64,000 bases of DNA from Patescibacteria group bacterium (GTDB lineage: Bacteria > Patescibacteriota > Patescibacteriia > Patescibacteriales > UBA12465): assembly GCA_041649315.1 (NCBI GenBank), contig JBAZNJ010000001.1, positions 133,869 through 197,868 on the forward strand, read 5' to 3'. The notes below the pieces were generated by a model that did not search any database, had not been told where the DNA came from, and saw only the letters and a program-made list of their open reading frames with translations. The position numbers and the translations under genes were made by a program. Below are positions 1 through 64,000 of this stretch, piece by piece (positions within the stretch are counted from its first letter, which is position 1; each line of letters opens with the position of its first letter).

Positions 1-204
1 GAGACCATCACCGAAGAAAAAAACGGCGTTAAAATAATTTTAAACGGCAACCTGGAAGTTCTCAGTATAAATCTCAACGAAACTTTACCGAAAAATTCTC
101 AGGAAGAAGCCATAAAAAATTGTTTTAACAGCGCGATTAAAAGCGCCCAAAAAATCATGGCCAAAAAAATGCAGGACATGGGCGGCTTCCCGGGGATGAA
201 TTAA
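1..204 (+). CDS. YbaB/EbfC-family nucleoid-associated protein, C-terminal part (5' end outside window)
   Basis: Frame 1 is open from the window edge: ETITEEKNGVKIILNGNLEVLSINLNE...AKKMQDMGGFPGMN, TAA at 202-204. YbaB-like tail, and the conserved ybaB-recR gene order. Confidence 0.7.
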   Translation, partial: ETITEEKNGVKIILNGNLEVLSINLNETLPKNSQEEAIKNCFNSAIKSAQKIMAKKMQDMGGFPGMN

Positions 205-328
205 AAAATATCCTTTTGGAACCTATCTGCTTACGGAATATTTTGTGCCCGGACAAATAATCTTTTAAACCCTATCCCCGTATAAATCCTGTCCCTATCT
301 CGAGTCGCTTAAATAACCAGCTAATTTA

Positions 329-925
329 ATGAAATACCCTCCGGCTATCCAAGACCTAATCAATAAGCTATCTGAACTCCCAAGCGTCGGACCAAAAACG
401 GCCGAACGCTACGTTTTTTATTTATTGCGGCAGAACAAGGAGAAATTAAAGGACTTAAGCGAAGCGATTAGCGTCTTAAAAGAAAAGACCACGATTTGCC
501 GCTCCTGCCAGGCAATCGCGGCCAGCGATCCTTGCCAAATCTGTGCCGACCGGAATCGCCGAGCCGGAATTCTATGCGTCGTAGAAAACACCCAGGATCT
601 GGCGGCGATTGAGGCAACAAAACAGTTTGGCGGCCACTATTTCGTGCTTGGCGGTCTGATAAATACGATCAATGAAATCCAACCGGCTGATTTGAATATT
701 GATAAATTAATAAAAAAGATAAAAACGGAAAAAATCCAGGAAATTATCTTGGCTTTAAATTTTACTCTGGAAGGCGAAACCACGGCGTTATATCTAAACA
801 AACTTTTAAAAAATCATTTGAAAATAAGCCGTTTAGCTAAAGGTCTGCCGGCCGGATCGGATCTTGAATACGCTGACGAACTAACTTTAAGTAGTGCGCT
901 TAAAAATCGCGGCGAGATGAAGTAG
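329..925 (+). CDS. recR: Recombination protein RecR
   Basis: 198-aa ORF. Helix-hairpin-helix start LPSVGPKTAERYVFYLL, C4 zinc motif CRSCQ...CQIC, Toprim-like C-terminal half. Follows ybaB. Confidence 0.95.
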   Translation: MKYPPAIQDLINKLSELPSVGPKTAERYVFYLLRQNKEKLKDLSEAISVLKEKTTICRSCQAIAASDPCQICADRNRRAGILCVVENTQDLAAIEATKQFGGHYFVLGGLINTINEIQPADLNIDKLIKKIKTEKIQEIILALNFTLEGETTALYLNKLLKNHLKISRLAKGLPAGSDLEYADELTLSSALKNRGEMK

Positions 926-943
926 AAATAATTCTTGACAAAA

Positions 944-970
944 GCCCATCCCCGAAGAGGATGGACTTTT
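944..970. terminator. Bidirectional intrinsic terminator between recR and rplU
   Basis: Stem CCATCC (946-951) / GGATGG (959-964) with a 7-nt loop. A-run upstream and T-run 967-970, between convergent genes. Confidence 0.55.
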
Positions 971-999
971 AAAATTCGTTATTCTAAATTTCTAAAAAC

Positions 1000-1308
1000 T
1001 TAACCGATCTTAGCGATCTTTAAAGCGGTAAATGGTTGGCGATGGCCGAGCGTCCGCTTATAACGAGTCTTATTCTTATATTTTACCACTGTTACCTTAT
1101 CGCCCTTAGCAGTTTCTAAAACTTCCGCCTCAACTTTTTCGCCTAAAGACGGACGGCCCAATTCCAATTTATCGCCCTCGGCGATTAATAAAGTTTCTAA
1201 TTTGATTTTCTTGCCTTTTTCCGCGGCTAATTTCTCAACCTTGACGGTCTCGCCCTCTTTAACCTTATATTGTTTGCCGCCGGTTTTAATCACTGCAATC
1301 TTTCCCAT
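1000..1308 (-). CDS. rplU: 50S ribosomal protein L21
   Basis: 102-aa ORF MGKIAVIKTGGKQYKVKEGETVKVEKL... with typical L21 N-terminus and size. Confidence 0.95.
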   Translation of the reverse strand: MGKIAVIKTGGKQYKVKEGETVKVEKLAAEKGKKIKLETLLIAEGDKLELGRPSLGEKVEAEVLETAKGDKVTVVKYKNKTRYKRTLGHRQPFTALKIAKIG

Positions 1309-1425
1309 AAAATTTAAAAATTATCGATTTTTTCTTAACATTACTCCATAATAGCAGATATTTGAAAAATGTCAACAAATGAGCTATAGTTATCTCATAA
1401 ATAAACATAAAATCGCTTTACAAAT

Positions 1426-2685
1426 ATGGCAAAATTCATTATTAACGGCGGCCGCAAACTTAGCGGCGAAATTACGGTGAGTGGCGCAAAAAATAACGCC
1501 CAAATAATGCTCCCAGTCGCTTTATTATCAAACGAAACAATTACTTTACACCGGGTACCGCTTATTGACGGAGTGCAAAAATCTTTAGAGCTATTGCAAA
1601 ATTTAGGCGCGGAAATTACAAATGACGCCGGGGAAATAAAGATAAATACATCCGCGGTAAAAAAAATTGAATTGGATCCGCAAATCGCGGATAAATTCCG
1701 GACCTCAATTATGTTCGTCGGCCCGCTTTTAGCTCGTTTAGGCGAAGTTAAATTCCCCCATCCCGGCGGTTGCGTTATCGGCGCTGGCGGGCGGCCGATT
1801 GATCTCTTTTTGGAAGGATTTAAAGCCATGGGGGCTTCTGTGGAAATTGATGAAAAATATTATCACTTAAAAAGCCGGCGGCTCCATGGCTGCGACTTTT
1901 TCTTCACTACGACCTCGGTTACCGGGACGCAAAGCTTAATGATAAGCGCCTGCCTGGCTGCTGGTCAAACTACTCTGCGTAACTGCGCCATGGAACCGGA
2001 AATCACCGCTTTAGCTGATTATTTAAATTCCCAGGGAGCAAAAATAAGCGGTGCCGGCACGCCGACAATAATAATTGAAGGCGTGGCCAAATTAAGCGCC
2101 GGAACTTTTGAAATTATTCCCGACCGCATGGAAACCGGTTCTTTCGCTTTAATGGCGGCCGCGACTAATTCGGAGATAAAAATTACTAATTGCAACCCGA
2201 ATCATATTTTAAGCTTGTTGGCCATCTTTGATAAGATCGGCGTTAACTACGAAAAAGGCGAAGATTATTTACTCATGAAAAAATCAGATAACATCCGGCC
2301 TTATAATCTAAGGACCCATGAATACCCCGGTTTCCCGACCGACCTACAATCGCCTTACGTCGTTCTAATGACTCAAGCGCAGGGGCAATCCTTAATCCAA
2401 GAAACGATTTATGATCGCCGCCTAATTTGGACCGATATGCTCTCGCAGATGGGCGCCAATATCATTATGTGCGATCCGCATCGCGTCGTTATCAGCGGCC
2501 CGACTAAATTATATGGGAAAAAACTAATTAGTCCGGATATCCGCGCCGGCATCGCGTTGATTATCGCCGCTCTAATCGCTGAGGGGCAAACAGAAATAGA
2601 TAATATCTATCAAATCGATCGCGGCTATGAAAAATTAGACGAACGTTTGCGCTCCTTGGGCGCCGATATCAGCCGGACAGATTAA
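1426..2685 (+). CDS. murA: UDP-N-acetylglucosamine 1-carboxyvinyltransferase
   Basis: 419-aa ORF. FIINGGRKLSGEITVSGAKNNA start and active-site Cys loop PHPGGCVIGAGGRPIDL. Confidence 0.95.
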   Translation: MAKFIINGGRKLSGEITVSGAKNNAQIMLPVALLSNETITLHRVPLIDGVQKSLELLQNLGAEITNDAGEIKINTSAVKKIELDPQIADKFRTSIMFVGPLLARLGEVKFPHPGGCVIGAGGRPIDLFLEGFKAMGASVEIDEKYYHLKSRRLHGCDFFFTTTSVTGTQSLMISACLAAGQTTLRNCAMEPEITALADYLNSQGAKISGAGTPTIIIEGVAKLSAGTFEIIPDRMETGSFALMAAATNSEIKITNCNPNHILSLLAIFDKIGVNYEKGEDYLLMKKSDNIRPYNLRTHEYPGFPTDLQSPYVVLMTQAQGQSLIQETIYDRRLIWTDMLSQMGANIIMCDPHRVVISGPTKLYGKKLISPDIRAGIALIIAALIAEGQTEIDNIYQIDRGYEKLDERLRSLGADISRTD

Positions 2686-2732
2686 ATATTATCATTCGAA
2701 ACTGATAAAACCAGGCCGCGCGCCTCTATCCT

Positions 2733-4067
2733 ATGTCCAAAAAAACCCGTGATTTAATCTTCATATTCTTCATTATTTTTTTCGTGCTCGGCACGATTTT
2801 TACGTCGCTTTACGCTTCCGGTTATAAATTCAATTTAAGCTGGCCTTTGAAATTTAACCGCCTCCTGATAAAAACCGGAATGATTAATCTTGATACCAAT
2901 CCGCGCGGCGCGATTATCTATCTTAATGGCGAAACTAAAAACGCCTCGCCGATAATATCTTTTAAAAAAACTGAACTGACTACGCCGGCTAAAATTCGTA
3001 ATGTCCTGCCGGGTGAATACAATCTAGTATTGAGGCGTGAGGGCTATCAGCCGTTTGAGAAAAAAATAAGCGTCCATTCCGGCCAAACGACTTTTTTGGA
3101 AGACGTTAATCTTTTCCGCGATGAACTGCCGTTATTTATCGCCGCCGCTCCGGATGGTGATTTAAAAATAAGCGCCGAACGAAATTATCTATATCTGCCG
3201 GCCAGCGGCCAAATCATAAACCTCAAAACCGGACGCGCGGTCGAGTTGGAAAATGAAAAGCTGACGGGGCCGGGCGAATGGCTGCTTGAAGATGAAAAAT
3301 TATTAAACGACGGGCGCTTGTTTGACTTAGAAAAAAATAGTGTAGCCGATTACGCCGCCCTCATCGGAGCTGAAGCTGATAAATGGTATTATGACGAAAA
3401 TAACGACCGCCTTTATTACCGCTTTAAAAATTCTTTGGCCTATCTGAACCTCGGCCAAAAAACCGTCATGACTATCGTTTCCGGAGAAAAATATTCAAGC
3501 TACGAACCGCGGAATAACGAAATATTTTTTGTAGCTCTTAATGCCACCGGCCGGACGAAAATAAAAAAATATTCCCTTACAGACGGAAAAATCATACAGG
3601 AAGCGGAGCTCCCGGGCGTGGCTGACTACCGCTTTATCCGCGATCAACAAAAATCCCTGACACTTTACGACGGACAAAATAAAACTTTATATTTAATAAA
3701 TCCAGATAATCTCAGCGATATTAAAACGATTAAAAACGCCGCTTCGTGGGCCTGGATAGATGATAAAAATCTATTCTATAATAATAGCTGGGAAATCCAT
3801 TCTTTTAATCTTGAAAAAAATTCCTCCTCGCTTGTCACTCGGGTCGGTGAAGAAATAAACCAAATTATCTGGAATAAAAATAAAGATTATTTAATATTCT
3901 CCAGCAACTGGAGCTTGAACGCTCTGGATTTAAAAAATAATATCGCGACTACAATTTTTCGGACCGGAAAAATTACCTCTCCGGTACTTGATGGAAAAAA
4001 TAATATTCTATATTTTTGGGCGCACGTCGGCCAACAAGAAGGAATTTATAAATTAATACTGCAATAG
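2733..4067 (+). CDS. Membrane-anchored PEGA-domain protein with long beta-rich ectodomain
   Basis: 444-aa ORF. N-terminal TM helix LIFIFFIIFFVLGTIFTSLYA. PEGA-like segment PRGAIIYLNGE...LPGEYNLVLRREGYQPFEKKISVHSGQTTFL. Confidence 0.7.
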   Translation: MSKKTRDLIFIFFIIFFVLGTIFTSLYASGYKFNLSWPLKFNRLLIKTGMINLDTNPRGAIIYLNGETKNASPIISFKKTELTTPAKIRNVLPGEYNLVLRREGYQPFEKKISVHSGQTTFLEDVNLFRDELPLFIAAAPDGDLKISAERNYLYLPASGQIINLKTGRAVELENEKLTGPGEWLLEDEKLLNDGRLFDLEKNSVADYAALIGAEADKWYYDENNDRLYYRFKNSLAYLNLGQKTVMTIVSGEKYSSYEPRNNEIFFVALNATGRTKIKKYSLTDGKIIQEAELPGVADYRFIRDQQKSLTLYDGQNKTLYLINPDNLSDIKTIKNAASWAWIDDKNLFYNNSWEIHSFNLEKNSSSLVTRVGEEINQIIWNKNKDYLIFSSNWSLNALDLKNNIATTIFRTGKITSPVLDGKNNILYFWAHVGQQEGIYKLILQ

Positions 4068-4103
4068 AAATTGAAAAAATAAGCCTCAAGAAAATTGATA
4101 ATT

Positions 4104-4132
4104 AAAAAAGGGTCGCTGATGCGGCCCTTTTT
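4104..4132. terminator. Bidirectional intrinsic terminator (PEGA gene / galU)
   Basis: AAAAAA, then GGGTCGC (4110-4116), loop TGAT, GCGGCCC (4121-4127), then TTTTT. One G-U pair. Lies between convergent genes. Confidence 0.65.
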
Positions 4133-4155
4133 AATTTCTTCATCTTTCAAGCTCG

Positions 4156-5079
4156 CTACTTCCCTAACTCTTTTATCAACTTTTTCAAATCTTCGCCAAT
4201 CTCCTTATCTTTCAGGCCCAACTTCAAGGTCGCCTTAATAAAATTAAATTTATTCCCCGTGTCTAACCATTCACCCTCTATCTTCTTACCATAAAGTGGC
4301 TGACCTTGCTGTAATAATTCATCAAAGGCATCGGCTAGGCGAATCTCGCCGGACTTGCCGGAACGCATCCCGTTTAAAATATTAAAAACCGGCGGCGTGA
4401 TTACATATATTCCGACAGCTGCTAAATTAGACGGCGCCGCGCTGACCGTCGGCTTCTCTACGATCCTTTTTATTTCATAAGCGCCATCGCCCAAATCCAC
4501 GCCGTCAATCACTCCGAATTTATCAACTTCATTTTTATCCACGGCGGAAAGGCCGACGACCGGATCGCCATACTTTTCGTAAACATCCATTATCTGCTTA
4601 ACCGGCGAAATCGGCGCGTCATAAAGAGTGTCGCCGAACATTACCAATACCGGTTCGTCCTCGGCAATAAGATGCGCCGCACAACTGATTGCCTGGCCGT
4701 CGCCGAGTGGAATCGGCTGACGGACATAGGAAAAACGCGCCAAGTTTTCAATTTCCTTAACTTTTTTTACTAAATCTAATTTATTTTTCTCTACTAAGGT
4801 CTTTTCCAATTCAAAAGAATAATCAAAATGGTCCTCAATCGCCCGTTTGCCCCGGCCAGTGACGAAAATTATTTCTTCAATGCCAGCAGCTACCGCCTCT
4901 TCCACTAAATACTGGATTACCGGTTTATCAACGATCATCAGCATTTCTTTGGGCTGGGCCTTAGTCGCGGGCAAAAAACGCGTTCCAAAACCGGCGACCG
5001 GCAAAATTGCCTTTTTAATTTTCGGCCTAACGTTATTTTTTAATGTCTTGCTCTGTAACATATATTTTTTATTTATCAT
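4156..5079 (-). CDS. galU: UTP-glucose-1-phosphate uridylyltransferase
   Basis: 307-aa ORF with KAILPVAGFGTRFLPATKAQPKEMLMIVDKPVIQYLVEEA, the typical GalU nucleotidyltransferase signature. Confidence 0.9.
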   Translation of the reverse strand: MINKKYMLQSKTLKNNVRPKIKKAILPVAGFGTRFLPATKAQPKEMLMIVDKPVIQYLVEEAVAAGIEEIIFVTGRGKRAIEDHFDYSFELEKTLVEKNKLDLVKKVKEIENLARFSYVRQPIPLGDGQAISCAAHLIAEDEPVLVMFGDTLYDAPISPVKQIMDVYEKYGDPVVGLSAVDKNEVDKFGVIDGVDLGDGAYEIKRIVEKPTVSAAPSNLAAVGIYVITPPVFNILNGMRSGKSGEIRLADAFDELLQQGQPLYGKKIEGEWLDTGNKFNFIKATLKLGLKDKEIGEDLKKLIKELGK

Positions 5080-5086
5080 CTTAAAT

Positions 5087-5926
5087 TTATCTCTTGACTC
5101 CCGTTTGATTCTTGATTTTGACCTTAAAGCCCCATTTCATAAAATACTTCAGCCAGGAAGCGATATGCTGCCAAGCGAGATGGCTTAAAAATACCGCGAA
5201 ATACCAAGGATGATCAGCGCTCTGCCGTTTATGATCATGAATAACGACCGCATCCGGATTATAAACTACCGAAAAACCTTTAGCCCAGACCTGCCGGCAG
5301 AGATCAATATCTTCAAAATACATAAAATAACGCTCATCAAACAGGGGCTCGAATAAGTCGCCGGTCGATTGCATCAAACGTCGCCGGAACAACAAGCATG
5401 AACCCATAAGCCAATCAACCTCTCTAATCGAATTATGGTCAAAATCATTCATGGTAAAGCGATCGCGAATATTTTTAAAATAATCTCCTAAAAAGGTCCG
5501 CCGCAGAAAAGGCATCAGAAAGACCGGCCAACGGGCGCAAGAGGCCTGCAAAGACCCATCTGGATAAATTAATTTCGGACCGACAATTCCGACCGCCGGA
5601 TTATTTTTCAAATAATTTAATAGGGTATTAATCGCTCTGTCTTTTATTACCGTGTCCGGATTAAGGATTAAAATAAATTCGCCCCGGGAATTCTTGATAC
5701 CTAAATTATTCCCGCCACCCATGCCTGAATTTTTTGCGCTCTTTATCGGGCGTAAATTCGGATAACGCACCGGCAAATCCTCTAAATCATCGCCGGAATC
5801 ATTATCAACGACAATGATTTCATAATTTAAAAAACTAAGCCCGGCGCCGATAATGGACTCCAAACAATTTAACAGTTTAGCGCGGCTCTTATAGTTAACG
5901 ATGATAATTGATAATTCCATAGACAA
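5087..5926 (-). CDS. Family 2 glycosyltransferase (GT-A fold)
   Basis: 279-aa ORF. LSIIIVNYKS, VVDNDSGD, ILNPDT and FEDIDLC motifs. The first in-frame start is TTG at 5926; an ATG lies two codons in. Confidence 0.85.
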   Translation of the reverse strand: MSMELSIIIVNYKSRAKLLNCLESIIGAGLSFLNYEIIVVDNDSGDDLEDLPVRYPNLRPIKSAKNSGMGGGNNLGIKNSRGEFILILNPDTVIKDRAINTLLNYLKNNPAVGIVGPKLIYPDGSLQASCARWPVFLMPFLRRTFLGDYFKNIRDRFTMNDFDHNSIREVDWLMGSCLLFRRRLMQSTGDLFEPLFDERYFMYFEDIDLCRQVWAKGFSVVYNPDAVVIHDHKRQSADHPWYFAVFLSHLAWQHIASWLKYFMKWGFKVKIKNQTGVKR

Positions 5927-5927
5927 T

Positions 5928-6133
5928 AATCAAACAAATAAAGGCAGCTAGGCCGTTCGTCGGCAACACTCCTTCGCTTCGGTAATTTCTGTGGTAAAAT
6001 TTACCGCCTCTTCTCCGGCCACCCCCGCCAGCCGGCGGAGGCGACCGGCCGGCGATAAATTTTACTCTACGAAATTACAGGCGCTCAGGAGCATTGCCGC
6101 CCGAACGGCTTTAATTATAAATCAAACAAATAA
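5928..6133. mobile_element. MITE-like GC-rich palindromic insertion flanked by a perfect 14-bp direct repeat
   Basis: AATCAAACAAATAA occurs at 5928-5941 and 6120-6133. Between them, 5951-6110 is one long imperfect inverted repeat: left arm GCCGTTCGTCGGCAACACTCC...GGTAATTTCTGTGGTAAAATTTACCGCC, right arm GGCGATAAATTTTACTCTACGAAATTAC...GGAGCATTGCCGCCCGAACGGC. Clearly GC-richer than its flanks. Confidence 0.5.
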
Positions 6134-7189
6134 CCTTACTAAACGCCAATATATATTCATCAAGGGGTTGGCGATATACTTTAATATCGGATTGGAAATT
6201 TCCTGGAACATAATCCGTCCCTCAAAATCACGGGCAATTTCTTCAAACGGCACCGTACTAAAACTCTTTAGCCGCGCCCGCTCCTTAGCAATCATATCAT
6301 AAGTCCGGCGTTTAAAAAAATAACTATAAATCTTAATTTCTTCCTTAAACCAGCCGCCTAAAAGCGCATAAAATAACATTCCTAAATCTAAAAAAAAGAG
6401 CGGTAAAAAAATCCAAGCCAGAAAACGATAAGGGTAAAAAATAAGCAGAGTCAGATAGCGATTCCGTTCCATGTAATAAATCATCTTAGTACTGCGTTTG
6501 AATTCATATTTATGATAAACGACCGCCCGCGGCGCCAAAATAATCTTATAACCGGCTAATTTCACTTTTAAACTCAACTCTGAATCATCATGATACATGT
6601 AAAATTCTTCATTATAACCGCCAACTTGCTCAAAAACTTCTCGGCGGATAATAAAGGCACAACCGCTGGCATAACCCTTGATTTCCGGATAACCGAAAAT
6701 TTCTTTATCCGGCGCGCCATAATCGGACGTAAAACCAAAGCCGAGATAATGAATAATATTACCTAAACTATTTATTTTTGGTCGGGATTTTCCTGTCTCA
6801 TCTTTCGGATATAAAAGAATTTTCGCCTGAGCGATTCCGGCGGACGGATTATTATCTAAAGCTTTTACTAATTCTTTTAACCATTGCGACGCCAATTCCG
6901 TGTCCATATTAAGCGTCACCAAATATTCACAGCCGTCTTTAATCACTTCTTTAAAACCAAGGTTATTAGCGGCGGCATAATTTCCGTCCGGCCGCGGCAA
7001 AACCGTCGCTTCCGGATAACTATTTTTTAAATAAGTAAGCGATTCCGGCGTCGAAGCGTTATCAATAATATAAATCCGTGTTTGCTCGACCGGATAATCC
7101 TGAGCGCGCAAAGAATCGCGGCAAGGCGCTAAAAAACGCTCAGCATAATCTTTATAATTAACTAAAATTATTCCGACTTTTTTTATCAT
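6122..7189 (-). CDS. Family 2 glycosyltransferase with C-terminal TM helices
   Basis: 355-aa ORF. VGIILVNYKDY, IIDNAST, TLNMDTE and YHDDSELSLK motifs. Hydrophobic segments FLAWIFLPLFFLDLGMLFYALLGGWF. Confidence 0.85.
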   Translation of the reverse strand: MIKKVGIILVNYKDYAERFLAPCRDSLRAQDYPVEQTRIYIIDNASTPESLTYLKNSYPEATVLPRPDGNYAAANNLGFKEVIKDGCEYLVTLNMDTELASQWLKELVKALDNNPSAGIAQAKILLYPKDETGKSRPKINSLGNIIHYLGFGFTSDYGAPDKEIFGYPEIKGYASGCAFIIRREVFEQVGGYNEEFYMYHDDSELSLKVKLAGYKIILAPRAVVYHKYEFKRSTKMIYYMERNRYLTLLIFYPYRFLAWIFLPLFFLDLGMLFYALLGGWFKEEIKIYSYFFKRRTYDMIAKERARLKSFSTVPFEEIARDFEGRIMFQEISNPILKYIANPLMNIYWRLVRLFV

Positions 7190-7208
7190 AAAAACAAAAA
7201 AATATTTT

Positions 7209-8042
7209 TTATACCAAAATCCTAATAATCCCCCAAACTATTTTTAAAATAAAATATTCCCACTTCTTCCCCCATTTCTGAAAATATTTTAACATTGATT
7301 CTCTAAAATATTTTTGGGTCTGACCGCGTTTAACCTGGTTAAAACTCGCGCCAACGTAATCAAGACACTCAGCCGCCGGCGTATACCAGACCTCGCCGCC
7401 TAATTCATATACCTGACGGCAAAAATCAACTTCTTCAAACCAAATAAAATATCTTTCATCGAGCAACGGCTGCTCCGAGCCGCTAATTTTTTTATAATTC
7501 TCGCGATTGATTAAAAAAAACGCGCCGCGGATAGAATCAACCTTGGCCGCCTTAGAATAATCAAAATCCGCCATTAAATATTTATTAACCGCGGACGGGA
7601 TCAAATGCGGCACTTTTAAAGTAATTAATAGCTGATTCAAAAATTTAGGGAAACGGCGGGCCTGTCTGACAGTTTTGCCTTTTTCATTGACTAAGCGACA
7701 TCCGGTAACCGTGGCCGCCGGATTTTCCTTGGCCCAATTTAAAATATTTCCCAAAGTATCCGGTCGCACACGCATATCCGGATTAAGGAGAAGGATAAAT
7801 TCCCCGGTGGCCTGCCTGATTGCTTGATTATTCGCCTTGGCAAAACCGAAATTATCTTCATTCGCTATTAGACGAACCGTCGGAAATTCATCACGCACCA
7901 TCGCTACGCTTCCATCGGCCGAAGCATTATCAACCACAAAAACTTCAAATTTAAAATCACCCGACGAAGCGAATAAGGCCCGTAGATTTTCTCTTAATTT
8001 ATCTTTGACATTCCAAGAAACGATGATTATCGATAGATCCAT
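7209..8042 (-). CDS. Family 2 glycosyltransferase
   Basis: 277-aa ORF. LSIIIVSWNVKD, VVDNASADGS, LLLNPDMRV and FEEVDFC motifs. Confidence 0.85.
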   Translation of the reverse strand: MDLSIIIVSWNVKDKLRENLRALFASSGDFKFEVFVVDNASADGSVAMVRDEFPTVRLIANEDNFGFAKANNQAIRQATGEFILLLNPDMRVRPDTLGNILNWAKENPAATVTGCRLVNEKGKTVRQARRFPKFLNQLLITLKVPHLIPSAVNKYLMADFDYSKAAKVDSIRGAFFLINRENYKKISGSEQPLLDERYFIWFEEVDFCRQVYELGGEVWYTPAAECLDYVGASFNQVKRGQTQKYFRESMLKYFQKWGKKWEYFILKIVWGIIRILV

Positions 8043-8169
8043 AATACAAATGTTATACCAATGCCGGCGAACGATAGTTTATATGGCCTTCTAAAAAATA
8101 AGCGATGTGCTTTTGGCGCCGCCAAACTCACTCGGATAAAATTACATCAATCAGCTAGCCTTATCGCAC

Positions 8170-8436
8170 CTATCGACTGATCTTAACTAATTTTATCCGA
8201 GCGCCGGCACCGCTAGCAACTTTTATTTGATATTTCCTGACTCCCATCTGCTCCGCCAAAAAATCAATCAACTCTTTATTAGCCTTGCCTTTCTCCGGCG
8301 GGGCGGCAACCGCAATTTTAAGCGTCCCGTCGGCCATTTTATCTAAAAAAGCCGTTTCACCGGCACCGGGCAAAACCTTAATTCGTAAATATATTTCTTT
8401 ATTATTAGCTAATTTTTCAATATATTTAGTCAACAT
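8170..8436 (-). CDS. DUF167 (YggU-like) small protein
   Basis: 88-aa ORF. LRIKVLPGAGETAF...LKIAVAAPPEKGKANKELIDFLAEQMGV...IKVASGAGARIKLVKI matches my recollection of the YggU family pattern. Confidence 0.75.
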   Translation of the reverse strand: MLTKYIEKLANNKEIYLRIKVLPGAGETAFLDKMADGTLKIAVAAPPEKGKANKELIDFLAEQMGVRKYQIKVASGAGARIKLVKISR

Positions 8437-8631
8437 AATAATGTTTTAAGAAGCAAGCCGTTAATCCGGCTCTGCTTATAGTTTAGCTCTTTTCCCCCTT
8501 TTTTACCAGCCCAAACAAGACATAAAATATCATCTGTCAAGATTTCTTTTATTATAAAAATGAGTTAAAATATAGATAATAAATCTTTAAACTCCGGTCG
8601 CCTAAACCGACCGGTTTAATTACCGTAAAAT

Positions 8632-9159
8632 ATGAAAAAAAATAATGATTCTTCAACGGTAGACGATAAAAAAAACGAAGTTTACCGCCGTCCTTCCTGG
8701 GATGAATACTTTTTAAAGATCGTGGAAATGGTTGGCAGTCGCGGCTCCTGTGATCGGGGCCGAGCCGGTTGTGTCGTAACTCGTAATAACCGGATAATCG
8801 CTACCGGCTATGCCGGATCACCAGTCGGCCTGCCACACTGCGATGAAGTCGGCCATGAGATGCACACCGTCGTCAACGAAGACGGGACGACTTCCCGCCA
8901 TTGTATCCGAACAACGCATGCCGAACAGAACGCAATCTGCGAAGCGGCCCGCATGGGTATTGCTATGGATGGCGCGACAATATATGTAAAAATGACTCCT
9001 TGCTATACTTGCGCAAAAATGATTATTAACGCTGGCATCAAACGCGTGGTCTGCGCCCAGGACTATCACGCCGGACAGAGAAGCAAGGAAATTTTCCAAC
9101 AAGCCGGTATCGCTTATGTTTTGGCGAGTAATGAAATGACTAAATACGAGGATCAATAA
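8632..9159 (+). CDS. dCMP deaminase (ComEB-type)
   Basis: 175-aa ORF with the cytidine/dCMP deaminase zinc motifs HAEQNAI and PCYTCAKMIINAGIKRVV. Confidence 0.9.
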   Translation: MKKNNDSSTVDDKKNEVYRRPSWDEYFLKIVEMVGSRGSCDRGRAGCVVTRNNRIIATGYAGSPVGLPHCDEVGHEMHTVVNEDGTTSRHCIRTTHAEQNAICEAARMGIAMDGATIYVKMTPCYTCAKMIINAGIKRVVCAQDYHAGQRSKEIFQQAGIAYVLASNEMTKYEDQ

Positions 9160-9247
9160 ACGAAACAGAAACCAATAAACATAATTTGAACTCTTTAAAT
9201 TAAAAATAAACTTCTTCATCGGCTAATAAATTTAATAATCAAATTTT

Positions 9248-10063
9248 ATGAAACAATATTTAGATTTATTACGTGATGTCCTGGAAAACGGCCAAGGGAA
9301 AGACGACCGGACCGGCACGGGCACGATCAGCGTCTTCGGCCGACAAGCGCGCTACGACCTAAGCGCCGGTTTCCCTTTGGTCACAACGAAAAAAGTCCAT
9401 TTAAAATCAATCATCTATGAATTGCTCTGGTTCCTAAAAGGCGACACTAATATAAAATATCTAAACGATAACGGCGTGACGATCTGGAACGAATGGGCGG
9501 ATGAAAACGGCAATCTCGGACCGATTTACGGAAAGCAGTGGACCGCCTGGGAAGCGCCGAATGGCGAAAAAATAAACCAAATCGCCGAAGCCGTGGAGAT
9601 GATTAAAAATAATCCCTCTTCTCGACGAATTATCGTTAGTGGGTGGAATGTCGGGGATTTGCGGGCTTTAATCGGCGGTAAAAAAACCGCCCCGCCGCCT
9701 TGTCATACGATATTCCAATTCTACGTTTCCCATGATGATAAATTATCCTGCCAACTATACCAACGCAGTGCTGATATCTTTTTAGGCGTTCCTTTTAATA
9801 TCGCTTCTTACGCCTTGTTAACAATGATGATGGCTCAAGTTTGCGGAAAGAAACTCGGCGAATTCGTCCATACTTTCGGCGACTTACATATTTATAATAA
9901 CCATTTAGACCAGGTTAAATTACAGTTAAGCCGCGAACCGCGGTCCTTGCCGAAAATGACTATCAATCCGGATGTAAAAGATATCTTTGCTTTCAAGTAC
10001 GAAGATTTTACTTTAGAGGATTATGATCCTTATCCCGGCATTAAAGCGCCGATTGCGATTTAA
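9248..10063 (+). CDS. thyA: Thymidylate synthase (ThyA type)
   Basis: 271-aa [27 protein letters not shown], catalytic [19 protein letters not shown]. Confidence 0.97.
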
Positions 10064-10135
10064 GATTTATAAATACTAATGGATAATTAAAAATCCGGCT
10101 TCACGGCCTAAAGTCGTGAAATCGTTTACATAAAT

Positions 10136-10639
10136 ATGATTCCCGTTACTATGATGATGGCGATAACCGTTGACGGTAAAATCGCCAAAGATAAAAACCA
10201 ATTAGCCGATTGGACCAGCCGCGAAGACAAGAAGCTTTTTGTGGAAGTTTCTAAATCCCACGGCGTAATTATGATGGGCGAAAATACTTTCAAGACCTTC
10301 CCCTCGCCTTTGTCCGGGCGTTTGAACGTGGTTTTTTCGGAAAATAATAATCCGCCGGAAATAGACGGGGTAAAATGGGTAAAAGGCGAACCGGCCGCAA
10401 TTTTAGATGAATTAGAAAAAATGGGTTATAAATCCGCCCTGCTCGGCGGCGGCGCCTTCCTTAATTCTCTATTTCTAGAAAAAAAATTAATTTCAGAAAT
10501 AATCCTGACTGTCGAACCAAAAATTTTCGGCGCCGGACTATCGCTATTTAATAAAGATCTTGACGCAGATCTAAGGCTTCTGGAAATGAAAAAACTAAAC
10601 GATAATACTATAATGCTGCACTACCAAGTGCTCAAATAA
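10136..10639 (+). CDS. RibD C-terminal-domain / dihydrofolate reductase-family reductase
   Basis: 167-aa ORF. MMMAITVDGKIA...DWTSREDKKLF...GVIMMGENTF...LNVVFS fits the RibD_C-like pattern. Sits directly after thyA. Confidence 0.7.
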   Translation: MIPVTMMMAITVDGKIAKDKNQLADWTSREDKKLFVEVSKSHGVIMMGENTFKTFPSPLSGRLNVVFSENNNPPEIDGVKWVKGEPAAILDELEKMGYKSALLGGGAFLNSLFLEKKLISEIILTVEPKIFGAGLSLFNKDLDADLRLLEMKKLNDNTIMLHYQVLK

Positions 10640-10641
10640 CT

Positions 10642-11205
10642 ATGCCTAAAACTATCCTCGGTTTTGTCGGACGCATCGCCAGCGGCAAAGACGCCTGTAA
10701 AAAATACATTATGGAAAAGTATGGTGCTTCCAGCCATCGCTATTCCACGGTCCTACGCGATATCCTAAACCGCCTCTATCTACCGATTGATCGGAATAAC
10801 CTGCAAAACCTATCTTTAGACCTACGCACCCGCTTCGGCAGTGATCTTCTAGCCCGCGTAATAATTGAAGACATTATTCGGGATGATCATGAGATAATTA
10901 TTATCGACGGTATCCGGCGCCTGGATGATGTTAAAAATTTAACAGAAAAATTTCCGGATCTTCATATAATCGGAATTGAAGTTGAAGCAAAAACCCGCTA
11001 TGAACGCATGGTGCGCCGTAACGAGAACGCCGGCGACACTGAAAAAACTTTTGCCGAATTCCAGGTTGACGACCAAAAAGAAGCAGAACAAGAAATCCCG
11101 ACGGTTATGGCTACGGCTAAATATAAATTAGATAATAACGGAACCTTTGAAGAATTATACGCGCAAATTGATAAGATTATCGGAGAAATTAAAAAGCAAC
11201 GCTAA
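10642..11205 (+). CDS. P-loop nucleotide kinase (dNMP kinase / dephospho-CoA kinase-like)
   Basis: 187-aa ORF with Walker A GFVGRIASGKD. Small kinase-size protein, 2 nt after the preceding gene. Confidence 0.55.
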   Translation: MPKTILGFVGRIASGKDACKKYIMEKYGASSHRYSTVLRDILNRLYLPIDRNNLQNLSLDLRTRFGSDLLARVIIEDIIRDDHEIIIIDGIRRLDDVKNLTEKFPDLHIIGIEVEAKTRYERMVRRNENAGDTEKTFAEFQVDDQKEAEQEIPTVMATAKYKLDNNGTFEELYAQIDKIIGEIKKQR

Positions 11206-11279
11206 AACAAGTCAACAAAATCATCGCTAAGATAAAAAAATATTTAGCGACAGCTCCATAATAAAACACTAATACTAAT

Positions 11280-11609
11280 ATGACCTTTGCCGAATACCAA
11301 AAAGAATCTCAACGCACCGCGCTTTATCCGAATAAGGGAGGAAATTATGTTTATCCGACTCTCGGCTTGGCCGGCGAAACCGGTGAAGTGGCGGAAAAAA
11401 TAAAAAAAATAATCCGCGACAAAGACGGTCAAATTGGCAATACTGATCGCGAAGAATTAAAAAAAGAATTGGGCGATGTCTTATGGTATATCGCACAAAT
11501 CGCGACGGAATTAGGTATTGATTTGGAAAATATTGCCATGGAAAATATAAAAAAATTACTTTCCCGCCTAGAACGCGGCCAAATCGGCGGTAGCGGCGAT
11601 AATCGGTAA
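11280..11609 (+). CDS. MazG-type nucleotide pyrophosphohydrolase (single domain)
   Basis: 109-aa ORF. FAEYQKESQRTALYP, LGLAGETGEVAEKIKK and ELGDVLWYIAQIATELGIDLE are typical MazG EExxE/helix motifs. Confidence 0.8.
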   Translation: MTFAEYQKESQRTALYPNKGGNYVYPTLGLAGETGEVAEKIKKIIRDKDGQIGNTDREELKKELGDVLWYIAQIATELGIDLENIAMENIKKLLSRLERGQIGGSGDNR

Positions 11610-11703
11610 TACTGCCGTGCGGATTTCTTAAATAAATAAAACACATAACTATTCAACCTAAAAATCTAAATTTTAAACGAAATAAAATCCGAACAAATCA
11701 AAT

Positions 11704-12387
11704 ATGAATAATAACAAAGGAAAATTTATTGTGATTGACGGCACGGACGGCTCGGGCAAAACGACCCAGCTTGAACTTTTGAAAAATCGCTTAGAAGCGG
11801 CCGGACGCATTGTCGCAATCGCTGATTTTCCGCAATACAATACGAAATCGGCCGGCTTGGTTGAAGAATATTTGTCCGGTAAATACGGTTCGGCTGAAGA
11901 AGTCGGACCTTATAAGGCCTCTATTTTCTACGCCGCCGACCGCTATGACGCGAGTTTTAAAATCCGTACTTGGCTCGCCGAAGGAAAAATCGTCCTGGCC
12001 AACCGCTACACCAGCGCCAACATGGGCCACCAAGGCGCGAAAATTACTGACCCGGCCGAACGAAAAAAATTTTTCCAATGGCTCTATGAGCTTGAATATA
12101 AAATTTTTGAAATTCCCGAGGCGGACTTGTCGCTAATCCTCCGGGTTGAAGCGGAGATTTCCCAGGAGCTAGCGAAACAACGGGTACGTGAAGATTGGAA
12201 CGGCAAGACTAAAGATATTCATGAAGAGGATTTTAATCATTTAAAAAAAGCCGAAGCCGTCTATTGCGAAATCGCCACTGACTTCCCGAATTTTAAACTG
12301 ATAAACTGCACGCGAGATAACAAAATCATGAGTCGGGAAGAAATCAGCGAGCTCGTCTGGAATGTGGTATCCGGGCTTGATTTATAA
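11704..12387 (+). CDS. tmk: Thymidylate kinase
   Basis: 227-aa ORF. KGKFIVIDGTDGSGKTTQLELL P-loop and the DRY motif AADRYDAS. Confidence 0.92.
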   Translation: MNNNKGKFIVIDGTDGSGKTTQLELLKNRLEAAGRIVAIADFPQYNTKSAGLVEEYLSGKYGSAEEVGPYKASIFYAADRYDASFKIRTWLAEGKIVLANRYTSANMGHQGAKITDPAERKKFFQWLYELEYKIFEIPEADLSLILRVEAEISQELAKQRVREDWNGKTKDIHEEDFNHLKKAEAVYCEIATDFPNFKLINCTRDNKIMSREEISELVWNVVSGLDL

Positions 12388-12569
12388 CTATAAAATTGAT
12401 ATATTAATCCGAAACTTCGTCCAAGCCTAATTAATAAGCGCTTGCTCAAGATAATTCCTAAATCAAAATTTTAGACCGCCGGAGTTAAACTTGTTATAAT
12501 ATAAGGGGCTGTCGCCGAATGCTTTTTTAAGCATAATTTCCCATAAATCAATCACCCAAAATTATAAAC

Positions 12570-14102
12570 ATGAAATATGATATCATTATCGGCTTGGAAA
12601 TCCATGCCGAGCTAAAAACTAAAAGCAAGATGTTCTGCGCCTGCGATAACGACGCCGCGGGCAAGGCGCCGAACACGACGGTCTGCCCGATCTGCCTCGG
12701 GCATCCCGGAACCTTGCCGGTCCCGAATAAAACCGCGATTGACTGGACAATCTTAACCGGCCTGGCTTTGAATTGCCAAATCAGCCAGCTTTCAAAATTC
12801 GACCGCAAAAATTATTTTTATCCTGATCTACCCAAGGGCTACCAAATTTCCCAATACGACCAACCCTTAGCCGCCAACGGCTACTTAGAAATAGACGGCG
12901 AAAAAATTCTCGTTACTCGGATTCATCTTGAAGAAGACACCGGGCAATCGCTTCATTTTAAAGACAAAAACTATACTCTAATTGATTTTAACCGCGCCGG
13001 CACGCCGCTAATGGAACTCGTCACTGAGCCGGTAATCAAAGACGCCGCGACTGCTAAAAAATTCTGCCAGGCCTACCAACAAATCCTGCGCTATCTTGAT
13101 ATCAGTAACGCTGATATGGAAAAAGGCGAGATGCGTTGCGAAGCGAATATAAGTATCCAGAAACCTGGCGCTTGGGAATACCGTGATGGCCAAATTCTAC
13201 CAAAGAGCCACGGCTTATTTGGAAATAAAAACTCCCTTAATGCTAAAGTTGAAGTAAAAAACATCAACTCTTTCAAGGCCGTAGAAAAAGCGATTAATTT
13301 TGAAGTTAAACGGCAAACCGAACTCTTAGATAATAGCGGAAAAATTGACGCGGAAACGCGCGGCTGGAATGAAAATATTGGCGAAACGGTCAGTCAACGA
13401 AAAAAAGAAACTTCAGCCGATTACCGTTATTTTCCGGAACCGGATATCCCGCCGCTGGAAATAAAAGAAGATCTGATTATGCGCCTGCGCGCCGGACTGC
13501 CGGAATTGCCTTTGGCGAAAAAACAGCGTTTCATGAAAGAGTTCTGGTTTAAAGAAGAAATGGCGGAGATTTTAACGACCGATAAAAAATTAGCCGACTG
13601 GACGGAAAATGTCTTGTCTGAACTTGACGCCTGGATTGAAGCGAACGGCGACGAAGAAGAACGCCAAGAACGGCGACTTTCAAAAACCGCCGGCAATTGG
13701 ATTACCAGCGAGCTTTTAAAACATCTTAACGCCGACAATAAAAAAATCGGCGATTTAAAGATAACAGCGGAAAATTTTGCTGAACTGGTCTGCCTGGTCT
13801 ATCAAGGAAAAGTTAATTCTTCGGCCGGACAGAAACTTTTGGAAATAATGTATGAACAAGGCGGCGATCCGACCGATTTAATGGACGAAATGGGATTAAA
13901 ACAGATTGATAATAGCGCGGAATTAGAAGCGGCCGTTAAAGAAATAATTGCCGCGCATCCGACACAAGCCGAACAATACCGGGCGGGCAAAACCAATGTT
14001 CTGCAATTTTTCATCGGCCAAGGAATGGCCGCGACCCGCGGTAAAGCCAACCCGGAAATTCTTAAGGAATTGTTGGAAAAATACCTAGAAGAATCAAAAT
14101 AG
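12570..14102 (+). CDS. gatB: Asp/Glu-tRNA amidotransferase subunit B
   Basis: 510-aa ORF. YDIIIGLEIHAELKTKSKMFCAC, CPICLGHPGTLP, HLEEDTG and a C-terminal YqeY-like tail. Confidence 0.95.
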   Translation: MKYDIIIGLEIHAELKTKSKMFCACDNDAAGKAPNTTVCPICLGHPGTLPVPNKTAIDWTILTGLALNCQISQLSKFDRKNYFYPDLPKGYQISQYDQPLAANGYLEIDGEKILVTRIHLEEDTGQSLHFKDKNYTLIDFNRAGTPLMELVTEPVIKDAATAKKFCQAYQQILRYLDISNADMEKGEMRCEANISIQKPGAWEYRDGQILPKSHGLFGNKNSLNAKVEVKNINSFKAVEKAINFEVKRQTELLDNSGKIDAETRGWNENIGETVSQRKKETSADYRYFPEPDIPPLEIKEDLIMRLRAGLPELPLAKKQRFMKEFWFKEEMAEILTTDKKLADWTENVLSELDAWIEANGDEEERQERRLSKTAGNWITSELLKHLNADNKKIGDLKITAENFAELVCLVYQGKVNSSAGQKLLEIMYEQGGDPTDLMDEMGLKQIDNSAELEAAVKEIIAAHPTQAEQYRAGKTNVLQFFIGQGMAATRGKANPEILKELLEKYLEESK

Positions 14103-14166
14103 CTAACGTCGACATCGGTTTAGCGCACCACTGGGTTGACCGCACCATATCAACTGTTCCTTGATA

Positions 14167-14194
14167 TTGACATTATCGTAATAATAAATAAAAT
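14167..14194 (+). promoter_or_regulatory. Sigma-70-like promoter candidate (TTGACA-16-TAAAAT)
   Basis: TTGACA at 14167-14172 and TAAAAT at 14189-14194, inside the 486-bp convergent gap after gatB. Confidence 0.3.
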
Positions 14195-14199
14195 AAATA

Positions 14200-14494
14200 G
14201 TTCTTTATATTAACCTTAAAAACGAACCACGGGCGAGACCGGAAAAACCGGGGTAAACACGTGGTAAAAAAATGAATGGAAAAAAATTTGAAATTAAAAA
14301 TCAGGGGATAAAAATAAACCCTTCCCGTTATCCCTTAAACCTCCCGAAAACCGAACGGGTAAGACAGGCGTTAAAAAACATCGAGCTTGATCCTCATCTT
14401 TCCGGACATCGGAATCGATCAGAATACAGCTCAGCCTGTATCGAAGATTTTTAAACCGAAGAAAAGAAAAAAGCCTCACCAAGAGGCTTTTTTA
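14200..14494 (+). ncRNA. Unassigned plus-strand transcription unit (candidate ~290-nt RNA or small-protein mRNA)
   Basis: Bounded by the promoter candidate and the terminator at 14466-14494. Nested hairpin ACCACG-GGCGAGA-CCGG-AAAAA-CCGG-GGTAAACA-CGTGGT near 14227-14266 and hairpin ATACAG-CTCAGC-CTGTAT near 14424-14441. No family recognised. Confidence 0.25.
14466..14494. terminator. Bidirectional intrinsic terminator (also serves miaA)
   Basis: AAGCCTC (14471-14477), loop ACCAA, GAGGCTT (14483-14489). A-run before and T-run after. Confidence 0.7.
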
Positions 14495-14588
14495 ATATCT
14501 AGACCAACTAAATTTTAATGCCAGCGCCAACCAAATTAATGTTGCTTTATAAGCAACTACCGCATAAAAAATGCCGCTGGTAATCGAC

Positions 14589-15560
14589 CTAAAAATATTT
14601 CTTTCGCCAACGGCTAATCGTCCGGCGGGCCGCCGACTCACTTTTTGTCCAATTAATCTCCCGCCCCTGCTTTTCCCAACGCCGGAACCAGGTCTTTTGC
14701 CGTTTAGCAAAACGATAAATCGCCGTGCTTAATTTTTCCACCATTTCCGGATAGCTTAATTCACCGAGCAGATGCGCACTCACGAATTTATACTCAAGCC
14801 CGAAAGATTTTAAGCGCTCCCAGGAAAGCCCTTGGTCATTAAGCCTTTTTACTTCCGCGACTAAGCCCTCTTTTTCCAGCCGCTCCAAAAGCCGTTGGAC
14901 AATCCGCTCGCGTAAAATCTTTTCCGGACAATCAAGGCTTAAAATCAGCCAATCATAAGGCGTTTCCTTCCGGCTAATTTTTTCCAAAGCTCCGGCTCTG
15001 ATTATTTCTAGATAGCGCGCCAAGCGCCGAACATTATGCCGGTCGCTGTTATTTATTCGGGCCGCAAAATCCGGTTTGAGCTCCCTAATCATTTCCATGA
15101 GTCCGGCCGCCGACATCTTTTTCTCCCATTCCCGACGCTCGGCCTGGCGCGGCGCAGCCGAAGAAAGATTATAATTATCAACGAGCGACTGGAGATAAAG
15201 ACCACTGCCGCCAACGACAATCGGGAGTTTCCCGCGGCGCAAAATATCTTCGATTGCCTTAAACGCGGCTTTCTGGTATTTAGCTAAATCAAAACGGAGA
15301 CGCGGATTAGCTACGTCAATTAAATGATAAGGGATTTTTTTTCGACCAACCCGATATTCCTTCAAATCCTTACCCGTGCCAATATCCATTCCTTTATAAA
15401 CCTGGCGACTATCAGCACTTACGATTTCACCGTTAAATTCCGCGGCCAAGCGGACGGCCAGTGCAGTCTTACCGCTTGAAGTCGACCCTAAAATCGCCAA
15501 AACCTTCGGCTTATTCTTTATTTTTAAGGGTTTTTTATTGTGGATAAGGTTACTTTTCAT
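14589..15560 (-). CDS. miaA: tRNA dimethylallyltransferase
   Basis: 323-aa ORF. ILGSTSSGKTALAVRLA P-loop, EIVSADSRQVYKGMDIGTGK, HHLID-like YHLIDV. Confidence 0.93.
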   Translation of the reverse strand: MKSNLIHNKKPLKIKNKPKVLAILGSTSSGKTALAVRLAAEFNGEIVSADSRQVYKGMDIGTGKDLKEYRVGRKKIPYHLIDVANPRLRFDLAKYQKAAFKAIEDILRRGKLPIVVGGSGLYLQSLVDNYNLSSAAPRQAERREWEKKMSAAGLMEMIRELKPDFAARINNSDRHNVRRLARYLEIIRAGALEKISRKETPYDWLILSLDCPEKILRERIVQRLLERLEKEGLVAEVKRLNDQGLSWERLKSFGLEYKFVSAHLLGELSYPEMVEKLSTAIYRFAKRQKTWFRRWEKQGREINWTKSESAARRTISRWRKKYF

Positions 15561-15644
15561 AATCTGATTTCTATATTATAATATAAGTAGTGATTTTTAT
15601 ATTGTTAAACTTTTTAAAACCCGCAGTGCGGGAGGGGGTTCATT

Positions 15645-15734
15645 ATGAGAACATTAACATTTATTTCTGGCGATATATCGCCATGCAGTTGCTTTTCAAA
15701 TTTAAACGTAGCAGAAAGAATCCGGTCACACTGA
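15645..15734 (+). CDS. Candidate 29-codon ORF in an orphan plus-strand unit
   Basis: ATG at 15645 preceded by GGGAGGGGG (15630-15638). MRTLTFISGDISPCSCFSNLNVAERIRSH, TGA at 15732-15734. Below the ORF-track size cutoff. Confidence 0.2.
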   Translation: MRTLTFISGDISPCSCFSNLNVAERIRSH

Positions 15735-15763
15735 AGTTTAAAATTTAAAGAAAGGAGTTTTAC

Positions 15764-15790
15764 GAGGGAGTTACAATACTCCCTTTTTTC
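15764..15790 (+). terminator. Plus-strand intrinsic terminator with no annotated plus-strand gene
   Basis: GGGAGT (15766-15771), loop TACAAT, ACTCCC (15778-15783), then TTTTTT (15784-15789). The minus-strand reading has no U-tract. Confidence 0.6.
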
Positions 15791-15890
15791 TTTGTTAAAA
15801 TTTACTGGAATGTTATAAGTTTGGAATTATCACAAGCCTCTCTTAAAATATTTTCATTAAAACGGCCTCTCTTCGTTCGACTTTCTATAT

Positions 15891-17294
15891 CTATCCGACT
15901 GTCTCCCCTTCCAGCCCAAACGCTCTTGCCCTAATTATTTTAACCATCACAAATTTCCCAATCAGCTTGCTTGGTCCGCTTGTCTTTGATGCGGAATCGG
16001 TTTTATTCGAAACCGCACCGCTTTTATGATTTGCTTCTTCTATTAAAACTGTCTGATACCCTCCAGCTTTACCATATAATTTTCCCTGGCGGTTCCGGCC
16101 CTCAACTAACACTTCTAAAGTCCGGCCAAGATATTTTTTATTATTGCTAAGCGCGGTTTCTTTTAAAATTTCGTTTAGAACATAGGCCCGGCGCTTTTTT
16201 TCCGCAATATTCACATTATCTTTTAATTTCGCCGCCGCGGTTCCCGGCCGCGGACTATATCGGGCAATATAGGCCAAATCAAACTTGATTGCCTTAAATA
16301 ACTTAAGCGTATTTTCAAACCGTGCTTTAGTTTCACCGGGAAAACCAACAATTACATCCGTCGTAATCGCGATACCGGGCCGGACGGCACGGATTTTTTT
16401 TATTAATTTCCGATACGCGGCCGCCGTATATTTCCGATTCATGGCCTTTAAAATCTGATCATCACCGGACTGGACCGCCAAATGCAGATGAGGACAAATC
16501 TTTGGCGACTTACCGATAATCTTAATCAGCTTATCGCTTAAATCTTTAGGGTGGCTTGAAGCAAAGCGAACCCAAAATTTTCCGGGCAAAGACGCGACTG
16601 ACGACAAAAGTTCCGGAAAATCAATCGCCGATTTTGAATCCTTATAACTATTAACATTTTGAGCAATTAAGATAATCTCTTTATAACCGGCCTTAATTAA
16701 ACGGCGCGCTTCTTTAATAATTTCTCCGGCCGACCGATAAACCTCACGGCCGCGGGCATAAGGCACGACGCAATAAGAACAGAAATTATTACAACCGTTA
16801 CCAATCGGAATATAAGCGCTGAAATTATTTTTATATTTCGGTTTGATTTTTAAATATTTTTCTCCCTGTTCCAAGCGTCTTTCATCCCGGCTAAAAATCG
16901 GCGCAAAGGACAAGGACTTAGCCCCGTCATCCCGCGCCCCAATCTCCGCCAACAAATCTGACAATCGAGTCATTTCGCTGGTTGGCAAAAACAAATCAAC
17001 CTGGCCGGCCAAACGTTCTTTAACATCCGGCCGCCGGCTCAAACAGCCGATAATAATAATCTTCGCCCGCGGATTCACCTGCCGAATTCTAAAAACTAAA
17101 GCATCCGCGCGATTTTCCGCCGCCTGCCGGACACCGCAAGTATTAATTATCGCCACGCCGGCCCTCTTAAAATCCTCGGCCTCCCGGAAACCGCGGCTTT
17201 CCAAAAAAGCGGCCAGACGCTCGCTATCTGCGATATTCATCTGGCAACCGATGGTTATAATATGAAAAATTTTATTATTTATCTTTTTCATCAA
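15891..17294 (-). CDS. miaB: Radical-SAM methylthiotransferase, MiaB type
   Basis: 467-aa ORF. N-terminal FHIITIGCQMNIADSE, radical-SAM GCNNFCSYCVVPYARG, C-terminal TRAM-like LIGKFVMVKIIRA. Confidence 0.85.
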   Translation of the reverse strand: MMKKINNKIFHIITIGCQMNIADSERLAAFLESRGFREAEDFKRAGVAIINTCGVRQAAENRADALVFRIRQVNPRAKIIIIGCLSRRPDVKERLAGQVDLFLPTSEMTRLSDLLAEIGARDDGAKSLSFAPIFSRDERRLEQGEKYLKIKPKYKNNFSAYIPIGNGCNNFCSYCVVPYARGREVYRSAGEIIKEARRLIKAGYKEIILIAQNVNSYKDSKSAIDFPELLSSVASLPGKFWVRFASSHPKDLSDKLIKIIGKSPKICPHLHLAVQSGDDQILKAMNRKYTAAAYRKLIKKIRAVRPGIAITTDVIVGFPGETKARFENTLKLFKAIKFDLAYIARYSPRPGTAAAKLKDNVNIAEKKRRAYVLNEILKETALSNNKKYLGRTLEVLVEGRNRQGKLYGKAGGYQTVLIEEANHKSGAVSNKTDSASKTSGPSKLIGKFVMVKIIRARAFGLEGETVG

Positions 17295-17305
17295 TTTTCC
17301 TGTTT

Positions 17306-17351
17306 AACAATTTTACTACTTTATCAATAACAATTTTTCTACTTTATCAAT
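17306..17351. repeat. 23-bp tandem duplication (2 copies, 1 mismatch) upstream of miaB
   Basis: AACAATTTTACTACTTTATCAAT (17306-17328) and AACAATTTTTCTACTTTATCAAT (17329-17351). Confidence 0.85.
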
Positions 17352-17357
17352 CACATT

Positions 17358-19241
17358 TTAATTTTCCAACTCAAGCGCCCCGGCTTCCGCTTCGGCGCCA
17401 ATCTCCATTTCAGTCCCAATCTCCACTTTTGCCTCTGTTTCAATTTCAACTTCCGCCCCTATTTCCTCCTCCGGCATTGCCCTAACCCAATACAAACCAA
17501 AATCCTGATTAACTTTTAATTTTAATTTTAAACTCACGCCGTATAGCGGTAATTTACGCTCGTTAAGATAGTCAACCGCGGCTTCATCTAAATAAAAATC
17601 ATAATAATAAACCGGATAATAATCAGCTAATTGCCGGGCCGCCGGCCAAAGCTCGTCCGCCGGGATATTAGCCATAATCACCCGCCGTTCCGGCCACAAA
17701 AGCTTATCATAATAACGAGTAATAATCACCGCATCCGGCTCAGTCAAATTCCAAACCGTTTCCACGCTCGCCCGTTCCGCCCGATTATTATGATATAAAT
17801 AAACCAAACCCTCTTCCGAACCGTATAGCACAAAGAAAAGTGAAAAAATCCCTATTATTAGAACCGTCATCGCTTCTAAACCTAAAGTAATAAGCCTTTT
17901 AACGCGATCGCTTGCCTTAAAAAATAAAACCGCAGCCGCTCGTCCGATCCGCCGAATAAACAAAGCGGCTAAAGGAATTAAAAACAAATAAATTGGCAGC
18001 CAATAGCGCGTATAGGAATTCCCAATCGTAAACCGGGAGGGATCCGGATTATCATTAAATTTCCAGCTGCCGTAATAAAAAATCAAAAGCCCAGACAAAA
18101 CCAAGCCGCTTAGAAAATAAACTAAGTATTTCTTTTTAAAGCGGCGGATATTATCAATACCGACGATAATAAAACCGCCACTAGCGCCATAAAACAAAAC
18201 CGGAAACATTTCTAAAACATAATACCGAAACATCGCAAGCGACTGTTCATACTTAAAGCCAAAATAAAAAACATTCCTGAAAATCGTGCCGACATAATGG
18301 CGGTAGTAATCAAGCTGTCCACGCCAAGTCGCCCGGAATAATTCCCCGCTTGACCGAGCCAAGTCATCAAGCGACCGGTTCATTTCATTATAGCCGCCAT
18401 GCCAGAAAGCGCCATAAAGAAGCTGATTAAAATAAGCAACCGGAACTAAAGGCGCAAAAGCGCCAGCCAAAAATAATAATAATTTTGCCCAACCGAGACG
18501 CCGGGCATAAAAAAGCCAAACGATGAGCCAGGCCGGAACAAGCCATAATAATTCCGAAGTCCGGGTAATGACCGCCAATCCGGCTAAAACGCCGGCGACA
18601 AAAGATAAAGATAACTCTAAATAATGTTGCCCCGGCAGAGTTTTCACGTCAAAAGGCAAAATATCTTGATCAGAATCTTTTCGACGGCCTAAAGCTAAAA
18701 TAAAAAAATAAACCGCCGCGAGCAATAGTGAAATAAATAAAACATTATGGAACATTGACCGAACCGTGTAATAAGTATAGACCGGAAAAACAGCCAGCAG
18801 GACCGCTGACCATAAAGCAATCCGAGCGGAAAAAAAACGGCGGACAATCAGATAAAAAAAGATTAAACCGAGCGCGGCGAAAAAGGGCGTTAAAAAAGGA
18901 ATGACAGACGGACCGAGAATTGCCGCGATCGACCCATAAATCAAAATAATACCCAAGAAGCTCACCGGCTTGATTGTTCCGGAATCGCTTCGCGTACTGC
19001 GCGGCATGATCAGATTACTACCAATCAAGTTCGCCCGATCAAAAAAAGCTAATTGCCCGGTCTCGGCAAACCTTTCCGTAAAAAAATAATTAGCGTTTTC
19101 GTCCGGCGACGACCATTTAATATAATTTTTATCCTGAGAAACACGGTTAAAAGACGAGGTAGCGAAAAAGAAAATAAGCGCCAAGCCGATGACGATGAGT
19201 AAATTAAGATTTTTCACGCAATAGCGCCAAAAAATTTTCAT
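17358..19241 (-). CDS. GT-C fold membrane glycosyltransferase (ArnT/PMT, GT39-like)
   Basis: Polytopic ORF with first-loop motif SSPDENANYFF and many TM helices. ATG at 19241 preferred over the TTG at 19277. Acidic repeat tail EIGAEVEIETEAKVEIGTEMEIGAEAEAG. Confidence 0.7.
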   Translation of the reverse strand: MKIFWRYCVKNLNLLIVIGLALIFFFATSSFNRVSQDKNYIKWSSPDENANYFFTERFAETGQLAFFDRANLIGSNLIMPRSTRSDSGTIKPVSFLGIILIYGSIAAILGPSVIPFLTPFFAALGLIFFYLIVRRFFSARIALWSAVLLAVFPVYTYYTVRSMFHNVLFISLLLAAVYFFILALGRRKDSDQDILPFDVKTLPGQHYLELSLSFVAGVLAGLAVITRTSELLWLVPAWLIVWLFYARRLGWAKLLLFLAGAFAPLVPVAYFNQLLYGAFWHGGYNEMNRSLDDLARSSGELFRATWRGQLDYYRHYVGTIFRNVFYFGFKYEQSLAMFRYYVLEMFPVLFYGASGGFIIVGIDNIRRFKKKYLVYFLSGLVLSGLLIFYYGSWKFNDNPDPSRFTIGNSYTRYWLPIYLFLIPLAALFIRRIGRAAAVLFFKASDRVKRLITLGLEAMTVLIIGIFSLFFVLYGSEEGLVYLYHNNRAERASVETVWNLTEPDAVIITRYYDKLLWPERRVIMANIPADELWPAARQLADYYPVYYYDFYLDEAAVDYLNERKLPLYGVSLKLKLKVNQDFGLYWVRAMPEEEIGAEVEIETEAKVEIGTEMEIGAEAEAGALELEN

Positions 19242-19303
19242 TACCTTTATGTTAACTAAAATTGCCAATTTTAGCAAGAATTTGCTATGATTAAAGAGTA
19301 TTT

Positions 19304-21445
19304 ATGAAAAAGATAAATTTCGCTAAAATTGCCGATAATTCCTATGATTATCTGCTTTTATTTCTGTCTTTAGCCACGATTTTCGGGGCGCTTATTTATT
19401 ATTTTTACGCCCTAAACAGTCAAGGTTTGATTTTAGCCGCGTTTTTAACGCTCGCGAGCGGCGGCGCGATTATTTGGCGCTGGAAAATCTGGGACAAAAA
19501 TCAAGCTAAAAAATCCGAACGAAATACTAAAACAACAGCCCAATCTACCGCGATAGAAAACCAGGTCGCCGGGATAGAAAGCCAAACTGCCGAGGCGGGA
19601 AATCAGGCTATCAAAATAAAAATTCAAACTGCTGGAATAAAAAATAAAATAATCAGTCGATTCGGCTTAGTCGCCTACTTCCTAAGTTATGCCGGTTTGC
19701 TTGCCTTGCTAATAAACGCTCAAAGCGACCGCGCTCTTATTTCCCCGTGGTCAGTCGTGCCGGACGGCTTTTTTTGGCTCTACGGATTTGCTTCGTTGTT
19801 ATTGGTTTTTATTTTAGCTCACCGCGGCTTAAGCGTTAATAAAAAAACCGCCCTACTTTCCCTCCATTACTTCCTGTCTTTTTCGGCCGCTTTAATCGTT
19901 TATAAAATCGGCTATGGCTTTGACCCTTTTGTCCATCAGGCGACTATGGAACTAATCGCTGAAAAAGGCGCGGTCTTACCAAAAACTCCCTACTACTTGG
20001 GCCAATACGGCCTCTTGGTTATGCTCAATAAACTAAGCGGAATTTCCTTGGCCTTATTAAATAAATTATTAGTGCCGGCGCTCGCCGCTTTATTTTTGCC
20101 GACCGCTATTTTTCGCTTCTTAAAAAATTGGCGGGACAGAAAAGATAATTTTCAAAGTGCCGTTAGCAGCAATTTCTTGACCGCGCTTTTTCTGCTTATC
20201 CTAAGCTTCCCAATCTTCATTGTTACGACGCCGCAAAATCTAAGCTATTTATTCTTAATCTTAAGCATTTTAGCCGGCTTTAAGCCGCGGAATTATTTAT
20301 GGACACCGCTTTTAGCCATATCGGCCGCGGCTGTACATCCGCTAACCGGCCTGCCGGCCTTAGCTTACGCCGCCCTGGTTTTATATAAAAAATATGGCAA
20401 AAATTTAAAAACATTCTATAAAAAAATAATTAACATTTTAATCTTTCTTTTTACCGCCCTGGCCTTGCCTTTGGCGCTCGGATTAAGCGGTGGCCGAATG
20501 AACGCGAACGGCAGAAACTGGATTAAAGGTGAAGGCGGGAACGCCATGATTTGGCTTAAAAATTTAATTAGCGAACTATTCGGCACACCACGCGCCGCCG
20601 GAAGCGAAAACATTTTCCTTAATTTCGCTTATTTTATCTTTTATAATTACCGCGTATTTATAATTATTATTATCATCGCGGCAATAATATATTTTTACCG
20701 TCGGCTTAAACGCCGAACGGATTCCGGGGCCGCCGAGAAAGAAAAAATCCGCCTAAGCAAATCAATGTTTAGCTTAAGCGGCGCTCTGCTTATCGCTTAC
20801 TTTTTAAGCCGCGGCCTGCGTTTTAATAATCTTATTGATTACGAGCAAGCAAGCTATGCCAGCCGAATCTTAGTTATTATTATAATCTTTCTTTTGCCTT
20901 TTTTGCTTATTAGCCTGCGCGACCTGATCGCCGCGATTTATGTTCGAGAAAGAATAGCAAAAATCATCTGGCTCGGACTCGGCTTATCCTTGCTCGCCGC
21001 CTCCCTCTATATTTCCTATCCGCGCTTTGACCGCTATTATAATTCCCGCGGTTATAGCACAAGCGCCGCCGATTTGGCCGCCGTCCGCTTAATTGACGAA
21101 CAAAACACCGGCCAGTACATCGTCCTTGCCAATCAACAGGTAAGTGCCGCCGCTCTTTCGCTTTACGGCTTTAACCATTATTATCAGACGCCAAGCGGTC
21201 CTTTATATTTCTACCCAATTCCGACCGGCGGGCCATTATATCAATACTACTTAGATATGGTTTACAAAAAACCCGACCGAGAGACCGCTTTAAAAGCGAT
21301 GGATCTGGCCGGGGTTAATACCGCCTACCTAATTATTAATAAATACTGGCACCAAAGCGGACGAGTTATCAACGAAGCGAAGCTGGCGGCGGATGAATGG
21401 TGGGATATCTATGGAGAGGTTTGGGTGTTTAGGTATGGGCGGTAA
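19304..21445 (+). CDS. Large polytopic membrane protein, unknown function
   Basis: 713-aa ORF with more than 10 hydrophobic segments, divergent from the GT-C gene. Five 21-bp heptad repeats at 19550-19654. Soluble C-terminal domain. Confidence 0.6.
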   Translation: MKKINFAKIADNSYDYLLLFLSLATIFGALIYYFYALNSQGLILAAFLTLASGGAIIWRWKIWDKNQAKKSERNTKTTAQSTAIENQVAGIESQTAEAGNQAIKIKIQTAGIKNKIISRFGLVAYFLSYAGLLALLINAQSDRALISPWSVVPDGFFWLYGFASLLLVFILAHRGLSVNKKTALLSLHYFLSFSAALIVYKIGYGFDPFVHQATMELIAEKGAVLPKTPYYLGQYGLLVMLNKLSGISLALLNKLLVPALAALFLPTAIFRFLKNWRDRKDNFQSAVSSNFLTALFLLILSFPIFIVTTPQNLSYLFLILSILAGFKPRNYLWTPLLAISAAAVHPLTGLPALAYAALVLYKKYGKNLKTFYKKIINILIFLFTALALPLALGLSGGRMNANGRNWIKGEGGNAMIWLKNLISELFGTPRAAGSENIFLNFAYFIFYNYRVFIIIIIIAAIIYFYRRLKRRTDSGAAEKEKIRLSKSMFSLSGALLIAYFLSRGLRFNNLIDYEQASYASRILVIIIIFLLPFLLISLRDLIAAIYVRERIAKIIWLGLGLSLLAASLYISYPRFDRYYNSRGYSTSAADLAAVRLIDEQNTGQYIVLANQQVSAAALSLYGFNHYYQTPSGPLYFYPIPTGGPLYQYYLDMVYKKPDRETALKAMDLAGVNTAYLIINKYWHQSGRVINEAKLAADEWWDIYGEVWVFRYGR

Positions 21446-21632
21446 ATATAGAAATAAAATCTTGTCAGGTCAAACCTCTATCTTTATAGTATATAGAGTA
21501 CTCATAAATCTTCAATTTAAGTATACTCTATTACCAATATATTATTAATAACAAAAAAATACCTAATTTTAGCGAAAAATAAACTAACATTTAATTAGCT
21601 ACCTCCTTTAAAACAGACCAACATCTAAGTAT

Positions 21633-24011
21633 TTACCTTCCCTCACGCCAATCCCAAACCGGGCCGACTGAGAAAACCTTATTATCTCCCTCGCGATGGG
21701 CAACGACTAATAATCTTAAATGGCTCAAATCCTCTTTTAATTTAGTTTTTTGGCCGGGAAAATTAAAAATTATCTGTTTCTGTTCCGGCGCCGCCTTCTG
21801 ATCAATGACCGTAAACTGCCGGCTAAAATTAGCAATAATTTCATTATCACTCGGACTCAAACTCTCGCCAGCTAATTCTTTAAGAACAATTCCTCGGAAA
21901 TCCGTCAGGTTTTCTTCAAGCTTTTTGATTTCCTGGAGCGCGTAATAGGTCTGGCTTTCTAATTGCAAGGCCTCAAGCATTTTAATAACCATCCGGCTAT
22001 TAGCCATAAGCTCATCAATCAAAGCCAAATTCGGCTCGACATAAGAATTTTCGGTCCAACGAGAAAAACTTAAACCGCCGGATGACGGCGTAAGCGGCGC
22101 TCCTAATTTTTCCCATGGTAATTGCAGATTCAACCAGGCCGCGGCCATGCTTTCTAAAGTCCTCTTCTCCCAGGCCGAGGAACGCGCGAACAAGGGCTGG
22201 ATCGCTTTATCTATATTTAAAAACTTTTTCGCTATATCTAAGGTCGCCCAATAATTATTGCTTTGCCAAATTATATCTTTAGATAATTCCTGCCTTAATT
22301 TTCCTGAAGCTGCATTATAGCCCTCATACGCGGTATTTTCCGTAAAATAATCATTACCGGCAATCGGCTTGACTAGGTTTGTAATATCGAAGGCAAATCC
22401 AGAACAGCGATACAAATCCTTATCCGAACATATTGTAATATTATTAGCCGCAACCGGAAGCTCGTTGCTATAGGCGCCGACTTCCGGCTTTAGTAAGTGG
22501 CTGAAAATATAATCATTCGGCCAATAAGATTCAGCTAAAATCCGTAAACCGGCCGCGATTTTAAATTCCGGGCTATCCGACGCCAAACCGCCGGCAATAG
22601 CCGCGAACTCCTTAGCCGCTAATTTTTGTCGCAATTTTTCAAGATTATCTGTTGATTCATCATTATCATCATCAAAAAGCTCCTCTATCTTATATTCCTC
22701 ACCGAATATTTCCATTAAGGCGTCGCGGTAATGGACATAACTTAAATCCTCACGCAAACCCTTAAAAAACGACATCACTTTATAAACCCGGGCCCATTTA
22801 TTTTTTAAATCTTCCCGAGACGAAAAATCTTTAGAAATAAAAGAAGCGGCAATGAAATTCAAACGCCAATCCGGCCAATCTAAAAGGCAATCCGGACAAT
22901 CGCCGCTTTGATAATTAAGCGGAAAAGCAGAATTAAGCCATTTTGTTGTCAAATAAAAATTACGCAATTTAGCATTGTCTTCATATTCCTTCGGTACCAA
23001 GAAATTTTTATAATCGCGGTCATAAAGCAAAACCGGGGACTTTGACTGAACCTTGGCGGCTCGGATAAGCTCAAGTTCTGCGGCCACATCATCGCGCAAA
23101 TAAGACGGCATCATGAATTGGAAGCGATCGCCGTCCGCCGAAGTAAATTTCCCAGCCGCACCGTCCGCCGCGATCTGTTCCGGCGCCGGCTTTAAAAGCT
23201 CCAAGGCGGTCGCAAAAAAAGCCGCGGCCAAGCGCTCTCCTTCTAAAATCGGATCGTTAACTTTGCCGATCATTGCTAACCGCGCTTCATAGCGATCGCG
23301 GGCGATTTCATAGAGTTCTTTATTAACCTCCCAAAGGTTAGAATAAAAAACATTTTCTTCAATGTCCTTAAAAGTCCGCTTTAAAGTATTCTGATAACTA
23401 TAGATTAAAAAATCCGCCGTAATCATAAGCGGCAACTGTTTTTCGTTCAACTCAGCGTAAACCGCAAAAAAATCCGCGGCCTCTTTTTCCCAAGGATTAT
23501 CTATCAGCGCGAAACCGGATTCATTTAAACTCTCCAGTCCCGGATCAAGATTTATCTTCCGAGAAACATCATAATAATTCATTACGTCAATCTTAACATT
23601 AAGCGGCAATTCATAATCCAAAATCTCCGGCGCGACTACTAGCGCCGGCGCCTCGTAAAAATCCGCAAAACTAAGATATTCTAAGGCCTCGGTCCAAGCA
23701 CCGGCTTCACCGTTACCGTTCTCATCGCCGGTTTCAAGCTCAAAACTCGGCAAGACGACCGGAGCAAAAATATCTTCCGGCTCGGCTATTGTTTCCAGAG
23801 GCGGCGCGGATTTAAATGGTGATTTTTTAATCAATAAAAAGGCCACTAAGGCGACCAAGGCAATCACTATTAAAGCGGCGGCGGCGATAATAATGATTTT
23901 CCGCCACGGCGGCCGGGAAACAACCGGCGCGTTATCTTCCGAAGCGCTTTCTTCTTCCGGGGCTAACTCGGAAGAAATGATTTTAGTTTGTTCCGCTTGA
24001 TCTTCAAACAT
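21633..24011 (-). CDS. Membrane-anchored extracytoplasmic protein, unknown function (possibly DUF3160-like)
   Basis: 792-aa ORF with single TM IIIIAAAALIVIALVALVAFLLI. The DUF3160 suggestion is memory only. Starts 4 bp after the mltG stop. Confidence 0.5.
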   Translation of the reverse strand: MFEDQAEQTKIISSELAPEEESASEDNAPVVSRPPWRKIIIIAAAALIVIALVALVAFLLIKKSPFKSAPPLETIAEPEDIFAPVVLPSFELETGDENGNGEAGAWTEALEYLSFADFYEAPALVVAPEILDYELPLNVKIDVMNYYDVSRKINLDPGLESLNESGFALIDNPWEKEAADFFAVYAELNEKQLPLMITADFLIYSYQNTLKRTFKDIEENVFYSNLWEVNKELYEIARDRYEARLAMIGKVNDPILEGERLAAAFFATALELLKPAPEQIAADGAAGKFTSADGDRFQFMMPSYLRDDVAAELELIRAAKVQSKSPVLLYDRDYKNFLVPKEYEDNAKLRNFYLTTKWLNSAFPLNYQSGDCPDCLLDWPDWRLNFIAASFISKDFSSREDLKNKWARVYKVMSFFKGLREDLSYVHYRDALMEIFGEEYKIEELFDDDNDESTDNLEKLRQKLAAKEFAAIAGGLASDSPEFKIAAGLRILAESYWPNDYIFSHLLKPEVGAYSNELPVAANNITICSDKDLYRCSGFAFDITNLVKPIAGNDYFTENTAYEGYNAASGKLRQELSKDIIWQSNNYWATLDIAKKFLNIDKAIQPLFARSSAWEKRTLESMAAAWLNLQLPWEKLGAPLTPSSGGLSFSRWTENSYVEPNLALIDELMANSRMVIKMLEALQLESQTYYALQEIKKLEENLTDFRGIVLKELAGESLSPSDNEIIANFSRQFTVIDQKAAPEQKQIIFNFPGQKTKLKEDLSHLRLLVVAHREGDNKVFSVGPVWDWREGR

Positions 24012-24015
24012 GTTT

Positions 24016-24936
24016 TTATTTTAAATATTTATATTTATTATTCAGATGTTCATTATACGTCCGAGCATAAAAAACTTTCTTGTCCGGCGTCGTTAGAAAA
24101 TAATAATAATCCGACTCAAGCGGATAAATCGCCGCTTTAATCGCCGCTAAACTCGGATTACTAATCGGCCCGGGCGGTAAACCGCGGTATTTATAGGTAT
24201 TGTAAGGCGAATCAACTTCCAATTCCGCGCCGCTATGCGCCGCTTTATTATCATTAAGAATATAAGATAAAGTCGCGTCCGCCTGCAAGCCCTGGCCGAT
24301 ATTTAAACGATTCCAGAAAATCCCGCTAATCAACCGGGCGTCGCGATTTTCGTTATCTCCTTGATAAACCGGCGCTTCTTTTTCGATCAGTGAAGCCATA
24401 ATAATTATTTCATAAATCGTCTTCCCTTGCCGTGCTATTTCTTTCCGCAGGTCCGGCGTGAGCTTTGCGTCAAAATTCGCGAGAATTTTCTCAAGGACCT
24501 GAAGCGGCGTTGAACTGGCATAAATCCGATAAGTATCCGGGAATAAATATCCTTCTAAACCATAATATTCCGGCTTATCCGCTAAAAAAGAAAATTTTTC
24601 GGAAAAATCATAAGGCGCTGGCAACTGTTTATCCTCTGACAATCTTTTATTATTGCGATAATCAACCAAGGGATGCCCGACTAAATCCAAAAATTCTTCC
24701 GCCGGCCATTTCCCCAATTCTTCAAAATATTGAGCCAAATCCCGCGTTGTCCAGCCCTCTTTAATCCGAATAGTTTCCTCTACCGGCACTTCAATAAGCG
24801 GCGTTGGTTTGGGTTTTTCTTTTTTTAATAAAATATTCAAGGCGAGCAAGACGATTGCCGCTAATAAGATTAAAGCCACTAAAAATCTCGCCCCTAATCT
24901 TTTTCTGTTATATCTCCGCCCCTTATATCCAAACAT
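24016..24936 (-). CDS. mltG: Endolytic murein transglycosylase MltG (YceG-like)
   Basis: 306-aa ORF. N-terminal TM, ASLIEKEA, LQADATLSY, SPYNTYKYRGLPPGPISNP. Confidence 0.9.
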   Translation of the reverse strand: MFGYKGRRYNRKRLGARFLVALILLAAIVLLALNILLKKEKPKPTPLIEVPVEETIRIKEGWTTRDLAQYFEELGKWPAEEFLDLVGHPLVDYRNNKRLSEDKQLPAPYDFSEKFSFLADKPEYYGLEGYLFPDTYRIYASSTPLQVLEKILANFDAKLTPDLRKEIARQGKTIYEIIIMASLIEKEAPVYQGDNENRDARLISGIFWNRLNIGQGLQADATLSYILNDNKAAHSGAELEVDSPYNTYKYRGLPPGPISNPSLAAIKAAIYPLESDYYYFLTTPDKKVFYARTYNEHLNNKYKYLK

Positions 24937-24943
24937 AATTTAT

Positions 24944-25444
24944 TTAATTTTTTCTTTTCTTTAAAATCGCCGCCCGAGCAATTAGCTTAGAACTAGCACG
25001 AATTTTTTTGCCCAGGCCGTCAACCATTTTAATCCCTAATTTCCGGCAAATTTCATATTCCGGCACATCATTGATATTTTTCCGATCGCCACCGTTAGCA
25101 AAAATATCCGGTTTTAATTTAGCTAAAGATTTTATAACTGGTACATGGCCATCGGCCGTCTGATAATCATCAATCGCTAAAACCGCCTTATCAACCTCGC
25201 GCAAAGCGCTCACAATCGCCAAACGATCTTTTTCGGACATGAACGGCACCCGACCTTTTAAAGCTACCTGCTTATCATTATTAACAATCACTACTAATTT
25301 ATCACCAAGTTTTTTTGCTTTTTTAATCATTTCCAGATGCCCGACATGAAGCGGGTTAAAGTATCCGGACACGGCGACCACAAGCGGTTTATGGCGCTTT
25401 TTATTGACGGAAATTTTCTTTACTGATTTAGACAATTTAGGCAT
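24944..25444 (-). CDS. HxGH cytidylyltransferase-family nucleotidyltransferase (TagD / RfaE domain II-like)
   Basis: 166-aa ORF. VAVSGYFNPLHVGHLEMIKKAKKLGDKLVVIVNND. Confidence 0.75.
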   Translation of the reverse strand: MPKLSKSVKKISVNKKRHKPLVVAVSGYFNPLHVGHLEMIKKAKKLGDKLVVIVNNDKQVALKGRVPFMSEKDRLAIVSALREVDKAVLAIDDYQTADGHVPVIKSLAKLKPDIFANGGDRKNINDVPEYEICRKLGIKMVDGLGKKIRASSKLIARAAILKKRKN

Positions 25445-25521
25445 AATTTATGAAAAATTTAAAACAAAAATAACAAAAATTGATAATCCTATTATAGCAA
25501 ATTAAGGGAAAAAGATAAAAC

Positions 25522-25545
25522 AAAAAGGCCGGAATTAATCGGCCC
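25522..25545 (-). terminator. groEL intrinsic terminator
   Basis: Minus strand reads GGCCG-ATTAATTC-CGGCC followed by TTTTT (plus-strand stem 25527-25531 / 25540-25544). Confidence 0.6.
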
Positions 25546-25571
25546 TTTCGCTTTAAAATATTTTTTTAAAA

Positions 25572-27280
<1,709 letters not shown>

Positions 27281-27352
27281 TTAGAATAATGGTTTTTTGG
27301 AATAGTATTTTTATGTTGGTGCTCAAAACACTATTCCAAAAAACTCTACATT

Positions 27353-27646
27353 TTAATTATTTATAATCGCGATGATATCGCTTTCGCTCAAAACTAAATA
27401 TTCCTCGCCATCAATTTTTACTTCATCCGGCGAATATTTTTTAAACATAACTTGGTCGCCGACCTTAACCGTCATCAGCGCGACCTGGCCGTTATCAAGC
27501 TGACGGCCAACGCCAACAGCAACGACTTCGCCGCGTTCCGGCTTTTCTTTATCCATCGTTTCCGGTAAAACAATTCCGGATTTGGTCATCTCCTCTTTTT
27601 TTAAGGGCTTAACCACGACATTGTTAAAAAGTGGGTTTAGTTTCAT
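27353..27646 (-). CDS. groS: Co-chaperonin GroES
   Basis: 97-aa ORF. LNPLFNNVVVKPLKKEEMTKSGIVLPE...GEVVAVG. Confidence 0.97.
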   Translation of the reverse strand: MKLNPLFNNVVVKPLKKEEMTKSGIVLPETMDKEKPERGEVVAVGVGRQLDNGQVALMTVKVGDQVMFKKYSPDEVKIDGEEYLVLSESDIIAIINN

Positions 27647-27673
27647 ATTTTTTCTAATATTAAATAATTTATT

Positions 27674-27700
27674 TTAGCAGTCATATTAAATGAGTGCTAA
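27674..27700. promoter_or_regulatory. CIRCE operator (HrcA site) upstream of groES
   Basis: TTAGCAGTC-N9-GAGTGCTAA. One mismatch to the consensus TTAGCACTC-N9-GAGTGCTAA. Confidence 0.9.
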
Positions 27701-27710
27701 TTCTGTTAAT

Positions 27711-27739
27711 ATTTTAGCCCTTTAAAAAATAGCTGTCAA
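27711..27739 (-). promoter_or_regulatory. groESL promoter (TTGACA-17-TAAAAT)
   Basis: Minus strand has TTGACA (27739-27734), a 17-nt spacer and TAAAAT (27716-27711). CIRCE begins 10 nt downstream. Confidence 0.7.
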
Positions 27740-27917
27740 GAGTTAAAATCTGGACATAAAAAACAAAATTAGAATCTACGATAGCGCTTGCGCCGCGAAA
27801 TCAAACTGCACGTTCAGCATAAAACCAGGCCGCGTGCTTGAAATAAATCGCTTGCGTAAAATAAAAAACCGCATATAAATACGCGGCTTCTATATTTTAC
27901 AGGCCTTATTTGACTTA

Positions 27918-28487
27918 TTATTTTTTCCGGGTGAACACAATATAGCTACCCTTAGGAACCCCGTCCTCAAAGCAAGCGATATTGCTTACCCATTTACCGT
28001 ACATATTTTTACTAACGAACACAACTTGGCGGCAACCATAATTACTCAACCAAAGGTTTTTTTCATAATCAAGCCCAAAGATAAATGATTCATCTTCCGG
28101 CTCAACATTCCCTTCTAGTTGTGCCCAAATTATAAATAGTCGGTGCGCATTCGGCATTGATCCCTTTTGTTTAGAGATAAACTCTAAACACTGTTCGCTT
28201 CTCAAGTCGCATTTTAAGCGATAAATAAAAGCATGCTCCCGCCCGGTATAAAGCGGCGCACTCGGATCGAAAGCTCCTTTTAATATATCCCGATTAAAGT
28301 ACAGAAAAACATCTCCTGTATCTTTATAAAATTTCTCTAAGGAAAAATTAGCCGGGATTTCTATTGGCCAGCGCAAGATTGGCTCAAAGCAGTCCTGTAG
28401 TTTTACCTTCTTCGCCTTTTTTGGCGATACAGCGGTCAGCCCGAAAGCAACGACCGACAACAATAATATCAATAATATTTTTTTCAT
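27918..28487 (-). CDS. Secreted protein, unknown function
   Basis: 189-aa ORF with signal-peptide-like MKKILLILLLSVVAFGLTAVSP and 6 Cys in the mature part. AT-rich context. Confidence 0.6.
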   Translation of the reverse strand: MKKILLILLLSVVAFGLTAVSPKKAKKVKLQDCFEPILRWPIEIPANFSLEKFYKDTGDVFLYFNRDILKGAFDPSAPLYTGREHAFIYRLKCDLRSEQCLEFISKQKGSMPNAHRLFIIWAQLEGNVEPEDESFIFGLDYEKNLWLSNYGCRQVVFVSKNMYGKWVSNIACFEDGVPKGSYIVFTRKK

Positions 28488-28681
28488 GGCTAAATATATT
28501 TATTTGTTAATAATACTAATTAATTTTCCTGACATAATACCACATAAATAATCTTATGTCAATATATTATCATCATTATTTTTGTAGTAAGATAATAGAG
28601 TAAAATAAGGGAAAATTTATCAGAATGAGCCGGATGTCTTACTCGCCTTAAAACAAGCTCCCTATTAGCAAATAAAAAATT

Positions 28682-29485
28682 ATGACTATTTTTCATGGCT
28701 TTATTTTAGGTCTGATTGAAGGCCTTACTGAATTCCTGCCGATCTCTTCCACAGCACATTTGATTTTAGCAGCTGATTGGCTAAAAATACCGGGCTCTGA
28801 TTTTTTGAAAACTTTTGAAATTTCTATTCAGCTCGGCGCGATCTTAGCAGTCGCGGTTTTATATTGGAAACGAATTTTCGCTTCCCGCGCCTTGATCGGC
28901 AAAATCACCGCCGCTTTTATTCCGACGGCGCTTATTGGTTTCGCCGGCTATAAAATCATCAAAAACTATTTAATGGATAATCTTTATATCATTGCCGGGG
29001 CGCTCCTGATCGGCGGCTTGATTTTAATTATCTTGGAAAAATATTATTCCCGGCGCGAAGAGAATAAAAAAACCGCAACCGAAGATGGCGGCGCGAATCT
29101 TAAACTTTCTTATCGCCAAGCCGTGATTGTCGGCTGCTGCCAGGGCTTAGCCGTTGTCCCCGGCGTTTCCCGCTCGGCCGCCACGATTATCGGCGGACTC
29201 GGACTTGGAATTAGCCGGAAAGATATCGTAGAGTTTTCTTTCCTACTCGCCTTGCCGACCATGCTGGCGGCCACGGGTTATGATCTTTATAAAAGCCGAG
29301 GAGTGCTCGGCGTTTTAACCAGCCAGGACTTAATCGTCTGGCTTATCGGTTTCGTAATGTCTTTCATAACCGCGATTATCGGCATCCGCTTCTTCCTTAA
29401 ATTCATCAAGAAAAATAATTTCGTTCCTTTCGGCTGGTACCGGATAATTATTGCTTTAGTGGTTTTGGCGGGGCTGGTTTTTTAA
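28682..29485 (+). CDS. uppP: Undecaprenyl-diphosphate phosphatase
   Basis: 267-aa ORF. GLIEGLTEFLPISSTAHL and PGVSRSAATIIGG BacA motifs. Confidence 0.93.
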   Translation: MTIFHGFILGLIEGLTEFLPISSTAHLILAADWLKIPGSDFLKTFEISIQLGAILAVAVLYWKRIFASRALIGKITAAFIPTALIGFAGYKIIKNYLMDNLYIIAGALLIGGLILIILEKYYSRREENKKTATEDGGANLKLSYRQAVIVGCCQGLAVVPGVSRSAATIIGGLGLGISRKDIVEFSFLLALPTMLAATGYDLYKSRGVLGVLTSQDLIVWLIGFVMSFITAIIGIRFFLKFIKKNNFVPFGWYRIIIALVVLAGLVF

Positions 29486-29492
29486 TTTAGCG

Positions 29493-29759
29493 TTAATATG
29501 ATTTAATTTTTCTTTTCCGAATCGGATAATACACTAAACCTAAAATAATAAACACTAATCCTAAAATATTCACGCCCCAAACGCCGATTACAAATATAAC
29601 GTCATATTCAAATAATTTAATCAAACCGAAACCTAATAAAAATGCGAAAAAACCCGTCCTGATATAGGCCAAGGTGTTCCTTTCGTTCGCTAATATAGTT
29701 CTTTCTTGCGCCATCAATTCCTGCGAAGGAATTATTTTTTTAAAATGATTGTTTTCCAT
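29493..29759 (-). CDS. DUF202 (YidH-like) small membrane protein
   Basis: 88-aa ORF. ERTILANERNTLAYIRTGFFAFLLGFGLIKL plus a second TM. Confidence 0.7.
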   Translation of the reverse strand: MENNHFKKIIPSQELMAQERTILANERNTLAYIRTGFFAFLLGFGLIKLFEYDVIFVIGVWGVNILGLVFIILGLVYYPIRKRKIKSY

Positions 29760-29850
29760 AATATTTAAATTAATTTATAGAGCGACGCGTCGCCCTTGCC
29801 ACATGTGAGGCGCGGATTAAAGCCGCGTCGGATTCAAATAGGACATATTC

Positions 29851-30156
29851 CTATTCTTTATTGATCCATTTTTTTTCAATAGCTTCTTCCAGGTCGATTT
29901 CAAGAAGATGGGCATTAACCATCGCCATGCCGACCACATCAGCAAGTTCTTTAGCCAATTCTTTCTTGGAAACATCTTCCGCCACATACTTTTCAGGACG
30001 GCTTTTTTTCCTATAGATTAAAACGGCTTGTGAAAATTCGCCGATTTCTTCATATAATTTAATCAATGCGAAATCTTCATCAATTTCCACATTATATTCC
30101 TTGCCATACCTAATAGCATTTTCTACTACCTTTTTTTGCACCTCTTTGAATGTCAT
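29851..30156 (-). CDS. Small MazG-like nucleotide pyrophosphohydrolase
   Basis: 101-aa ORF. LYEEIGEFSQAV and ELADVVGMAMVNAHLLEIDLEEAIEKK helix pattern. Confidence 0.65.
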   Translation of the reverse strand: MTFKEVQKKVVENAIRYGKEYNVEIDEDFALIKLYEEIGEFSQAVLIYRKKSRPEKYVAEDVSKKELAKELADVVGMAMVNAHLLEIDLEEAIEKKWINKE

Positions 30157-30361
30157 ATAAAAATTAAAATAAAAATTATTTTAGTTAACAGCGGTAAGTA
30201 AGCCGATGGCGCCATAATGTTTACACATACGATAAATTTACCACATCCTTATTAAATTATTTGGCGGTGAAATTTAGATGAAAGAAATTTATATTCCTTG
30301 TTAATATTACAGGTAAATTTATTGAACCTCATATTAGTTGTTATATGATGTTCTGAAATTT

Positions 30362-30925
30362 TTATTTACATTCAACGCTAATTAATATTTCTTTAATAAC
30401 TTTAGAAATTTTTTCAACAGCGGGTGCCAACATTCTATGTATCATCATAATAAATTGAATATTTTCTTTAACATCTACTATCTCAGTAAGTTTTTTTTCA
30501 AACTCCCAAAACAAATTATTTTTTAGACCCTCTTCTTGCGGTAGAAAATCATAAGAGCCGTATTCTATTTGCCTTTTTTCGTGAATATCGCTAAACATTT
30601 TACAAAATACATCTGGATGAATGCTAATTTTCTCAGATTTATAAGTAGTTTCCAGATGGTTTTTTAAAATCAGATCTACTATTTCGTAAAAAATTTCTCT
30701 GCCACATTCATCCTTAAGCTGTTGAAAAATCAATCTATCTACGATATTAATATAAAAATGAGTCATTTCTATAACAATTAGTCCAAAACTTTTTTCATCG
30801 GTTTTCGGATGTGAGGAACCATTAAATATATCAAAAACTGTTTTGGCATCTGAATAAGCTTCTACTTGCAGTATTGAGCTAATTAGTTTTGCGGCTTCGT
30901 TTTTAGTAATCTTTTTATTACTCAT
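30362..30925 (-). CDS. Hypothetical all-alpha protein in an AT-rich island
   Basis: The ORF track extends to a TTG at 31000. ATG at 30925 (MSNKKITKNEAAKL...) preferred. No recognisable motif. Confidence 0.45.
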   Translation of the reverse strand: MSNKKITKNEAAKLISSILQVEAYSDAKTVFDIFNGSSHPKTDEKSFGLIVIEMTHFYINIVDRLIFQQLKDECGREIFYEIVDLILKNHLETTYKSEKISIHPDVFCKMFSDIHEKRQIEYGSYDFLPQEEGLKNNLFWEFEKKLTEIVDVKENIQFIMMIHRMLAPAVEKISKVIKEILISVECK

Positions 30926-31177
30926 TTTTATATAGTTAATAAATAAAAATTTCAAAATTTCACATAGCTCCTTTCTATACAAAACATTTCCATAATTCAA
31001 GCTAAATTTGTATATTATGCGAGATTATGATATATTTTTTGCCATCTAAATCTACCTTTATTTTACTGATTCCTAAACAATTATGCAAATCCGTCTTTCT
31101 TTTAATTATGGCGAATTCGCTATAATTAAGTCCGTGCCTAAAAACTCCAAAACTAAAAAACATTACCAGTCCCTTAT

Positions 31178-31212
31178 AAAAAAAGCCCCGGCTTAGCGGC
31201 CGGGACTTTTTA
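31178..31212. terminator. Bidirectional terminator ending the atp operon
   Basis: CCCGGC (31187-31192), loop TTAGCG, GCCGGG (31199-31204), flanked by A-run and T-run. Confidence 0.65.
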
Positions 31213-31236
31213 TTTTACATTAAAAATATTCATCTA

Positions 31237-31671
31237 CTACTTCCCCTTCACCCTCCGCCATCTATTCAAAGCGCGGGTGCGGGCCAATTCCTTTTCAAGT
31301 TTCGCGGCAATACGGGCAAATTCAACTTGATCGATATTAACGGCGTTCTGTTTCGCTTCTTCAGCGCGCTGACGCGCGGCTTCAATCCGTTCTTCATCAA
31401 GCTCAATCGCCCGTTCGGCCGTATCGGCTAAAATAACAATCTTATCGCGCAAAACTTCTAAAAACCCGCCAGACACGGCCATGATTTCCAGCTCGCCGTC
31501 CGGCTTTTTAATTTCTAAAACGCCCGGCTTCAAAATTGAAACCAAAGGGATATGTTCCGGTAAAATCGTTAGCTCGCCTTCCGTGGTCGGTAAAGTTATC
31601 TGGCGAATTTCCTCTTTAAGGACAACCCTCTCCGGCGTAACGATTTCAAATTTTATAGTTTTCTGAGCCAT
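31237..31671 (-). CDS. atpC: F1 ATP synthase epsilon subunit
   Basis: 144-aa ORF. FEIVTPERVVLKEEIRQITLPTTEGELTILPEHIPL. Last gene of the atp operon. Confidence 0.92.
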   Translation of the reverse strand: MAQKTIKFEIVTPERVVLKEEIRQITLPTTEGELTILPEHIPLVSILKPGVLEIKKPDGELEIMAVSGGFLEVLRDKIVILADTAERAIELDEERIEAARQRAEEAKQNAVNIDQVEFARIAAKLEKELARTRALNRWRRVKGK

Positions 31672-31679
31672 AGTTATTA

Positions 31680-33074
<1,395 letters not shown>

Positions 33075-33099
33075 TTAACAAAAATTATTAATTAATTTA

Positions 33100-34053
33100 T
33101 TAAGCGCTTAAGCTCGCCACGCCAGCGCTAATTTCGGAAATTTCTGCGGTAATACTCGCCTGGCGGGCTTTGTTATAGAAAAGGGTAAGCTCGTCAACTA
33201 AGCCGCTTGCGGCATCGGTCGCCTGATGCATGGCCGCCATCCGGGCGCTATGCTCGGAAGCGTTTGATTCTAACAAGGCCTGAAAAATCTGGACTTCAAT
33301 TAAACGCGGCACCATCGCTTCTAAAACTTCTTCCGGCGTGGGTTCGTAGGTAAAAATAAACTTATTTTTTCCGGAGTTTAAATATTTTTCTTCCTTTTCT
33401 TTAATCATTTCTTTTTTAGTTTCTAATTTTTCGCTTTTGCCAATCGCGCCGAGATACTCGTCCTCCGCTTCAATATCAACCGGCAAAAGCTGTTTGATTC
33501 GCGGAATCTGTTTAACGGCGTTAACAAAGTCGCTATAAGCGAGCATTACTTTATCATAATTGCCGCTTAAAAAGTCTCTAATGATTAGCGAAGCGATCGG
33601 CGAAATCGCGGCTGAATCGGAAATAACATCTTCTTTTGGAAATTCCGCGACTACCTTATAACCGAAGCGATTCTGAACCGCCAAGCCCTTCCGGCCGACA
33701 ATAATAAAATCGGTTTCAATATTATCATGCTTCTTAACCGATTTAATCGCTTTGGAAATCAGAGCCGAATTAAAGCCGCCGCACAAACCGCGATTGGAAG
33801 AAATCAAAACGACCGCGACTCGCTTCACTTCTTTTCTCTTTTTTAGAAGCGGGTGCTGTTCTGAGCCGGCGTTAAGCGAATTAGAGATATTCAAAATCGT
33901 CACCCAGCTTAAATTAGCATAGGTTCTGGTTCGCAAAACCGCTTCCACCGCCTTCCGCATTTTGGCGGCGGCAACCATTTCCATGGCTTTCGTGATTTTC
34001 TTGGTATTGGAAACCGATTTAATCCGTTTTTTTATTTCTTTAGCGTTAGTCAT
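33100..34053 (-). CDS. atpG: F1 ATP synthase gamma subunit
   Basis: 317-aa ORF. IKKRIKSVSNTKKITKAMEMVAAAKMRKA and C-terminal ITAEISEI. Confidence 0.95.
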   Translation of the reverse strand: MTNAKEIKKRIKSVSNTKKITKAMEMVAAAKMRKAVEAVLRTRTYANLSWVTILNISNSLNAGSEQHPLLKKRKEVKRVAVVLISSNRGLCGGFNSALISKAIKSVKKHDNIETDFIIVGRKGLAVQNRFGYKVVAEFPKEDVISDSAAISPIASLIIRDFLSGNYDKVMLAYSDFVNAVKQIPRIKQLLPVDIEAEDEYLGAIGKSEKLETKKEMIKEKEEKYLNSGKNKFIFTYEPTPEEVLEAMVPRLIEVQIFQALLESNASEHSARMAAMHQATDAASGLVDELTLFYNKARQASITAEISEISAGVASLSA

Positions 34054-34125
34054 TTTTCTTAATCAAATTTTTTATTTTCTTAATCTTAATAATTTTACTT
34101 AATCAAGGTTTTCATCTCTTTAGCC

Positions 34126-35664
34126 TTAATCATTTTCCTTAATCAGATAATCTAAAACGTCCTTACAGCCCTGAATCGCCTTTTTAAATTCGGCTTCGTC
34201 CTTTTCTTCAAGTTGACCGGTCGCCTTAACATTAGCTAAAGCTTCCCGGGCGTTATCGCGAGCATATTCGAGTAAATCAACCTCAAAATCCTTGATTTTT
34301 TCTACCGGCACATCATCCATATAACCGTTAGAAACCGCGTAATAAATCAAAACCTGCTCTTCCACGGCGACCGGCGAATATTGATCCTGCTTAAAAATTT
34401 CAAACAGGCGCTTGCCTCTTTCTAATTGGCGCTTGGTCGCTTCATCAAGGTCCGAACCGAATTGCGCGAAGGCCGCCAGTTCCCGATATTGCGCCGCTTC
34501 AAGTTTAATTTTTCCGGCTACTTTTTTCATCGCCTTAATCTGCGCCGCCGAACCGACTCGGGAAACGGAAATACCGACGTTAACCGCCGGCCGGTTTCCT
34601 TGATAAAACAAATCCGGTTCCAAATAAATCTGACCGTCGGTAATGGAAATAACATTAGTCGGAATATAAGCGGCCACATCGCCGGCCTGGGTCTCAATAA
34701 TCGGCAAGGAAGTTATGGAACCGCCGCCGAAGTCCTTGTTTAATTTACAAGATCTTTCCAATAAGCGAGAATGGAGATAAAAAACATCACCCGGATAAGC
34801 TTCGCGACCCGGCGGACGTTTCAATAACAAAGAAATTTCCCGATAAGAGACGGCATGCTTTGATAAATCATCATAAACAATCAAAACATCTTCGCCTTTA
34901 TCTAAAAAATATTCGGCCATAGCCGTACCGGCATAAGGCGCGATATATAATAAGGAAGCCGGATCGCTGGCACCGGCGACCACAACAGTCGTATATTTCA
35001 TCGCTCCGGTCTCCTCTAATTTAGCCACGATATTCGCTACTTTAGATTCTTTCTGACCAATGGCGACATAAACGCATTTCATATTCTGGCCGGCCTGGTT
35101 AATAATCGCGTCAATCGCAATCGCAGTTTTTCCGATCTGACGATCACCGATAATAAGTTCCCGCTGGCCGCGGCCAATCGGAATCATAGCGTCAATCGCC
35201 TTAATTCCGGTCTGAACCGGCTGTTTAACGGATTCACGGGTAATAACACCGGAAGCAATTTTTTCAATCGGGTAATATTTAGCCGCTTTAATGTCTCCCT
35301 TGCCATCCACAGCCGCGCCTAAGGGATTAACAACCCGTCCGATCAAACTCTCTCCGACCGGTACTTCTAAAATACGCTTGGTAGCAATAACCTCATCGCC
35401 TTCTTTAATCCGGCTGGAGTCGCCTAAAATAATTGCGCCGACGCTATCTTCGTTCAAATTCAAAACTACGCCATAAACCGAACCGGCAGCCGCTTTAAAT
35501 TCAAGCATTTCCGACATCATCGCTTCGGACAGGCCGGAAACGCGGGCGATGCCATCACCGGCTTCGATTACGCGGCCGAAAGAGCGTTCTTCATTATTAA
35601 ATTCCAAATCCTGGATCTGTTTTTTTAATTGTTCGACGATAAAATCTTTGGTATGGCTGGACAT
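34126..35664 (-). CDS. atpA: F1 ATP synthase alpha subunit
   Basis: 512-aa ORF. Walker [10 protein letters not shown] and [20 protein letters not shown]. Confidence 0.98.
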
Positions 35665-35694
35665 ATGCTTTTTAATTATGCTTATTTTAAAATA

Positions 35695-36096
35695 TTAATT
35701 ATTTAAGGCCTGAGCCAGGGAACGAAGCTTGGTCCGAATACTGGCATCAAGTAAACGGTCGCCGTATTTTATTATTATTCCGCCTAAAATTCCGGCGTCT
35801 AAACTGCTTTTAGATATAACTTCTCCGGCTCCCGCCAGTTTTTTAATATATTCATTTAAAAACTTCTCGGTCTGGGCGTCTAATTTATGCGCAGCGATTA
35901 TTTCCGCTTCAGTTAAAGATTTTTCCTTATTCCAAAGATCGCTGAAACAGTTTATAATCCGATCTAAACGGACGATCTGCTGATGCGCGGCCAAAACCCG
36001 GGCGAAATTCTTTATCGCCATTTCTAATTCTTTTCCCTCTTTATCCCGGACTATTTCCAGCAGGGCTTGCGCGTATTGTTTGTCGCGTATCTTCAT
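35695..36096 (-). CDS. atpH: F1 ATP synthase delta subunit (short form)
   Basis: 133-aa ORF in the delta position between atpF and atpA. C-terminal ILGGIIIKYGDRLLDASIRTKL is OSCP-like. Confidence 0.8.
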   Translation of the reverse strand: MKIRDKQYAQALLEIVRDKEGKELEMAIKNFARVLAAHQQIVRLDRIINCFSDLWNKEKSLTEAEIIAAHKLDAQTEKFLNEYIKKLAGAGEVISKSSLDAGILGGIIIKYGDRLLDASIRTKLRSLAQALNN

Positions 36097-36119
36097 ATTT
36101 TAATAAATCCTTTAATTCT

Positions 36120-36614
36120 TTATCTTAATTCCTTAACCGCCTTTTCAATTAAATCCTTATCCTTAGCCGCGTCAATTTTTTCACCAAGAACTTTTTCCAA
36201 AGCCGCGACTACCAGGTCAGAAACCTCTTTCTTAATTTCCCGTAAAGAAGCGGCTTTCTCCGCGCTGATTTTCTCCCGCTCTTCGTTAATAATCGCGCCG
36301 ACATCCTCGCGCGATTTATTAATTATTTCCTGATAGCGGATTTCCGCTTGCTTTTTCGCTTCTTCAATTATTCCAGCCGCCTCTTTCTTGGCCGTGCTGA
36401 TAATTTCTTTATTCTCTTCCGTAACTGCCGCTAATTTTTCTGCCGCTTCGTCAGCATCGGCAACTCCTTTAGCGACTTTCTGCCGGCGCTCTTCTAAGGT
36501 ATTAAAAAGCGGGCGATAAGCAAAACGCCATAAAACAAATAATAAGATAGCGAAATTAAAAAATTGCGCCAAAAGTATCCGCCAATCAATTCCCAAAGCT
36601 TTAATTAAGGCCAT
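36120..36614 (-). CDS. atpF: Fo ATP synthase b subunit
   Basis: 164-aa ORF with an N-terminal TM then a long charged helix. Operon position. Confidence 0.88.
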   Translation of the reverse strand: MALIKALGIDWRILLAQFFNFAILLFVLWRFAYRPLFNTLEERRQKVAKGVADADEAAEKLAAVTEENKEIISTAKKEAAGIIEEAKKQAEIRYQEIINKSREDVGAIINEEREKISAEKAASLREIKKEVSDLVVAALEKVLGEKIDAAKDKDLIEKAVKELR

Positions 36615-36682
36615 AAATTAAAAATTAAAAAACAAAGAAATCCGTCCCTTTATTTTAAAAAGAGCCGGACTCTCTTCGCCTT

Positions 36683-37698
<1,016 letters not shown>

Positions 37699-37704
37699 AT
37701 TATT

Positions 37705-38085
37705 TTAATCGCGAGGAGAATTATCCGGCGAATTCTTAGCTAAACCACTAACCGGGCTATTTTTAATTGAATCTGTAACCTGATTATTATTACTATCTAA
37801 TAATTCAACATTTTCGTCCGAACTTTCCGAGGCCTTTTCTTTATAAGTCGCTATCAAGTGATTAATCTGTCCTAATTTTTTAAATAGTAAAATATTCGTG
37901 GTTACGAAAGCTAAGAAAACACCAATTATTAAATACAAGGGCCCGCTGGAAAATTTTCGATCAAGAAAATACCCAAGCCCCCCTAAAATTAACAAAGGCC
38001 CTAAAATGGCCCCGCTAGTATGATAGAAAGTGGCAATTGCCATCGTCTTTATACTCCTCGCGTCAATAATTTTTTTAAAATCCAT
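37705..38085 (-). CDS. Small two-TM protein in the AtpI/AtpZ position
   Basis: 126-aa ORF, first gene of the atp operon. Two hydrophobic helices plus a polar tail. Confidence 0.5.
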   Translation of the reverse strand: MDFKKIIDARSIKTMAIATFYHTSGAILGPLLILGGLGYFLDRKFSSGPLYLIIGVFLAFVTTNILLFKKLGQINHLIATYKEKASESSDENVELLDSNNNQVTDSIKNSPVSGLAKNSPDNSPRD

Positions 38086-38222
38086 ATATTCCAGCTGATA
38101 TTAGGTTAAAAATAAACCTAATTAAACCATCTTTTTTATAGCGCAAAAAATCCTACGTGTCAATACTCCGATTTTGCGACTTTTAAACGTGCCCAACAAG
38201 CACCGACACAATTCCTAACTAT

Positions 38223-39074
38223 TTAAATCCGAAAAAGATTCTTAGCGGTATTTGTGCTAATATCAGCCACTTTTTCAATATTAATATTTCTAATATCGGC
38301 GATTCGTTTGGCTACGTACTGAACAAGTAAAGGCTCGTTTCGCTGGCCGCGATACGGCTCCGGCGTCATATACGGAGAGTCGGTTTCAATCATAATCTTA
38401 TCCAAAGGAACTTTCCTGATTAAATCATCCCATTGTTGGCTAAAAGTGATCAGGCCGGTGAAGGAAATTAATAAGCCGAGACGGAAATATTTCCAGGCCA
38501 AATCCTCATCGCCGGAAAAACAATGGACAACGCCCCAGGGCCGATCCGACGGCACTAAATCTCCATATTCTTTTTTAAATTCTAAAAGCATCGCGTATAA
38601 ATCATCATGCGCTTGCCGGCAATGAATGATTACCGGTTTATCTAAGCTTCGCGCTAATAATAGCTGTTGAGCAAAAACTGCCTGCTGTTTTTTCTTAACG
38701 GCTTGTAGGTCCTGAGCTGGATTTAAATGATAATAATCAAGACCAATTTCGCCAATCGCTACGACTTTTTCAAATTTCGCCAAACGCTCATAACTGCCGT
38801 AATCAAATTCTTCCGGCCGCGCCTGGAAACTCGCGCCAACACCGGTTTCACCGGTCTCAACCCGACCGGCTTCTAAATGAACCGGGTGCAGGCCGATCGC
38901 GGCATAAACGCCGCGTTCGTATTTATTGGCGTAATCTAAGGCGCGATTTGAGGTCTTAAATTCCGATCCGACCAAAATCATCCAGGTCTCATTATCTAAA
39001 GACCGGCGGATTACCTCTTCGGCATCGTCTTTAAAAGCAGAAAAATTTACATGGGCATGAGTATCAATAAACAT
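38223..39074 (-). CDS. tatD: TatD-family metal-dependent hydrolase/DNase
   Basis: 283-aa ORF. MFIDTHAHVNF, GEIGLDY, IIHCRQA, ETDSPYMTP. Confidence 0.9.
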   Translation of the reverse strand: MFIDTHAHVNFSAFKDDAEEVIRRSLDNETWMILVGSEFKTSNRALDYANKYERGVYAAIGLHPVHLEAGRVETGETGVGASFQARPEEFDYGSYERLAKFEKVVAIGEIGLDYYHLNPAQDLQAVKKKQQAVFAQQLLLARSLDKPVIIHCRQAHDDLYAMLLEFKKEYGDLVPSDRPWGVVHCFSGDEDLAWKYFRLGLLISFTGLITFSQQWDDLIRKVPLDKIMIETDSPYMTPEPYRGQRNEPLLVQYVAKRIADIRNINIEKVADISTNTAKNLFRI

Positions 39075-39090
39075 AAAAATCTTAATACTT

Positions 39091-39115
39091 AAAAAACGCG
39101 CCGAACGCGTCTTTT
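39091..39115. terminator. Bidirectional terminator after the Cys-rich gene
   Basis: AAAAAA, ACGCG, CCGAA, CGCGT, CTTTT. The minus strand reads the hairpin followed by a U6 tract. Confidence 0.6.
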
Positions 39116-39202
39116 AAGGAACCTGCCGCTAAATACTCTTTTTAACACAAGATAAAAACAGCATTCAACGGCAATCCCCTAAACCCTTAATTTACTTGAA
39201 AA

Positions 39203-39445
39203 TTATTGCGGGTTGCCGGAATTTCCGGACTGTTCGGATGACGGGGCAGAAGAAGCGTTCGCAGATTGATTAAAAGGTTGGTCAGAGGGTTGAGACGGCA
39301 TTGAATTTGTCGGAGCGGCCACTTCTTTATCTTTATTTTCCTCGCCGTGTTCGCAACACTTATCACATTCATTACATTCACAATTTTTATCTTCTTCACC
39401 GCATTTGCACTTGCAACCAAAAAGCTTTTGTAACCAATTACACAT
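39203..39445 (-). CDS. Small cysteine-rich protein (metallothionein-like N-terminus, low-complexity tail)
   Basis: 80-aa ORF MCNWLQKLFGCKCKCGEEDKNCECNECDKCCEHG... with 9 Cys and 1 His in the first 34 residues. Has its own consensus promoter and terminator. Confidence 0.55.
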   Translation of the reverse strand: MCNWLQKLFGCKCKCGEEDKNCECNECDKCCEHGEENKDKEVAAPTNSMPSQPSDQPFNQSANASSAPSSEQSGNSGNPQ

Positions 39446-39482
39446 AAATTTTTGATAAATAAATTAATGTTTTACTATATAA

Positions 39483-39511
39483 ATTATAGCATTTAAGGGT
39501 TTAAAGGTCAA
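39483..39511 (-). promoter_or_regulatory. Near-consensus promoter TTGACC-17-TATAAT for the Cys-rich gene
   Basis: Minus strand has TTGACC (39511-39506), a 17-nt spacer and TATAAT (39488-39483), about 38 nt upstream of the ATG. Confidence 0.6.
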
Positions 39512-39556
39512 AAAAACAGGATTTTTTGACTAATTTTAACCACATATTTCCAGATA

Positions 39557-40474
39557 CTAACGACGCAATAAAATCGTGAAATAACTAGTGGAACTGTCTA
39601 AACTACTGACTCCCATGGCCTCGGCCTGATTTTTATTATTAACTATTTCCAAATTCTCGGCGCCGGCTTGTCCAGTCGCCGTTAATACGGTCACAGCGGT
39701 CGCCGGCGAATCAATGTAATCATCATTAAACGAATATATCTTTTGATAATCGCGCGCGCCCAAGGCCTCTCGAGTTATCTCGTCATTAACTCGAGCCCGC
39801 TCGGTCGGGAGGTAATGAGAAAAATCGATTGAGGCGATAATGATTGTTTCTTGATTAAGATCAGCGGCTAAATATTCTCCTAGCGCTTTCGCCTGTTCTA
39901 ATGTTATCCGGTTATTTAATATAAGCGGCACGATTTCAGCTTCCGGGAAGCAATAGTTCACATAGGGGGTGATATTGGATATAGAATGCTCTGTGCTTAA
40001 ACGGCTGATATCGGAAACCGCGATTCCCTCTTTTATTATCCTAGCAACCATACCTTGATTGGAGTTAACTCGACCGTCGGGCAAATTATAGGCGATTGGC
40101 CCGGTGATGATATCGCCGGCACCCGTGTTTTCATGATTGGGCCCGACAATAATTACTCTTTTTATATTATAACGACAAATTTTTTGAAATAATTCCGCGC
40201 TATAATCAGCCGCCAAATCATGATGCGGCGCAATCAATCCTAAAACACCATTCTCGACAAACTCGGCTCCGGCAGGATATTTTTCAATCGCATCATAAAA
40301 AAGCGGCCAATTATAATTAACCGGAAAAATCGACTGCGCCACGACCGACGCCGCTGGCAGGGAATTATTTTTAATTTTATTTAATTTATCCATAACCCGC
40401 CAAACGCAAAAACTGGCAAATATAATTGCCAGTATTGCGCTAAAAAAAATTAATTTTTTCTTTTTATCCTTCAT
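39557..40474 (-). CDS. Membrane-anchored Memo-like protein (AmmeMemoRadiSam system protein B family-like)
   Basis: 305-aa ORF. N-terminal TM. LIAPHHDLAADYSAE, VIIVGPNHEN, TEHSISNITPYV and SIDFSHYL resemble Memo motifs. Confidence 0.6.
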   Translation of the reverse strand: MKDKKKKLIFFSAILAIIFASFCVWRVMDKLNKIKNNSLPAASVVAQSIFPVNYNWPLFYDAIEKYPAGAEFVENGVLGLIAPHHDLAADYSAELFQKICRYNIKRVIIVGPNHENTGAGDIITGPIAYNLPDGRVNSNQGMVARIIKEGIAVSDISRLSTEHSISNITPYVNYCFPEAEIVPLILNNRITLEQAKALGEYLAADLNQETIIIASIDFSHYLPTERARVNDEITREALGARDYQKIYSFNDDYIDSPATAVTVLTATGQAGAENLEIVNNKNQAEAMGVSSLDSSTSYFTILLRR

Positions 40475-40494
40475 GTTATCCTTTATGACTAATT

Positions 40495-43400
40495 TTACCG
40501 CTGATGAATTTCTATTTGTCCGGCGGATGAAAAACTTTTAAGGTCGGCGATTTTAACTGACTGGATCAACGCCGATTCGGCAATATACTTGCCCGGCTGG
40601 CTGATGCGCGCGAAATAGCTAAAATAATCCTTTTGGCAACGGGGGTCCTTATTCCAATTTTTATCAACGATGAATTTAACTTTCTGGCCGGAAACTTCAT
40701 AAGGATAGCGGATACCGCAATCAGCTTCAAGGCCATAACGATAAGTATTACTTATTAATTTTAAGCCGCTCGGTAAAATATCAGTAATTTCATAAAGTCC
40801 GTCCGGCGCCGTGCCAGAAAATCGCGATTTAATCCGAACTTCGACGATATCGCCTTCCTGAAAATCATTACTCAACTTCCCTTTATTCCAATAACTCCGT
40901 TCTAAACCGACTTCCTGGCTCTGTTTAGTTAAATCGGCTCTAGCGTCATAATCGCTAACCGCCGCTATCTGGCCGCTGATTACTTTTATTTCTAAGGTCG
41001 GCAACTGTTCGGGGCCGACCAGAAATTGAAAGGATTCGCCGCGTCCTAACGTTTTATTAATTTCTTGATTAGCAATCTTAAGGGAAAATTCAGCCTTACC
41101 GGACGGAATATTTGGAATCATTAATCGTAAATATAAGAGCTGTTCCAAATTACCAAGAATATCCGTCGGACGATTATCAACCACATAATTTCGGAAATTC
41201 TCTGCGCGATCATCGTCCAGCCCAGCCGCCAAGATAGCGGCTAAGACCGTGGCTAAAAAATTATCATCGTTATTTTTATCATTTATCTTAAGCCGCGAAT
41301 ACGCGTTAAATTTTTCGCCGTAAGCGGCTAACAATTCATCATATATCTTTTGCGCCAATTGATTATCGCCGATAAGCCGCGCGCCTAAAGCTAAATACAA
41401 TTTATCCAAAGGCCCAAGATCGGACAAGCGACTAAATTCGCGTAAAGAAATAAGCACCGGCTCATTAAGCGCGGCTAAACCGGACAAGGCCAAAGCTAAT
41501 TCATCGCGATTGGCGTCCCGATTATTATAAACACTATATAAATACCCGGCTAAAGCCTGGCTATCAAAGGCCTCCGGTTTAGCCATGGCTGCTAAAACAG
41601 AAATTCTTAAATCCGCGTCGGAATAAGGCAATAATGAGATGCCACCGGTCGCAGTCTGATATATTTTTAAGTCCGCGTCCGTTGGTTCGGTCGCGGCGCT
41701 AAAATATTCGTTCATTAAATCGGTCGCGATAAGCGCTGATAATTTCTGGTCAACTCGCGCCCCGTAGCCATGGCTTAAACCGAGCAATTCCGAATAATAG
41801 CGACCCCGATTATTATCCATCAGCGTAATCGTTGTCCAGCTATCCTCCGCGCCGGCAATCTTATCGCCGGTTTTAATTTCCGAAACGATCTGATGCCGTT
41901 CACTTAGTCGCGAATCAATAACGCTAATTTCATTAACAACGGTATCTTGATTATTTTGGGAAGCGGCGCCAATTTTTAATTTATAGGTCCCCGCGCTTAC
42001 TCGATTTAAGTTAAAATAAATCGGACGGAAAGCTTTCGCTTCCTGATCAACCCGTGCCGCGCCGAGCGCCGGCGCTTCAAGATAAGCCTGTATTTTATCC
42101 GCGGCAACCAAGTCATCGCCGTAAGCCGTCGCCTTAATTATCGGTTCATCGCCGGCCAAATATTGCTTGGATAAATTAGTCTCGACGAAAAATGGCAAAG
42201 TCGCTTTAAGCTGCGTTTTAGCAACGCCGGCTTCTAAGTCGCCGGAAATGCCCTGGACGCTCATCTGCCAAGAAGTAATATTGTCGGGCAGTTGGAATTT
42301 AACCGTCGCCCGGCCGCTCTGATCAGTTTCGACTTGAGTAAACAAAGCTAAATCCGGGAAATAAGAACGCTCTCCGCTCCCGCCGCCGCCTCTTTCCGCA
42401 CCGCCGCCTAATAGAACGTTCTTATGGGAATATTTACTAAAGAGATGGCCACTACTCAGTGCCCGATATAAACCGCTTAAAGGATCGGACTCGGGAATTC
42501 CACCTAAAGGTGCAAGGGCTAGATCAACGGCGCTAACATTAATACGGGCTCGGACATCTCGCCCCGCTTGATCTTTAACGGAAATATTCAAAGTCGCCTC
42601 ATCGCCGGGACGATACTCGTCCTTATCGGTCTTAATGGCGATATCTAACTTACGCTTCTCCTGATTAAAAAAGGCGCTAAACCCATTATCAGCATGATAA
42701 GTCCGCCCGTCAAACCAAGTGGCGACAACGTAAATATTCGGTATATCGTCGGCCGCATAATTAAAGCTAAATTTAGAACTATCGCTCACCTGATAATCAC
42801 GCAGACCATTTTGCAAACGTAAATATAAGAAACGACCGGCATCAGTAATTGTTTCCGTGCCATACCTTTTAACTTCAAGCTTAACCTTCTCATCAATATC
42901 ATAACTTTTCTTATACGGCGTTTCTTCAACCAGGTTATAGTAATCGAAGCGCGGATCATTTATCGACTGGGAAGCGTTAAAATATAAATTATCATTCGTT
43001 ATGTTATTATATTGATCGCCGGCCAGCAATTTTATTTCATAATAATATTTTGGATCAACGTCAAACACTAAACTACCGGTACCATCCGCGCCGGTGGCGA
43101 AAGATCGATCGGGCAAGGCCGTCTTTTTCTGATCGTAACGATAAATCGGATAAGAAACCTTATTAATGAAATCGTAATAAGTCCCGGTCTGACGTGGAAT
43201 ATATTCTATGGCCGTAATCTTAACAGTTACTACTTTGCCCGCCGCCGGCGCGCCATTCCAGTCATCCTCTGCTTTATTTAAATCAACATTAAACAATTCT
43301 GTTTTGATTTGGACTTTATTTTCTTGCCCAACCCGGTTAATACTCGCGTTATCAAAACGGATTCGCGTCCGGAAAACGCGAACATCGGCACTGCCGTAAA

Positions 43401-45639
43401 CCTCGCCGGCTTCGGATAATTTCGGTTTAACCGTTAATTCGTCTCGGCAAGTATCCCCACAAGAATCACCGCTACAAGAACAGGATGTCGTATATTTTAA
43501 ATTAACCGTGCCATTGCCATCCGTGGCCGCCATCTGGCCGTCCGAGACTGTTGGTGAATCACTGCTTTTATTATTATGTACAATCTCTAAATCATGGTTG
43601 ACTAAAGGCGTCCCCTCGAAAAAACTGGTTTTAATTTCGTAATTAACGCTATCTCCGGCAAAAACCGCTTGAGCACTCGGGGCTACTTTTATCTGATAGG
43701 CCGGCTTGATGTAATCTTGGACTATAATATAGCGGCCGGAATAAAGCTCCTTGTCATCAAGCCGAATATCAACCCGGTAATTGCGCGGGATTAAATTATT
43801 AAATTTCAAGCTGCCGATAAAAAACCCCTGGCTGTCAATTTTTGCTTTCTGTTCCACGACGATTATCGGCTCCTGATAAATATCCCAAAAACTATCATTG
43901 ACTAAGCGAACCGTGACTTCCTTATCGGCCGTGGCTACGACATCAGATCGCGACCGAACAAAACCCCAAAAATTTATTTCATCGGTCGGCTGGTATAAAT
44001 CGCGGTCGGTATATAAATAACTCCAATAATTATCCGGGTTGTTCGCGCCATCCGAACGATAATCCGGCGGAACGCTCACCACCAAATTCTTTCCGGCCGC
44101 TTCGATCAAAAATAGAGAAGTTTTCTCATCTTGATAATCAAATTTTAGAACGGCAACGCCACTGGCGTCGGCCGAAGCGCTAGTCTTAGTTCCTAAATTA
44201 CTAACTTTAGCCGGAGATTTTTTATCCAATCCGATGTCGTTAATCCAAAACAGTACCTCGTCGTTAATGACTGTCGTATAGGCGGAAACATCGCTCACCT
44301 GAACGAAAATCCAGCTATGATTATCGCCGATGGCCGCTTCGACCAGGTAGAAACCAGCCGGCAAGCGATTAGGCAAAACCAGATAATTTCCCCGATCATT
44401 ACTGGCCAGGGGCAGATTATAAGTGGCGGCTAAAGACAAACCGGAATAATTTATTTCCGCGCAACGACGAGCGCTGGCAGCCCAGCTCGGAATCTCGTAA
44501 TATTTTTCCAAAGCGGCCGTGAAAGCGTCTAAGCTCTGATAATTATAAACTTTAACAGCGGCTAATTGCTCTGCTTGTTTATTGCGGGCATAAACAGAAA
44601 AAGCCGGATTTTGTTCGGTGGCAAACTCAACTAAATCATCGGCAAAATTTATAGTCGTTGCCGGCGCTTCTTCTTCCCGGACTTCAAATTGAAAACGATA
44701 AGCTTCCGATAAATTTTCACCGGTCGCTAAATCGTTAACCGACGGCGCGACCGTTACAGTATAAAGCGTTCCGGGATTAAGCGACTGTTTCGGAACGAAA
44801 ACCATGGTCTGCCGGTGTTTCTCAAAAGCCCCTTCAACCGCCGGAGTAATATTAAAAGCCGTCTCAAAACCGGTAAAATTTTCCGTACTAAAATTTATCT
44901 CAATGCCGGTATTGGCCAGCGCGCTTGTCCGATCGGCCGGAAGCGAGCCGGTAATTTTAAATTTATTTTTTACCTGAAAGGCCCAAGAATAAAGATGATC
45001 GACCGTTAGGCCTTGATCGTTAACATAGGCGGAAGCGATAGTCAGGCGATAAACGACTTTATCCACTAACCCGTCTTTAGGAATTAATCTAAATTCGTAT
45101 TCATTAACCGCCGTTAAATCAAACTCCGTCGCCGGCGACAATTTAATATTAGCGCGCAGAGAATCAAGATCTTTAATCGCGGTTTTACTCTTAATAACAA
45201 AATGGGTATTGGCTTCAACGCCAAATTCACCCCCGGCCGTCGCTTCAACGGAAAAATTATCGCGCGCGTAGGCGGTCTCGACCGTAAACGGCGAAAATCC
45301 GCTTTGCGGCCAAAACTTAACCGCCGTGATAATAACGGCAAGTATCACCACTAAAGCCAGGGCCGGCGCTAAACGACGGACATTAAAGCGGGAAAACCAG
45401 GCCTCCCAGATTTTTGCAATTTTATCTTTCATAGAAAAAGTTTTGGCTTGGCGTCGCGCTAAAATTTCCATCCGCAAGCGGTCTTGGAAATCAACAGTCG
45501 GCGCTAAGTCCTTAGAAACGGAGCTCTTAATCTTGTCTCCTGCTTCTAATAACGCCGAAATCTCCGGATCATTACACTCCGACGGCGCTTGTCCGGCGGC
45601 TAAAGCGGCGGCTAATAATTTTGCTTTTTCTTTATTCAT
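40495..45639 (-). CDS. Anti-sigma-like N-terminus + TM + alpha-2-macroglobulin-like giant ectodomain (no thioester motif)
   Basis: Start taken at ATG 45639 (MNKEKAKLL), overlapping the sigma gene stop by 8 nt. TM LAPALALVVILAVIITAV. A2M hallmarks YTDRDLYQPTDEINFWGFV, DKDEYRPGDEATLNISV...VSAVDLAL and FPDLALFTQVETDQSGRATVKFQLPDNITSWQMSV. HGYGARVDQ stands where CGEQ is expected. Confidence 0.8.
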   Translation of the reverse strand: MNKEKAKLLAAALAAGQAPSECNDPEISALLEAGDKIKSSVSKDLAPTVDFQDRLRMEILARRQAKTFSMKDKIAKIWEAWFSRFNVRRLAPALALVVILAVIITAVKFWPQSGFSPFTVETAYARDNFSVEATAGGEFGVEANTHFVIKSKTAIKDLDSLRANIKLSPATEFDLTAVNEYEFRLIPKDGLVDKVVYRLTIASAYVNDQGLTVDHLYSWAFQVKNKFKITGSLPADRTSALANTGIEINFSTENFTGFETAFNITPAVEGAFEKHRQTMVFVPKQSLNPGTLYTVTVAPSVNDLATGENLSEAYRFQFEVREEEAPATTINFADDLVEFATEQNPAFSVYARNKQAEQLAAVKVYNYQSLDAFTAALEKYYEIPSWAASARRCAEINYSGLSLAATYNLPLASNDRGNYLVLPNRLPAGFYLVEAAIGDNHSWIFVQVSDVSAYTTVINDEVLFWINDIGLDKKSPAKVSNLGTKTSASADASGVAVLKFDYQDEKTSLFLIEAAGKNLVVSVPPDYRSDGANNPDNYWSYLYTDRDLYQPTDEINFWGFVRSRSDVVATADKEVTVRLVNDSFWDIYQEPIIVVEQKAKIDSQGFFIGSLKFNNLIPRNYRVDIRLDDKELYSGRYIIVQDYIKPAYQIKVAPSAQAVFAGDSVNYEIKTSFFEGTPLVNHDLEIVHNNKSSDSPTVSDGQMAATDGNGTVNLKYTTSCSCSGDSCGDTCRDELTVKPKLSEAGEVYGSADVRVFRTRIRFDNASINRVGQENKVQIKTELFNVDLNKAEDDWNGAPAAGKVVTVKITAIEYIPRQTGTYYDFINKVSYPIYRYDQKKTALPDRSFATGADGTGSLVFDVDPKYYYEIKLLAGDQYNNITNDNLYFNASQSINDPRFDYYNLVEETPYKKSYDIDEKVKLEVKRYGTETITDAGRFLYLRLQNGLRDYQVSDSSKFSFNYAADDIPNIYVVATWFDGRTYHADNGFSAFFNQEKRKLDIAIKTDKDEYRPGDEATLNISVKDQAGRDVRARINVSAVDLALAPLGGIPESDPLSGLYRALSSGHLFSKYSHKNVLLGGGAERGGGGSGERSYFPDLALFTQVETDQSGRATVKFQLPDNITSWQMSVQGISGDLEAGVAKTQLKATLPFFVETNLSKQYLAGDEPIIKATAYGDDLVAADKIQAYLEAPALGAARVDQEAKAFRPIYFNLNRVSAGTYKLKIGAASQNNQDTVVNEISVIDSRLSERHQIVSEIKTGDKIAGAEDSWTTITLMDNNRGRYYSELLGLSHGYGARVDQKLSALIATDLMNEYFSAATEPTDADLKIYQTATGGISLLPYSDADLRISVLAAMAKPEAFDSQALAGYLYSVYNNRDANRDELALALSGLAALNEPVLISLREFSRLSDLGPLDKLYLALGARLIGDNQLAQKIYDELLAAYGEKFNAYSRLKINDKNNDDNFLATVLAAILAAGLDDDRAENFRNYVVDNRPTDILGNLEQLLYLRLMIPNIPSGKAEFSLKIANQEINKTLGRGESFQFLVGPEQLPTLEIKVISGQIAAVSDYDARADLTKQSQEVGLERSYWNKGKLSNDFQEGDIVEVRIKSRFSGTAPDGLYEITDILPSGLKLISNTYRYGLEADCGIRYPYEVSGQKVKFIVDKNWNKDPRCQKDYFSYFARISQPGKYIAESALIQSVKIADLKSFSSAGQIEIHQR

Positions 45640-46201
45640 ATTTTTGATAGATTGCTCGAAAACGCTTAAGCGCGCGAAAAAGCCAAACTCCGACATTGTT
45701 CGGCTTAATGCCCAGGGATTGCGCGATTTCAATATTATCCAATTCGGCAAAAAATTTAAGCTGTAAAATCTGTTGATCGCGTGACGACAAACTGGCCATA
45801 GTTTTTTCTACAATAGCCCGATTAAGCGAGCGGATTGAATCGGCCTGCGGATCTTGGCATTCATCGCTCGGCTCAGTAATATTTTCAATGTTAACCGTCG
45901 CGCGCCGACCCTGACCGCGATAATAATCGATCAATTTATTATTAGCAATTCGATAAAGCCAAGCGGCGAAAGAATAATCGTTCTTCGGCCGAAAAGTCCT
46001 AAGATTCGTAAAAACTTTTAAAAAAATAGCGGAAACAATATCTTCCGCCGCTTCTTTTTGCCCGACCCGCTTTATAATAAAAAAATATATCTTCGGGAAA
46101 TAAAAATCATACAAGACCGCGAAAGAACGGTCATCGGTTTTAGCTTGTTCCACGATCATGTTTTCGTTTATTAATTTATCCGACAAAATTTGGCCTTCCA
46201 T
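45632..46201 (-). CDS. ECF-type sigma-70 family RNA polymerase sigma factor
   Basis: 189-aa ORF. Region 2 AAEDIVSAIFLKVF...FAAWLYRIANNKLIDYYRG and region 4 LSSRDQQILQLKFFAELDNIEIAQSLGIKPNNVGVWLFRALKRF. Confidence 0.9.
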   Translation of the reverse strand: MEGQILSDKLINENMIVEQAKTDDRSFAVLYDFYFPKIYFFIIKRVGQKEAAEDIVSAIFLKVFTNLRTFRPKNDYSFAAWLYRIANNKLIDYYRGQGRRATVNIENITEPSDECQDPQADSIRSLNRAIVEKTMASLSSRDQQILQLKFFAELDNIEIAQSLGIKPNNVGVWLFRALKRFRAIYQKYE

Positions 46202-46264
46202 ATATAATAACGATAAATAACCTTAAACATTACAACTTAATAGACTCTATTTCCATTAATAAGT

Positions 46265-47374
46265 CTAAATATCCAATTCCTCAAGCAATTTCTTTTGTTG
46301 ACGGCTTAAGCCGTCCGGAATCTTGACGATAATTCTCACGAATTGATCCCCGAGACCGCGCTGATGCAATTTACTGATCCCCTTTTCTCTTAATTTAAAA
46401 ACCGTTCCGGATTGGGTTCCTTCCGGAATTTTTAATTTCACCGGGCCATGAATCGTTTCCACCTCAATCTTATCGCCCAAAATCGCTTGTTTAATATTTA
46501 TCGTTTCTTCGGTTCTAATATCATAGTCGTCGCGGATAAATTTTTTATGGCTACCAACTTTCACGCGCAGATATAAATCGCCGGCCGGCGCGCCCTTGGC
46601 TCCGGCTTCGCCCTGGCCGCTCAAACGAATTGATTCGCCGTCGCTGATTCCGGCCGGAATCTTGACTTTTATTTTAACCGCTTCATGGCGAATACCGGCA
46701 CCGCCGCATTGCCCGCATTTCTGAGTATAAATTTTCCCTTCACCGCCGCAAGCTGTACATTCGGACTGCATCTGAATATTGCCTAAAATCGTCCGCTGAA
46801 GACGAGAAACGCGACCGGAACCGCCGCAAGTTTTACAAGTTTCTATTTTAGCGCCCGGTTCGGCGCCTGTGCCGCCGCAATGACCGCAAACTACATTCTT
46901 AGAAAATTTTAATTCTTTTTCTAAGCCGAAAGCCGCTTGTAGAAAATCCAAATTTACTTTCATCTCCAAATCACGGCCACGTGTTGTCCGGCGAGAAGAA
47001 CTGCCACGGGACGAGCCACCACCGAAGCCGAAAATATCACCGAAGCCGCCGAACATATCGCCCAAATCTTCAAAATCAACATTAAAACCTTGGCCGCCCT
47101 GAAAACCGGAAAAACCGGAAAATCCCTGGCCAAAACCGCCGAAACCGCCGCCGCCGGCCTGGCCGTTCTGGAACGCTGAACCGAATTGATCGTATTGCTG
47201 GCGCTTTTGCGGATTGCTTAAAACCTGATAGGCCTCATTGGCTTCTTTGAATTGCGCTTCGTCGCCGCCTTTATCCGGATGATGCTCATGCGCTTTCTTG
47301 CGAAAAGCGGTTTTGATATCAGCGGCGCTGGCGTCTTTAGACACGCCTAAAATATTGTAATAGTCTTTGGACAT
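46265..47374 (-). CDS. dnaJ: Chaperone DnaJ
   Basis: 369-aa ORF. J-domain DYYNILGV...HPDK, G/F region and four CxxCxGxG zinc motifs. Confidence 0.97.
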   Translation of the reverse strand: MSKDYYNILGVSKDASAADIKTAFRKKAHEHHPDKGGDEAQFKEANEAYQVLSNPQKRQQYDQFGSAFQNGQAGGGGFGGFGQGFSGFSGFQGGQGFNVDFEDLGDMFGGFGDIFGFGGGSSRGSSSRRTTRGRDLEMKVNLDFLQAAFGLEKELKFSKNVVCGHCGGTGAEPGAKIETCKTCGGSGRVSRLQRTILGNIQMQSECTACGGEGKIYTQKCGQCGGAGIRHEAVKIKVKIPAGISDGESIRLSGQGEAGAKGAPAGDLYLRVKVGSHKKFIRDDYDIRTEETINIKQAILGDKIEVETIHGPVKLKIPEGTQSGTVFKLREKGISKLHQRGLGDQFVRIIVKIPDGLSRQQKKLLEELDI

Positions 47375-47406
47375 AATTAATTTAAAGATGGCGCTAATGA
47401 GATAGT

Positions 47407-48177
47407 TTAACTTAAAGATTTAATCCACTTATCCATAACAGAATAAATTTCTTTTAAATGTTCCTCGTCGCGAAAAGTATGGGGAGCGGCTTTAACTATA
47501 TAGAGCTCTTTTTTATCTGCCGGGATGGCTTTGAATAAAATTTCTTGGTGCGCGGGGGGGCAGGACTCATCAAACTCGCCGACGATTATAATAGTCGGCA
47601 TAGTTAATTTTTCTGCTTTTTCTAATAAATTATATTTTAAACGATCTTCCATGTGCGACCATTTCAATTTTTTCTCTAAACCGCTACTATAACCAATTGT
47701 TGTTCGCCAACCGCTTTTCTCCCAAGCCGCCATTTCTTCCGGATTATGTACCGCGAAAGATAACTCACCGGAAACCACGGGAGCAATCGGCGCCAAAGCC
47801 TTTATTTCCTCCGGATAATTCTCGGCATATAAAGCCGTACATATCCCGCCTAAACTATGGCCGCATAAAATAAACGGTTCTTGATAAAAATTTTGTTTCT
47901 TTGACCAGGCAATAACATCTTCCAGATCTTCGTAATAATTAGTCGTCGTAGCGTCGCTATAATTACCGTCACTTTCGCCGAAAGTATTGGTTGTATCAAA
48001 ACTGATAACTGTATAATTATTATCCAAAAAACTTCTGATGAAGGCACGGATGTGTGGCTGTTCCTTAAACCCTCCTAATCCATGCATCACAAAAGCCAGC
48101 CCGATCGGCTTTTCCGGTTTTTCAACTAAGACACAAATTTTCTTATCATGGCGATTTTTGATGAAGAGTTTTTGCAT
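47407..48177 (-). CDS. Alpha/beta-fold hydrolase
   Basis: 256-aa ORF. MHGLGG oxyanion region and nucleophile elbow GHSLGG. Confidence 0.8.
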   Translation of the reverse strand: MQKLFIKNRHDKKICVLVEKPEKPIGLAFVMHGLGGFKEQPHIRAFIRSFLDNNYTVISFDTTNTFGESDGNYSDATTTNYYEDLEDVIAWSKKQNFYQEPFILCGHSLGGICTALYAENYPEEIKALAPIAPVVSGELSFAVHNPEEMAAWEKSGWRTTIGYSSGLEKKLKWSHMEDRLKYNLLEKAEKLTMPTIIIVGEFDESCPPAHQEILFKAIPADKKELYIVKAAPHTFRDEEHLKEIYSVMDKWIKSLS

Positions 48178-48211
48178 AAATTAATAAACTAATACCATGC
48201 TGCCGGAAGCA

Positions 48212-48240
48212 TTGACACTGAATAAACGATAATATATACT
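48212..48240 (+). promoter_or_regulatory. Near-consensus plus-strand promoter TTGACA-17-TATACT
   Basis: TTGACA at 48212-48217 and TATACT at 48235-48240, in a gap flanked by minus-strand genes. Confidence 0.45.
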
Positions 48241-48246
48241 ATAAAT

Positions 48247-48304
48247 GTAGTTAGAAATAGCTACATTGATTCTAAAGCTTGGGGGTCCCTGCGGGATCCT
48301 TTTT
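48247..48304 (+). ncRNA. Candidate ~58-nt sRNA (two hairpins, the second a terminator)
   Basis: Hairpin ATGTAG-N10-CTACAT (48245-48266). Terminator GGGTCCC-TGC-GGGATCC (48283-48299) followed by T5. The reverse strand has no U-tract. Confidence 0.3.
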
Positions 48305-48420
48305 GCGTTTTAGACTATCATTTCCTTGGATAAACAAATATTTTCTCTGATTCTAAATCCTCTCCGAAAATTTTTTGGCGAGTATTTCTAATCTGGCTGT
48401 TTTTGGAACAAACATATATA

Positions 48421-49635
48421 TTAAATTCGATTATTCTTACAAATATCCGCATAGAATCGCGCCGACGGTCGCGCCTTCCGTTCATATGTCTGATAATCTA
48501 TCTCGTATAATCCGAAGCGCGGACGAAAGCCTTCAGCCCATTCGAAATTATCGATTAGCGACCAATGAAAATATCCTTTGACGTCCGTCCCCTCACTGAT
48601 CGCCCGATGGACATTTTTCAAAATTTCCGTAATATACCAGGCGCGATGCTGGTCGCCGCGGTCGGCTAAGCCGTTTTCGGTGATATAAATCGGCAAAGCG
48701 TATTTTTTCAAATCTTTCAATAAATGATAAATTCCTTCCGGATGCAGGCCCCATTCAATATCTGATTTCTTCTTATAAGAGAATTGGCCGTTGAAACCAT
48801 AGTTAACGAAATTATGGAAATAATAATTCAGGCCGATAAAATCCTGATGGCTCTTGATCTTATTTAAAAAACGATAGTTCCACCACCAGTCGGCGACCAC
48901 TTTCAAAACACGATTGACGAAAGCGTTGTTGCCGGCTTCAAAATAGATATTATGCTTCGCGATGCCGACCTGATTCCCCGCGTCGATATTTTTTAAAACG
49001 CCGTAAGCCACGCGATGCGCCGCGGCCAGATTATTTATAACGCGCCAAAGCGCGAAGGGGTTGCACTTTTGCGGCGGCCATTCGCCGACCAGATAGCTTT
49101 GCGAAGCATAGACCATCGGCTCATTAAGCGTGATCCAGAAATTTACTTCTGTATTAAAATAAGCTGCGACTTTCTCGGTAAATCTCTTAAAATAACCTAC
49201 TATCTCGCGATTCTCCCAGCCGCCCCTGTCGCGAAGCCAGAGAGGTAAAGGCCAGTGCCAAAGCGTCACGAAGGGCTCGACGCCCTGTGCCCGCAGTTTC
49301 TTGATGAAATCTTTATAATATTCCAGAGCCGCGGTGCTGAATTTCCCTTCTTCCGGTTCAATCCGCGACCAGTCCACGGAAAAACGATAGGCATTCGCGT
49401 TCAATTCTTTTAGACAGGCGATATCAGCATTATTTTCAATATAGGAATTAACCGCCGTACCCGATATGAAATCCAAAGGATCAAGCTGCTTCTTGGCTAA
49501 ATCCGCCAAACGCCGCGGCGACTTCTCCCATTCGGTCCAATCGTTTACCAAGCCGCCTTCGACCTGATGCGCCGAAGTCGCGCAACCCCAGAAGAATTGC
49601 GGCGGAAAGATTAGATCTGTCTTTTCGTTAGGCAT
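48421..49635 (-). CDS. GH1 beta-glucosidase
   Basis: 404-aa ORF. FFWGCATSAHQVEGG, acid/base TLNEP, nucleophile YITENG. Confidence 0.93.
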   Translation of the reverse strand: MPNEKTDLIFPPQFFWGCATSAHQVEGGLVNDWTEWEKSPRRLADLAKKQLDPLDFISGTAVNSYIENNADIACLKELNANAYRFSVDWSRIEPEEGKFSTAALEYYKDFIKKLRAQGVEPFVTLWHWPLPLWLRDRGGWENREIVGYFKRFTEKVAAYFNTEVNFWITLNEPMVYASQSYLVGEWPPQKCNPFALWRVINNLAAAHRVAYGVLKNIDAGNQVGIAKHNIYFEAGNNAFVNRVLKVVADWWWNYRFLNKIKSHQDFIGLNYYFHNFVNYGFNGQFSYKKKSDIEWGLHPEGIYHLLKDLKKYALPIYITENGLADRGDQHRAWYITEILKNVHRAISEGTDVKGYFHWSLIDNFEWAEGFRPRFGLYEIDYQTYERKARPSARFYADICKNNRI

Positions 49636-49660
49636 ATTACTAGACTGTGTACTTACTTAT

Positions 49661-50710
49661 TTATTCCTCATTTCCCTTGCTCCCCAGCTCCTCGCACAAT
49701 TCGACGCTAATTTCTTTCAGCGCTGCTTCTAACTCGGCGGTATTAACTATCTGACGGACCTTATTATGAATAGCAAAAGTGCCGCGATGCTTGGCCGTGA
49801 AAGTATCTTCCGGCAAATCAACGACTTTCGACTGTTTATCGCCAGCTAAAACCAGCCGCCCTCTCTTAATATAAGACTTCACTAAATTTATCACCGATTT
49901 ATCATCATAACTAGCCAACAAAGTTTTCAGGGCCTCCCGAACGCTGCCCATATCATCCTCGGAACGACGGAATTCTTCCGCGCCGATGTTGACTAAGAGT
50001 TCTAAAATATCAGTCGCCTTATTATTCTTTTCGCTGACCGTCGCGGCTTTGTCCTTATTAAAAACAATATCCGGCAGATTTAGAATCGGTTCGCTCACCC
50101 GACCGCCCTCTTGCTTCTTAAAAATAATATCGCCGCTCACTAATTCGCCAATAGCGCCATGCGCGTCATGAATCTGCCTTATATACTTGCCCGTTTCGGC
50201 CAGGGCCTGAAAACGATCCAAGTCTTTGACTTTCTCGCTATCAATTAAGTCAGAGCGATAGACATCCTGCAGTGGCACGCCATGACGGAATAAATCCTGG
50301 TCTTTTATCTCTATCCCTTTTTCATGCAGACCATAAGTATTTTCTAAGCCGAGGCGCTGGACATTCTCGAAAATTTCTTCCTTACTGCCGCGATATTTTT
50401 TCGCGCCCGGCGCCAAGAATTTGAAAAATAATCTCGGATCGCGGCGAAAGAAGGCGCCCATATCTTTCACGAGATGATCGTCGAAAGTCCGAAAGATAGC
50501 ATCGCCCCATTTGTCGATCTTAGAAACTAAGCCGGAATTATCCCAAACCATCTTACCCTCTTCCGTCTTCATCTTGCCGCCATAGACGCCGAGCGTACTC
50601 TTATAATCTTCATTCGGGAAACCGGACTCATACATCGTCTCGTTAATCTTGTCGGTCAATTTATCGACTTTAGGAGTAAATTTTTGAAACTCCGGATTTT
50701 CAAAGCTCAT
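49661..50710 (-). CDS. Hypothetical cytoplasmic protein, unknown function
   Basis: 349-aa ORF directly downstream of dnaK. No confident motif; HDAHGAIGELVSGDIIF only faintly recalls kinase-like catalytic loops. Confidence 0.5.
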   Translation of the reverse strand: MSFENPEFQKFTPKVDKLTDKINETMYESGFPNEDYKSTLGVYGGKMKTEEGKMVWDNSGLVSKIDKWGDAIFRTFDDHLVKDMGAFFRRDPRLFFKFLAPGAKKYRGSKEEIFENVQRLGLENTYGLHEKGIEIKDQDLFRHGVPLQDVYRSDLIDSEKVKDLDRFQALAETGKYIRQIHDAHGAIGELVSGDIIFKKQEGGRVSEPILNLPDIVFNKDKAATVSEKNNKATDILELLVNIGAEEFRRSEDDMGSVREALKTLLASYDDKSVINLVKSYIKRGRLVLAGDKQSKVVDLPEDTFTAKHRGTFAIHNKVRQIVNTAELEAALKEISVELCEELGSKGNEE

Positions 50711-50776
50711 AAAATTAAATTTAATTTATATTTGCCAATCAGCCACCCAAACGCCAGGCGGCTGATAAAATCTAAA

Positions 50777-52720
50777 TTACTTCTTCTCCTCAACCTCTCC
50801 CTCAACAACATTATCATCTTTCTTTTTGGTTTCAGTTTCGTTAGCTTCCGTCCTCTCAGTTGCTCCTGATTCCGCACCGGCCGCACCGGCCTGCTCCGCG
50901 CCCGGGACTCCTCCCGCGCCCGGCTGTTGATACATGGCCGCGCCAATCTTTTGCGCGATCGTATTTATCTCCTCCATTTTCTTTTTCATCTCTTCAAGAT
51001 TTCCGGATTCTTTGGCTTTCTTTAATTCCGCGTTTTTATCTTCTAACTCTTTCTTGTCTTCAGGTTTCATTTTATCGCCCGATTCTTTTATCATCTTTTC
51101 CATAGTAAAACTCACGGCGTCGGCCTGATTTTTTATTTCCGCTTCTTCTTTCTTTTTCTTATCTTCTTCAGAATGAAGTTCGGCTTCTTTTTTCATTTTT
51201 TCAATTTCCTCTTTAGATAAACCGGACGAAGCGGTAATGGTAATCTTCTGCTGTTTATTGGTCGCCTTATCGGTCGCGGAAACATTTAAAATTCCGTTGG
51301 CATCGAGATCGAATTTAACTTCAACCTGTGGCACCCCACGCGGCGCAGCCGGAATACCGTCTAAAGTAAAATGGCCTAAAGTCTTATTATCACTAGCCAT
51401 CGGACGATCACCCTGGACCACATGAATTTCAACCGCGGTCTGGCCATCGGCGGCCGTGGAGAAAACCTGGGACTTCGAGGTCGGAATGGTTGTGTTGCGT
51501 TCAATAAGAGGAGTCGCGACGCCGCCTAAGGTTTCAATCCCTAAAGTTAAAGGCGTAACATCTAATAATAAAACATCTTTAACGTCGCCTTGTAAAACGC
51601 CAGCCTGAACGGCCGCGCCCATAGCCACAACTTCATCCGGATTAACGGTTAGATTCGGTTCCTTACCAAAAAATTCTTTAACCTTTTGTAAAACCAAAGG
51701 CATACGAGTCATGCCGCCAACCATAACCACTTCCTCAATATCTTTAATAGAATATCCAGCATCGGCCAAGGCCTTCTTACAAGGCTCAATTGTTTTTTCC
51801 ACCAGGTCCATCACTAAAGATTCTAATTTCGCCCGAGAAATTTTCATGACCAAATGCTTCGGCCCATTGGCGTCAGTCGTGATAAAGGGCTGATTGATTT
51901 CTGTCTCAGCCGCCGTCGATAATTCAATTTTCGCTTTTTCAGCCGATTCTTTTATCCGCTGCAAAGCCAAAGTATCTTTTGATAAATCAATTCCTTGATC
52001 TTTCTTAAATTCTTCTAAAATCCAATTGATAATCCGCTGGTCAAAATCCTCGCCGCCTAAATGCGTGTCGCCGTTGGTCGCCTTAACCTCAACCGTGTCC
52101 GCGGAAATATCAAGGACGGAAACGTCAAAAGTTCCGCCGCCCAAATCGTAAACAACAATCTGCTGACCCGCCTTCTTATCAAACCCATAAGCCAGCGCGG
52201 CTGCGGTCGGTTCGTTAATAATGCGTTTTACGTCTAGCCCGGCAATCGTGCCGGCGTCTTTAGTCGCCTGACGTTGCGAGTCGTTAAAATAAGCCGGAAC
52301 CGTAATAATCGCTTCGGTAATTTTCTCGCCGATCTTCGCTTCTGCGTCCGCCTTTAATTTAGATAAAATCATGGCAGAAATTTCCTGCGGACTATAATCC
52401 TTATCGCCCATCTTCACTTTAACGCCTTCGCCGGCCTGTAAAATCTGATAAGGCGCGGTTTTAAGATCCCGCTGGACTTCGTCTTCGGAAAAATGGCGGC
52501 CGATCAAACGCTTGACCGCGTAAACCGTGTTAGTCGGATTGATAACCGCCTGGCGTTTCGCGGCCTGACCGACAATGCGCTCGTTATTCTTGGAAATCGC
52601 CACGACCGACGGGGTCGTGCGGTTGCCTTCAATGTTCTCAACAATCTTCGGCGCCCCGCCTTCCATAATCGCCATGGCGGAATTAGTGGTGCCGAGATCA
52701 ATTCCTAAAATTTTTGACAT
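50777..52720 (-). CDS. dnaK: Chaperone DnaK (Hsp70)
   Basis: 647-aa [36 protein letters not shown]. Confidence 0.98.
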
Positions 52721-52733
52721 ATTTTTTTATTTA

Positions 52734-52928
52734 TTAATTATTTAATATTTCATTTTTTAATTCTTTGATATCATGTTCATTTTCAAGCTTAACGCCCGAC
52801 TCAAATTTATATAACAGAGGAATAACGCCGCACTCGGCGCACTTCCCCCATTTACAACCACCTTTTTCCTTAAAAAGCCTGGCGCAGGTTTTAGTTTCTT
52901 TCTTATAAACGTCGGAAAAATATTTCAT
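52734..52928 (-). CDS. Small four-cysteine protein, unknown function
   Basis: 64-aa ORF, 13 bp upstream of dnaK. Cys pattern C15-x9-C25-x4-C30-x2-C33 (GGCKWGKCAECG). Confidence 0.45.
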   Translation of the reverse strand: MKYFSDVYKKETKTCARLFKEKGGCKWGKCAECGVIPLLYKFESGVKLENEHDIKELKNEILNN

Positions 52929-52992
52929 ACTTTTAATTATTAACTAATTTTCGGCTCGCTTTTTTCAAGCGGACCGATTTATCAACTAACAA

Positions 52993-53424
52993 TTATTTCT
53001 TTTTATTCTGGATCTTAATCGTTTTTGGCTTCACTTCAGCCGCTTTCGGAACAGTAATTTTTAATACCCCGTCCTCATTCACGGCTATTGCCTGGTCGCC
53101 ATCAACCTTAGTCGGCAAAGGAATAGAGCGATAAAAAGAGCCACGACGGATTTCCTTGCGATAATAATTTTTCTCATCCACCTCGCTTTTCTTCTCGCTC
53201 TCGCCTTTAATAGACAGGACATTATTCTCAATCGAAATATCAACCTTATCAGGATCAATGCCGCCAAGCTGGGTTTCAATTACGATATTATCCTTGTCCT
53301 CATACATATCAACCGCTGGCGTAAAGCCGAATTGATTGCCCCGGACAGCCGGCAACATGGATTCTAAACTTTTTTCCATGTCGTCGAACTCCGGAAAAAA
53401 TGGTGTCCATTTTATTAATGACAT
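52993..53424 (-). CDS. Small heat-shock protein (Hsp20/alpha-crystallin)
   Basis: 143-aa ORF. PAVDMYEDKDNIVIETQLGGIDPDKVDISIENNVLSIKGE...YRSIPLP...GVLKITVPK. Confidence 0.93.
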   Translation of the reverse strand: MSLIKWTPFFPEFDDMEKSLESMLPAVRGNQFGFTPAVDMYEDKDNIVIETQLGGIDPDKVDISIENNVLSIKGESEKKSEVDEKNYYRKEIRRGSFYRSIPLPTKVDGDQAIAVNEDGVLKITVPKAAEVKPKTIKIQNKKK

Positions 53425-53435
53425 AGATTTTATGC

Positions 53436-53481
53436 TTCTTCCCGTAAAACTCAGTCCTAAGCTGAGTGGATAGGGGAAGAA
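53436..53481 (-). promoter_or_regulatory. Structured hsp20 leader hairpin (candidate thermosensor)
   Basis: The mRNA reads UUCUUCCC-CUAUCC-ACUCAG-CUUAGGA-CUGAGU-UUUAC-GGGAAGAA, ending 11 nt before the AUG. 8-bp outer and 6-bp inner stems counted by hand. Confidence 0.35.
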
Positions 53482-53527
53482 TAAAATTATTAATTAATTT
53501 CTAATTTCCTGCCTGCCGGTAGGCAGG

Positions 53528-53590
53528 CTAAACCCATGAATATTAATTTCAAATTTCTAAACCCATGAATATTAATTTCAAATTTCTAAA
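53528..53590. repeat. 29-bp perfect tandem repeat (2 copies plus a 5-nt third start) in the grpE-hsp20 spacer
   Basis: CTAAACCCATGAATATTAATTTCAAATTT at 53528-53556 and 53557-53585, then CTAAA. Confidence 0.9.
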
Positions 53591-53763
53591 TCCTAATTTC
53601 CAATCAAATCCAAATTTTTAAATTAAAATGTCAAAATTAGAAATTGTGATTTTGTTATTGATTGGAAATTGGAAATTTGACATTAGAAATTTTAAAAATA
53701 ATCTTTTAATCTTTATTTTTTTAATTTTAAATTTTAAATTTTAAATCTTTAATGTTTAATTTT

Positions 53764-54384
53764 TCAATCTTTCACAATCACTTTCGCCGGCCTAATTACT
53801 TTTCCGTTCAACTTATAGCCCGGCATAATCTCCTGCTTAATTTTTTCACCGGTTCCATCTATCGCTTCCATCAAATCATGATCAAATTTTTCGCCCTCGG
53901 TTTTAATTTCTTCAATGCCGCGCGTTGCCAAAACTTCCTTAAATTGTTTTAAAACATGTTTCACCCCTTCAACCCAGGCGCTCTGGCTTTCTTCTTCGCT
54001 TAAACCTTTAAGCGATAACTTTAAATGATCATAAACCGGCAAGATATCATGTAAAAAATCTTCCACCGCGTATTTAACAAATTCTTCTTTTTCCTTAGCG
54101 CTCTGTTTGACTAAATTTTGGTAATCGGCCAAGGCGCGGAGGTATTTTTGATTATCGCTTTCCACATCTTCTTCTCGCAAAAATTCAAATCTCGGCTTCT
54201 TTTCCCCCTTCAACTCGACTTCTCCTAAAAACATTTTTTTAGGTCGAACCCAAATTTTATTTTCATTATTAACATCACGATATATTATTAATTGTTCTTT
54301 ATTTTCCGAATGAGTAGCTTCACTCAAAAAAATATATTCTCCTCCTTTATAATGGCGGTAAATTCCTTTTTTTAATTCACTCAT
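53764..54384 (-). CDS. grpE: GrpE nucleotide-exchange factor with an N-terminal DUF1653-like domain
   Basis: ATG at 54384, 1 nt after the hrcA stop. N-terminal GIYRHYKGGEYIFLSEATHSENKEQLIIYRD...IWVRPKKMF is DUF1653-like. C-terminal LRALADYQNL...FDHDLMEAI...PGYKLNGKVIRPAKVIV is GrpE. Confidence 0.85.
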   Translation of the reverse strand: MSELKKGIYRHYKGGEYIFLSEATHSENKEQLIIYRDVNNENKIWVRPKKMFLGEVELKGEKKPRFEFLREEDVESDNQKYLRALADYQNLVKQSAKEKEEFVKYAVEDFLHDILPVYDHLKLSLKGLSEEESQSAWVEGVKHVLKQFKEVLATRGIEEIKTEGEKFDHDLMEAIDGTGEKIKQEIMPGYKLNGKVIRPAKVIVKD

Positions 54385-54385
54385 A

Positions 54386-55075
54386 TTATTCAAACTTATT
54401 CTTAATAAATTCCACTAGCGCTAAATTGCGCCCATAATCCATGCGCATCGGCCCTAAAATCCCGAAAACGCCGTCTTGATTATTATTCTTGTACTTGACT
54501 AAAACCGTGCTTAAAAAATTTCCAAAAGGATTCTTAGATCCAATCAAAACCTGCGCGCCGTCTTTTAATTCTTCGAAGGTATCATCAATAATTTCTTCCA
54601 AACGGTCAATAACCGCGGACACGTCGCTAATCGCGTCAACCCGGGCAAATTCCGGCTGAGCGAAAAGATTGGCGAGGCCGGTATAATATAGATCATTTTT
54701 ATGAAAAGCCCAAAATACCGCGCCGCCAGCCAATTCCGCGATTACCTTGGCTGTCCGTTTATAAGCGGCTTCTTCCGCAGCAAACAAGCCCTCTAATAAT
54801 TTAAATTCGCTATCTTTTAAATTTTTCTTCTTTATTTCCGATAAATTTTCTAAAAACAATTCGTAAGCGGCTTCGGTCGGCACGCGGCCGGCCGAAGTAT
54901 GCGGCTGGTAGATATAGCCTTCTTCCTCAAGCTCCATCATTTCATTCCGCACAGTCGCCGGAGAGACCTCCAGCTTATATTTCTCTACTAATCCACCCGA
55001 AGAAACCGGCGTCGCGGTTTTTATGTATTCGCAAATAATTGTTTCTAAAAGGAATTTTTTACGATCGGAAATCAT
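54386..55075 (-). CDS. hrcA: Heat-inducible transcription repressor HrcA (compact, 229 aa)
   Basis: N-terminal wHTH RKKFLLETIICEYIKTATPVSSGGLVEKY...SPATVRNEMMELEEEGYIYQPHTSAGRVPT and C-terminal GILGPMRMDYGRNLALVEFI. Confidence 0.85.
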   Translation of the reverse strand: MISDRKKFLLETIICEYIKTATPVSSGGLVEKYKLEVSPATVRNEMMELEEEGYIYQPHTSAGRVPTEAAYELFLENLSEIKKKNLKDSEFKLLEGLFAAEEAAYKRTAKVIAELAGGAVFWAFHKNDLYYTGLANLFAQPEFARVDAISDVSAVIDRLEEIIDDTFEELKDGAQVLIGSKNPFGNFLSTVLVKYKNNNQDGVFGILGPMRMDYGRNLALVEFIKNKFE

Positions 55076-55140
55076 AAAATTATAGCTGTATTCATTTATA
55101 TTTTATGGCTAAAAAATCTACTAAAAATCCATCTGTTTAC

Positions 55141-55169
55141 ATTATAAACAAACTTAGCACTCCCGTCAA
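55141..55169 (-). promoter_or_regulatory. hrcA-grpE promoter TTGACG-17-TATAAT overlapping CIRCE
   Basis: Minus strand has TTGACG (55169-55164, inside the CIRCE spacer), 17 nt, then TATAAT (55146-55141). Confidence 0.65.
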
Positions 55170-55180
55170 GAGAGTGCTAA
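55154..55180. promoter_or_regulatory. CIRCE operator upstream of hrcA
   Basis: Perfect TTAGCACTC-N9-GAGTGCTAA. Confidence 0.92.
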
Positions 55181-55223
55181 TTATTTAAAAACCTAACAAT
55201 AAAAAGCATTTATAGCTTTAAAA

Positions 55224-55733
55224 TCATTCCGTCTCAACAAACCCCGCTCGCTCCCGATATATTAAATAATTCTGATATTGCCCCGGACTCAAAAGTTGTT
55301 CCGTTTTAAAACCCTGACTGGCGCGATAAATTATGGAATAATTACGAGGCGAATAATTATTGATAAAACAATCGGAAATTAAATGAACGAAACCGGCCGC
55401 AGCCAAACTTATTAAAAAAATCGCGACTTTTTTCTTTTGGCGAACTAAATAGGCAATGATTAAAAGTATGGGGACCAGCTCCCAGGCATGAAAAAAAAGA
55501 TAAGTTCGCTCACTGGCTAAAAATTGGTAGCCGTTAAAAAATTCCGTAAAACTAAAACGCAAGCCAAAAGTTAAAAAATATTCCAAGACATGATCTAAAT
55601 CAATCAAGCATCCGCCCATTATCCCAGCAATAACCCCCAGCCGCATATTCTTAAAATATCGGCCGCAGAAATAACCGGTTAAAACCGCGACTATGAAATG
55701 GAGTGATAAATGAAGCGCTAAAGGCATAAGCAA
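55224..55733 (-). CDS. Membrane protein, YdjM/DUF457-like putative metal-dependent hydrolase
   Basis: 169-aa ORF with 4-5 TM segments and His/Asp motifs DLDHVLEY, HAWE, HLISD. Confidence 0.45.
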   Translation of the reverse strand: MLMPLALHLSLHFIVAVLTGYFCGRYFKNMRLGVIAGIMGGCLIDLDHVLEYFLTFGLRFSFTEFFNGYQFLASERTYLFFHAWELVPILLIIAYLVRQKKKVAIFLISLAAAGFVHLISDCFINNYSPRNYSIIYRASQGFKTEQLLSPGQYQNYLIYRERAGFVETE

Positions 55734-55744
55734 TAAAAAAATAA

Positions 55745-57889
55745 CTAACGACTACTATAATACCAACTTAAAATATCCCTGGCAATCGGCGCGGCCATGG
55801 TACTGCCCTCCACGCCTTCTTCGACCAAAACAGTAATCACAATCTCCGGATTTTCATAAGGCGCGAAGCCGGTGAACCAGGCGTGCGGATCCTTACCGAC
55901 CGACCATTGCGCCGTTCCGGTCTTGCCGGCTACGGCCACCGGCAGAGAATACAAGGATTGGGCGCTGCCGACGGTTATGGTCTCCCGCATACCTTGGCGG
56001 ACTATTTCTAAATTAGCCGGATCAATAAAATCTTGACGAATTATTTCCGGCGCTATCTCCCTAATCACTTCATTATTATCTCCCAAAATCTTGGTAACTA
56101 AACGCGGCTGGTAAAGAATGCCGTTATTGGCTATGGCCGCGGTATAATTCGCAACCTGGAGCGGCGTAACTAAAACATCGCCCTGGCCGATCGCGAAATG
56201 ATAAGTATCGCCAATATACCAAGGATCTCCCTTTGTTTCTTCTTTCCATTCGGCAGTCGGAACAAAACCGGAACGTTCGCCGGGCAGGTCAATACCGCTC
56301 GGCTCACCTAAACCGAACAGCCTTGAATATTTTATTAAACCGCTTAATCCCAAACCGGAAAAATCGCCATAACCGCCGCCGATATAATAGAAAAAAGTAT
56401 TAACCGACTCGGCCAAGGCCTTGCGGACATTGGTCGCGCCATGGCCGCCAGCCTTCCAATCCGGAAAAAACCAAGCGCTAATCGCTAAACCGCCCGTGCT
56501 TAAAAAGCTTGTCCGCTCGGTAATTATTCCTTCCTCTAAGGCGGCGGCGGCAAAGATCGGCTTAATCGTTGATCCGGAGGGAAATTCGCCGCTGACCGGC
56601 CGGTTAAACAAGGGTAAATTTTTATCATTTAAAAATCTATCATACTCTTCTTGGCTAATGCCGCGGGCAAAAAGATTATTATCATAAGCCGGCAAAGAAA
56701 CCAAAGATAAAATCTCTCCGTTATTTGGATCCATGATTACGACCGAAGCGCGACTAAGATTATTCCTGGTTAAATATGACCGGGTGATTTCTTCCGTTTT
56801 ATTCTGTAAAGCCGCGTCAATTGATAGCTGTAAGCTATACCCGTCCTCGGCCGGCGTTTCATTGATTATCTTTTTCTGGCGGCCGAGCGCGTCAACCTCA
56901 ATATTTTTCTGGCCGGTTTTTCCTTTAAGCTCTTTTTCCCAAGACAATTCAATCCCGGTCTTGCCGATATAATCAATTGAAGAATATTCCGCTCCTAAAT
57001 TTTCCAATTCTTTTTCGCTGATTTTTCCGGTATAGCCTAAAACATGGGCCAAGCTGCTTGATTCTAAAACTTCGGCCGCGGCAATATCCGGACCGGCCGG
57101 TGCCAAATATTCCCGCCGAATCTTGCTGGATAAAAATACGCCCGGCCATTCCGGTAATTTTAAAACAACCAACATTGCTTTGGCATAATCAATATTATCG
57201 GCGACAAAAAAGGGCTGGTATGATTCTAAAGAACCGCGTTTAATCTCGCCTAAATCTTCTTTTAATTTATAGAAAGCAGCTTCATCAGAAATAATATCTA
57301 AGGACCCTAAACCGGCGTTCGAATCCGGGCGATTCGGCGCCGTTAAGTCGATCGGATTGGTTAAAATAGAAGACTCTTCATCCAAGGCGTCTCCCTTTTC
57401 TAAAACATAAATAATTTCCCGCAAAATCTGATCGCGGGCTAATTCTTCCGCCGGCAAATTGATTGGCCGCAGATATAAAACAAAATTAGCTTTATTCCGA
57501 ACCAAAGGCGATAAATTACGATCATAGATTATACCCCGCTTCGGCTCGATTGTTTCCGCCCGCAAACGATTACCCTCGGCTAAGAGGGAATAATATTCAT
57601 GCTGGCTGATCTGCAGCCAAGCGGCGCGAAAAATTAAAACCAACAAGCCGATCAAAACCGCTAAAATAAAATATTTTAAGCGGCTAAAATCAAAAGAGCG
57701 GCTGACGGTTTCTTTATGCCCGGTATCGGCCAAAAAAGATTCTTCGGTCCAATCGGTATAATAGAAAGAATCCTTAAGCCGGCCAAAACTAAAACGGCCC
57801 TCCTTAACTGAAAAAGGGTCTTCGCCGCGCTCCCGCAAATGATCTTTTGCCCGGTTTTTATGGATATTTTTGAAAAATTTATCAATCAT
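55745..57889 (-). CDS. Class B penicillin-binding protein (PBP2/FtsI-type transpeptidase)
   Basis: SxxK motif GSTIKP and KTGTAQ. N-terminal TM. The ORF track starts at a TTG at 57928; ATG at 57889 (MIDKFF) preferred. Confidence 0.9.
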   Translation of the reverse strand: MIDKFFKNIHKNRAKDHLRERGEDPFSVKEGRFSFGRLKDSFYYTDWTEESFLADTGHKETVSRSFDFSRLKYFILAVLIGLLVLIFRAAWLQISQHEYYSLLAEGNRLRAETIEPKRGIIYDRNLSPLVRNKANFVLYLRPINLPAEELARDQILREIIYVLEKGDALDEESSILTNPIDLTAPNRPDSNAGLGSLDIISDEAAFYKLKEDLGEIKRGSLESYQPFFVADNIDYAKAMLVVLKLPEWPGVFLSSKIRREYLAPAGPDIAAAEVLESSSLAHVLGYTGKISEKELENLGAEYSSIDYIGKTGIELSWEKELKGKTGQKNIEVDALGRQKKIINETPAEDGYSLQLSIDAALQNKTEEITRSYLTRNNLSRASVVIMDPNNGEILSLVSLPAYDNNLFARGISQEEYDRFLNDKNLPLFNRPVSGEFPSGSTIKPIFAAAALEEGIITERTSFLSTGGLAISAWFFPDWKAGGHGATNVRKALAESVNTFFYYIGGGYGDFSGLGLSGLIKYSRLFGLGEPSGIDLPGERSGFVPTAEWKEETKGDPWYIGDTYHFAIGQGDVLVTPLQVANYTAAIANNGILYQPRLVTKILGDNNEVIREIAPEIIRQDFIDPANLEIVRQGMRETITVGSAQSLYSLPVAVAGKTGTAQWSVGKDPHAWFTGFAPYENPEIVITVLVEEGVEGSTMAAPIARDILSWYYSSR

Positions 57890-58028
57890 AGTTAAATATA
57901 TCTTATCGCGGATTAAGGGGAAAAGCAAATTAGGGATTTAACGGAAAAACAAGCATTAACCATAAAACATTGGCTCCCTTATAGCCGAAAACTCCAATTT
58001 CAGCCCCGACAATCATTCTTTATTTTTT

Positions 58029-58057
58029 CTTTAGAAAAACTTTAACTTTTTTTCAGG
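58029..58057 (+). promoter_or_regulatory. Box A: operator-like 29-mer with an 11-bp-phased direct repeat
   Basis: CTTTAGAAAAACTTTAACTTTTTTTCAGG. Half-sites CTTTAG / CTTTAA are 11 bp apart. TATAAT at 58068-58073. Confidence 0.45.
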
Positions 58058-58107
58058 GGAAATAATTTATAATGGAGAATGAAGATAAAAAATAAAAAAA
58101 TAAAAAC

Positions 58108-58278
58108 ATGAGCTTAAGCAAAACCTGCAAAAAACATCGTTGTTTAAAAACCGGGGTCTGCCGCCATAAAACCTGGCTCGGCAACCTGGCGCTCTGCCGA
58201 ATCGGGGATAAGCAGTGTCCTTACTGCTCGCCGACTCCGTTCGGACGCTACGAACCGGAAGATATTCTCCTGCCTTAG
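58108..58278 (+). CDS. Candidate 56-codon Cys-rich basic peptide ORF
   Basis: MSLSKTCKKHRCLKTGVCRHKTWLGNLALCRIGDKQCPYCSPTPFGRYEPEDILLP, 6 Cys. GC-richer than the AT-rich flanks. A-rich leader with no SD. Below the ORF-track cutoff. Confidence 0.35.
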   Translation: MSLSKTCKKHRCLKTGVCRHKTWLGNLALCRIGDKQCPYCSPTPFGRYEPEDILLP

Positions 58279-58300
58279 CCGGAGTAATTCTTCTTGAACT

Positions 58301-58336
58301 TGATCCGCCCCTCGCTATTAAGCCGGGGGCGGGTCA
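58301..58336 (+). terminator. GC-rich hairpin between the peptide ORF and the regulator gene (terminator/attenuator candidate)
   Basis: TGATCCGCCCC (58301-58311) pairs with GGGGCGGGTCA (58326-58336): 11 bp with one G-U, 14-nt loop, followed by ATTTATATTTTA. Confidence 0.45.
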
Positions 58337-58467
58337 ATTTATATTTTATAAATCCAAGAAAAAAACAAGCCTACCTTTAGCCTAAGCCGGAAAATAAATC
58401 AGCTTAAATGTAAAAAAATTTGTCTTAGTAATAAAAATATCTTACAATAAAATAATAATACTAATTT

Positions 58468-59145
58468 ATGAAAATTCTTCTAATCGAGGACGACGAAAAT
58501 ATTGTCGATTCTCTCATTGCTCTCCTAAAAACCGCCGGCCACGCGACAGAAACAGCCTCTGACGGCGAACGCGGTTATCGCTTTGCCCGCTCCGGCGATT
58601 ATGACCTGATAATAATGGATTACAATCTGCCGAAAATGAATGGCCGAGAAATAACGAAAAAAATAAGAGAAGAAAAAATAAATACTCCGATTCTAATGCT
58701 TACTGTCCGAAACAAACTGGACGATAAAGTTGAGCTTCTTAATCTCGGCGTTGATGATTATTTAGCAAAACCTTTTGCCGCGGCCGAACTTTTGGCGCGT
58801 TTAAAGGCGCTTAGCCGGCGGCCGCGCGTCTGGCAAGGCCATATTTTAAAAAACGGCAACCTGGAACTAGATCCGGATCGTTTTTTAGTGACTAAAAACG
58901 GCCAACGGATCGTTTTATCCGGAAAAGAATTTTCTCTTCTTGAATGTTTAATGAAACACGAAGGCCGGATTCTTTCCCGCCAGGAAATAATGGAAAAGGT
59001 CTGGGATGAAAACGCCGATCCTTTCTCGAACACGATTGAAGTCCATATCATGAATTTACGAAAAAAATTAGAAGAGCGCGGCGAAACTATAATCGCCACG
59101 ATTTCCGGACGCGGCTATCGAATTGAAACGCCCGCGGAAAAATAA
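58468..59145 (+). CDS. OmpR/PhoB-family response regulator
   Basis: 225-aa ORF. Receiver MKILLIEDDENI...DLIIMDYNLPKMNG...DDYLAKPF and winged-helix C-terminus LSGKEFSLLECLM...RGYRI. Confidence 0.93.
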   Translation: MKILLIEDDENIVDSLIALLKTAGHATETASDGERGYRFARSGDYDLIIMDYNLPKMNGREITKKIREEKINTPILMLTVRNKLDDKVELLNLGVDDYLAKPFAAAELLARLKALSRRPRVWQGHILKNGNLELDPDRFLVTKNGQRIVLSGKEFSLLECLMKHEGRILSRQEIMEKVWDENADPFSNTIEVHIMNLRKKLEERGETIIATISGRGYRIETPAEK

Positions 59146-59230
59146 ATAATTTCCGATCTAGCAGCCATGCGAACCAGCCAAAATTTTTTATCTCATTACA
59201 CATTCCCGTTAAATATCCGATAAAAATTAT

Positions 59231-59259
59231 CTTTAGAAAAATCTTAACTTTTCTTCAGG
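59231..59259 (+). promoter_or_regulatory. Box B: second copy of the 29-mer (26/29 identical to box A)
   Basis: CTTTAGAAAAATCTTAACTTTTCTTCAGG, 86 nt after the regulator stop codon. Confidence 0.45.
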
Positions 59260-59350
59260 CCGCCTTTGCTAAGATAAAGGCGGCGGCAAATTCCTCGAGC
59301 GGAATTAGAAAAGTCGATGTTGCCTTACTCTAGTTCTAAATTTTTGCTCT

Positions 59351-59464
59351 ATGTTGAAAAGTAATCAAAATTCATCTCGGACGAAGAGTCACAAAGAAAA
59401 TCAGGCCTTATTGGCGATGATTTTAGCAACTGCTCTTAATCCTGGAACTCCCTGGCGCAGTTAA
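59351..59464 (+). CDS. Candidate 37-codon leader ORF
   Basis: MLKSNQNSSRTKSHKENQALLAMILATALNPGTPWRS. The stop is 6 nt before the terminator stem. No SD. May be non-coding leader RNA instead. Confidence 0.2.
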   Translation: MLKSNQNSSRTKSHKENQALLAMILATALNPGTPWRS

Positions 59465-59470
59465 AAAGAA

Positions 59471-59505
59471 AAAACACTTCTTCCTTAGAAGAAGTGTTTT
59501 GTTTT
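59471..59505 (+). terminator. Strong intrinsic terminator 10 nt upstream of the kinase start codon
   Basis: AAAACACTTCTTC-CTTA-GAAGAAGTGTTTT, a stem of about 13 bp, followed by GTTTT. Confidence 0.75.
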
Positions 59506-59514
59506 ATCATAAAT

Positions 59515-60939
59515 ATGAAAAATCTCGTTAAAAATCTAATCCGACCCTTAAGCCGAGACGAAGATCTTAGGCAACAAGAACTTATCCTTAATATTCTGCT
59601 TGGCCTGTCAATTTTTTGCTTCACGATTTTAAACCTAATCCGTTTGAAAGATGTTTTAGCCGGCGTCGGAGATATCGGAATGCCGATTACCTATACTTTG
59701 CTGATTCTGCTATTTTTTATTTTTTTGCTTTGGCTTTCTAAAAAGGGCCGGATAAAAACCGCAGCTTGGCTCCTAATTATCACTTATTCCCTACCGATGT
59801 TCTATTCTTTTATCGCCTGGGGAGGAGATCTGCCGGCCGCCTTGCTGTTAGCGGTTTTGATTATCGCTTTATGCGGCATTCTAATCGGCCAGCGTTTTGT
59901 ACTTATTGCCACGGCCGCGATTAACTTATTTTTAATCGGACTGACTTATTTGCATAACCGAGGATTAATGGCGATTGATAATTCCTGGCGCGAAGGCCGG
60001 CATGAAATCGCTGACGCTATCGCCTACGCCGTAATCTTCCTAGTTATCGCCGGTGTCTGCTGGTTATTTTGCCGCGGGTTGAATCATGCCCTAAAACGGG
60101 CGCGGCAAAGCGAAAAAGCCTTAAAACAAGAACGCGATCTTTTAGAAATCAAGATTATTGAACGGACACAGGAATTACGCCAAGCCGAAGAAAAAAAAAT
60201 AAACCAACTGCATCGCGTCGCCGAATTCGGCCGGCTCTCTTCGGGGATTTTCCATGACTTAGTTAACCCTCTAACCGCGCTCTCGCTTAATCTTGAACAA
60301 ATAAAAAATGGCGAAGATAATAAAATAGGTGATAGTAAATCTTATTTAAGCCAAGCGCTTTTGGCAACACGAAAAATGTCCGATTTAATCGTTAGCATTA
60401 AAAGCCAGATCAAAGCCGACGGGAATCAGAAAGAATTTTCCGTTAACGAAGAAATAAAACAAATAATTCAAATTTTATCTTATAAAGCGCGGCAAGCGAA
60501 TATCCACCTGGATTTCCCCGCGACGCCGGAATACTGCCTCTACGGCGATCCGGTTAAGTTCGGCCAGATTATAAGTAACTTAATAAGCAACGCGATTGAA
60601 GCCAGTAACCCCGGCCAAACCGTAAAAATCAATCTGGAAAAACAAAGCGATTATCTTAAACTTAAAGTGAGTGATCATGGCCGCGGCATTGCTCCGGACG
60701 ACCTCCCGAAAATATTTGATTCATTTTTCAGCACCAAGAAAAACGAAGGGCAAAATTTAGGCATCGGCTTGGCTTCGGTTAAAAATATCTTAGCAAAAAA
60801 TTTCCAAGGAAAAATCTCGGTTATAAGCAAACTTGGACAAGGCAGTGAATTTTCTTTATTATTTCCCTTGCAAGTCGCGAGAAATGATAAATTAAAAAAT
60901 CAAACCGAAGAACAAGCCCTAATTAAAAAATGCCTTTAG
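59515..60939 (+). CDS. Sensor histidine kinase with a multi-TM membrane sensor
   Basis: ATG at 59515 (MKNLVKNL) preferred over the GTG at 59494 inside the terminator stem. About 6 TM helices, H-box SSGIFHDLVNPLTAL, N-box LISNAIEA, G-boxes DHGRGI and GIGLASV. Confidence 0.9.
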   Translation: MKNLVKNLIRPLSRDEDLRQQELILNILLGLSIFCFTILNLIRLKDVLAGVGDIGMPITYTLLILLFFIFLLWLSKKGRIKTAAWLLIITYSLPMFYSFIAWGGDLPAALLLAVLIIALCGILIGQRFVLIATAAINLFLIGLTYLHNRGLMAIDNSWREGRHEIADAIAYAVIFLVIAGVCWLFCRGLNHALKRARQSEKALKQERDLLEIKIIERTQELRQAEEKKINQLHRVAEFGRLSSGIFHDLVNPLTALSLNLEQIKNGEDNKIGDSKSYLSQALLATRKMSDLIVSIKSQIKADGNQKEFSVNEEIKQIIQILSYKARQANIHLDFPATPEYCLYGDPVKFGQIISNLISNAIEASNPGQTVKINLEKQSDYLKLKVSDHGRGIAPDDLPKIFDSFFSTKKNEGQNLGIGLASVKNILAKNFQGKISVISKLGQGSEFSLLFPLQVARNDKLKNQTEEQALIKKCL

Positions 60940-61781
60940 AAAAACCTTATTTCTGGCCGGAATGGTTCGCGGCCGGATTAAACGCGAGCGAAAAGAAAAA
61001 AATAAACCCTGAACTGATCTTAAAACTTAATCGCGCCAATCTCTATTTATGGCGCGCCTTGAATATTTATGACGATTTTCTAGATGGCACGGGGCAGGCA
61101 GCGCGCCTGCCTATAGCCAACCGCTATTATCGTCATTTTTTGGAAAGCTATTATCGATTAAATTTAAAAAGTGATTTTTATCGCTTATTAAATAAGATCT
61201 TAAATGACTTAGACGCGGCAAACCGCGCCGAAGCCGCGCTTGAAAAAATAAAAACAAAAAACGGAAAAATAATCATTCCCTCTCGCCTGCCACTTTTTGA
61301 ACCGTTAAGCTTATCCCGAAAATCCTTGGCGCTCGGTCTTGGCCCAATCGCCCTGCTCTCTACTCTCGGCTATCCGGCAAAAAGCGAAAAAATAAAAAAC
61401 ACTCTTAAATTTTTTCGCGCCGCTTTAGCCGCAAAACAATTAGCCGATGACGCGGCTGATTGGTTTGAGGACCTAAAAAACGGCGCTTTAAGCGCCGCCA
61501 ATGTTCTTGTTTTAAGAGCGGCGAAACGAGACGGCCTAACTCTTAAACCGGAAAGCGAACCGGAAATTCTATATCTCTTATTCGCGACCAAGGCCTCCGG
61601 CAAATTAGCCGCCGATATCAGCCGCTTATGTCGCCGCGCTCGCGCCCTAGCGGACACAATCGGACTGCGCACTAATAATCGCTTATTAAGAGAAATAATT
61701 TTGCCCTTAGAAGATGCCATAAAAGAAAGCGAGAGATTTAGGAAAGAGTTTTTTGGGGATGATATTTCTATCCCCTGTTGA
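60930..61781 (+). CDS. Isoprenoid (polyprenyl/terpene) synthase-like protein with two DDxxD motifs
   Basis: 283-aa all-alpha ORF. Its ATG overlaps the kinase stop by 10 nt. LNIYDDFLD (D48-D52, nt 61071-61085) and KQLADDAADWFEDL (D173-D177, nt 61446-61460). Confidence 0.5.
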   Translation: MPLEKPYFWPEWFAAGLNASEKKKINPELILKLNRANLYLWRALNIYDDFLDGTGQAARLPIANRYYRHFLESYYRLNLKSDFYRLLNKILNDLDAANRAEAALEKIKTKNGKIIIPSRLPLFEPLSLSRKSLALGLGPIALLSTLGYPAKSEKIKNTLKFFRAALAAKQLADDAADWFEDLKNGALSAANVLVLRAAKRDGLTLKPESEPEILYLLFATKASGKLAADISRLCRRARALADTIGLRTNNRLLREIILPLEDAIKESERFRKEFFGDDISIPC

Positions 61782-61950
61782 ATATGGCGCCTCTTTTTCC
61801 TCTTTGCAATCCTTCTTCTAAAATTGACTAAATTATGATAATGAGTTAAGTTAATATAATATTTTTAGGCGTAAAAAGTAAAAAATCGCCTCAAAATTTA
61901 TTTCCTTAACAAACAAATAAATACTATTGTTGAACAAATAAATAAGTAAA

Positions 61951-63378
61951 ATGGAAAAGAATCTTAATTTACCGGGAAATCCAAGATACCAGCCGGAACA
62001 GCTAAAACCTATCTTAGGTTATGATAATCTCTATCGGTCTTGGGGCGAAATTGAAATCGCTAAATTGGAAGTAATGAAAGAAATCGGAAAAATACCGGCG
62101 GCTGTTTGGGAACAGCTAACAGAGGAACATCGCTTGGCAATCTTGGGGATAACGACTTCTGAAACCGACGGAGTAGAACGCAAAATAACTAAACATGACG
62201 TTAATGCGCATAACAGATTAATGAAAGAAGTCCTGCCGCCGGAATTAGCAATTTATATCCATATGCCGCTTACTAGTTATGATAAAATAAGCAATGGATA
62301 TGTAATGATGTTTCGTGACGCTTTTCAGCAGGTCATCAAACCGGCCGCCAAAGAATTAATCGGCCATTTAGCTGATTTAACCGAGACCTTCGCGACAACC
62401 ACGCAAATCGGCCGGACGCACGGCCAACAAGCCCTGCCAATAACCGTTGGCTTCTGGTTCGCGACGCTTCTATACAGGATAACTTACAATTATTCCGAAC
62501 TTCGCAATAATTGTGAAAAGCTAAAAGGAAAAATTTCCGGTGCTACCGGCGCTTATAACGCCCAAGTCGCTCTCGGCTTCGATGACGATAAAACCGGAAA
62601 AAGTTTTGAGGAAATGGTGCTACATAAATTGAATTTGAAACCGGCACCAATAAGCACTCAGATTCTCTGCCCAGAAGCAGTTGCCTATTTCCTTTTTAGC
62701 GCGACTATGCTGTCGGCGGCGTTAGCCCAGTTTGGCCGCGATGGACGGCAATTAATGCGCACAGAAATCGGAGAAATTATTGAAAGTTTTGGTGCCGGCC
62801 AGGTCGGATCCTCGACGATGGCGCACAAACGCAATCCAATAAATTTCGAAAATACGGAAGGAATGTGGCTGAAAAACAAAAACGAATTTGGCAAAGTTAT
62901 GGATACTTTGATTAGCGAGCATCAACGCGATCTTGTAAACAGCTCGGTAATGCGTGACTATCCGATAATTTTAGTTAATTTAGCTTATCAGTTAAATACG
63001 CTGTTGCGCAAAGACCAATCCGGAGAACCATTTGTAAAACGGATAAAGGTTGATACTGAGTGCCTACAGAATAATTTATCATTAAATGCTAATTTGATAA
63101 TGGCCGAACCAATCTATATTTCTTTGCAATTGGCCGGCTATTCTCAAGACGCTCATGAACTTGTTAATCGCATTCTGACTCCAATGGCGAAAACCAGCGG
63201 TTTAACGATAATTTACCACTTAGAGGAGATGGCAAAAAATAATCAAGACATAAGTGGCGCTTTAGAAAAAATTCCGGATGAATTAAAAAATCTTTTTCGC
63301 AATCCGGAGCTTTACACTGGCAAAGCGGCCACCAAGGCCTTTGAAATCGCGGCCTGGGCCAGAAAAAAGATAGCCTAA
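61951..63378 (+). CDS. Adenylosuccinate lyase-like fumarate-lyase-family enzyme
   Basis: 475-aa ORF. TKHDV, TSYD, GRTHGQQALP and signature GSSTMAHKRNPINFEN. Confidence 0.85.
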   Translation: MEKNLNLPGNPRYQPEQLKPILGYDNLYRSWGEIEIAKLEVMKEIGKIPAAVWEQLTEEHRLAILGITTSETDGVERKITKHDVNAHNRLMKEVLPPELAIYIHMPLTSYDKISNGYVMMFRDAFQQVIKPAAKELIGHLADLTETFATTTQIGRTHGQQALPITVGFWFATLLYRITYNYSELRNNCEKLKGKISGATGAYNAQVALGFDDDKTGKSFEEMVLHKLNLKPAPISTQILCPEAVAYFLFSATMLSAALAQFGRDGRQLMRTEIGEIIESFGAGQVGSSTMAHKRNPINFENTEGMWLKNKNEFGKVMDTLISEHQRDLVNSSVMRDYPIILVNLAYQLNTLLRKDQSGEPFVKRIKVDTECLQNNLSLNANLIMAEPIYISLQLAGYSQDAHELVNRILTPMAKTSGLTIIYHLEEMAKNNQDISGALEKIPDELKNLFRNPELYTGKAATKAFEIAAWARKKIA

Positions 63379-63402
63379 CGCCTATCCTAACTCCTAAAAA
63401 CC

Positions 63403-63431
63403 AAAAATCCTCGCCAAAACGAGGATTTTTT
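63403..63431 (+). terminator. Intrinsic terminator after the lyase gene
   Basis: AATCCTCG (63406-63413), loop CCAAAA, CGAGGATT (63420-63427), then TTTT. Confidence 0.75.
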
Positions 63432-63610
63432 ACGTCTCTAGCCTATTTGTATTATTAAACTTTCACTGTTTTGCCAACATAACCGTAAAAAATTGACAAA
63501 AATTCTTATATTTTCACGGTTTTGGCTATAAAAACATTAAACCTTGAATTCATAAATCCTCACAATGATAAAATTAATTCTATATCTTTGTTATAGAATT
63601 AATTTCATTG

Positions 63611-63681
63611 CTGCGGGGCCTGGATTCGAACCAGGATAGCAGGATTCAAAGTCCCGAGTCCTACCGTTAGACGACCCCGCA
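63611..63681 (-). tRNA. tRNA-Gln (anticodon UUG)
   Basis: Hand-folded 71-nt cloverleaf UGCGGGG-UC-GUCU-AACGGUA-GGAC-U-CGGGA-CUUUGAA-UCCUG-CUAU-CCUGG-UUCGAAU-CCAGG-CCCCGCA-G. U1:A72 and G73. No encoded CCA. Confidence 0.9.
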
Positions 63682-64000
63682 ATTTATATTTATTCCCTCT
63701 ACCCAACCTTGTATTCTTCTATTTAAATTCGTGCTTCTGCGCACGATAACTCTTAATAATCCATAATAGCCTTCGCCACGATTCTTCCTGTTGCTACTAA
63801 TCTGATTGCGCTTCCAGGTCACTTTCTTAAATTCGTCTAGAGGGAACCCGGTCGCTTGAGACCAATATTTTTGCACTTCCGGTAATCTCTCGGCCGCTGT
63901 TTTATGGAGAAACAACCAAAAATGAATATCGTTCTTAGGTATTTTACAAATATCGATTAACCACTTTAAAAATACCTGTATCAAGAATCGATCAGAATTT
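63667..64000 (-). CDS. LAGLIDADG-type homing-endonuclease-like ORF, C-terminal part (5' end outside window)
   Basis: The frame stays open to the window edge (the track TTG start is not forced). FLKWLIDICKIPKNDIHFWLFLH...VQKYWSQATGFPLDEFKK...YYGLLRVIVRRSTNLNRRIQGW resembles this family from memory. Its 3' end overlaps the tRNA 5' end by 15 nt. Confidence 0.45.
   Translation of the reverse strand, partial: NSDRFLIQVFLKWLIDICKIPKNDIHFWLFLHKTAAERLPEVQKYWSQATGFPLDEFKKVTWKRNQISSNRKNRGEGYYGLLRVIVRRSTNLNRRIQGWVEGININCGVV

Follow-up and report, generated by a model that had tools for sequence, protein, structure and literature searches.

A dispersed palindromic repeat, probably REPIN/ERIC-like, inserted between two glycosyltransferase genes of a Patescibacteria bacterium

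Several kinds of small palindromic repeats and of enzymes that mobilize them have been described. ERIC elements (∼127 bp) are imperfect palindromes that occur in transcribed intergenic regions in either orientation; they are strongly conserved between species while their locations shift, they exist in longer variants with internal insertions, and their insertions in Yersinia duplicate TA. The Correia/NEMIS elements of Neisseria, RUP, and other MITEs are small, non-autonomous insertions with inverted repeats that are co-transcribed with their neighbors and fold in the mRNA, and Correia hairpins are cut by RNase III. MITEs carry terminal inverted repeats matching those of a parent IS and are flanked by short duplications (2-10 bp). 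Casposons, which encode a polymerase as well as a casposase, are large elements bounded by terminal inverted repeats. Single-strand transposition of the IS200/IS605 type by HUH enzymes is not known to make a target duplication. REPINs are REP doublets that fold into hairpins; they are found in Pseudomonas and enterobacteria and are mobilized by RAYTs, whose genes are usually flanked by REPs. A tag, GTAG or alternatively CGTC, marks the end of each REP. REPINs have two invariant inverted arms and a less conserved spacer in which a hairpin is kept by compensatory changes (PMC3116915), and the tetranucleotide GTAG is the tag of REPs (PMC3733652). Integration by the casposase generates 15-bp duplications that overlap a gene 3' end, and mini-casposons have been integrated in vitro (PMC5137440).

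Here, we present an analysis of a hairpin that lies between two genes encoding GT2 glycosyltransferases in a 64,000-nucleotide stretch of DNA (the window) from a Patescibacteria genome. Patescibacteria (candidate phyla radiation) have tiny, tightly packed genomes, and in the literature we found no dispersed palindromic repeat or MITE family described for them. We conclude that the 178-bp segment at this junction is probably a copy of a dispersed, non-autonomous, REPIN/ERIC-like palindromic repeat family of Patescibacteria. This conclusion lends support to an initial annotation of the locus, in which the insertion was read as a non-autonomous element (mobile or palindromic) or as a structured RNA acquired within the operon. 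By our comparison, the architecture of the element is closest to that of REPINs, and its distribution and its short and long forms resemble those of ERIC; the family appears to be a member of neither. New here are the empty site, a second copy in the same genome, and an uncatalogued, deeply conserved family with an invariant core, variable stems, and a 14-bp duplication.

The glycosyltransferase junction and its empty site

On the - strand, three GT2 genes surround the hairpin, and the upstream and downstream GT2 genes are separated by a 201-nt spacer (Table 1). The upstream gene ends with ...TTA TTT GTT TGA (L F V stop) within repeat copy A, and ATG 5920 is most likely the start codon of the downstream gene. 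The initial annotation had described an exact 14-bp duplication, of which one copy encodes the last codons and the stop of the upstream gene and the other lies just before the start of the downstream gene, and it had proposed that removal of 192 bp restores a tight gene junction. These descriptions were borne out. The 14-mer AATCAAACAAATAA occurs exactly only at 5928-5941 and 6120-6133 in the 64 kb, where shuffles average 0.19 matches even with one mismatch allowed; the identity of the two repeats ends at 14 bp on both sides; and deletion of the 192 bp leaves TGA, 9 nt, and ATG, compared with an 8-nt spacer in the closest relatives.

Table 1. Features at the GT2-GT2 junction, in window coordinates
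Feature	Position	Strand	Description
Upstream GT2	7189..6122	-	355 aa; stop TGA 6124-6122; ORF list; Pfam PF00535, E 9.7e-16; NCBI MFA4999868.1
Downstream GT2	5090..5920	-	277 aa from ATG 5920 (most likely start); ORF list, Pfam; NCBI MFA4999867.1
Direct repeat copy A	6120..6133	.	- strand TTATTTGTTTGATT; last three codons and stop of upstream GT2 plus 2 nt
Direct repeat copy B	5928..5941	.	7 nt 5' of the downstream GT2 start codon
Inserted segment	5942..6119	-	178 bp: 10 nt TATAATTAAA, 158-nt hairpin, 10 nt CTAGCTGCCT; missing at the empty site of the relatives (L035/L036/L037)
Long imperfect hairpin	5952..6109	-	73 pairs, including 7 G.U pairs when read on the - strand, in the MFE structure of the 195-nt spacer
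5' core arm	6065..6086	-	GAGCGCCTGTAATTTCGTAGAG (- strand); nearly invariant in 12 aligned copies; part of it is the search pattern
3' core arm	5974..5994	-	CCACAGAAATTACCGAAGCGA (- strand); 18/21 positions invariant in 12 aligned copies; outside the metagenome search pattern
Apical extension	5995..6064	-	GC ∼0.65; A/U-rich stem, then GC-rich stem and GGCU loop
Spurious antisense ORF	5991..6302	+	Open because of the GC-rich hairpin; counterpart over the second copy (P0121) annotated as hypothetical protein

The interior of the insertion had been annotated as one long imperfect hairpin at 5951-6110 that is far more GC rich than its surroundings. We find the hairpin within 1 nt of this interval at each end, with a GC content of 0.59 versus 0.40 in the flanking 2 kb (0.42 for the AT-rich window as a whole), and each of its feet is exactly 10 nt from a repeat. 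A comparison of folding energies with shuffled sequences, which the annotation had suggested, gave −104.8 kcal/mol for the RNA of the - strand (z −9.3; 0/200 shuffles as low) and −83.0 kcal/mol for that of the + strand (z −7.2). When folding was scanned along the window in sliding 180-nt segments, no other site deviated as far as the hairpin on either strand. As ssDNA, too, the hairpin folds better on the - strand (−55.3 versus −46.0 kcal/mol). The - strand stem contains 7 G.U pairs and a single A.C juxtaposition, giving a ratio of G.U pairs between the - and + strands of 7:1. The terminal 10-nt sequences TATAATTAAA and CTAGCTGCCT are not complementary; thus, the segment has no terminal inverted repeats, and the palindrome begins 10 nt inside each end. 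Apart from a spurious antisense ORF, the segment encodes nothing, and for this reason we regard it as non-autonomous.

Within the window, the element stands alone. Blastn, a repeat finder, and an unfiltered covariance model (see below) detected no further copy in the 64 kb, and neither hairpin arm matches elsewhere in the window by blastn. A search with Rfam 15 matched no family to the element, either around it at E up to 10 or over the whole window at the gathering score. Two weak matches to the covariance model, at 30-127 (18.1 bits) and 27839-27913 (16.5 bits), were taken as chance.

The junction without the hairpin is present in close relatives. Three contigs from other metagenomes (L035, L036, and L037), on which the GT2 is 92% identical, have a single homologue of the 14-mer, an 8-nt spacer, and no hairpin. 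Their empty site reads ...TTATTTTTTTAATCC CATTT ATG or, with codons indicated, ...AAG TTA TTT TTT TAA TCCCATTT ATG GAA. L035 is collinear with the window over ∼11.6 kb, with nucleotide identities of 93.4% and 86.5% on the two sides, and the sole break in collinearity is at window 5922-6120, which stands against 6 nt. In the source lineage, the element was inserted into an 8-9-nt spacer between the GT2 genes. The two repeats in the window are identical to each other, yet they differ at 3/14 positions from the single copy of the relatives, which argues that the duplication is younger than the split from these relatives. At greater distances, 31 species-representative genomes have a GT2 homologue, and 26 of them, in which this GT2 is 37-70% identical, keep the two GT genes adjacent; the spacer in these 26 genomes is 1-112 nt long (≤27 nt in 22/26), and the hairpin is absent from 31/31 of the genomes. 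The empty site of the relatives, with its single 14-mer homologue and no hairpin, shows that the insertion is real and recent and was accompanied by a 14-bp target duplication. Judged from these alignments, the source lineage recently gained 192 bp (178 bp plus the 14-bp target duplication) at the GT2-GT2 junction, and both GT2 genes remained intact despite the insertion. The locus thus provides a clean pair of filled and empty sites by which an insertion can be dated.

The same comparisons bear on the idea that the hairpin formed in place, i.e., as a terminator, an attenuator, or a local inverted duplication, or that it is an assembly artifact. In an independent Logan assembly of run SRR8542065, the contig breaks inside the hairpin, after its first 32 nt, as at problematic repeats. 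However, this assembly contains the same upstream junction, the empty site of the relatives has no precursor palindrome, no U-tract follows the stem, the arms match nothing else in the window, and homologous hairpins are present at unrelated loci on contigs from ∼9 organisms, making an origin in place or by misassembly hardly credible. A terminator scan at the element found no intrinsic terminator, CUAGCUGCC comes after the stem foot before any U run, and no consensus promoter was found at the window copy.

A second copy and a dispersed hairpin family

When a protein collection was queried with the translation of the + frame that is open across the hairpin, a single hit (P0121) revealed a second copy in the same genome. 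This copy is annotated as the 43-aa "hypothetical protein" MFA4999934.1 (WC545_01060), which is 89% identical over 36 residues. It is located on the same 376-kb contig, 66 protein accessions past the upstream GT2 according to accession and locus-tag numbering, and is thus beyond the end of the window at a roughly estimated distance of ∼70 kb from the first copy. As P0121 is known as a translation only, its nucleotide differences from the window copy are implied ones: one affects the terminal loop, another replaces a G.U with an A-U pair, two more are near the start codon, and an indel removes a basal bulge. A HMMER search of the representatives returned only P0121 and two unrelated tandem-repeat translations. 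Altogether, two copies, the window copy and P0121, are established in the source genome.

For other organisms, we scanned JGI metagenome contigs with an exact 18-mer from the part that is conserved between the window copy and P0121. Among the 19 loci identified, 13 are homologous hairpins (12 distinct) and 6 are chance matches. Sampling with an exact 18-mer inflates the apparent invariance of the 5' arm and misses variants such as L053:953-1051, which is the one copy that was added by a covariance model built from the 12 copies. In total, 13 further copies were found on contigs from ∼8 other organisms, of which at least two are Patescibacteria MAGs. A single-copy element, the outcome against which the initial annotation had set its reading, is contradicted by P0121 and these 13 copies, and we conclude that the window element belongs to a dispersed family with several copies per genome. 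The covariance model found no copy in 363 kb around GT2 homologues and none in 240 kb of viral loci, and it rejected all 32 loci on viral contigs that matched 16-/17-mer core patterns. Exact 22-mer and 21-mer patterns had no match in the genome, viral, and metagenome contig collections, in which the source contig was also unmatched and outside of which it therefore apparently lies, and plasmids and phages gave no blastn match. Rfam 15 applied to five copy-bearing loci (three of them short-form) at E up to 1 gave only a sub-threshold, generic hairpin match to MIR400, and we found no description of such hairpins in the literature. The hairpin family is thus previously uncatalogued.

All copies carry two arms, GAGCGCCUGUAAUUUCGUAGAG and CCACAGAAAUUACCGAAGCGA (window - strand), that together make up a core of 22 + 21 nt. 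The arms are imperfectly complementary: they pair via an 8-bp helix (GUAAUUUC/GAAAUUAC) together with conserved G.A/A.G, G.A, C.A, and U.C juxtapositions and bulged As. Outside the core, a basal stem of 13-25 bp and an apical stem-loop vary by locus yet stay paired. Specifically, 91.5% of the cells are standard pairs, and 21/40 pairs are changed on both sides, in 69 cells; by comparison, 0/500 shuffles were as high, and slid controls were 38-53% paired. RNAalifold independently predicts the same helix. As read from this alignment, the stem structure is maintained by compensation, and the core is under strong constraint.

The copies come in two forms. The long form with a GC-rich apical extension comprises the window copy, P0121, and the copy on L065; the other ten copies examined are short, with ∼100 nt over the modeled core, AT-rich, and with a 25-34-nt apical stem-loop. 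L065 and the empty-site relative L035 come from one sample. Two orthologous pairs retain the element. In one of them (L054/L066), the core is 43/44 identical, the flanking CDS are ∼70% identical, the adjacent tRNA-Thr is 100% identical, and the basal stem carries compensated substitutions. Thus, between species with proteins of ∼70% identity, the conservation of the core equals that of a tRNA, which implies that the core has a specific partner, i.e., a transposase-like enzyme or an RNA-binding factor. One MAG of 809 kb contains three copies and a half-remnant that abuts one of them. Two of these copies have apical stem-loops that are 25/26 identical and basal stems that are unrelated, a combination within one genome that simple whole-element copying does not explain.

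The copies occupy short spacers, at 3-94 nt from the neighboring ORFs or, at loci with tRNA genes alongside, at 6-39 nt from these genes. Their flanking genes are mutually unrelated and include housekeeping, tRNA, and tmRNA genes: ligA-gatC (L065), epimerase-tpiA, ruvX-recO, asnS/aspS-type aaRS genes, exoIII-leuS, the region upstream of thrS, rseP-hpf, the hrcA leader, a TPR gene followed by tRNA-Thr, and tmRNA followed by tRNA-Leu. As regards palindromes that might pre-exist at target sites, none is present in the hrcA leader of the window, which is an "empty" but only distant equivalent of the L059 site. In 8 of the 13 copies, the model strand has the orientation of the flanking genes, and in 5, it has the opposite one (anti-oriented copies). 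GC skew on the model strand merely tracks gene direction and is, therefore, uninformative on replication orientation. TATAAT-like hexamers are often present just upstream of copies. Neither the 64-kb window nor the surroundings of the copies examined contain a gene for a transposase, a recombinase, a reverse transcriptase, Cas1, or a HUH enzyme.

Structured RNA, REPIN-type unit, or product of a staggered cut

The main rival to a mobile repeat is that the family is primarily a host-selected structured RNA, which would act in cis in the mRNA or as a rod that is catalytic or binds a protein, and whose copies duplicate only occasionally; the copy between the GT genes would then be a new regulatory or processing signal. 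The conservation of the core at the level of the adjacent tRNA-Thr, with flanking CDS ∼70% identical, is what such an RNA would predict, as are the 21 compensatory pairs and the purine-rich core mismatches on the - (model) strand, with tandem G.A/A.G, G.A, and bulged As. Moreover, G.U pairs favor the model strand (14:6 across the variable stems of the family and 7:1 for the hairpin at the GT2 junction), the model strand folds better in 8/12 copies, including 3/4 of the anti-oriented copies among them, and the model strand is the transcribed strand in the window. However, the 14:6 bias is not significant (p = 0.12), 5/13 copies are antisense to both flanking genes, and the genomic context is not conserved. 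Spacers of 3-94 nt also leave little room for separate promoters, TATAAT-like hexamers notwithstanding, and the window copy has no full promoter or terminator and no match to an Rfam family. On balance, we consider a primarily host-selected RNA unlikely. We also considered and dismissed attC-type sites and, among known RNAs, 6S RNA, SRP RNA, T-box, and known ribozymes; the element is multi-copy and lacks the defining motifs, and cmscan was negative.

The reading that we prefer, a dispersed non-autonomous palindromic repeat, has several observations counted against it. The ends of the segment are not inverted repeats, and we found no transposase whose ends match them; copy numbers are low, with only two established for the source genome and few per sampled genome; the core is conserved in situ at the level of a tRNA, unlike what is predicted for a purely selfish repeat; and the duplication is present at the window copy alone, with stems and apical loops forming a mosaic in the 809-kb MAG.

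Among described repeats, REPINs share with the element the inverted invariant arms, the compensated spacer hairpin, the extragenic location, the persistence at orthologous loci, and the lack of coding capacity. This likeness raises the alternative that the copies are REPIN-type units mobilized as ssDNA by a once-per-genome RAYT/IS200-like HUH tyrosine transposase that recognizes the folded arms. The architecture, including vertical persistence, is as in published REPINs (PMC3116915), the 5' arm contains the GTAG tetranucleotide that tags REPs (PMC3733652), and the - strand is the better folding strand as ssDNA. Nevertheless, we regard this alternative as distinctly unlikely. The insertion is flanked by a clean 14-bp duplication, whereas HUH single-strand transposition is not known to make one. 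GTAG is internal and confined to the 5' arm (GTAATTTCGTAGAG); at the corresponding site, the other arm has TGTG. No RAYT gene and no other Y1 transposase gene is present in the 64-kb window or adjoining any copy, and the orientation of the copies does not follow GC skew independently of gene direction. Finally, REPINs occur in tens to hundreds of copies, far more than the few found here in the sequence sampled per genome; they have no sequence similarity to the element; and the locus-variable basal stem and the conserved internal arm mismatches are extra features of the element.

The likeness to ERIC lies in the distribution of the copies and in the presence of short (∼100 nt) and long (158 nt) forms. 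The two differ in phylum and apparently in sequence, as judged indirectly from the lack of an Rfam match and of a blastn match in plasmids or phages, and the 14-bp duplication, the variable stems, and the restriction of fixed sequence to the core set the element apart. Of the features of MITEs, a target duplication with an empty site is present, although 14 bp is unusually long, and several copies exist; terminal inverted repeats are absent from the ends of the segment. No parent IS with the same ends is present in the 64-kb window or beside the other copies, and the ends of a transposase-like locus in the relatives are unrelated.

The length of the duplication suggests a further alternative, i.e., integration by an enzyme that cuts with a ∼14-nt stagger, such as a long-duplication DDE transposase (IS4, IS481, or IS1202-like) or a Cas1-type casposase for which the element would be a miniature substrate. 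The 14-bp duplication overlaps a gene 3' end, as do the 15-bp duplications generated by the casposase, which integrates mini-casposons in vitro (PMC5137440), and close relatives have a 425-aa transposase-like gene with an HTH_28/29 N-terminus. However, the likeness to casposons is confined to the length (14 versus 15 bp) and gene-3'-end position of the duplication; the window contains neither cas1 nor a DDE gene; the segment is without terminal inverted repeats; and the flanking direct repeat is found at the window copy only among the copies examined, so that one event is all that documents the 14-bp duplication. The transposase-like gene of the relatives was rejected as the mobilizer, as the ends of its locus are unrelated to the hairpin and the gene marks a synteny break. 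We therefore give integration by such an enzyme very little probability.

Proposed copying of the element and its effects on the glycosyltransferase mRNA

If the element is a dispersed palindromic repeat, then, having no gene of its own, it would be copied by a factor encoded elsewhere. The arms are fixed, while the inter-arm spacing and the surrounding stems vary; the factor would probably recognize the invariant pair of arms (22 + 21 nt), paired in a single-stranded fold. We also entertain, as a doubtful extension, that the family represents a new class of mobile structured element. In this scenario, the 43-nt asymmetric internal-loop core would be an RNA or ssDNA motif that is read by a Patescibacteria protein, copies would be integrated via 14-nt staggered cuts, a combination undescribed for REPINs, ERICs, and MITEs, and the apparent modular exchange of basal and apical stems among copies would reflect the copying mechanism.

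At the junction itself, the two GT2 genes would originally have been translationally coupled. There is no room for signals of its own, and the neighbors are on the same strand, suggesting that the element is co-transcribed with the GT genes. Because co-transcription is likely, the transcript would carry, between two cistrons that are 8 nt apart in the relatives, a rod of ∼158 nt (predicted at ∼−105 kcal/mol) that parts the cistrons by 201 nt. This rod is expected to alter the coupling, processing, or stability of the GT mRNA, and cleavage of the >70-bp stem by RNase III or another double-strand-specific activity is plausible from the modeled fold. By uncoupling adjacent glycosyltransferase cistrons, the insertion may change the synthesis of cell-surface glycans in this lineage. 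More generally, GC-rich hairpins of this type break assemblies and yield spurious "hypothetical proteins" such as MFA4999934.1.

Copies, gene neighbours and annotation of the hairpin family

At L053, a locus on another metagenome contig, a half-element directly abuts a full copy of the hairpin family, and this arrangement suggests a nested insertion or a rearrangement between copies. In an independent assembly (L001, Logan SRR8542065), the contig stops at window position 6078, 32 nt into the 5' arm of the hairpin; this break would fit sequence common to other copies, as it would low coverage. The frame equivalent to the antisense frame over this hairpin is entered in GenBank, for the second copy past the window end, as the 43-aa hypothetical protein MFA4999934.1, which is an annotation artefact.

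Translation genes are common among the neighbours of family copies (L053, L056, L061, L054/L066, L052, L065, and L060) and comprise four aminoacyl-tRNA synthetase genes, tRNA-Thr, tRNA-Leu, tmRNA, gatC, and hpf. This could represent either a real enrichment or a mere reflection of the gene content of reduced genomes. At L059, another family locus, the hairpin element fills the 5' leader of hrcA, positioned after a CIRCE-overlapped promoter and before the gene. In the window, the CIRCE operator likewise overlaps a TTGACG/TATAAT promoter upstream of hrcA.

Features of the window and of related loci
Feature	Location	Strand	Remarks
Open antisense frame over hairpin	window 5991-6302	+	Kept open by the GC-rich hairpin
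Half-element, CTTCGCTTCGATGATTTCTGGGG then A run	L053 4686-4712		Opposite orientation to the adjoining full copy
CIRCE operator, TTAGCACTC-N9-GAGTGCTAA	window 55150-55180	-	5' of hrcA
hrcA gene	window 54386-55075
Corresponding CIRCE/promoter site	L059 605-632		5' of hrcA
Terminator-like hairpin	window 27839-27913	-	Directly after ORF 27918-28487
Transposase-like gene, 425 aa	L044 108-1385; L045 747-2024; also L046, L048		HTH_28/HTH_29 N-terminus

Variation at the GT2 and transposase-like loci

Downstream of the GT2 homologue, four other genomes each carry their own filler sequence: a spacer of ~55 nt with a small hairpin in L005, and AT-rich short tandem repeats in L012, L014, and L028. In L014, the gene that follows is not the second GT2. 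This site appears to tolerate insertions.

The close relatives encode a transposase-like protein, with a conserved 67-aa gene downstream; in L045, a putative 23S rRNA sequence (judged by eye) lies beyond. Because the window genome (L042) has a membrane-protein gene at this position instead, synteny is broken here, and the difference does not amount to a simple insertion.

Other repeats and hairpins in the window

With 16.5 bits and an E of 0.06, the flanks of the terminator-like hairpin (CCUGUAAAAUA ... UAUUUUACGCAAGCGA) show a weak likeness to the core of the hairpin family. This resemblance is probably due to chance; alternatively, the hairpin could be a decayed relative. Between hsp20 and grpE, an extremely AT-rich segment (window 53574-53774; GC about 0.14) contains a 56-nt inverted repeat with 71% complementarity. 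Direct repeats that overlap each other and have a 14-nt period also occur in this segment.

What the first reader, a model, noticed from the sequence alone, without database searches (positions are those of the whole stretch)
40495..46201. ECF sigma factor translationally coupled to a giant anti-sigma-like / alpha-2-macroglobulin-like fusion protein
Seen: the sigma ORF ends ...CAA AAA TAT GAA TAA and the next gene's ATG lies inside it, giving an 8-nt ATGAATAA overlap at 45632-45639. The downstream protein has about 95 cytoplasmic residues, one TM helix (LAPALALVVILAVIITAV), then about 1600 extracytoplasmic residues with Ig-like repeats and strings characteristic of MG2, bait-region and A2M domains. 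Established: ECF sigma genes are normally followed by a co-translated single-pass anti-sigma whose ectodomain is the sensor (RsgI anti-sigma-I factors carry carbohydrate-binding modules). Bacterial A2Ms are known as periplasmic protease traps, usually lipoproteins or part of mag-type operons, not signalling proteins. Inference: this may be a surface sensor in which protease attack or ligand capture on an A2M scaffold is relayed to a sigma factor. I do not know this arrangement as a described system.
Basis: partly seen in the sequence, partly recalled or inferred. Interest (0 to 1): 0.7.

Follow-up and report, generated by a model that had tools for sequence, protein, structure and literature searches.

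The report
Sigma factor wired to macroglobulin-like sensor
A candidate-phyla bacterium carries a three-gene operon whose sigma factor appears to be held at the membrane by the tail of a 1,714-residue surface protein built like the protease trap alpha-2-macroglobulin, an arrangement that recurs in three phyla, was not found in the literature searched, and could show what bacterial macroglobulins respond to.

Summary
An ECF sigma gene (45632-46201, minus strand) overlaps by 8 nt (ATGAATAA) a 1,714-aa gene (40495-45639). That protein has about 89 cytoplasmic residues, one TM helix (90-107), and an ectodomain that matches bacterial alpha-2-macroglobulins by Pfam and by fold across both modelled parts (105-1100, 1090-1714).

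Comparative genomics supports the anti-sigma reading.
- All homologues with an anti-sigma-type N-terminus and readable upstream DNA (window + 17 genome loci + 6 metagenome contigs) have an ECF sigma gene directly upstream, usually with the same overlap.
- None of about 54 homologues lacking such a tail does.
- Two Firmicutes members carry a textbook zinc anti-sigma domain (zf-HC2), paired with a sigma only distantly similar to the window's.

- The thioester is absent (invariant RxDQ).
- A membrane-anchored Memo-like gene (39557-40474) is a conserved third gene.
- An ECF-type promoter, GTAAT-N16-CGTTA, lies upstream of sigma.
- A second in-frame copy of that motif lies inside the anti-sigma coding region.
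- Some homologues have a Hint self-cleaving domain inserted in the disordered Gly-rich bait-like loop.

Protease cleavage as the trigger is still inference. Verdict: a real, recurrent, apparently undescribed variant of ECF/anti-sigma signalling.

The parts
46208..46233 (-). ECF-type promoter motif GTAAT-N16-CGTTA. Its -10 element ends 6 nt before the sigma ATG, so the mRNA is probably leaderless or nearly so.
   Evidence: Only two exact matches exist in the 64 kb window, both in this operon. The same GTAAY-N16-CGTTW motif lies upstream of sigma in 14 related loci from CPR and Firmicutes.
45632..46201 (-). ECF (group IV) sigma factor gene, 189 aa
   Evidence: Sigma70_r2 and Sigma70_r4_2 hits. 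TIGR02937 sigma70-ECF scores 105.8 bits against a cut-off of 42.9. The best specific model is the BldN family, TIGR02952, at 131 bits, below its cut-off of 206. PDB sequence matches are SigW and BldN.
45632..45639 (-). 8-nt overlap ATGAATAA between the sigma stop codon and the start codon of the giant gene (translational coupling)
   Evidence: Read directly. The same overlap is conserved in 10 loci from three phyla.
40495..45639 (-). Gene for the 1,714-aa fusion protein: anti-sigma-like tail, TM helix, then a thioester-less A2M-like ectodomain
45376..45639 (-). Cytoplasmic N-terminal segment, residues 1-88: the putative anti-sigma domain. Conserved core is L30 ... F51xxxL55.
   Evidence: Alignment A3. 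A tail of this type or a zf-HC2 tail co-occurs with an upstream sigma in every assessable case. No Pfam or PDB sequence match was found.
45550..45575 (-). Second, in-frame copy of the promoter motif, GTAATGATCCGGAGATTTCGGCGTTA, at codons 22-30 (C N D P E I S A L). Candidate internal sigma-dependent promoter.
   Evidence: It is present in L001, L081-L084, L067, L069 and L086, encoded by different amino acids (CN..AL versus RN..SL) but the same motif bases. Codons 22, 23, 25, 29 and 30 are identical in all six close relatives, against 14.7% of invariant-residue columns gene-wide.
45430..45432 (-). Conserved internal Met70, inside the nucleotide-identical block TTTTCTATGAA. Possible start of an isoform lacking the anti-sigma domain.
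   Evidence: the block is identical in 6 of 6 relatives. The sigma-less relatives P0004 and P0007 begin at exactly this position.
45319..45372 (-). Single TM helix, residues 90-107, preceded by RR
44683..44967 (-). Big_5 Ig-like domain, residues 225-319
42514..44019 (-). Span holding the MG2 hit (residues 541-592) and the A2M bait-region-domain hit (907-1042); part of the all-beta MG-type domain array modelled for residues 105-1100
   Evidence: AF2 model of residues 105-1100 has pLDDT 82.7. Best fold matches are ECAM 5a42 (E = 8.8e-31) and Salmonella A2M 4u48.
42370..42408 (-). Gly-rich, predicted-disordered loop GGGAERGGGGSGE (residues 1078-1090), directly before the RSYFPD motif. This is the position equivalent to the A2M bait region and the C3 activation site.
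   Evidence: pLDDT is 26-39 for protein residues 1077-1100. The loop is conserved in the family consensus. A Hint domain is inserted after residue 1085 in P0013, P0016 and P0020.
42124..42348 (-). A2M (MG7) domain, residues 1098-1172
   Evidence: PDB sequence hits are to human A2M.
41110..41814 (-). Helical (alpha/alpha) thioester-domain-like region, about residues 1276-1510. The thioester site is replaced by G-A-R-V-D-Q (1293-1298; coordinates 41746-41763).
   Evidence: AF2 model pLDDT 89.9 with helices H187-H421 of the fragment. Fold matches are ECAM and Salmonella A2M, MG7 to the C-terminus. R1295 is invariant in both family alignments (A1 and A2); D1297 and Q1298 are invariant in the 14-sequence alignment A2.
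40498..41094 (-). C-terminal beta domains (second half of CUB plus an MG8/RBD-like domain), residues 1516-1714
39557..40474 (-). Third gene: membrane-anchored Memo-like protein (AmmeMemoRadiSam-B family), 305 aa. It starts 20 nt after the A2M stop codon and has an AAAGGA ribosome-binding site.
   Evidence: Pfam Memo 71 bits; TIGR04336 99.9 bits. A Memo-like gene follows the A2M-like gene in 44 of 69 genome loci, often with a 4-nt overlap, and in all 9 metagenome contigs. Sequence read.

Best explanation
This is a three-gene operon: ECF sigma, an anti-sigma::A2M-like fusion, and a Memo-like protein. It is driven by the sigma factor's own promoter (GTAAT-N16-CGTTA).

Proposed mechanism:
1. Sigma and the fusion protein are made in coupled translation.
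2. The first 60-88 residues of the fusion bind sigma and hold it at the membrane. The conserved core is L30 and F51xxxL55.
3. Outside the cell, the fusion displays a complete but thioester-less bacterial-A2M-like body. It has a disordered Gly-rich loop at the bait position, next to a membrane-anchored Memo-like enzyme.
4. Cutting or rearrangement of the ectodomain destabilises the protein. The most likely event is cleavage of the bait-like loop by a foreign protease.
5. The membrane stub is removed and sigma is released.
6. Free sigma re-induces the operon. In CPR lineages it possibly also fires an internal promoter that makes A2M without the anti-sigma tail (from Met70) together with Memo.

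Status of each step:
- Shown: gene order, the overlap, domain and fold identity, absence of the thioester, recurrence across phyla, the link between tail type and sigma presence, and the conserved promoter motifs.
- Inferred: sigma binding, the nature of the signal, regulated proteolysis, and the function of the internal promoter.
For: Anatomy:
- Gene order, overlap and domain hits.
- AF2 models of residues 105-1100 (pLDDT 82.7) and 1090-1714 (pLDDT 89.9) both match ECAM (5a42) and Salmonella A2M (4u48) best, with E-values from 1e-26 to 1e-31.

Linkage:
- Of 80 genome loci, 17 have an ECF sigma directly upstream on the same strand.
- All 17 have the TM helix at residue 64 or later. No locus with the TM at residue 46 or earlier has a sigma.
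- Six further metagenome contigs whose protein carries the tail all have sigma upstream and Memo downstream.
- The close relative P0007, which lacks the tail, has no sigma.
- The 8-nt or 4-nt overlap is conserved.

Independent fusion:
- L022 and L045 carry zf-HC2 with HxxxCxxC (32.5 and 28.5 bits against a gathering cut-off of 22.2).
- Their partner sigma is only distantly similar to the window's sigma.
- In a neighbour-joining tree of the ectodomain (alignment-based, no bootstrap), sigma-linked members are scattered within each phylum clade.

Autoregulation:
- The promoter motif is conserved upstream of sigma in CPR and Firmicutes loci.
- It occurs in the 64 kb window only at this operon.

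Bait loop:
- The loop is predicted disordered.
- It is conserved across the family.
- A Hint domain is inserted in it in three homologues.
Against: - No sequence or profile similarity of the window-type tail to any known anti-sigma domain.
- No complex prediction could be run.
- The thioester is absent and the 'bait' loop is conserved and Gly-rich rather than hypervariable. Both are atypical for a protease trap.
- The loop lies about 1,000 residues from the membrane. A cut there does not by itself create the short stub that site-2 proteases usually need.
- About 75% of family members work without any sigma, so signalling is not the core function of the ectodomain.
- No site-2 protease was seen in the window by a crude motif search.
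Confidence: 0.6

Rival explanations
1. The protein is a genuine sigma/anti-sigma pair, but the ectodomain does not sense proteases. It might instead report its own export, folding or integrity. It might bind a ligand such as cell-wall material or a host-cell surface; CPR bacteria are epibionts with many giant surface proteins. Sigma would then be released by a conformational or mechanical route, as in RsgI-type anti-sigma factors.
For: - There is no thioester.
- The bait-position loop is conserved rather than variable.
- The N-terminal ectodomain has Big_5/Ig-like domains.
- A conserved extracytoplasmic Memo-like enzyme partner, fused to PGA_cap in Uhrbacteria, points to chemistry on the envelope rather than protease trapping.
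- Large surface proteins of Patescibacteria are generally read as adhesion or host-interaction factors (PMC13059738).
Against: - The whole body is collinear with bacterial A2Ms, including the bait-region domain, CUB and TED.
- A self-cleaving Hint domain sits exactly in the loop in some homologues, which suggests that chain scission there matters.
- Thioester-less MagD still responds to elastase (PMC3735191).
Confidence: 0.27
2. The N-terminal tail is not an anti-sigma domain. Sigma is only a co-transcribed activator of an envelope operon, and the tail has another role such as membrane targeting or oligomerisation.
For: - The window-type tail has no hit to any anti-sigma family.
- Its conserved core is short, with three invariant residues.
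- In 1.84 billion representative proteins it is detected only on A2M-like proteins.
Against: - The tail and sigma co-occur without exception, and both are lost together in P0007.
- The stop-start overlap is conserved, as is typical for sigma/anti-sigma pairs.
- A second lineage uses a textbook zf-HC2 anti-sigma domain at the same position on the same ectodomain.
- The RsbN precedent shows that anti-sigma domains can lack any sequence similarity to others (PMC6101532).
Confidence: 0.08
3. The arrangement is an artefact: an assembly or gene-calling error that joins a small anti-sigma gene to a separate A2M gene.
For: The source is a metagenome-assembled genome. The mechanical ORF list gives a longer TTG-started ORF.
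Against: The same uninterrupted architecture is found in more than 20 independent assemblies from three phyla and from different sequencing projects.
Confidence: 0.01

Closest known systems
Membrane-bound ECF sigma/anti-sigma pairs released by regulated proteolysis (sigmaW-RsiW, sigmaE-RseA, sigmaV-RsiV)
   Same: - A two-domain ECF sigma with a co-transcribed, translationally coupled, single-pass anti-sigma (N-terminus inside the cell).
- An autoregulatory ECF-type promoter.
- An extracytoplasmic domain that acts as the sensor.
- L022 and L045 even carry the same zf-HC2 fold family as RsiW.
   Different: - The ectodomain is a roughly 1,600-residue A2M-like body rather than a small domain.
- The window-type tail has no detectable class I features (no HxxxCxxC, no Pfam hit).
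- The operon carries a Memo-like partner.
- The trigger and the proteases involved are unknown.
sigmaBldN-RsbN of Streptomyces (class III anti-sigma domain; PDB 6DXO)
   Same: - The window sigma's best specific NCBIfam model is the BldN family, and its region 2 matches BldN in the PDB at E = 1.4e-11.
- RsbN is also a single-pass protein with a cytoplasmic sigma-binding region of about 90 residues, no similarity to other anti-sigma factors, and a large ectodomain of unknown function (PMC6101532).
   Different: - The BldN-family score is below the family cut-off (131 against 206 bits).
- No sequence similarity between the tail and RsbN was detected.
- RsbN's ectodomain is 272 aa and is not A2M-like.
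- RsbN is reported to be limited to Streptomyces.
Anti-sigmaI factors RsgI of Clostridia and Bacilli
   Same: Conceptually the same: a large modular extracellular sensing domain fused to a cytoplasmic anti-sigma domain through one TM helix, in monoderm bacteria.
   Different: - The sigma here is ECF-type, not SigI-type.
- There is no RsgI_N domain.
- The sensor is A2M-like rather than a carbohydrate-binding module.
Bacterial alpha-2-macroglobulins of the ECAM/YfhM and Salmonella A2M type
   Same: - These are the best structural matches for both halves of the ectodomain.
- The domain order is the same: MG array, bait-region domain, MG7, CUB, TED, C-terminal MG8.
   Different: - The CxEQ thioester is replaced by RxDQ (R invariant family-wide).
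- The anchor is a TM helix rather than a lipobox.
- The hosts are monoderm or CPR bacteria rather than Gram-negative bacteria with a periplasm.
- The neighbour is Memo-like rather than pbpC.
- Sequence identity is only 13-15%.
MagD (PA4489) / YfaS-type thioester-less bacterial A2M of the magABCDEF operon
   Same: - It lacks the thioester cysteine.
- It is associated with the membrane and works with operon-encoded partners.
- It still changes conformation on elastase treatment (PMC3735191).
   Different: - No mag-type partner genes are present.
- Membrane association is direct, through the protein's own TM helix.
- It is coupled to a sigma factor and to a Memo-like protein.

Membership tests
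ECF (group IV) sigma-70 factors | Only the sigma2 and sigma4 domains are present, in a protein of about 170-220 aa | tested here: met
   Sigma70_r2 at 31-100 and Sigma70_r4_2 at 130-180 in a 189-aa protein. TIGR02937 scores 105.8 bits against a cut-off of 42.9.
ECF (group IV) sigma-70 factors | A cognate regulator is encoded next to sigma, and sigma has an autoregulated promoter with an AAC-type -35 and a CGT-type -10 element | tested here: met
   The downstream gene overlaps sigma by 8 nt. GTAAT-N16-CGTTA lies upstream and is conserved in 14 related loci. Promoter activity itself was not tested.
BldN family (TIGR02952) ECF sigma | Score above the family's curated cut-off | tested here: not met
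   131.5 bits against a cut-off of 206.45. It is the best-scoring specific model only.
Class I / zinc-binding anti-sigma domain (zf-HC2, RsiW/ChrR/RslA type) | An N-terminal helical domain with the HxxxCxxC motif, or a Pfam zf-HC2/RskA hit | tested here: not met
   The window tail has one Cys (C22), no His-Cys motif and no Pfam hit. The feature IS met by the homologues L022 and L045 (zf-HC2 at 32.5 and 28.5 bits).
Anti-sigma factors in general | Encoded directly after, and co-translated with, the partner sigma; single-pass with the sigma-binding part in the cytoplasm | tested here: met
   The overlap is conserved. The TM helix is at 90-107 with RR on the N-terminal side. Tail and sigma co-occur in all 24 assessable cases, and sigma is absent from about 54 homologues lacking an anti-sigma-type tail.
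Anti-sigma factors in general | Physical binding to, and inhibition of, the partner sigma | not testable with these tools
Class III anti-sigma domain (RsbN) | Three helices, with a long alpha3 clamped between sigma2 and sigma4; sequence homology to RsbN | tested here: inconclusive
   A profile of 18 tails found no anti-sigma chain in the PDB. The helical layout was not modelled.
Alpha-2-macroglobulin / thioester-protein superfamily | An array of MG domains plus a bait-region domain and MG7 | tested here: met
   Pfam MG2, A2M_BRD and A2M hits are above cut-off. The all-beta model of residues 105-1100 matches ECAM and Salmonella A2M over about 950 columns.
Alpha-2-macroglobulin / thioester-protein superfamily | CUB-TED insertion and a C-terminal MG8/RBD domain | tested here: met
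   The model of residues 1090-1714 has pLDDT 89.9. Top hits are 5a42, 4u48 and 4ziu (ECAM, MG7 to the C-terminus) at E = 4e-27 to 4e-26.
Alpha-2-macroglobulin / thioester-protein superfamily | The thioester motif CxEQ in the TED | tested here: not met
   The site reads G-A-R-V-D-Q (1293-1298). R1295 is invariant across the 37-sequence family alignment; D1297 and Q1298 are invariant in the 14-sequence alignment A2.
Alpha-2-macroglobulin / thioester-protein superfamily | An exposed, protease-sensitive bait region before MG7 | tested here: inconclusive
   A disordered loop (pLDDT below 40) is present at the right position. It is short, Gly-rich and conserved rather than variable. Cleavage was not tested.
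ECAM/YfhM-type bacterial A2M | A lipoprotein anchor (lipobox Cys) and a neighbouring pbpC gene | tested here: not met
   The anchor is a TM helix. The neighbours are sigma and a Memo-like gene.
MagD/YfaS-type bacterial A2M | Embedded in a six-gene mag-like operon | tested here: not met
   Only sigma and the Memo-like gene are conserved neighbours.
Memo / AmmeMemoRadiSam system protein B (third gene) | Profile match above the cut-off | tested here: met
   PF01875 scores 71 bits (cut-off 27) and TIGR04336 scores 99.9 bits (cut-off 26). No AMMECR1 or radical-SAM partner genes were seen nearby, so membership of that three-gene system is not supported.

The most novel reading that the evidence does not exclude
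This would be a self-renewing 'sacrificial bait' defence circuit in monoderm and candidate-phyla bacteria. A foreign protease cuts the exposed loop of the membrane-anchored, thioester-less macroglobulin. That damage is relayed through the protein's own anti-sigma tail to release an ECF sigma. Sigma then fires both the operon promoter and an internal promoter embedded in the anti-sigma coding sequence. The cell would thereby produce tail-less macroglobulin (from Met70) plus its Memo-like partner without re-titrating sigma. In some lineages a Hint domain inserted in the same loop would make the cut, and possibly a reactive thioester, autonomously.
Probability: 0.22. Interest if true: 0.88.

Novelty: new variant of a known kind. 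Interest (0 to 1): 0.7.

Why it matters
The role of bacterial alpha-2-macroglobulins in living cells is still largely inferred from structure. A version wired to a sigma factor gives a transcriptional read-out of whatever activates the macroglobulin body, which can be tested with a reporter.

It would also do the following.
- Add a new sensor class, a protease-trap scaffold, to ECF signalling.
- Show that an A2M-like plus Memo-like surface module is widespread in Firmicutes, Chloroflexota and Patescibacteria, groups outside the Gram-negative bacteria in which bacterial A2Ms have been characterised.
- Give a rare example of a regulated stress response in genome-reduced CPR bacteria.

The promoter motif inside the coding sequence and the Hint insertion in the bait loop each raise a specific, testable mechanistic question.

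Tried and rejected
- A 37-sequence alignment (A1) was too diverse for the search for related loci. A 14-sequence alignment (A2) worked.
- Pfam and NCBIfam scans of the window-type tail found no anti-sigma family. The only match was DUF4020 at 19.6 bits, below its cut-off, and I regard it as spurious. A profile of 18 tails against PDB sequences returned only chance hits.
- phmmer of residues 1-88 against 1.84 billion representative proteins found 4 hits, all A2M-like relatives. This tail type could therefore not be shown on any other kind of ectodomain.
- Literature searches for anti-sigma plus macroglobulin, and for Memo plus macroglobulin, found nothing relevant. The ECF reclassification paper's main text has no mention, and its supplement is not held.
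- Loci with apparently long N-termini but no sigma (L007, L009, L010, L013, L039, L053, L054) were checked. Most are over-extended ORF calls in GC-rich genomes, or tails without the anti-sigma motif. L006 has the motif, but its upstream DNA is cut off.
- A crude regex for a site-2 protease (HExxH plus LDG) in the window's ORFs found nothing. This says little about the whole genome.
- My first assumption that GCG and CCG are rare codons here was wrong: GCG is 37% of Ala codons and CCG is 68% of Pro codons. The argument for the internal promoter therefore rests on the empirical six-genome codon test and on the cross-clade pattern, not on codon rarity.
- No consistent alternative downstream partner was found in loci that lack the Memo-like gene.


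Full report
**1. Observation**

The window comes from a Patescibacteria (CPR) metagenome-assembled genome. The giant protein is 100% identical to a 1,714-aa NCBI protein named 'alpha-2-macroglobulin family protein', on a 377-kb contig.

The sigma ORF runs 46201 to 45632 on the minus strand and ends TAT GAA TAA. The ATG at 45639 sits inside that ending and is in frame with the ORF that stops at 40495. The 8-nt overlap ATGAATAA at 45632-45639 is therefore real.

Sigma has Sigma70_r2 and Sigma70_r4_2 domains and passes the general ECF model TIGR02937. Its best specific model, the BldN family, is below cut-off at 131 against 206 bits.

The giant protein has about 89 cytoplasmic residues, a TM helix at residues 90-107 preceded by RR, and then about 1,600 residues outside the membrane. 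These carry Big_5, MG2, A2M_BRD and A2M Pfam hits, all above their gathering cut-offs.

**2. What the ectodomain is**

AlphaFold2 models were built with 33-sequence alignments.
- Residues 105-1100 gave pLDDT 82.7.
- Residues 1090-1714 gave pLDDT 89.9.

Foldseek against the PDB puts E. coli ECAM (5a42) and Salmonella A2M (4u48) first for both halves. E-values are 8.8e-31 and 4.3e-27, and complement C3, C4, C5 and TEP1 follow. The modelled ectodomain is therefore collinear with a bacterial alpha-2-macroglobulin: MG array, bait-region domain, MG7, CUB, an alpha/alpha thioester-type domain, and MG8.

Three things differ from the textbook protein.
- **The thioester is gone.** The site reads G-A-R-V-D-Q (1293-1298). 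R1295 is invariant in a 37-sequence family alignment, and D1297 and Q1298 are invariant in the 14-sequence alignment A2.
- **The bait-position loop is unusual.** Just before the conserved RSYFPD...PDNITSW motif lies a short Gly-rich stretch, GGGAERGGGGSGE (1078-1090). It is predicted to be disordered (pLDDT 26-39), but it is conserved in the family rather than hypervariable.
- **The anchor is different.** It is a TM helix, not a lipobox.

**3. Does the sigma-fusion pair recur?**

A scan of one genome per species returned more than 531 relatives. The best 80 loci come from Patescibacteria, Chloroflexota (Dehalococcoidia, Limnocylindria) and many Firmicutes (Peptococcaceae, Gracilibacter, Desulfitobacterium, Acetivibrio and others), so this family lives in monoderm-type bacteria.

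An iterated HMM search for sigma in all ORFs of these loci gave the following.
- An ECF sigma lies directly upstream on the same strand in 17 loci. That is about a quarter of the roughly 70 loci with enough upstream DNA.
- All 17 have the first TM helix at residue 64 or later.
- No locus with the TM helix at residue 46 or earlier has a sigma.

Apparent exceptions, with a long N-terminus and no sigma, were checked. They are over-extended ORF calls or tails without the conserved motif. L006 has the motif, but its upstream DNA is missing.

Metagenome contigs agree.
- Six contigs whose protein carries the tail all show sigma, A2M-like gene and Memo-like gene in that order. They are P0003, P0005, P0008, P0010, P0013, P0016 and P0035 minus any without assessable upstream, and they sit in unrelated flanking contexts.
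- The 55%-identical relative P0007 lacks both tail and sigma, and starts at the equivalent of Met70.

The stop-start overlap is conserved.
- ATGnnTAA or ATGnnTGA occurs in L001, L011, L015, L016, L017, L021, L024, L034, L040 and L069.
- ATGA occurs in L022 and L045.

**4. Is the tail an anti-sigma domain?**

The window-type tail has no Pfam, NCBIfam or PDB-sequence match. Its conserved core is short: L30 and F51xxxL55 are invariant in 18 sequences from three phyla.

Two points make the anti-sigma reading strong all the same.
- The co-occurrence with sigma described above has no exception.
- L022 and L045 (Bacillota) carry a bona fide zf-HC2 domain with HxxxCxxC on the same ectodomain family, scoring 32.5 and 28.5 bits against a cut-off of 22.2. 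They are paired with a sigma only distantly similar to the window's (E about 1e-4).

Two unrelated sigma-binding modules have thus been fused to this ectodomain. RsbN shows that anti-sigma domains can be unrecognisable by sequence (PMC6101532).

In a neighbour-joining tree of the ectodomain (alignment-based, no bootstrap), sigma-linked members are scattered among sigma-less ones within each phylum clade. This points to repeated loss or gain of the sigma-plus-tail module.

**5.

*(a) A third gene.* The gene at 39557-40474 encodes a membrane-anchored Memo-like protein (PF01875 at 71 bits; TIGR04336 at 99.9 bits). It starts 20 nt after the A2M stop codon.
- A Memo-like gene follows the A2M-like gene in 44 of 69 genome loci, often with a 4-nt overlap. 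This includes 11 of 14 sigma-linked loci. It also follows in every metagenome contig examined.
- In the Uhrbacteria loci it is fused to a PGA_cap domain.
- The conserved core of the system is therefore the A2M-like plus Memo-like pair. Sigma and the tail are an add-on.

*(b) A promoter.* GTAAT-N16-CGTTA lies at 46233-46208, and its -10 element ends 6 nt before the sigma ATG. The same GTAAY-N16-CGTTW motif sits upstream of sigma in 14 related loci from both CPR and Firmicutes. The Firmicutes loci add a leader with a GGAGG ribosome-binding site.

*(c) A second copy of the motif.* In the whole 64-kb window the motif occurs only twice. The second copy is in frame, inside the tail's coding sequence at 45575-45550, covering codons 22-30.
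- This internal copy is present in eight other CPR loci.
- It is encoded by different amino acids in different clades: C-N...A-L as TGT AAT...GCG TTA, against R-N...S-L as CGT AAT...TCG TTA or TTG. The motif bases are kept.
- Across six close relatives, only 57 of 388 invariant-residue columns (14.7%) keep an identical codon. Codons 22, 23, 25, 29 and 30 all do.
- Synonymous conservation is raised over the whole first 70 codons (13 of 23 columns). This includes an identical TTTTCTATGAA block around Met70.
- This is consistent with an internal sigma-dependent promoter and an internal start that would give a tail-less isoform. It is not proof.

*(d) A Hint insertion.* In P0013, P0016 and P0020 a Hint domain of about 130 residues is inserted after residue 1085, inside the Gly-rich loop. 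It has a Cys at position 1, a TxxH block in P0016 and P0020, and a terminal HN followed by Asp. This suggests that breaking the chain at this loop is part of how the protein works.

**6. Mechanism**

*Shown:*
- an autoregulatory-looking operon;
- coupled translation of sigma and the fusion protein;
- a complete but thioester-less A2M body with a flexible loop at the bait position;
- an extracytoplasmic Memo-like partner.

*Inferred:*
- the tail sequesters sigma;
- cleavage or rearrangement of the ectodomain releases sigma;
- sigma re-induces the operon.

I favour protease attack on the loop as the signal, at about 35-40% on its own. The reasons are that the scaffold is a protease-trap fold, that thioester-less MagD still reacts to elastase (PMC3735191), and that a self-cleaving Hint domain occupies the same loop in some homologues. 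The main rival is that the ectodomain senses something else, such as its own integrity, a ligand, or contact with a host cell.

Weak points are these.
- The loop is about 1,000 residues from the membrane.
- No regulated-proteolysis protease was identified.
- Most family members work without sigma.

**7. Comparison and novelty**

The system works like a membrane-bound ECF/anti-sigma pair and, in concept, like RsgI-type sensors.
- The sigma is a member of the ECF family.
- The ectodomain belongs to the A2M/TEP superfamily by fold, but it fails the thioester, lipobox and pbpC criteria of ECAM-type proteins and the operon criterion of MagD-type proteins.

No paper in the searchable library links anti-sigma factors with macroglobulin domains, or Memo with bacterial A2M. 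The supplement of the ECF reclassification paper could not be read, so a passing mention in a table cannot be excluded.

I rate this as a new variant of a known kind, with interest 0.7.

Noticed in passing
window 39557-40474 (-): A membrane-anchored Memo-like (AmmeMemoRadiSam-B family) gene lies directly after the A2M-like gene. The pairing is conserved in 44 of 69 related genome loci and in all metagenome contigs examined, with or without sigma. No AMMECR1 or radical-SAM partner is nearby, and no literature on an A2M-Memo pairing was found.
   Followed up: yes
window 45550-45575 (-); also L001 2704-2729, L081 6122-6147, L082 and L083 4065-4090, L084 4116-4141, L067 5924-5949, L069 6008-6033, L086 3029-3054: A second, in-frame copy of the sigma promoter motif GTAAT-N16-CGTTA lies inside the anti-sigma coding region. 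The motif bases are kept although the encoded residues differ between clades (CN..AL versus RN..SL). It may be an internal sigma-dependent promoter that gives a tail-less isoform starting at the conserved Met70 (45430-45432).
   Followed up: partly
homologues P0013, P0016 (L086 3001-8541) and P0020; position equivalent to window 42370-42408: A Hint / mini-intein-like domain of about 130 aa (PT-HINT; begins CF[LA][AS]GT, ends HN followed by Asp) is inserted after residue 1085, exactly in the Gly-rich bait-position loop of the A2M-like protein. The +1 residue is Asp, so self-cleavage rather than splicing seems likely. P0012, P0015, P0022 and P0033 also carry Hint Pfam hits.
   Followed up: partly
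window 46199-46233 (-): The -10 element CGTTA ends 6 nt before the sigma ATG, with no Shine-Dalgarno sequence between them. The same 6-nt spacing is seen in L001, L041, L081, L083 and L084. The sigma mRNA is probably leaderless in these CPR genomes, whereas the Firmicutes orthologues have a GGAGG leader.
   Followed up: partly
L067 11174-12949 and L069 11123-13024: In the Uhrbacteria loci the Memo-like partner is fused to a PGA_cap (CapA-like) domain (PF09587, 220 bits). This hints at envelope-polymer chemistry.
   Followed up: no
window 43447-43482 (-), protein residues 720-731: A Cys cluster, C-S-C-S-G-D-S-C-G-D-T-C, lies in the middle of the MG array and is partly conserved in the close clade (consensus CxC...CxD). 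Its role is unknown; it could bind metal or form disulfides.
   Followed up: no
window 39483-39511 (-): A near-consensus sigma-70 promoter with an extended -10 (TTGACC-N17-TGcTATAAT) lies just after the Memo stop codon. It marks the end of the operon and the start of the next unit, a small 80-aa ORF at 39203-39445 with no Pfam hit.
   Followed up: no
window 49661-50710 (-): A 349-aa ORF between a GH1-like gene and dnaK has no Pfam hit at E <= 0.01.
   Followed up: no
window 1-64000: GC skew is negative in every 2-kb bin, and all ORFs of 100 aa or more inspected between 31.6 and 53.4 kb that look like genes are on the minus strand. The inspected region appears to lie within one replichore with strong gene-strand bias.
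   Followed up: no
L001, L003, L013, L046 (record titles): Contigs labelled 'uncultured Gammaproteobacteria' carry close relatives (up to 53% identity) of this CPR protein and the CPR-type operon. The MAG taxonomy labels are probably wrong, through mis-binning.
   Followed up: no

Follow-up and report, generated by a model that had tools for sequence, protein, structure and literature searches.

Phased direct repeats at two predicted promoters around an OmpR/PhoB-family response regulator gene of Patescibacteria, with small ORFs as putative first outputs

The Pho boxes of PhoB, as found at E. coli pstS and phoA, are pairs of 7-bp direct repeats that recur every 11 bp and are located 10 bp upstream of the -10 element. 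They replace the -35 element, and some promoters carry tandem boxes in phase. Autoregulation is the rule for two-component systems of this kind, and phoPQ has an autoregulated as well as a constitutive promoter, as the locus described here appears to have. To our knowledge, gene regulation is almost unexplored in bacteria of the candidate phyla radiation, which are uncultured and possess very few regulators. The PhoP box consists of hexamer direct repeats 5 nt apart, which lie about 12 nt upstream of the -10 element, overlap the -35 element and are also present at the promoter of phoP itself (PMC3335776). Class II contact with sigma is made at promoters of the Pho-box type (PMC3335776).

The DNA analysed here is a stretch of 64,000 nucleotides from a Patescibacteria group bacterium (hereafter the window), in which two near-identical 29-nt boxes had been pointed out around a regulator gene, at 58029-58057 (box A) and 59231-59259 (box B). 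The 29-mers read at these coordinates are identical at 26/29 positions, as described. A search of both strands with up to 3 mismatches returned only these two copies within the 64 kb, in agreement with the failure to find a third by eye, and 100 dinucleotide-preserving shuffles contained no copy at all. The similarity between the boxes reaches 4 nt further left, giving a 33-nt repeat, and beyond it the flanks are unrelated on either side. Both boxes contain the elements CTTTAG and (C/T)(T/C)TTAA at the stated distance of 11 bp. The phasing of the half-sites thus holds; their number had been put at two per box and is higher. A third phased repeat (TTTCAG / CTTCAG) occupies positions 23-28 of both boxes, and a fourth, CTTTATTTTTT at 58018-58028, is found upstream of box A only. 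The result is a pair of nTTTAnnnnnn arrays with an 11-bp period, comprising four repeats at site A (from 58018) and three at site B. Tandem direct repeats of a short half-site spaced 10-11 bp from centre to centre, here with cores exactly 11 bp apart, are characteristic of OmpR/PhoB-family operators. Three repeats, as at site B, fit poorly to a simple set of dimers. The features of the locus are collected in Table 1.

Table 1. Predicted and annotated features of the locus, ordered by position in the window.
Feature	Position	Strand	Basis or remark
Site A, four 11-bp repeats: CTTTATTTTTT / CTTTAGAAAAA / CTTTAACTTTT / TTTCAGGGGAA	58018..58061	+	box A = repeats 2-4
-10 hexamer TATAAT, box A promoter	58068..58073	+	TAnnnT at +40 to +45 from box start in 18/18 sites
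Cys/His/Lys-rich ORF, 56 aa, C-terminus GRYEPEDILLP	58108..58278	+	called as gene; first gene 3' of box A
Terminator-like hairpin after Cys-rich ORF	58297..58340	+	inverted repeat, -31 kcal/mol
Regulator gene promoter of conventional sigma-70 type, TTGTCT-17-TACAAT	58420..58448	+	conserved in relatives
Response regulator of the OmpR/PhoB family, 225 aa, putative reader of the boxes	58468..59145	+	Response_reg 2.3e-28, Trans_reg_C 5e-27
Site B, three 11-bp repeats: CTTTAGAAAAA / TCTTAACTTTT / CTTCAGGCCGC	59231..59263	+	box B = 59231-59259
Extended -10 TGcTAAGAT, box B promoter	59267..59275	+	TAnnnT in the register of site A in 22/23 listed sites
Leader RNA hairpin, 59285-59291 paired with 59318-59324	59285..59324	+	5 Watson-Crick pairs in this genome
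37-aa ORF MLKSNQNSSRTKSHKENQALLAMILATALNPGTPWRS, C-terminus NPGTPWR	59351..59464	+	conserved, codon-periodic variation
Intrinsic terminator directly after peptide ORF	59466..59505	+	inverted repeat; 10 nt before kinase start codon
Sensor histidine kinase, 474 aa, multi-pass membrane N-terminus	59515..60939	+	domain matches, homologs
283-aa protein, overlaps kinase stop codon	60930..61781	+	in every locus whose contig reaches it

Both arrays are followed by a -10 element at a fixed distance. Between the end of the last TTTA (box position 27) and the start of the -10 element (position 40) there is a gap of 12 nt; this spacing is found at the window sites and at 40 of the 41 listed sites, the site of L047 between the response regulator (RR) and histidine kinase (HK) genes being one base out of register. 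In the RR-HK spacer, 15 of the 23 listed sites additionally carry a TG two bases 5' of the -10 element. The motif TTAACT (58042-58047 in box A, 59244-59249 in box B) precedes TATAAT and TAAGAT (59270-59275), respectively, by 20 nt, exactly as had been noted. Its implied role as a -35 element does not hold, because in either box this distance of 20 nt is too long for a -35 element, which would lie 16-18 nt from the -10 element. No -35-like hexamer was found 16-18 nt from the -10 element at either box promoter, and neither site was called in a promoter scan. The phased repeats occupy the place of the -35 element in both promoters, the proximal ones lying over this position and ending 12 nt before a -10 element that was assigned by consensus, and we infer the transcription starts of both promoters. 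Direct repeats of 11 bp that end 12 nt before a conserved -10 element bear out the claim of a PhoB/OmpR-type tandem geometry. Each box is predicted to act directly on a small ORF; the regulator and kinase genes themselves are not its immediate targets. In the window, CCGCCTTT...AAAGGCGG would form a hairpin across the -10 element of box B; as relatives do not conserve it, it was dropped as an element.

The closest described counterpart is the PhoP box in architecture I promoters (phoP, mgtA, slyB and pmrD of Salmonella/E. coli), which shares the TTTA core, the 11-bp period and the direct orientation of the repeats, their distance of about 12 nt from the -10 element over or in place of the -35 element, and the presence of a site at the regulator's own operon. 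Some of the relatives' sites read GTTTAGAAAAAGTTTAT, which is close to the PhoP consensus (T/G)GTTTA-N5-(T/G)GTTTA. The PhoP box has two repeats, whereas the window sites have three or four, and the G before TTTA that belongs to the PhoP half-site (T/G)GTTTA is not conserved here and occurs in a minority of sites. The regulator itself falls below every NCBIfam equivalog cut-off (PhoP 135 bits vs 336, PhoB 169 vs 296) and is no PhoP ortholog. Further differences from the PhoP system are the host, an uncultured member of the Patescibacteria, and the promoters, which would drive small ORFs closed by terminators. The Pho box half-site CTGTCAT is unrelated to the nTTTAn of the window. On this comparison, the boxes are expected to work like the PhoP box, but they are not PhoP boxes.

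The motif was found at the same two positions in about 20 related loci of Patescibacteria (Falkowbacteria-like), and the gene order is identical in all loci. Three to four repeats in ungapped register with the -10 element at +40 were first seen across 9 genomes. An alignment of orthologous intergenic regions, which had been proposed as a check of the original prediction, revealed the boxes in register at 18 sites on the RR side and 23 sites in the RR-HK spacer. The four-repeat array of site A is in register in 18 loci, with almost invariant TTTA cores (~2 bits information content). At the position of site B, 23 loci are listed in register, comprising 21 non-redundant ones with clear scores and the weak L030 and L022; the site is usually placed 14-27 nt past the RR stop codon. 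The arrangement and the register are kept where the kinases share only 50-60% identity and the surrounding non-coding DNA has diverged. One subclade (L023, L025, L033, L035, L041 and L043) is without site B and has at most two repeats on the RR side, visible in L023 and L035.

A weight matrix was trained on other genomes only, leaving out the window and its close relative, and was used to scan the 64 kb of the window and, for each related locus, ~10-13 kb. A scan of this extent is compatible with a wider regulon or with use of the motif by another factor. Among the ~128,000 positions of the window, site A ranked first (26.9 bits) and site B second (22.9 bits), followed by a match of 14.7 bits. 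Leave-one-out scans and scans of unseen loci recovered the same two positions, and no consistent extra site was found in ~350 kb of related loci. Boxes of the same genome were more alike than boxes of different genomes (23.1 vs 21.2 of 33 positions, permutation p ~1e-4). This co-variation within genomes was seen at the third repeat (p ~8e-4) and was absent from the spacer (p = 0.38).

These data bear on a generic alternative, in which AT-rich genomes of Patescibacteria would use phased A/T tracts or UP-element-like curved DNA to raise promoter strength without a specific regulator. The repeats are indeed A- and T-tracts whose period is near that of the DNA helix, the sites score a moderate 13-19 bits on the reverse strand, as expected for A/T-tract DNA, and similar 22-mers are present in several other candidate-phyla genomes. 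However, no such element was seen at unrelated promoters in the 64 kb or the related loci. The drop in score from the two sites to the next promoter in the 64 kb argues against a common AT-rich element scattered without link to the locus, which had been named as the outcome that would overturn the original prediction, and the flanks of the related loci are without a consistent third site. Moreover, the TTTA cores vary no more than the -10 element does, while neighbouring positions are variable, the third repeat co-varies between the boxes of one genome, and the nearby promoter of the regulator has an ordinary -35 element and no array. A generic feature is therefore considered very improbable. 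As the A/T tracts are phased near the helical repeat, intrinsic DNA curvature could nevertheless contribute to the conservation.

The same comparison addresses a purely historical explanation, in which the boxes are remnants of duplication or recombination without present function, either as flanks of an inserted 1.2-kb regulator cassette or as a copied promoter. Direct repeats around one gene, 1.2 kb apart, would be in line with such an event, as would the 26/29 identity, which exceeds what a degenerate binding site needs. Conversely, the flanking sequence is unrelated on both sides, the synteny is the same in all loci, the distance from box to -10 element is fixed, and arrangement and register have outlasted the divergence of the kinases and of the non-coding DNA. 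This conservation largely refutes the remnant explanation, which we regard as hardly credible; a mobile-element or duplication origin of the boxes was ruled out by the conserved synteny and register.

The regulator encoded between the boxes is a plausible reader of the arrays. Its Trans_reg_C domain is a winged-helix domain, its closest solved relatives are OmpR-family proteins, and the gene is flanked by sites in ~20 genomes. Its own promoter has an ordinary -35 element and is without a phased array. TTGTnT-17-TA(A/C)AAT is located 6-26 nt before the RR start codon in all 13 loci with the Cys-rich ORF, and a matching sequence was found before the RR start in 4 of the 5 loci without this ORF, L020 being the one where it is not evident. 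Further information came from a scan of a genome collection for CTTTAGAAAAANNTTAACTTTT, which returned 14 single matches; the species of the window is apparently not among the representatives. In L013, a 36.5-bit site with TAAGCT at +40 lies 123 nt before a lone regulator of 46% identity, in a context otherwise unrelated to the window locus.

The boxes might also be operators for a DNA-binding protein encoded elsewhere, either another OmpR-family member or an unrelated factor. Two other Patescibacteria (L008 and L014) have strong copies of the motif and no homolog of the regulator within 8 kb, and the part of the genome that is visible leaves room for such a protein. Against this stand the linkage of the regulator gene to the sites in ~20 genomes, the L013 site before a homologous regulator, which is unlikely by chance among 14 genome matches, the geometry, which is that used by the OmpR/PhoB protein family, and the fact that autoregulation is customary for such systems. 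We consider a reader encoded elsewhere very improbable. The proposal that the boxes are sites of the regulator encoded between them, already part of the original prediction, is well supported by these sequence comparisons, including the motif that follows the homolog in L013. Quite probably, the boxes are operators of two promoters that depend on the phosphorylated regulator and deliver two small outputs in an autoregulated system. The effect of the regulator would be activation rather than repression.

The ORF behind box A belongs to a family of 54-56 aa; of the 18 loci with a site on the RR side, 13 have an ortholog. C12, C18, C30 and C37 are invariant. No match was found in Pfam, NCBIfam or the PDB, a homolog search with the protein returned only itself, and a profile search against PDB sequences gave nothing credible. 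A strong hairpin is present directly 3' of the ORF in 12 of 13 loci, the exception being L038 (-4.0 kcal/mol).

The transcript from box B would begin with a leader hairpin, whose helix surrounds a small inserted stem together with AAAAGUCGA (59309-59317), which is conserved and unpaired; the leader loop AAAGGUCGA is near-invariant. The helix is weak in the window sequence itself. In the alignment, 97.4% of cells are paired, with compensatory changes in 5/7 pairs; none of 500 shuffles reached the observed score, and slid controls gave 33-72%. RNAalifold found the same helix de novo, and the matches of a covariance model were confined to these leaders. A scan of the whole window against Rfam at gathering score yielded one tRNA and nothing on the leader, the leader had no Rfam match at E <= 5, and a scan of 57900-59600 by E-value gave weak matches on the terminator only.

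The peptide ORF that follows was found in 9/9 loci identified through kinase homology, and in 31/31 metagenome matches it is flanked by orthologous RR and HK genes as far as the contig extends to these. The family comprises 35-37 aa, ending in NPG[T/I]PWR plus 0-1 residue. Variation in the ORF is codon-periodic, with a third-position entropy of 1.1-1.3 bits in conserved codons, and on these comparative grounds the ORF can be taken as translated. Conservation is concentrated in the last 10-18 residues and the N-terminus is variable; the length is near-constant, a motif of 8 residues is invariant, and a hydrophobic run of 11-13 residues is short for a normal membrane helix. No Pfam or NCBIfam family matched the peptide, and a literature search for the string NPGTPW found no paper. 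A hairpin starts 0-9 nt past the stop codon in 29/31 loci (median 3 nt, median -18.6 kcal/mol), and the kinase start lies 45-75 nt past the peptide stop in the nine loci measured.

Short peptide genes beside a kinase and a regulator, with regulator-bound direct repeats in front, are known from comCDE, agrBDCA and the plantaricin/blp systems. Regulators of these pheromone systems are of the LytTR or ComE type, their precursors carry a double-glycine leader or are processed by AgrB, a dedicated exporter is present, and the mature peptides differ from strain to strain. In contrast, the locus described here has an OmpR-type regulator and a peptide C-terminus that is invariant across genomes, and no exporter gene was found among the called genes in the ~6-kb flanks of related loci. 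A quorum-sensing pheromone was rejected on account of the invariant C-terminus, the lack of a double-glycine leader and the lack of an exporter among the called neighbours.

A closer parallel may be MgrB, a small protein whose gene belongs to the regulon and which exerts feedback on the kinase (PMC8404706). In common with MgrB-PhoQ and with SafA, MzrA and PmrD, the peptide is a protein of <50 aa with a promoter under the predicted control of the system's own regulator, and feedback on the kinase is possible. It differs from these connectors in having no sequence similarity to them and no full-length membrane helix, and in the location of its gene within the operon, after the regulator gene and before that of the kinase; it does not belong to the MgrB-like modulators by Pfam or NCBIfam family or by its hydrophobic run of 11-13 residues. 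A functional analogy to them is possible, and the likeliest role of the peptide would be feedback on the kinase or the regulator, as MgrB exerts on PhoQ.

Downstream of the second terminator, the kinase has >500 homologs at E <= 1e-20, the best 120 of which are 50-87% identical and carry Patescibacteria or Falkowbacteria labels where named. No promoter could be recognized between this terminator and the kinase start codon. The overlapping 283-aa protein had no family or structure match in Pfam, NCBIfam or a PDB-sequence profile search, a lenient Pfam scan of all its orthologs gave no recurrent family, and a single-sequence AlphaFold2 model reached a pLDDT of 42. The protein carries two DDxxD-like motifs, from which comes the idea of a candidate isoprenoid-synthase fold.

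The position of the peptide ORF raises the question of whether it acts in cis, as a leader peptide. A ribosome pausing on its conserved C-terminus, or slow to terminate there, would cover the 5' arm of the terminator and so allow readthrough into the kinase gene. The order ORF-terminator-kinase, with the short ORF directly before the terminator and the regulated gene, is found in 29/31 loci, including the subclade without box B. The conserved last 10-18 residues behind a variable N-terminus, at a length near the capacity of the ribosomal exit tunnel, would suit such an attenuator, as would a hydrophobic stretch too short for a normal membrane helix and the lack of a recognisable promoter between terminator and kinase start. 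However, third codon positions vary freely, which leaves no conserved antiterminator pairing in the peptide ORF, and the ORF contains no single-codon run that could serve as regulatory codons. Terminators after the Cys-rich ORF are equally near their stop codons, so that proximity is not special in these compact genomes; the peptide is not known to resemble described arrest peptides; and a small protein that folds or interacts would account equally well for the constant length and the 8-residue motif without variation. A mechanism by ribosome occlusion is compatible with the absence of antiterminator pairing. Attenuation by the peptide ORF is considered unlikely. An undescribed cassette of Falkowbacteria-like Patescibacteria in the RR-HK spacer, in which a regulator-dependent promoter, the AAAGGUCGA hairpin and translation or arrest of the peptide gate the terminator and set the expression of the kinase and the 283-aa protein, is a rather unlikely extension of this idea. 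If true, attenuation coupled to translation would be built into the operon of a two-component system and combined with transcriptional autoregulation.

Returning to the preferred explanation, in which the boxes are operators of the regulator, we propose that the regulator binds the direct-repeat arrays head-to-tail as dimers. Since the promoter-proximal pair of repeats lies over the place of a -35 element, with 12 nt between its end and the -10 element, the bound regulator would recruit RNA polymerase by class II activation. The conventional promoter would provide basal expression of the regulator gene, and each activated promoter would yield a short transcript that ends at a terminator. The transcript from box A would encode the Cys-rich 56-aa protein, and that from box B would carry the 5' hairpin and the 37-aa NPGTPWR peptide. 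With the kinase and the coupled 283-aa gene behind the second terminator, both are probably expressed by readthrough of this terminator, which we infer to extend into the kinase gene. The circuit would thus be an autoregulated two-component system with two small proteins as its first outputs.

The box itself and the circuit are of an ordinary kind; the small-gene module is uncharacterised. Its first outputs would be three conserved elements without annotation, namely the NPGTPWR peptide, the Cys-rich protein and the leader RNA, all of them good candidates for a role in feedback or as connectors. The locus offers a testable operator-regulator pair, (nTTTAnnnnnn) x3-4 with a -10 element at a fixed distance, which can be used to define the regulon. 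It would also mean that a distant lineage has a class II architecture in the style of PhoP and PhoB, and an autoregulated promoter alongside a constitutive one, and that this promoter logic may be ancestral.

The two 29-nt boxes of the original prediction, box A (CTTTAGAAAAACTTTAACTTTTTTTCAGG, 58029-58057) and box B (CTTTAGAAAAATCTTAACTTTTCTTCAGG, 59231-59259), were recovered with 26/29 identical positions, and a repeat finder lengthened the match between them to 33 nt. As predicted, no third copy was found when both strands of the window were searched with up to 3 mismatches, and 100 dinucleotide-preserving shuffles gave no match. The 11-bp spacing between CTTTAG and YYTTAA within the boxes was confirmed, and TTAACT indeed precedes TATAAT (58068-58073) or TAAGAT (59270-59275) with 20 nt in between. 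Comparison with related loci revealed an extra repeat of the box A array at 58018-58028; the final repeat of the array in the window is the "...TTTCAGG" noted originally. The -10 hexamers start 12 nt past the end of the last TTTA core. No -35-like hexamer was present 16-18 nt upstream of them, TTAACT being 20 nt away, which explains why a promoter scan made no calls at the boxes. In contrast, the start codon of the response regulator gene is preceded at 6-26 nt by a conserved conventional promoter, TTGTnT-17-TA(A/C)AAT.

The order of features was checked against gene calls on an identical contig. The regulator is a generic representative of its family; among proteins of solved structure, OmpR-family members come closest to it, and it reached none of the NCBIfam equivalog cut-offs. 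The window comes from a Patescibacteria bacterium, and homologs of the kinase are labelled "Candidatus Falkowbacteria" or "Patescibacteria group". The sole Rfam match at gathering score in the window was a tRNA gene (63611-63681, - strand).

Features of the locus around the two boxes, in window coordinates
Feature	Position	Strand	Remarks
PBP2	55745-57928	-	before box A
Cys-rich ORF, 56 aa	58108-58278	+	after box A, hairpin next
Conventional promoter of regulator gene	58420-58448		from promoter scan and conservation
OmpR/PhoB-type response regulator	58468-59145		Response_reg and Trans_reg_C domains; between hairpin and box B
Leader	~75 nt		between box B and peptide ORF
Peptide ORF, 37 aa	59351-59464		after leader
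Strong terminator	59466-59505		between peptide ORF and histidine kinase gene
Histidine kinase	59515-60939		after terminator
283-aa ORF	60930-61781	+	overlaps histidine kinase gene

Nine syntenic loci were gathered via kinase homologs (52-87% identical) and 31 further loci by a peptide-pattern scan; after removal of redundancy, 31 loci remained. Aligned in register without gaps, the site consists of 11-bp units, nTTTAnnnnnn, repeated four times on the regulator side (consensus nTTTATtTTTT nTTTAgAAAAA nTTTAnnTttT nTTtATc) and three times in the spacer between regulator and kinase genes. At +40 to +45 from the box start, all but one of the 41 listed sites have a TAnnnT hexamer, assigned as -10 by consensus and conservation; the exception is the spacer site of L047, which is one base out of register. 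Spacer sites additionally carry a TGn extended -10. The aligned sites were chosen by matrix score, a choice that does not affect how they are placed relative to the -10 and the regulator gene. One subclade (loci L023, L025, L033, L035, L041 and L043) has neither box B nor leader, and the peptide ORF directly follows the regulator gene. On a Saccharibacteria-labelled contig (L006, 4778-4860, - strand), CTTTAGAAAAA is repeated at 22-bp spacing within a longer phased array, which suggests that other candidate-phyla lineages use related repeat operators.

The proposed OmpR/PhoB-type tandem-site geometry was supported by the 11-bp period, the direct orientation and the distance to the -10, all of which match the PhoP box. 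The PhoP box is a direct repeat of a hexamer with 5 nt between the two copies; at architecture I promoters, including that of phoP, it has direct orientation and overlaps the -35, ~12 nt ahead of the -10, from where it mediates class II activation (PMC3335776). The boxes described here share the absence of a -35 as well, and the TTTA core is common to their half-site, whereas the regulator is an ortholog of neither PhoP nor PhoB. Judged by these features, the box belongs to a well-known kind, the OmpR/PhoB-family direct-repeat operator at autoregulated class II promoters, and would work like a PhoP-type box outside the PhoP and PhoB regulons.

To assess the specificity of the motif, 13 sites from seven other genomes were turned into a weight matrix of 33 columns; neither the window nor its close relative contributed to it. 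Among ~128,000 window positions, box A ranked first (26.9 bits) and box B second (22.9 bits), followed by a position at 14.7 bits. The same two positions gave the top matches when related loci were scanned with leave-one-out matrices and when 21 loci outside the training set were scanned, and the flanks held no consistent further site. Within the sequence examined, which for this genome was the 64-kb window, the motif is thus not a scattered AT-rich promoter element, the outcome named at the outset as speaking against the prediction.

The boxes were also linked to the regulator encoded between them, whose gene is flanked by sites in ~20 genomes. Boxes within one genome share 23.1 of 33 positions vs 21.2 between genomes (permutation p ~1e-4). 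This co-variation was seen at the third repeat (p ~8e-4), which reads TTCAGG in both window boxes and TTTATC in both boxes of most relatives, and not in the neighbouring spacer (p = 0.38); one shared reader would fit this pattern better than copying of the whole tract. The 22-nt core had 14 exact matches in 185,579 species-representative genomes. One of them, L013, is a three-repeat site (36.5 bits, TAAGCT at the same offset) in an otherwise unrelated neighbourhood, with 123 nt between it and a downstream, lone gene for an OmpR-type regulator that is 46% identical. Another, L008, from a different Patescibacteria genome, is a complete four-repeat box (5544-5600, + strand; 35.8 bits) with TAAAAT at the same offset. 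Located just after a LexA-like gene, this box stands in front of an unrelated 266-aa ORF (5626-6426), which is a candidate for the regulon of the homologous regulator in that genome. With the corrections given above, the prediction that the boxes are sites for the regulator between them is supported. Together with the specificity scans, these links weaken or reject the alternatives of a generic curved or UP-like element, of boxes read by another regulator and of a duplication relic.

Accounting for the above, it is quite probable that the phosphorylated regulator binds the arrays; it would thereby activate two promoters lacking a -35. Basal expression of the regulator would come from its own conventional promoter; phoPQ combines a constitutive and an autoregulated promoter. 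The products induced would be two small proteins, the Cys-rich protein and the NPGTPWR peptide.

The Cys-rich ORF (54-56 aa) was kept in 13 of 18 loci with a regulator-side site, followed by a terminator hairpin in 12 of the 13 (L038 has no strong one). C12, C18, C30 and C37 are invariant, C7, H10 and H20 nearly so, and the C-terminus is GRYEPEDhhhP. With its C-x2-H-x-C-x5-C-x-H pattern and an N-terminal half rich in Lys/Arg, the predicted protein looks like a small metal-binding knuckle. An identical copy is annotated in a Patescibacteria metagenome-assembled genome. About half of all related loci lack the ORF; in these, nothing separates the box promoter from the regulator gene, and the four repeats lie ~100-160 nt upstream of it.

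A peptide ORF of 25-37 aa follows the leader in all nine loci found via kinase homology. Its entropy at codon positions 1/2/3 was 0.50/0.22/1.31 bits (0.06/0.00/1.10 for the LNPGTPWR part), indicating translation under strong purifying selection. A profile search returned 46 database members, nearly all 35-37 aa, ending in NPG[T/I]PWR plus 0-1 residue and all unnamed or "hypothetical"; the string NPGTPW was found in no paper in the literature. A metagenome scan with the back-translated C-terminus gave 31 loci; in all of them, as far as the contigs extend, the ORF is flanked by orthologs of the regulator and kinase genes. The invariance of LNPGTPWR in this set follows from the search pattern itself, so that the unbiased evidence comes from the nine loci found through the kinase and from the profile search.

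A strong hairpin begins 0-9 nt past the peptide stop codon in 29 of 31 loci, and the kinase start lies 45-75 nt past it in the nine loci measured. No promoter was recognisable in between, so the kinase gene and the translationally coupled 283-aa gene probably depend on readthrough. The universal order of ORF, terminator and kinase, conservation weighted to the peptide's C-terminus and a hydrophobic stretch that falls short of membrane-helix length would suit a cis-acting leader peptide forming an attenuator with the terminator. However, synonymous sites vary freely and the spacing from stop codon to terminator is equally tight after the Cys-rich ORF; we consider attenuation unlikely. By analogy with MgrB (PMC8404706), we favour a trans-acting role in which the peptide would serve as feedback or connector. 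The terminator stems (59471-59500 in the window, 31 loci) share [AG]C[AG]CTTCTT ... AAGAAG[TC]G while other non-coding DNA has diverged, which is unusual for a stem needing merely to pair.

At its 5' end, the box B leader carries a helix, GGCAAUA/UAUUGCC, around the near-invariant AAAGGUCGA; in some leaders it also encloses an inserted hairpin, which can reach 56 nt. In the core alignment, 97.4% of cells were paired, with both-side changes in 5 of 7 pairs; the score was reached by 0 of 500 shuffles, and in slid controls 33-72% of cells were paired. Run on full-length leaders, RNAalifold arrived at this helix de novo, and the frequent G-U pairs of the helix mark it as an RNA feature of the + strand. 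The covariance model matches just these leaders, and Rfam gave no match to them. The helix of the window itself has 5 bp and was not selected by a single-sequence fold. In L024, TCGACC just upstream of the box B -10 is complementary to GGUCGA of the leader loop (59309-59317 in the window); such complementarity was noted at spacer sites of L019, L024 and L054 and is inconsistent across loci, and the upstream segment is expected to be transcribed solely in readthrough from the regulator gene.

The 283-aa protein occurs in every locus whose contig reaches its place, with orthologs in L016-L024. Its invariant Asp-rich motifs, NIYDDFxD and QLADDAxDW, ~125 residues apart, recall the paired DDxxD motifs of class I isoprenoid synthases. 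Pfam, NCBIfam and PDB sequence searches gave no match, and a single-sequence AlphaFold2 model was unusable (pLDDT 42). In two loci (L018, 8264-10783; L020, 8292-10811), a Ca/Mg-type P-type ATPase gene (Cation_ATPase_N/C and E1-E2_ATPase domains) directly follows on the same strand, with no box found in front of it; this neighbour hints at a link of the system to cation homeostasis. The locus holds a conserved, so far unannotated module of small genes and leader RNA, probably under box control, in an uncultured lineage.
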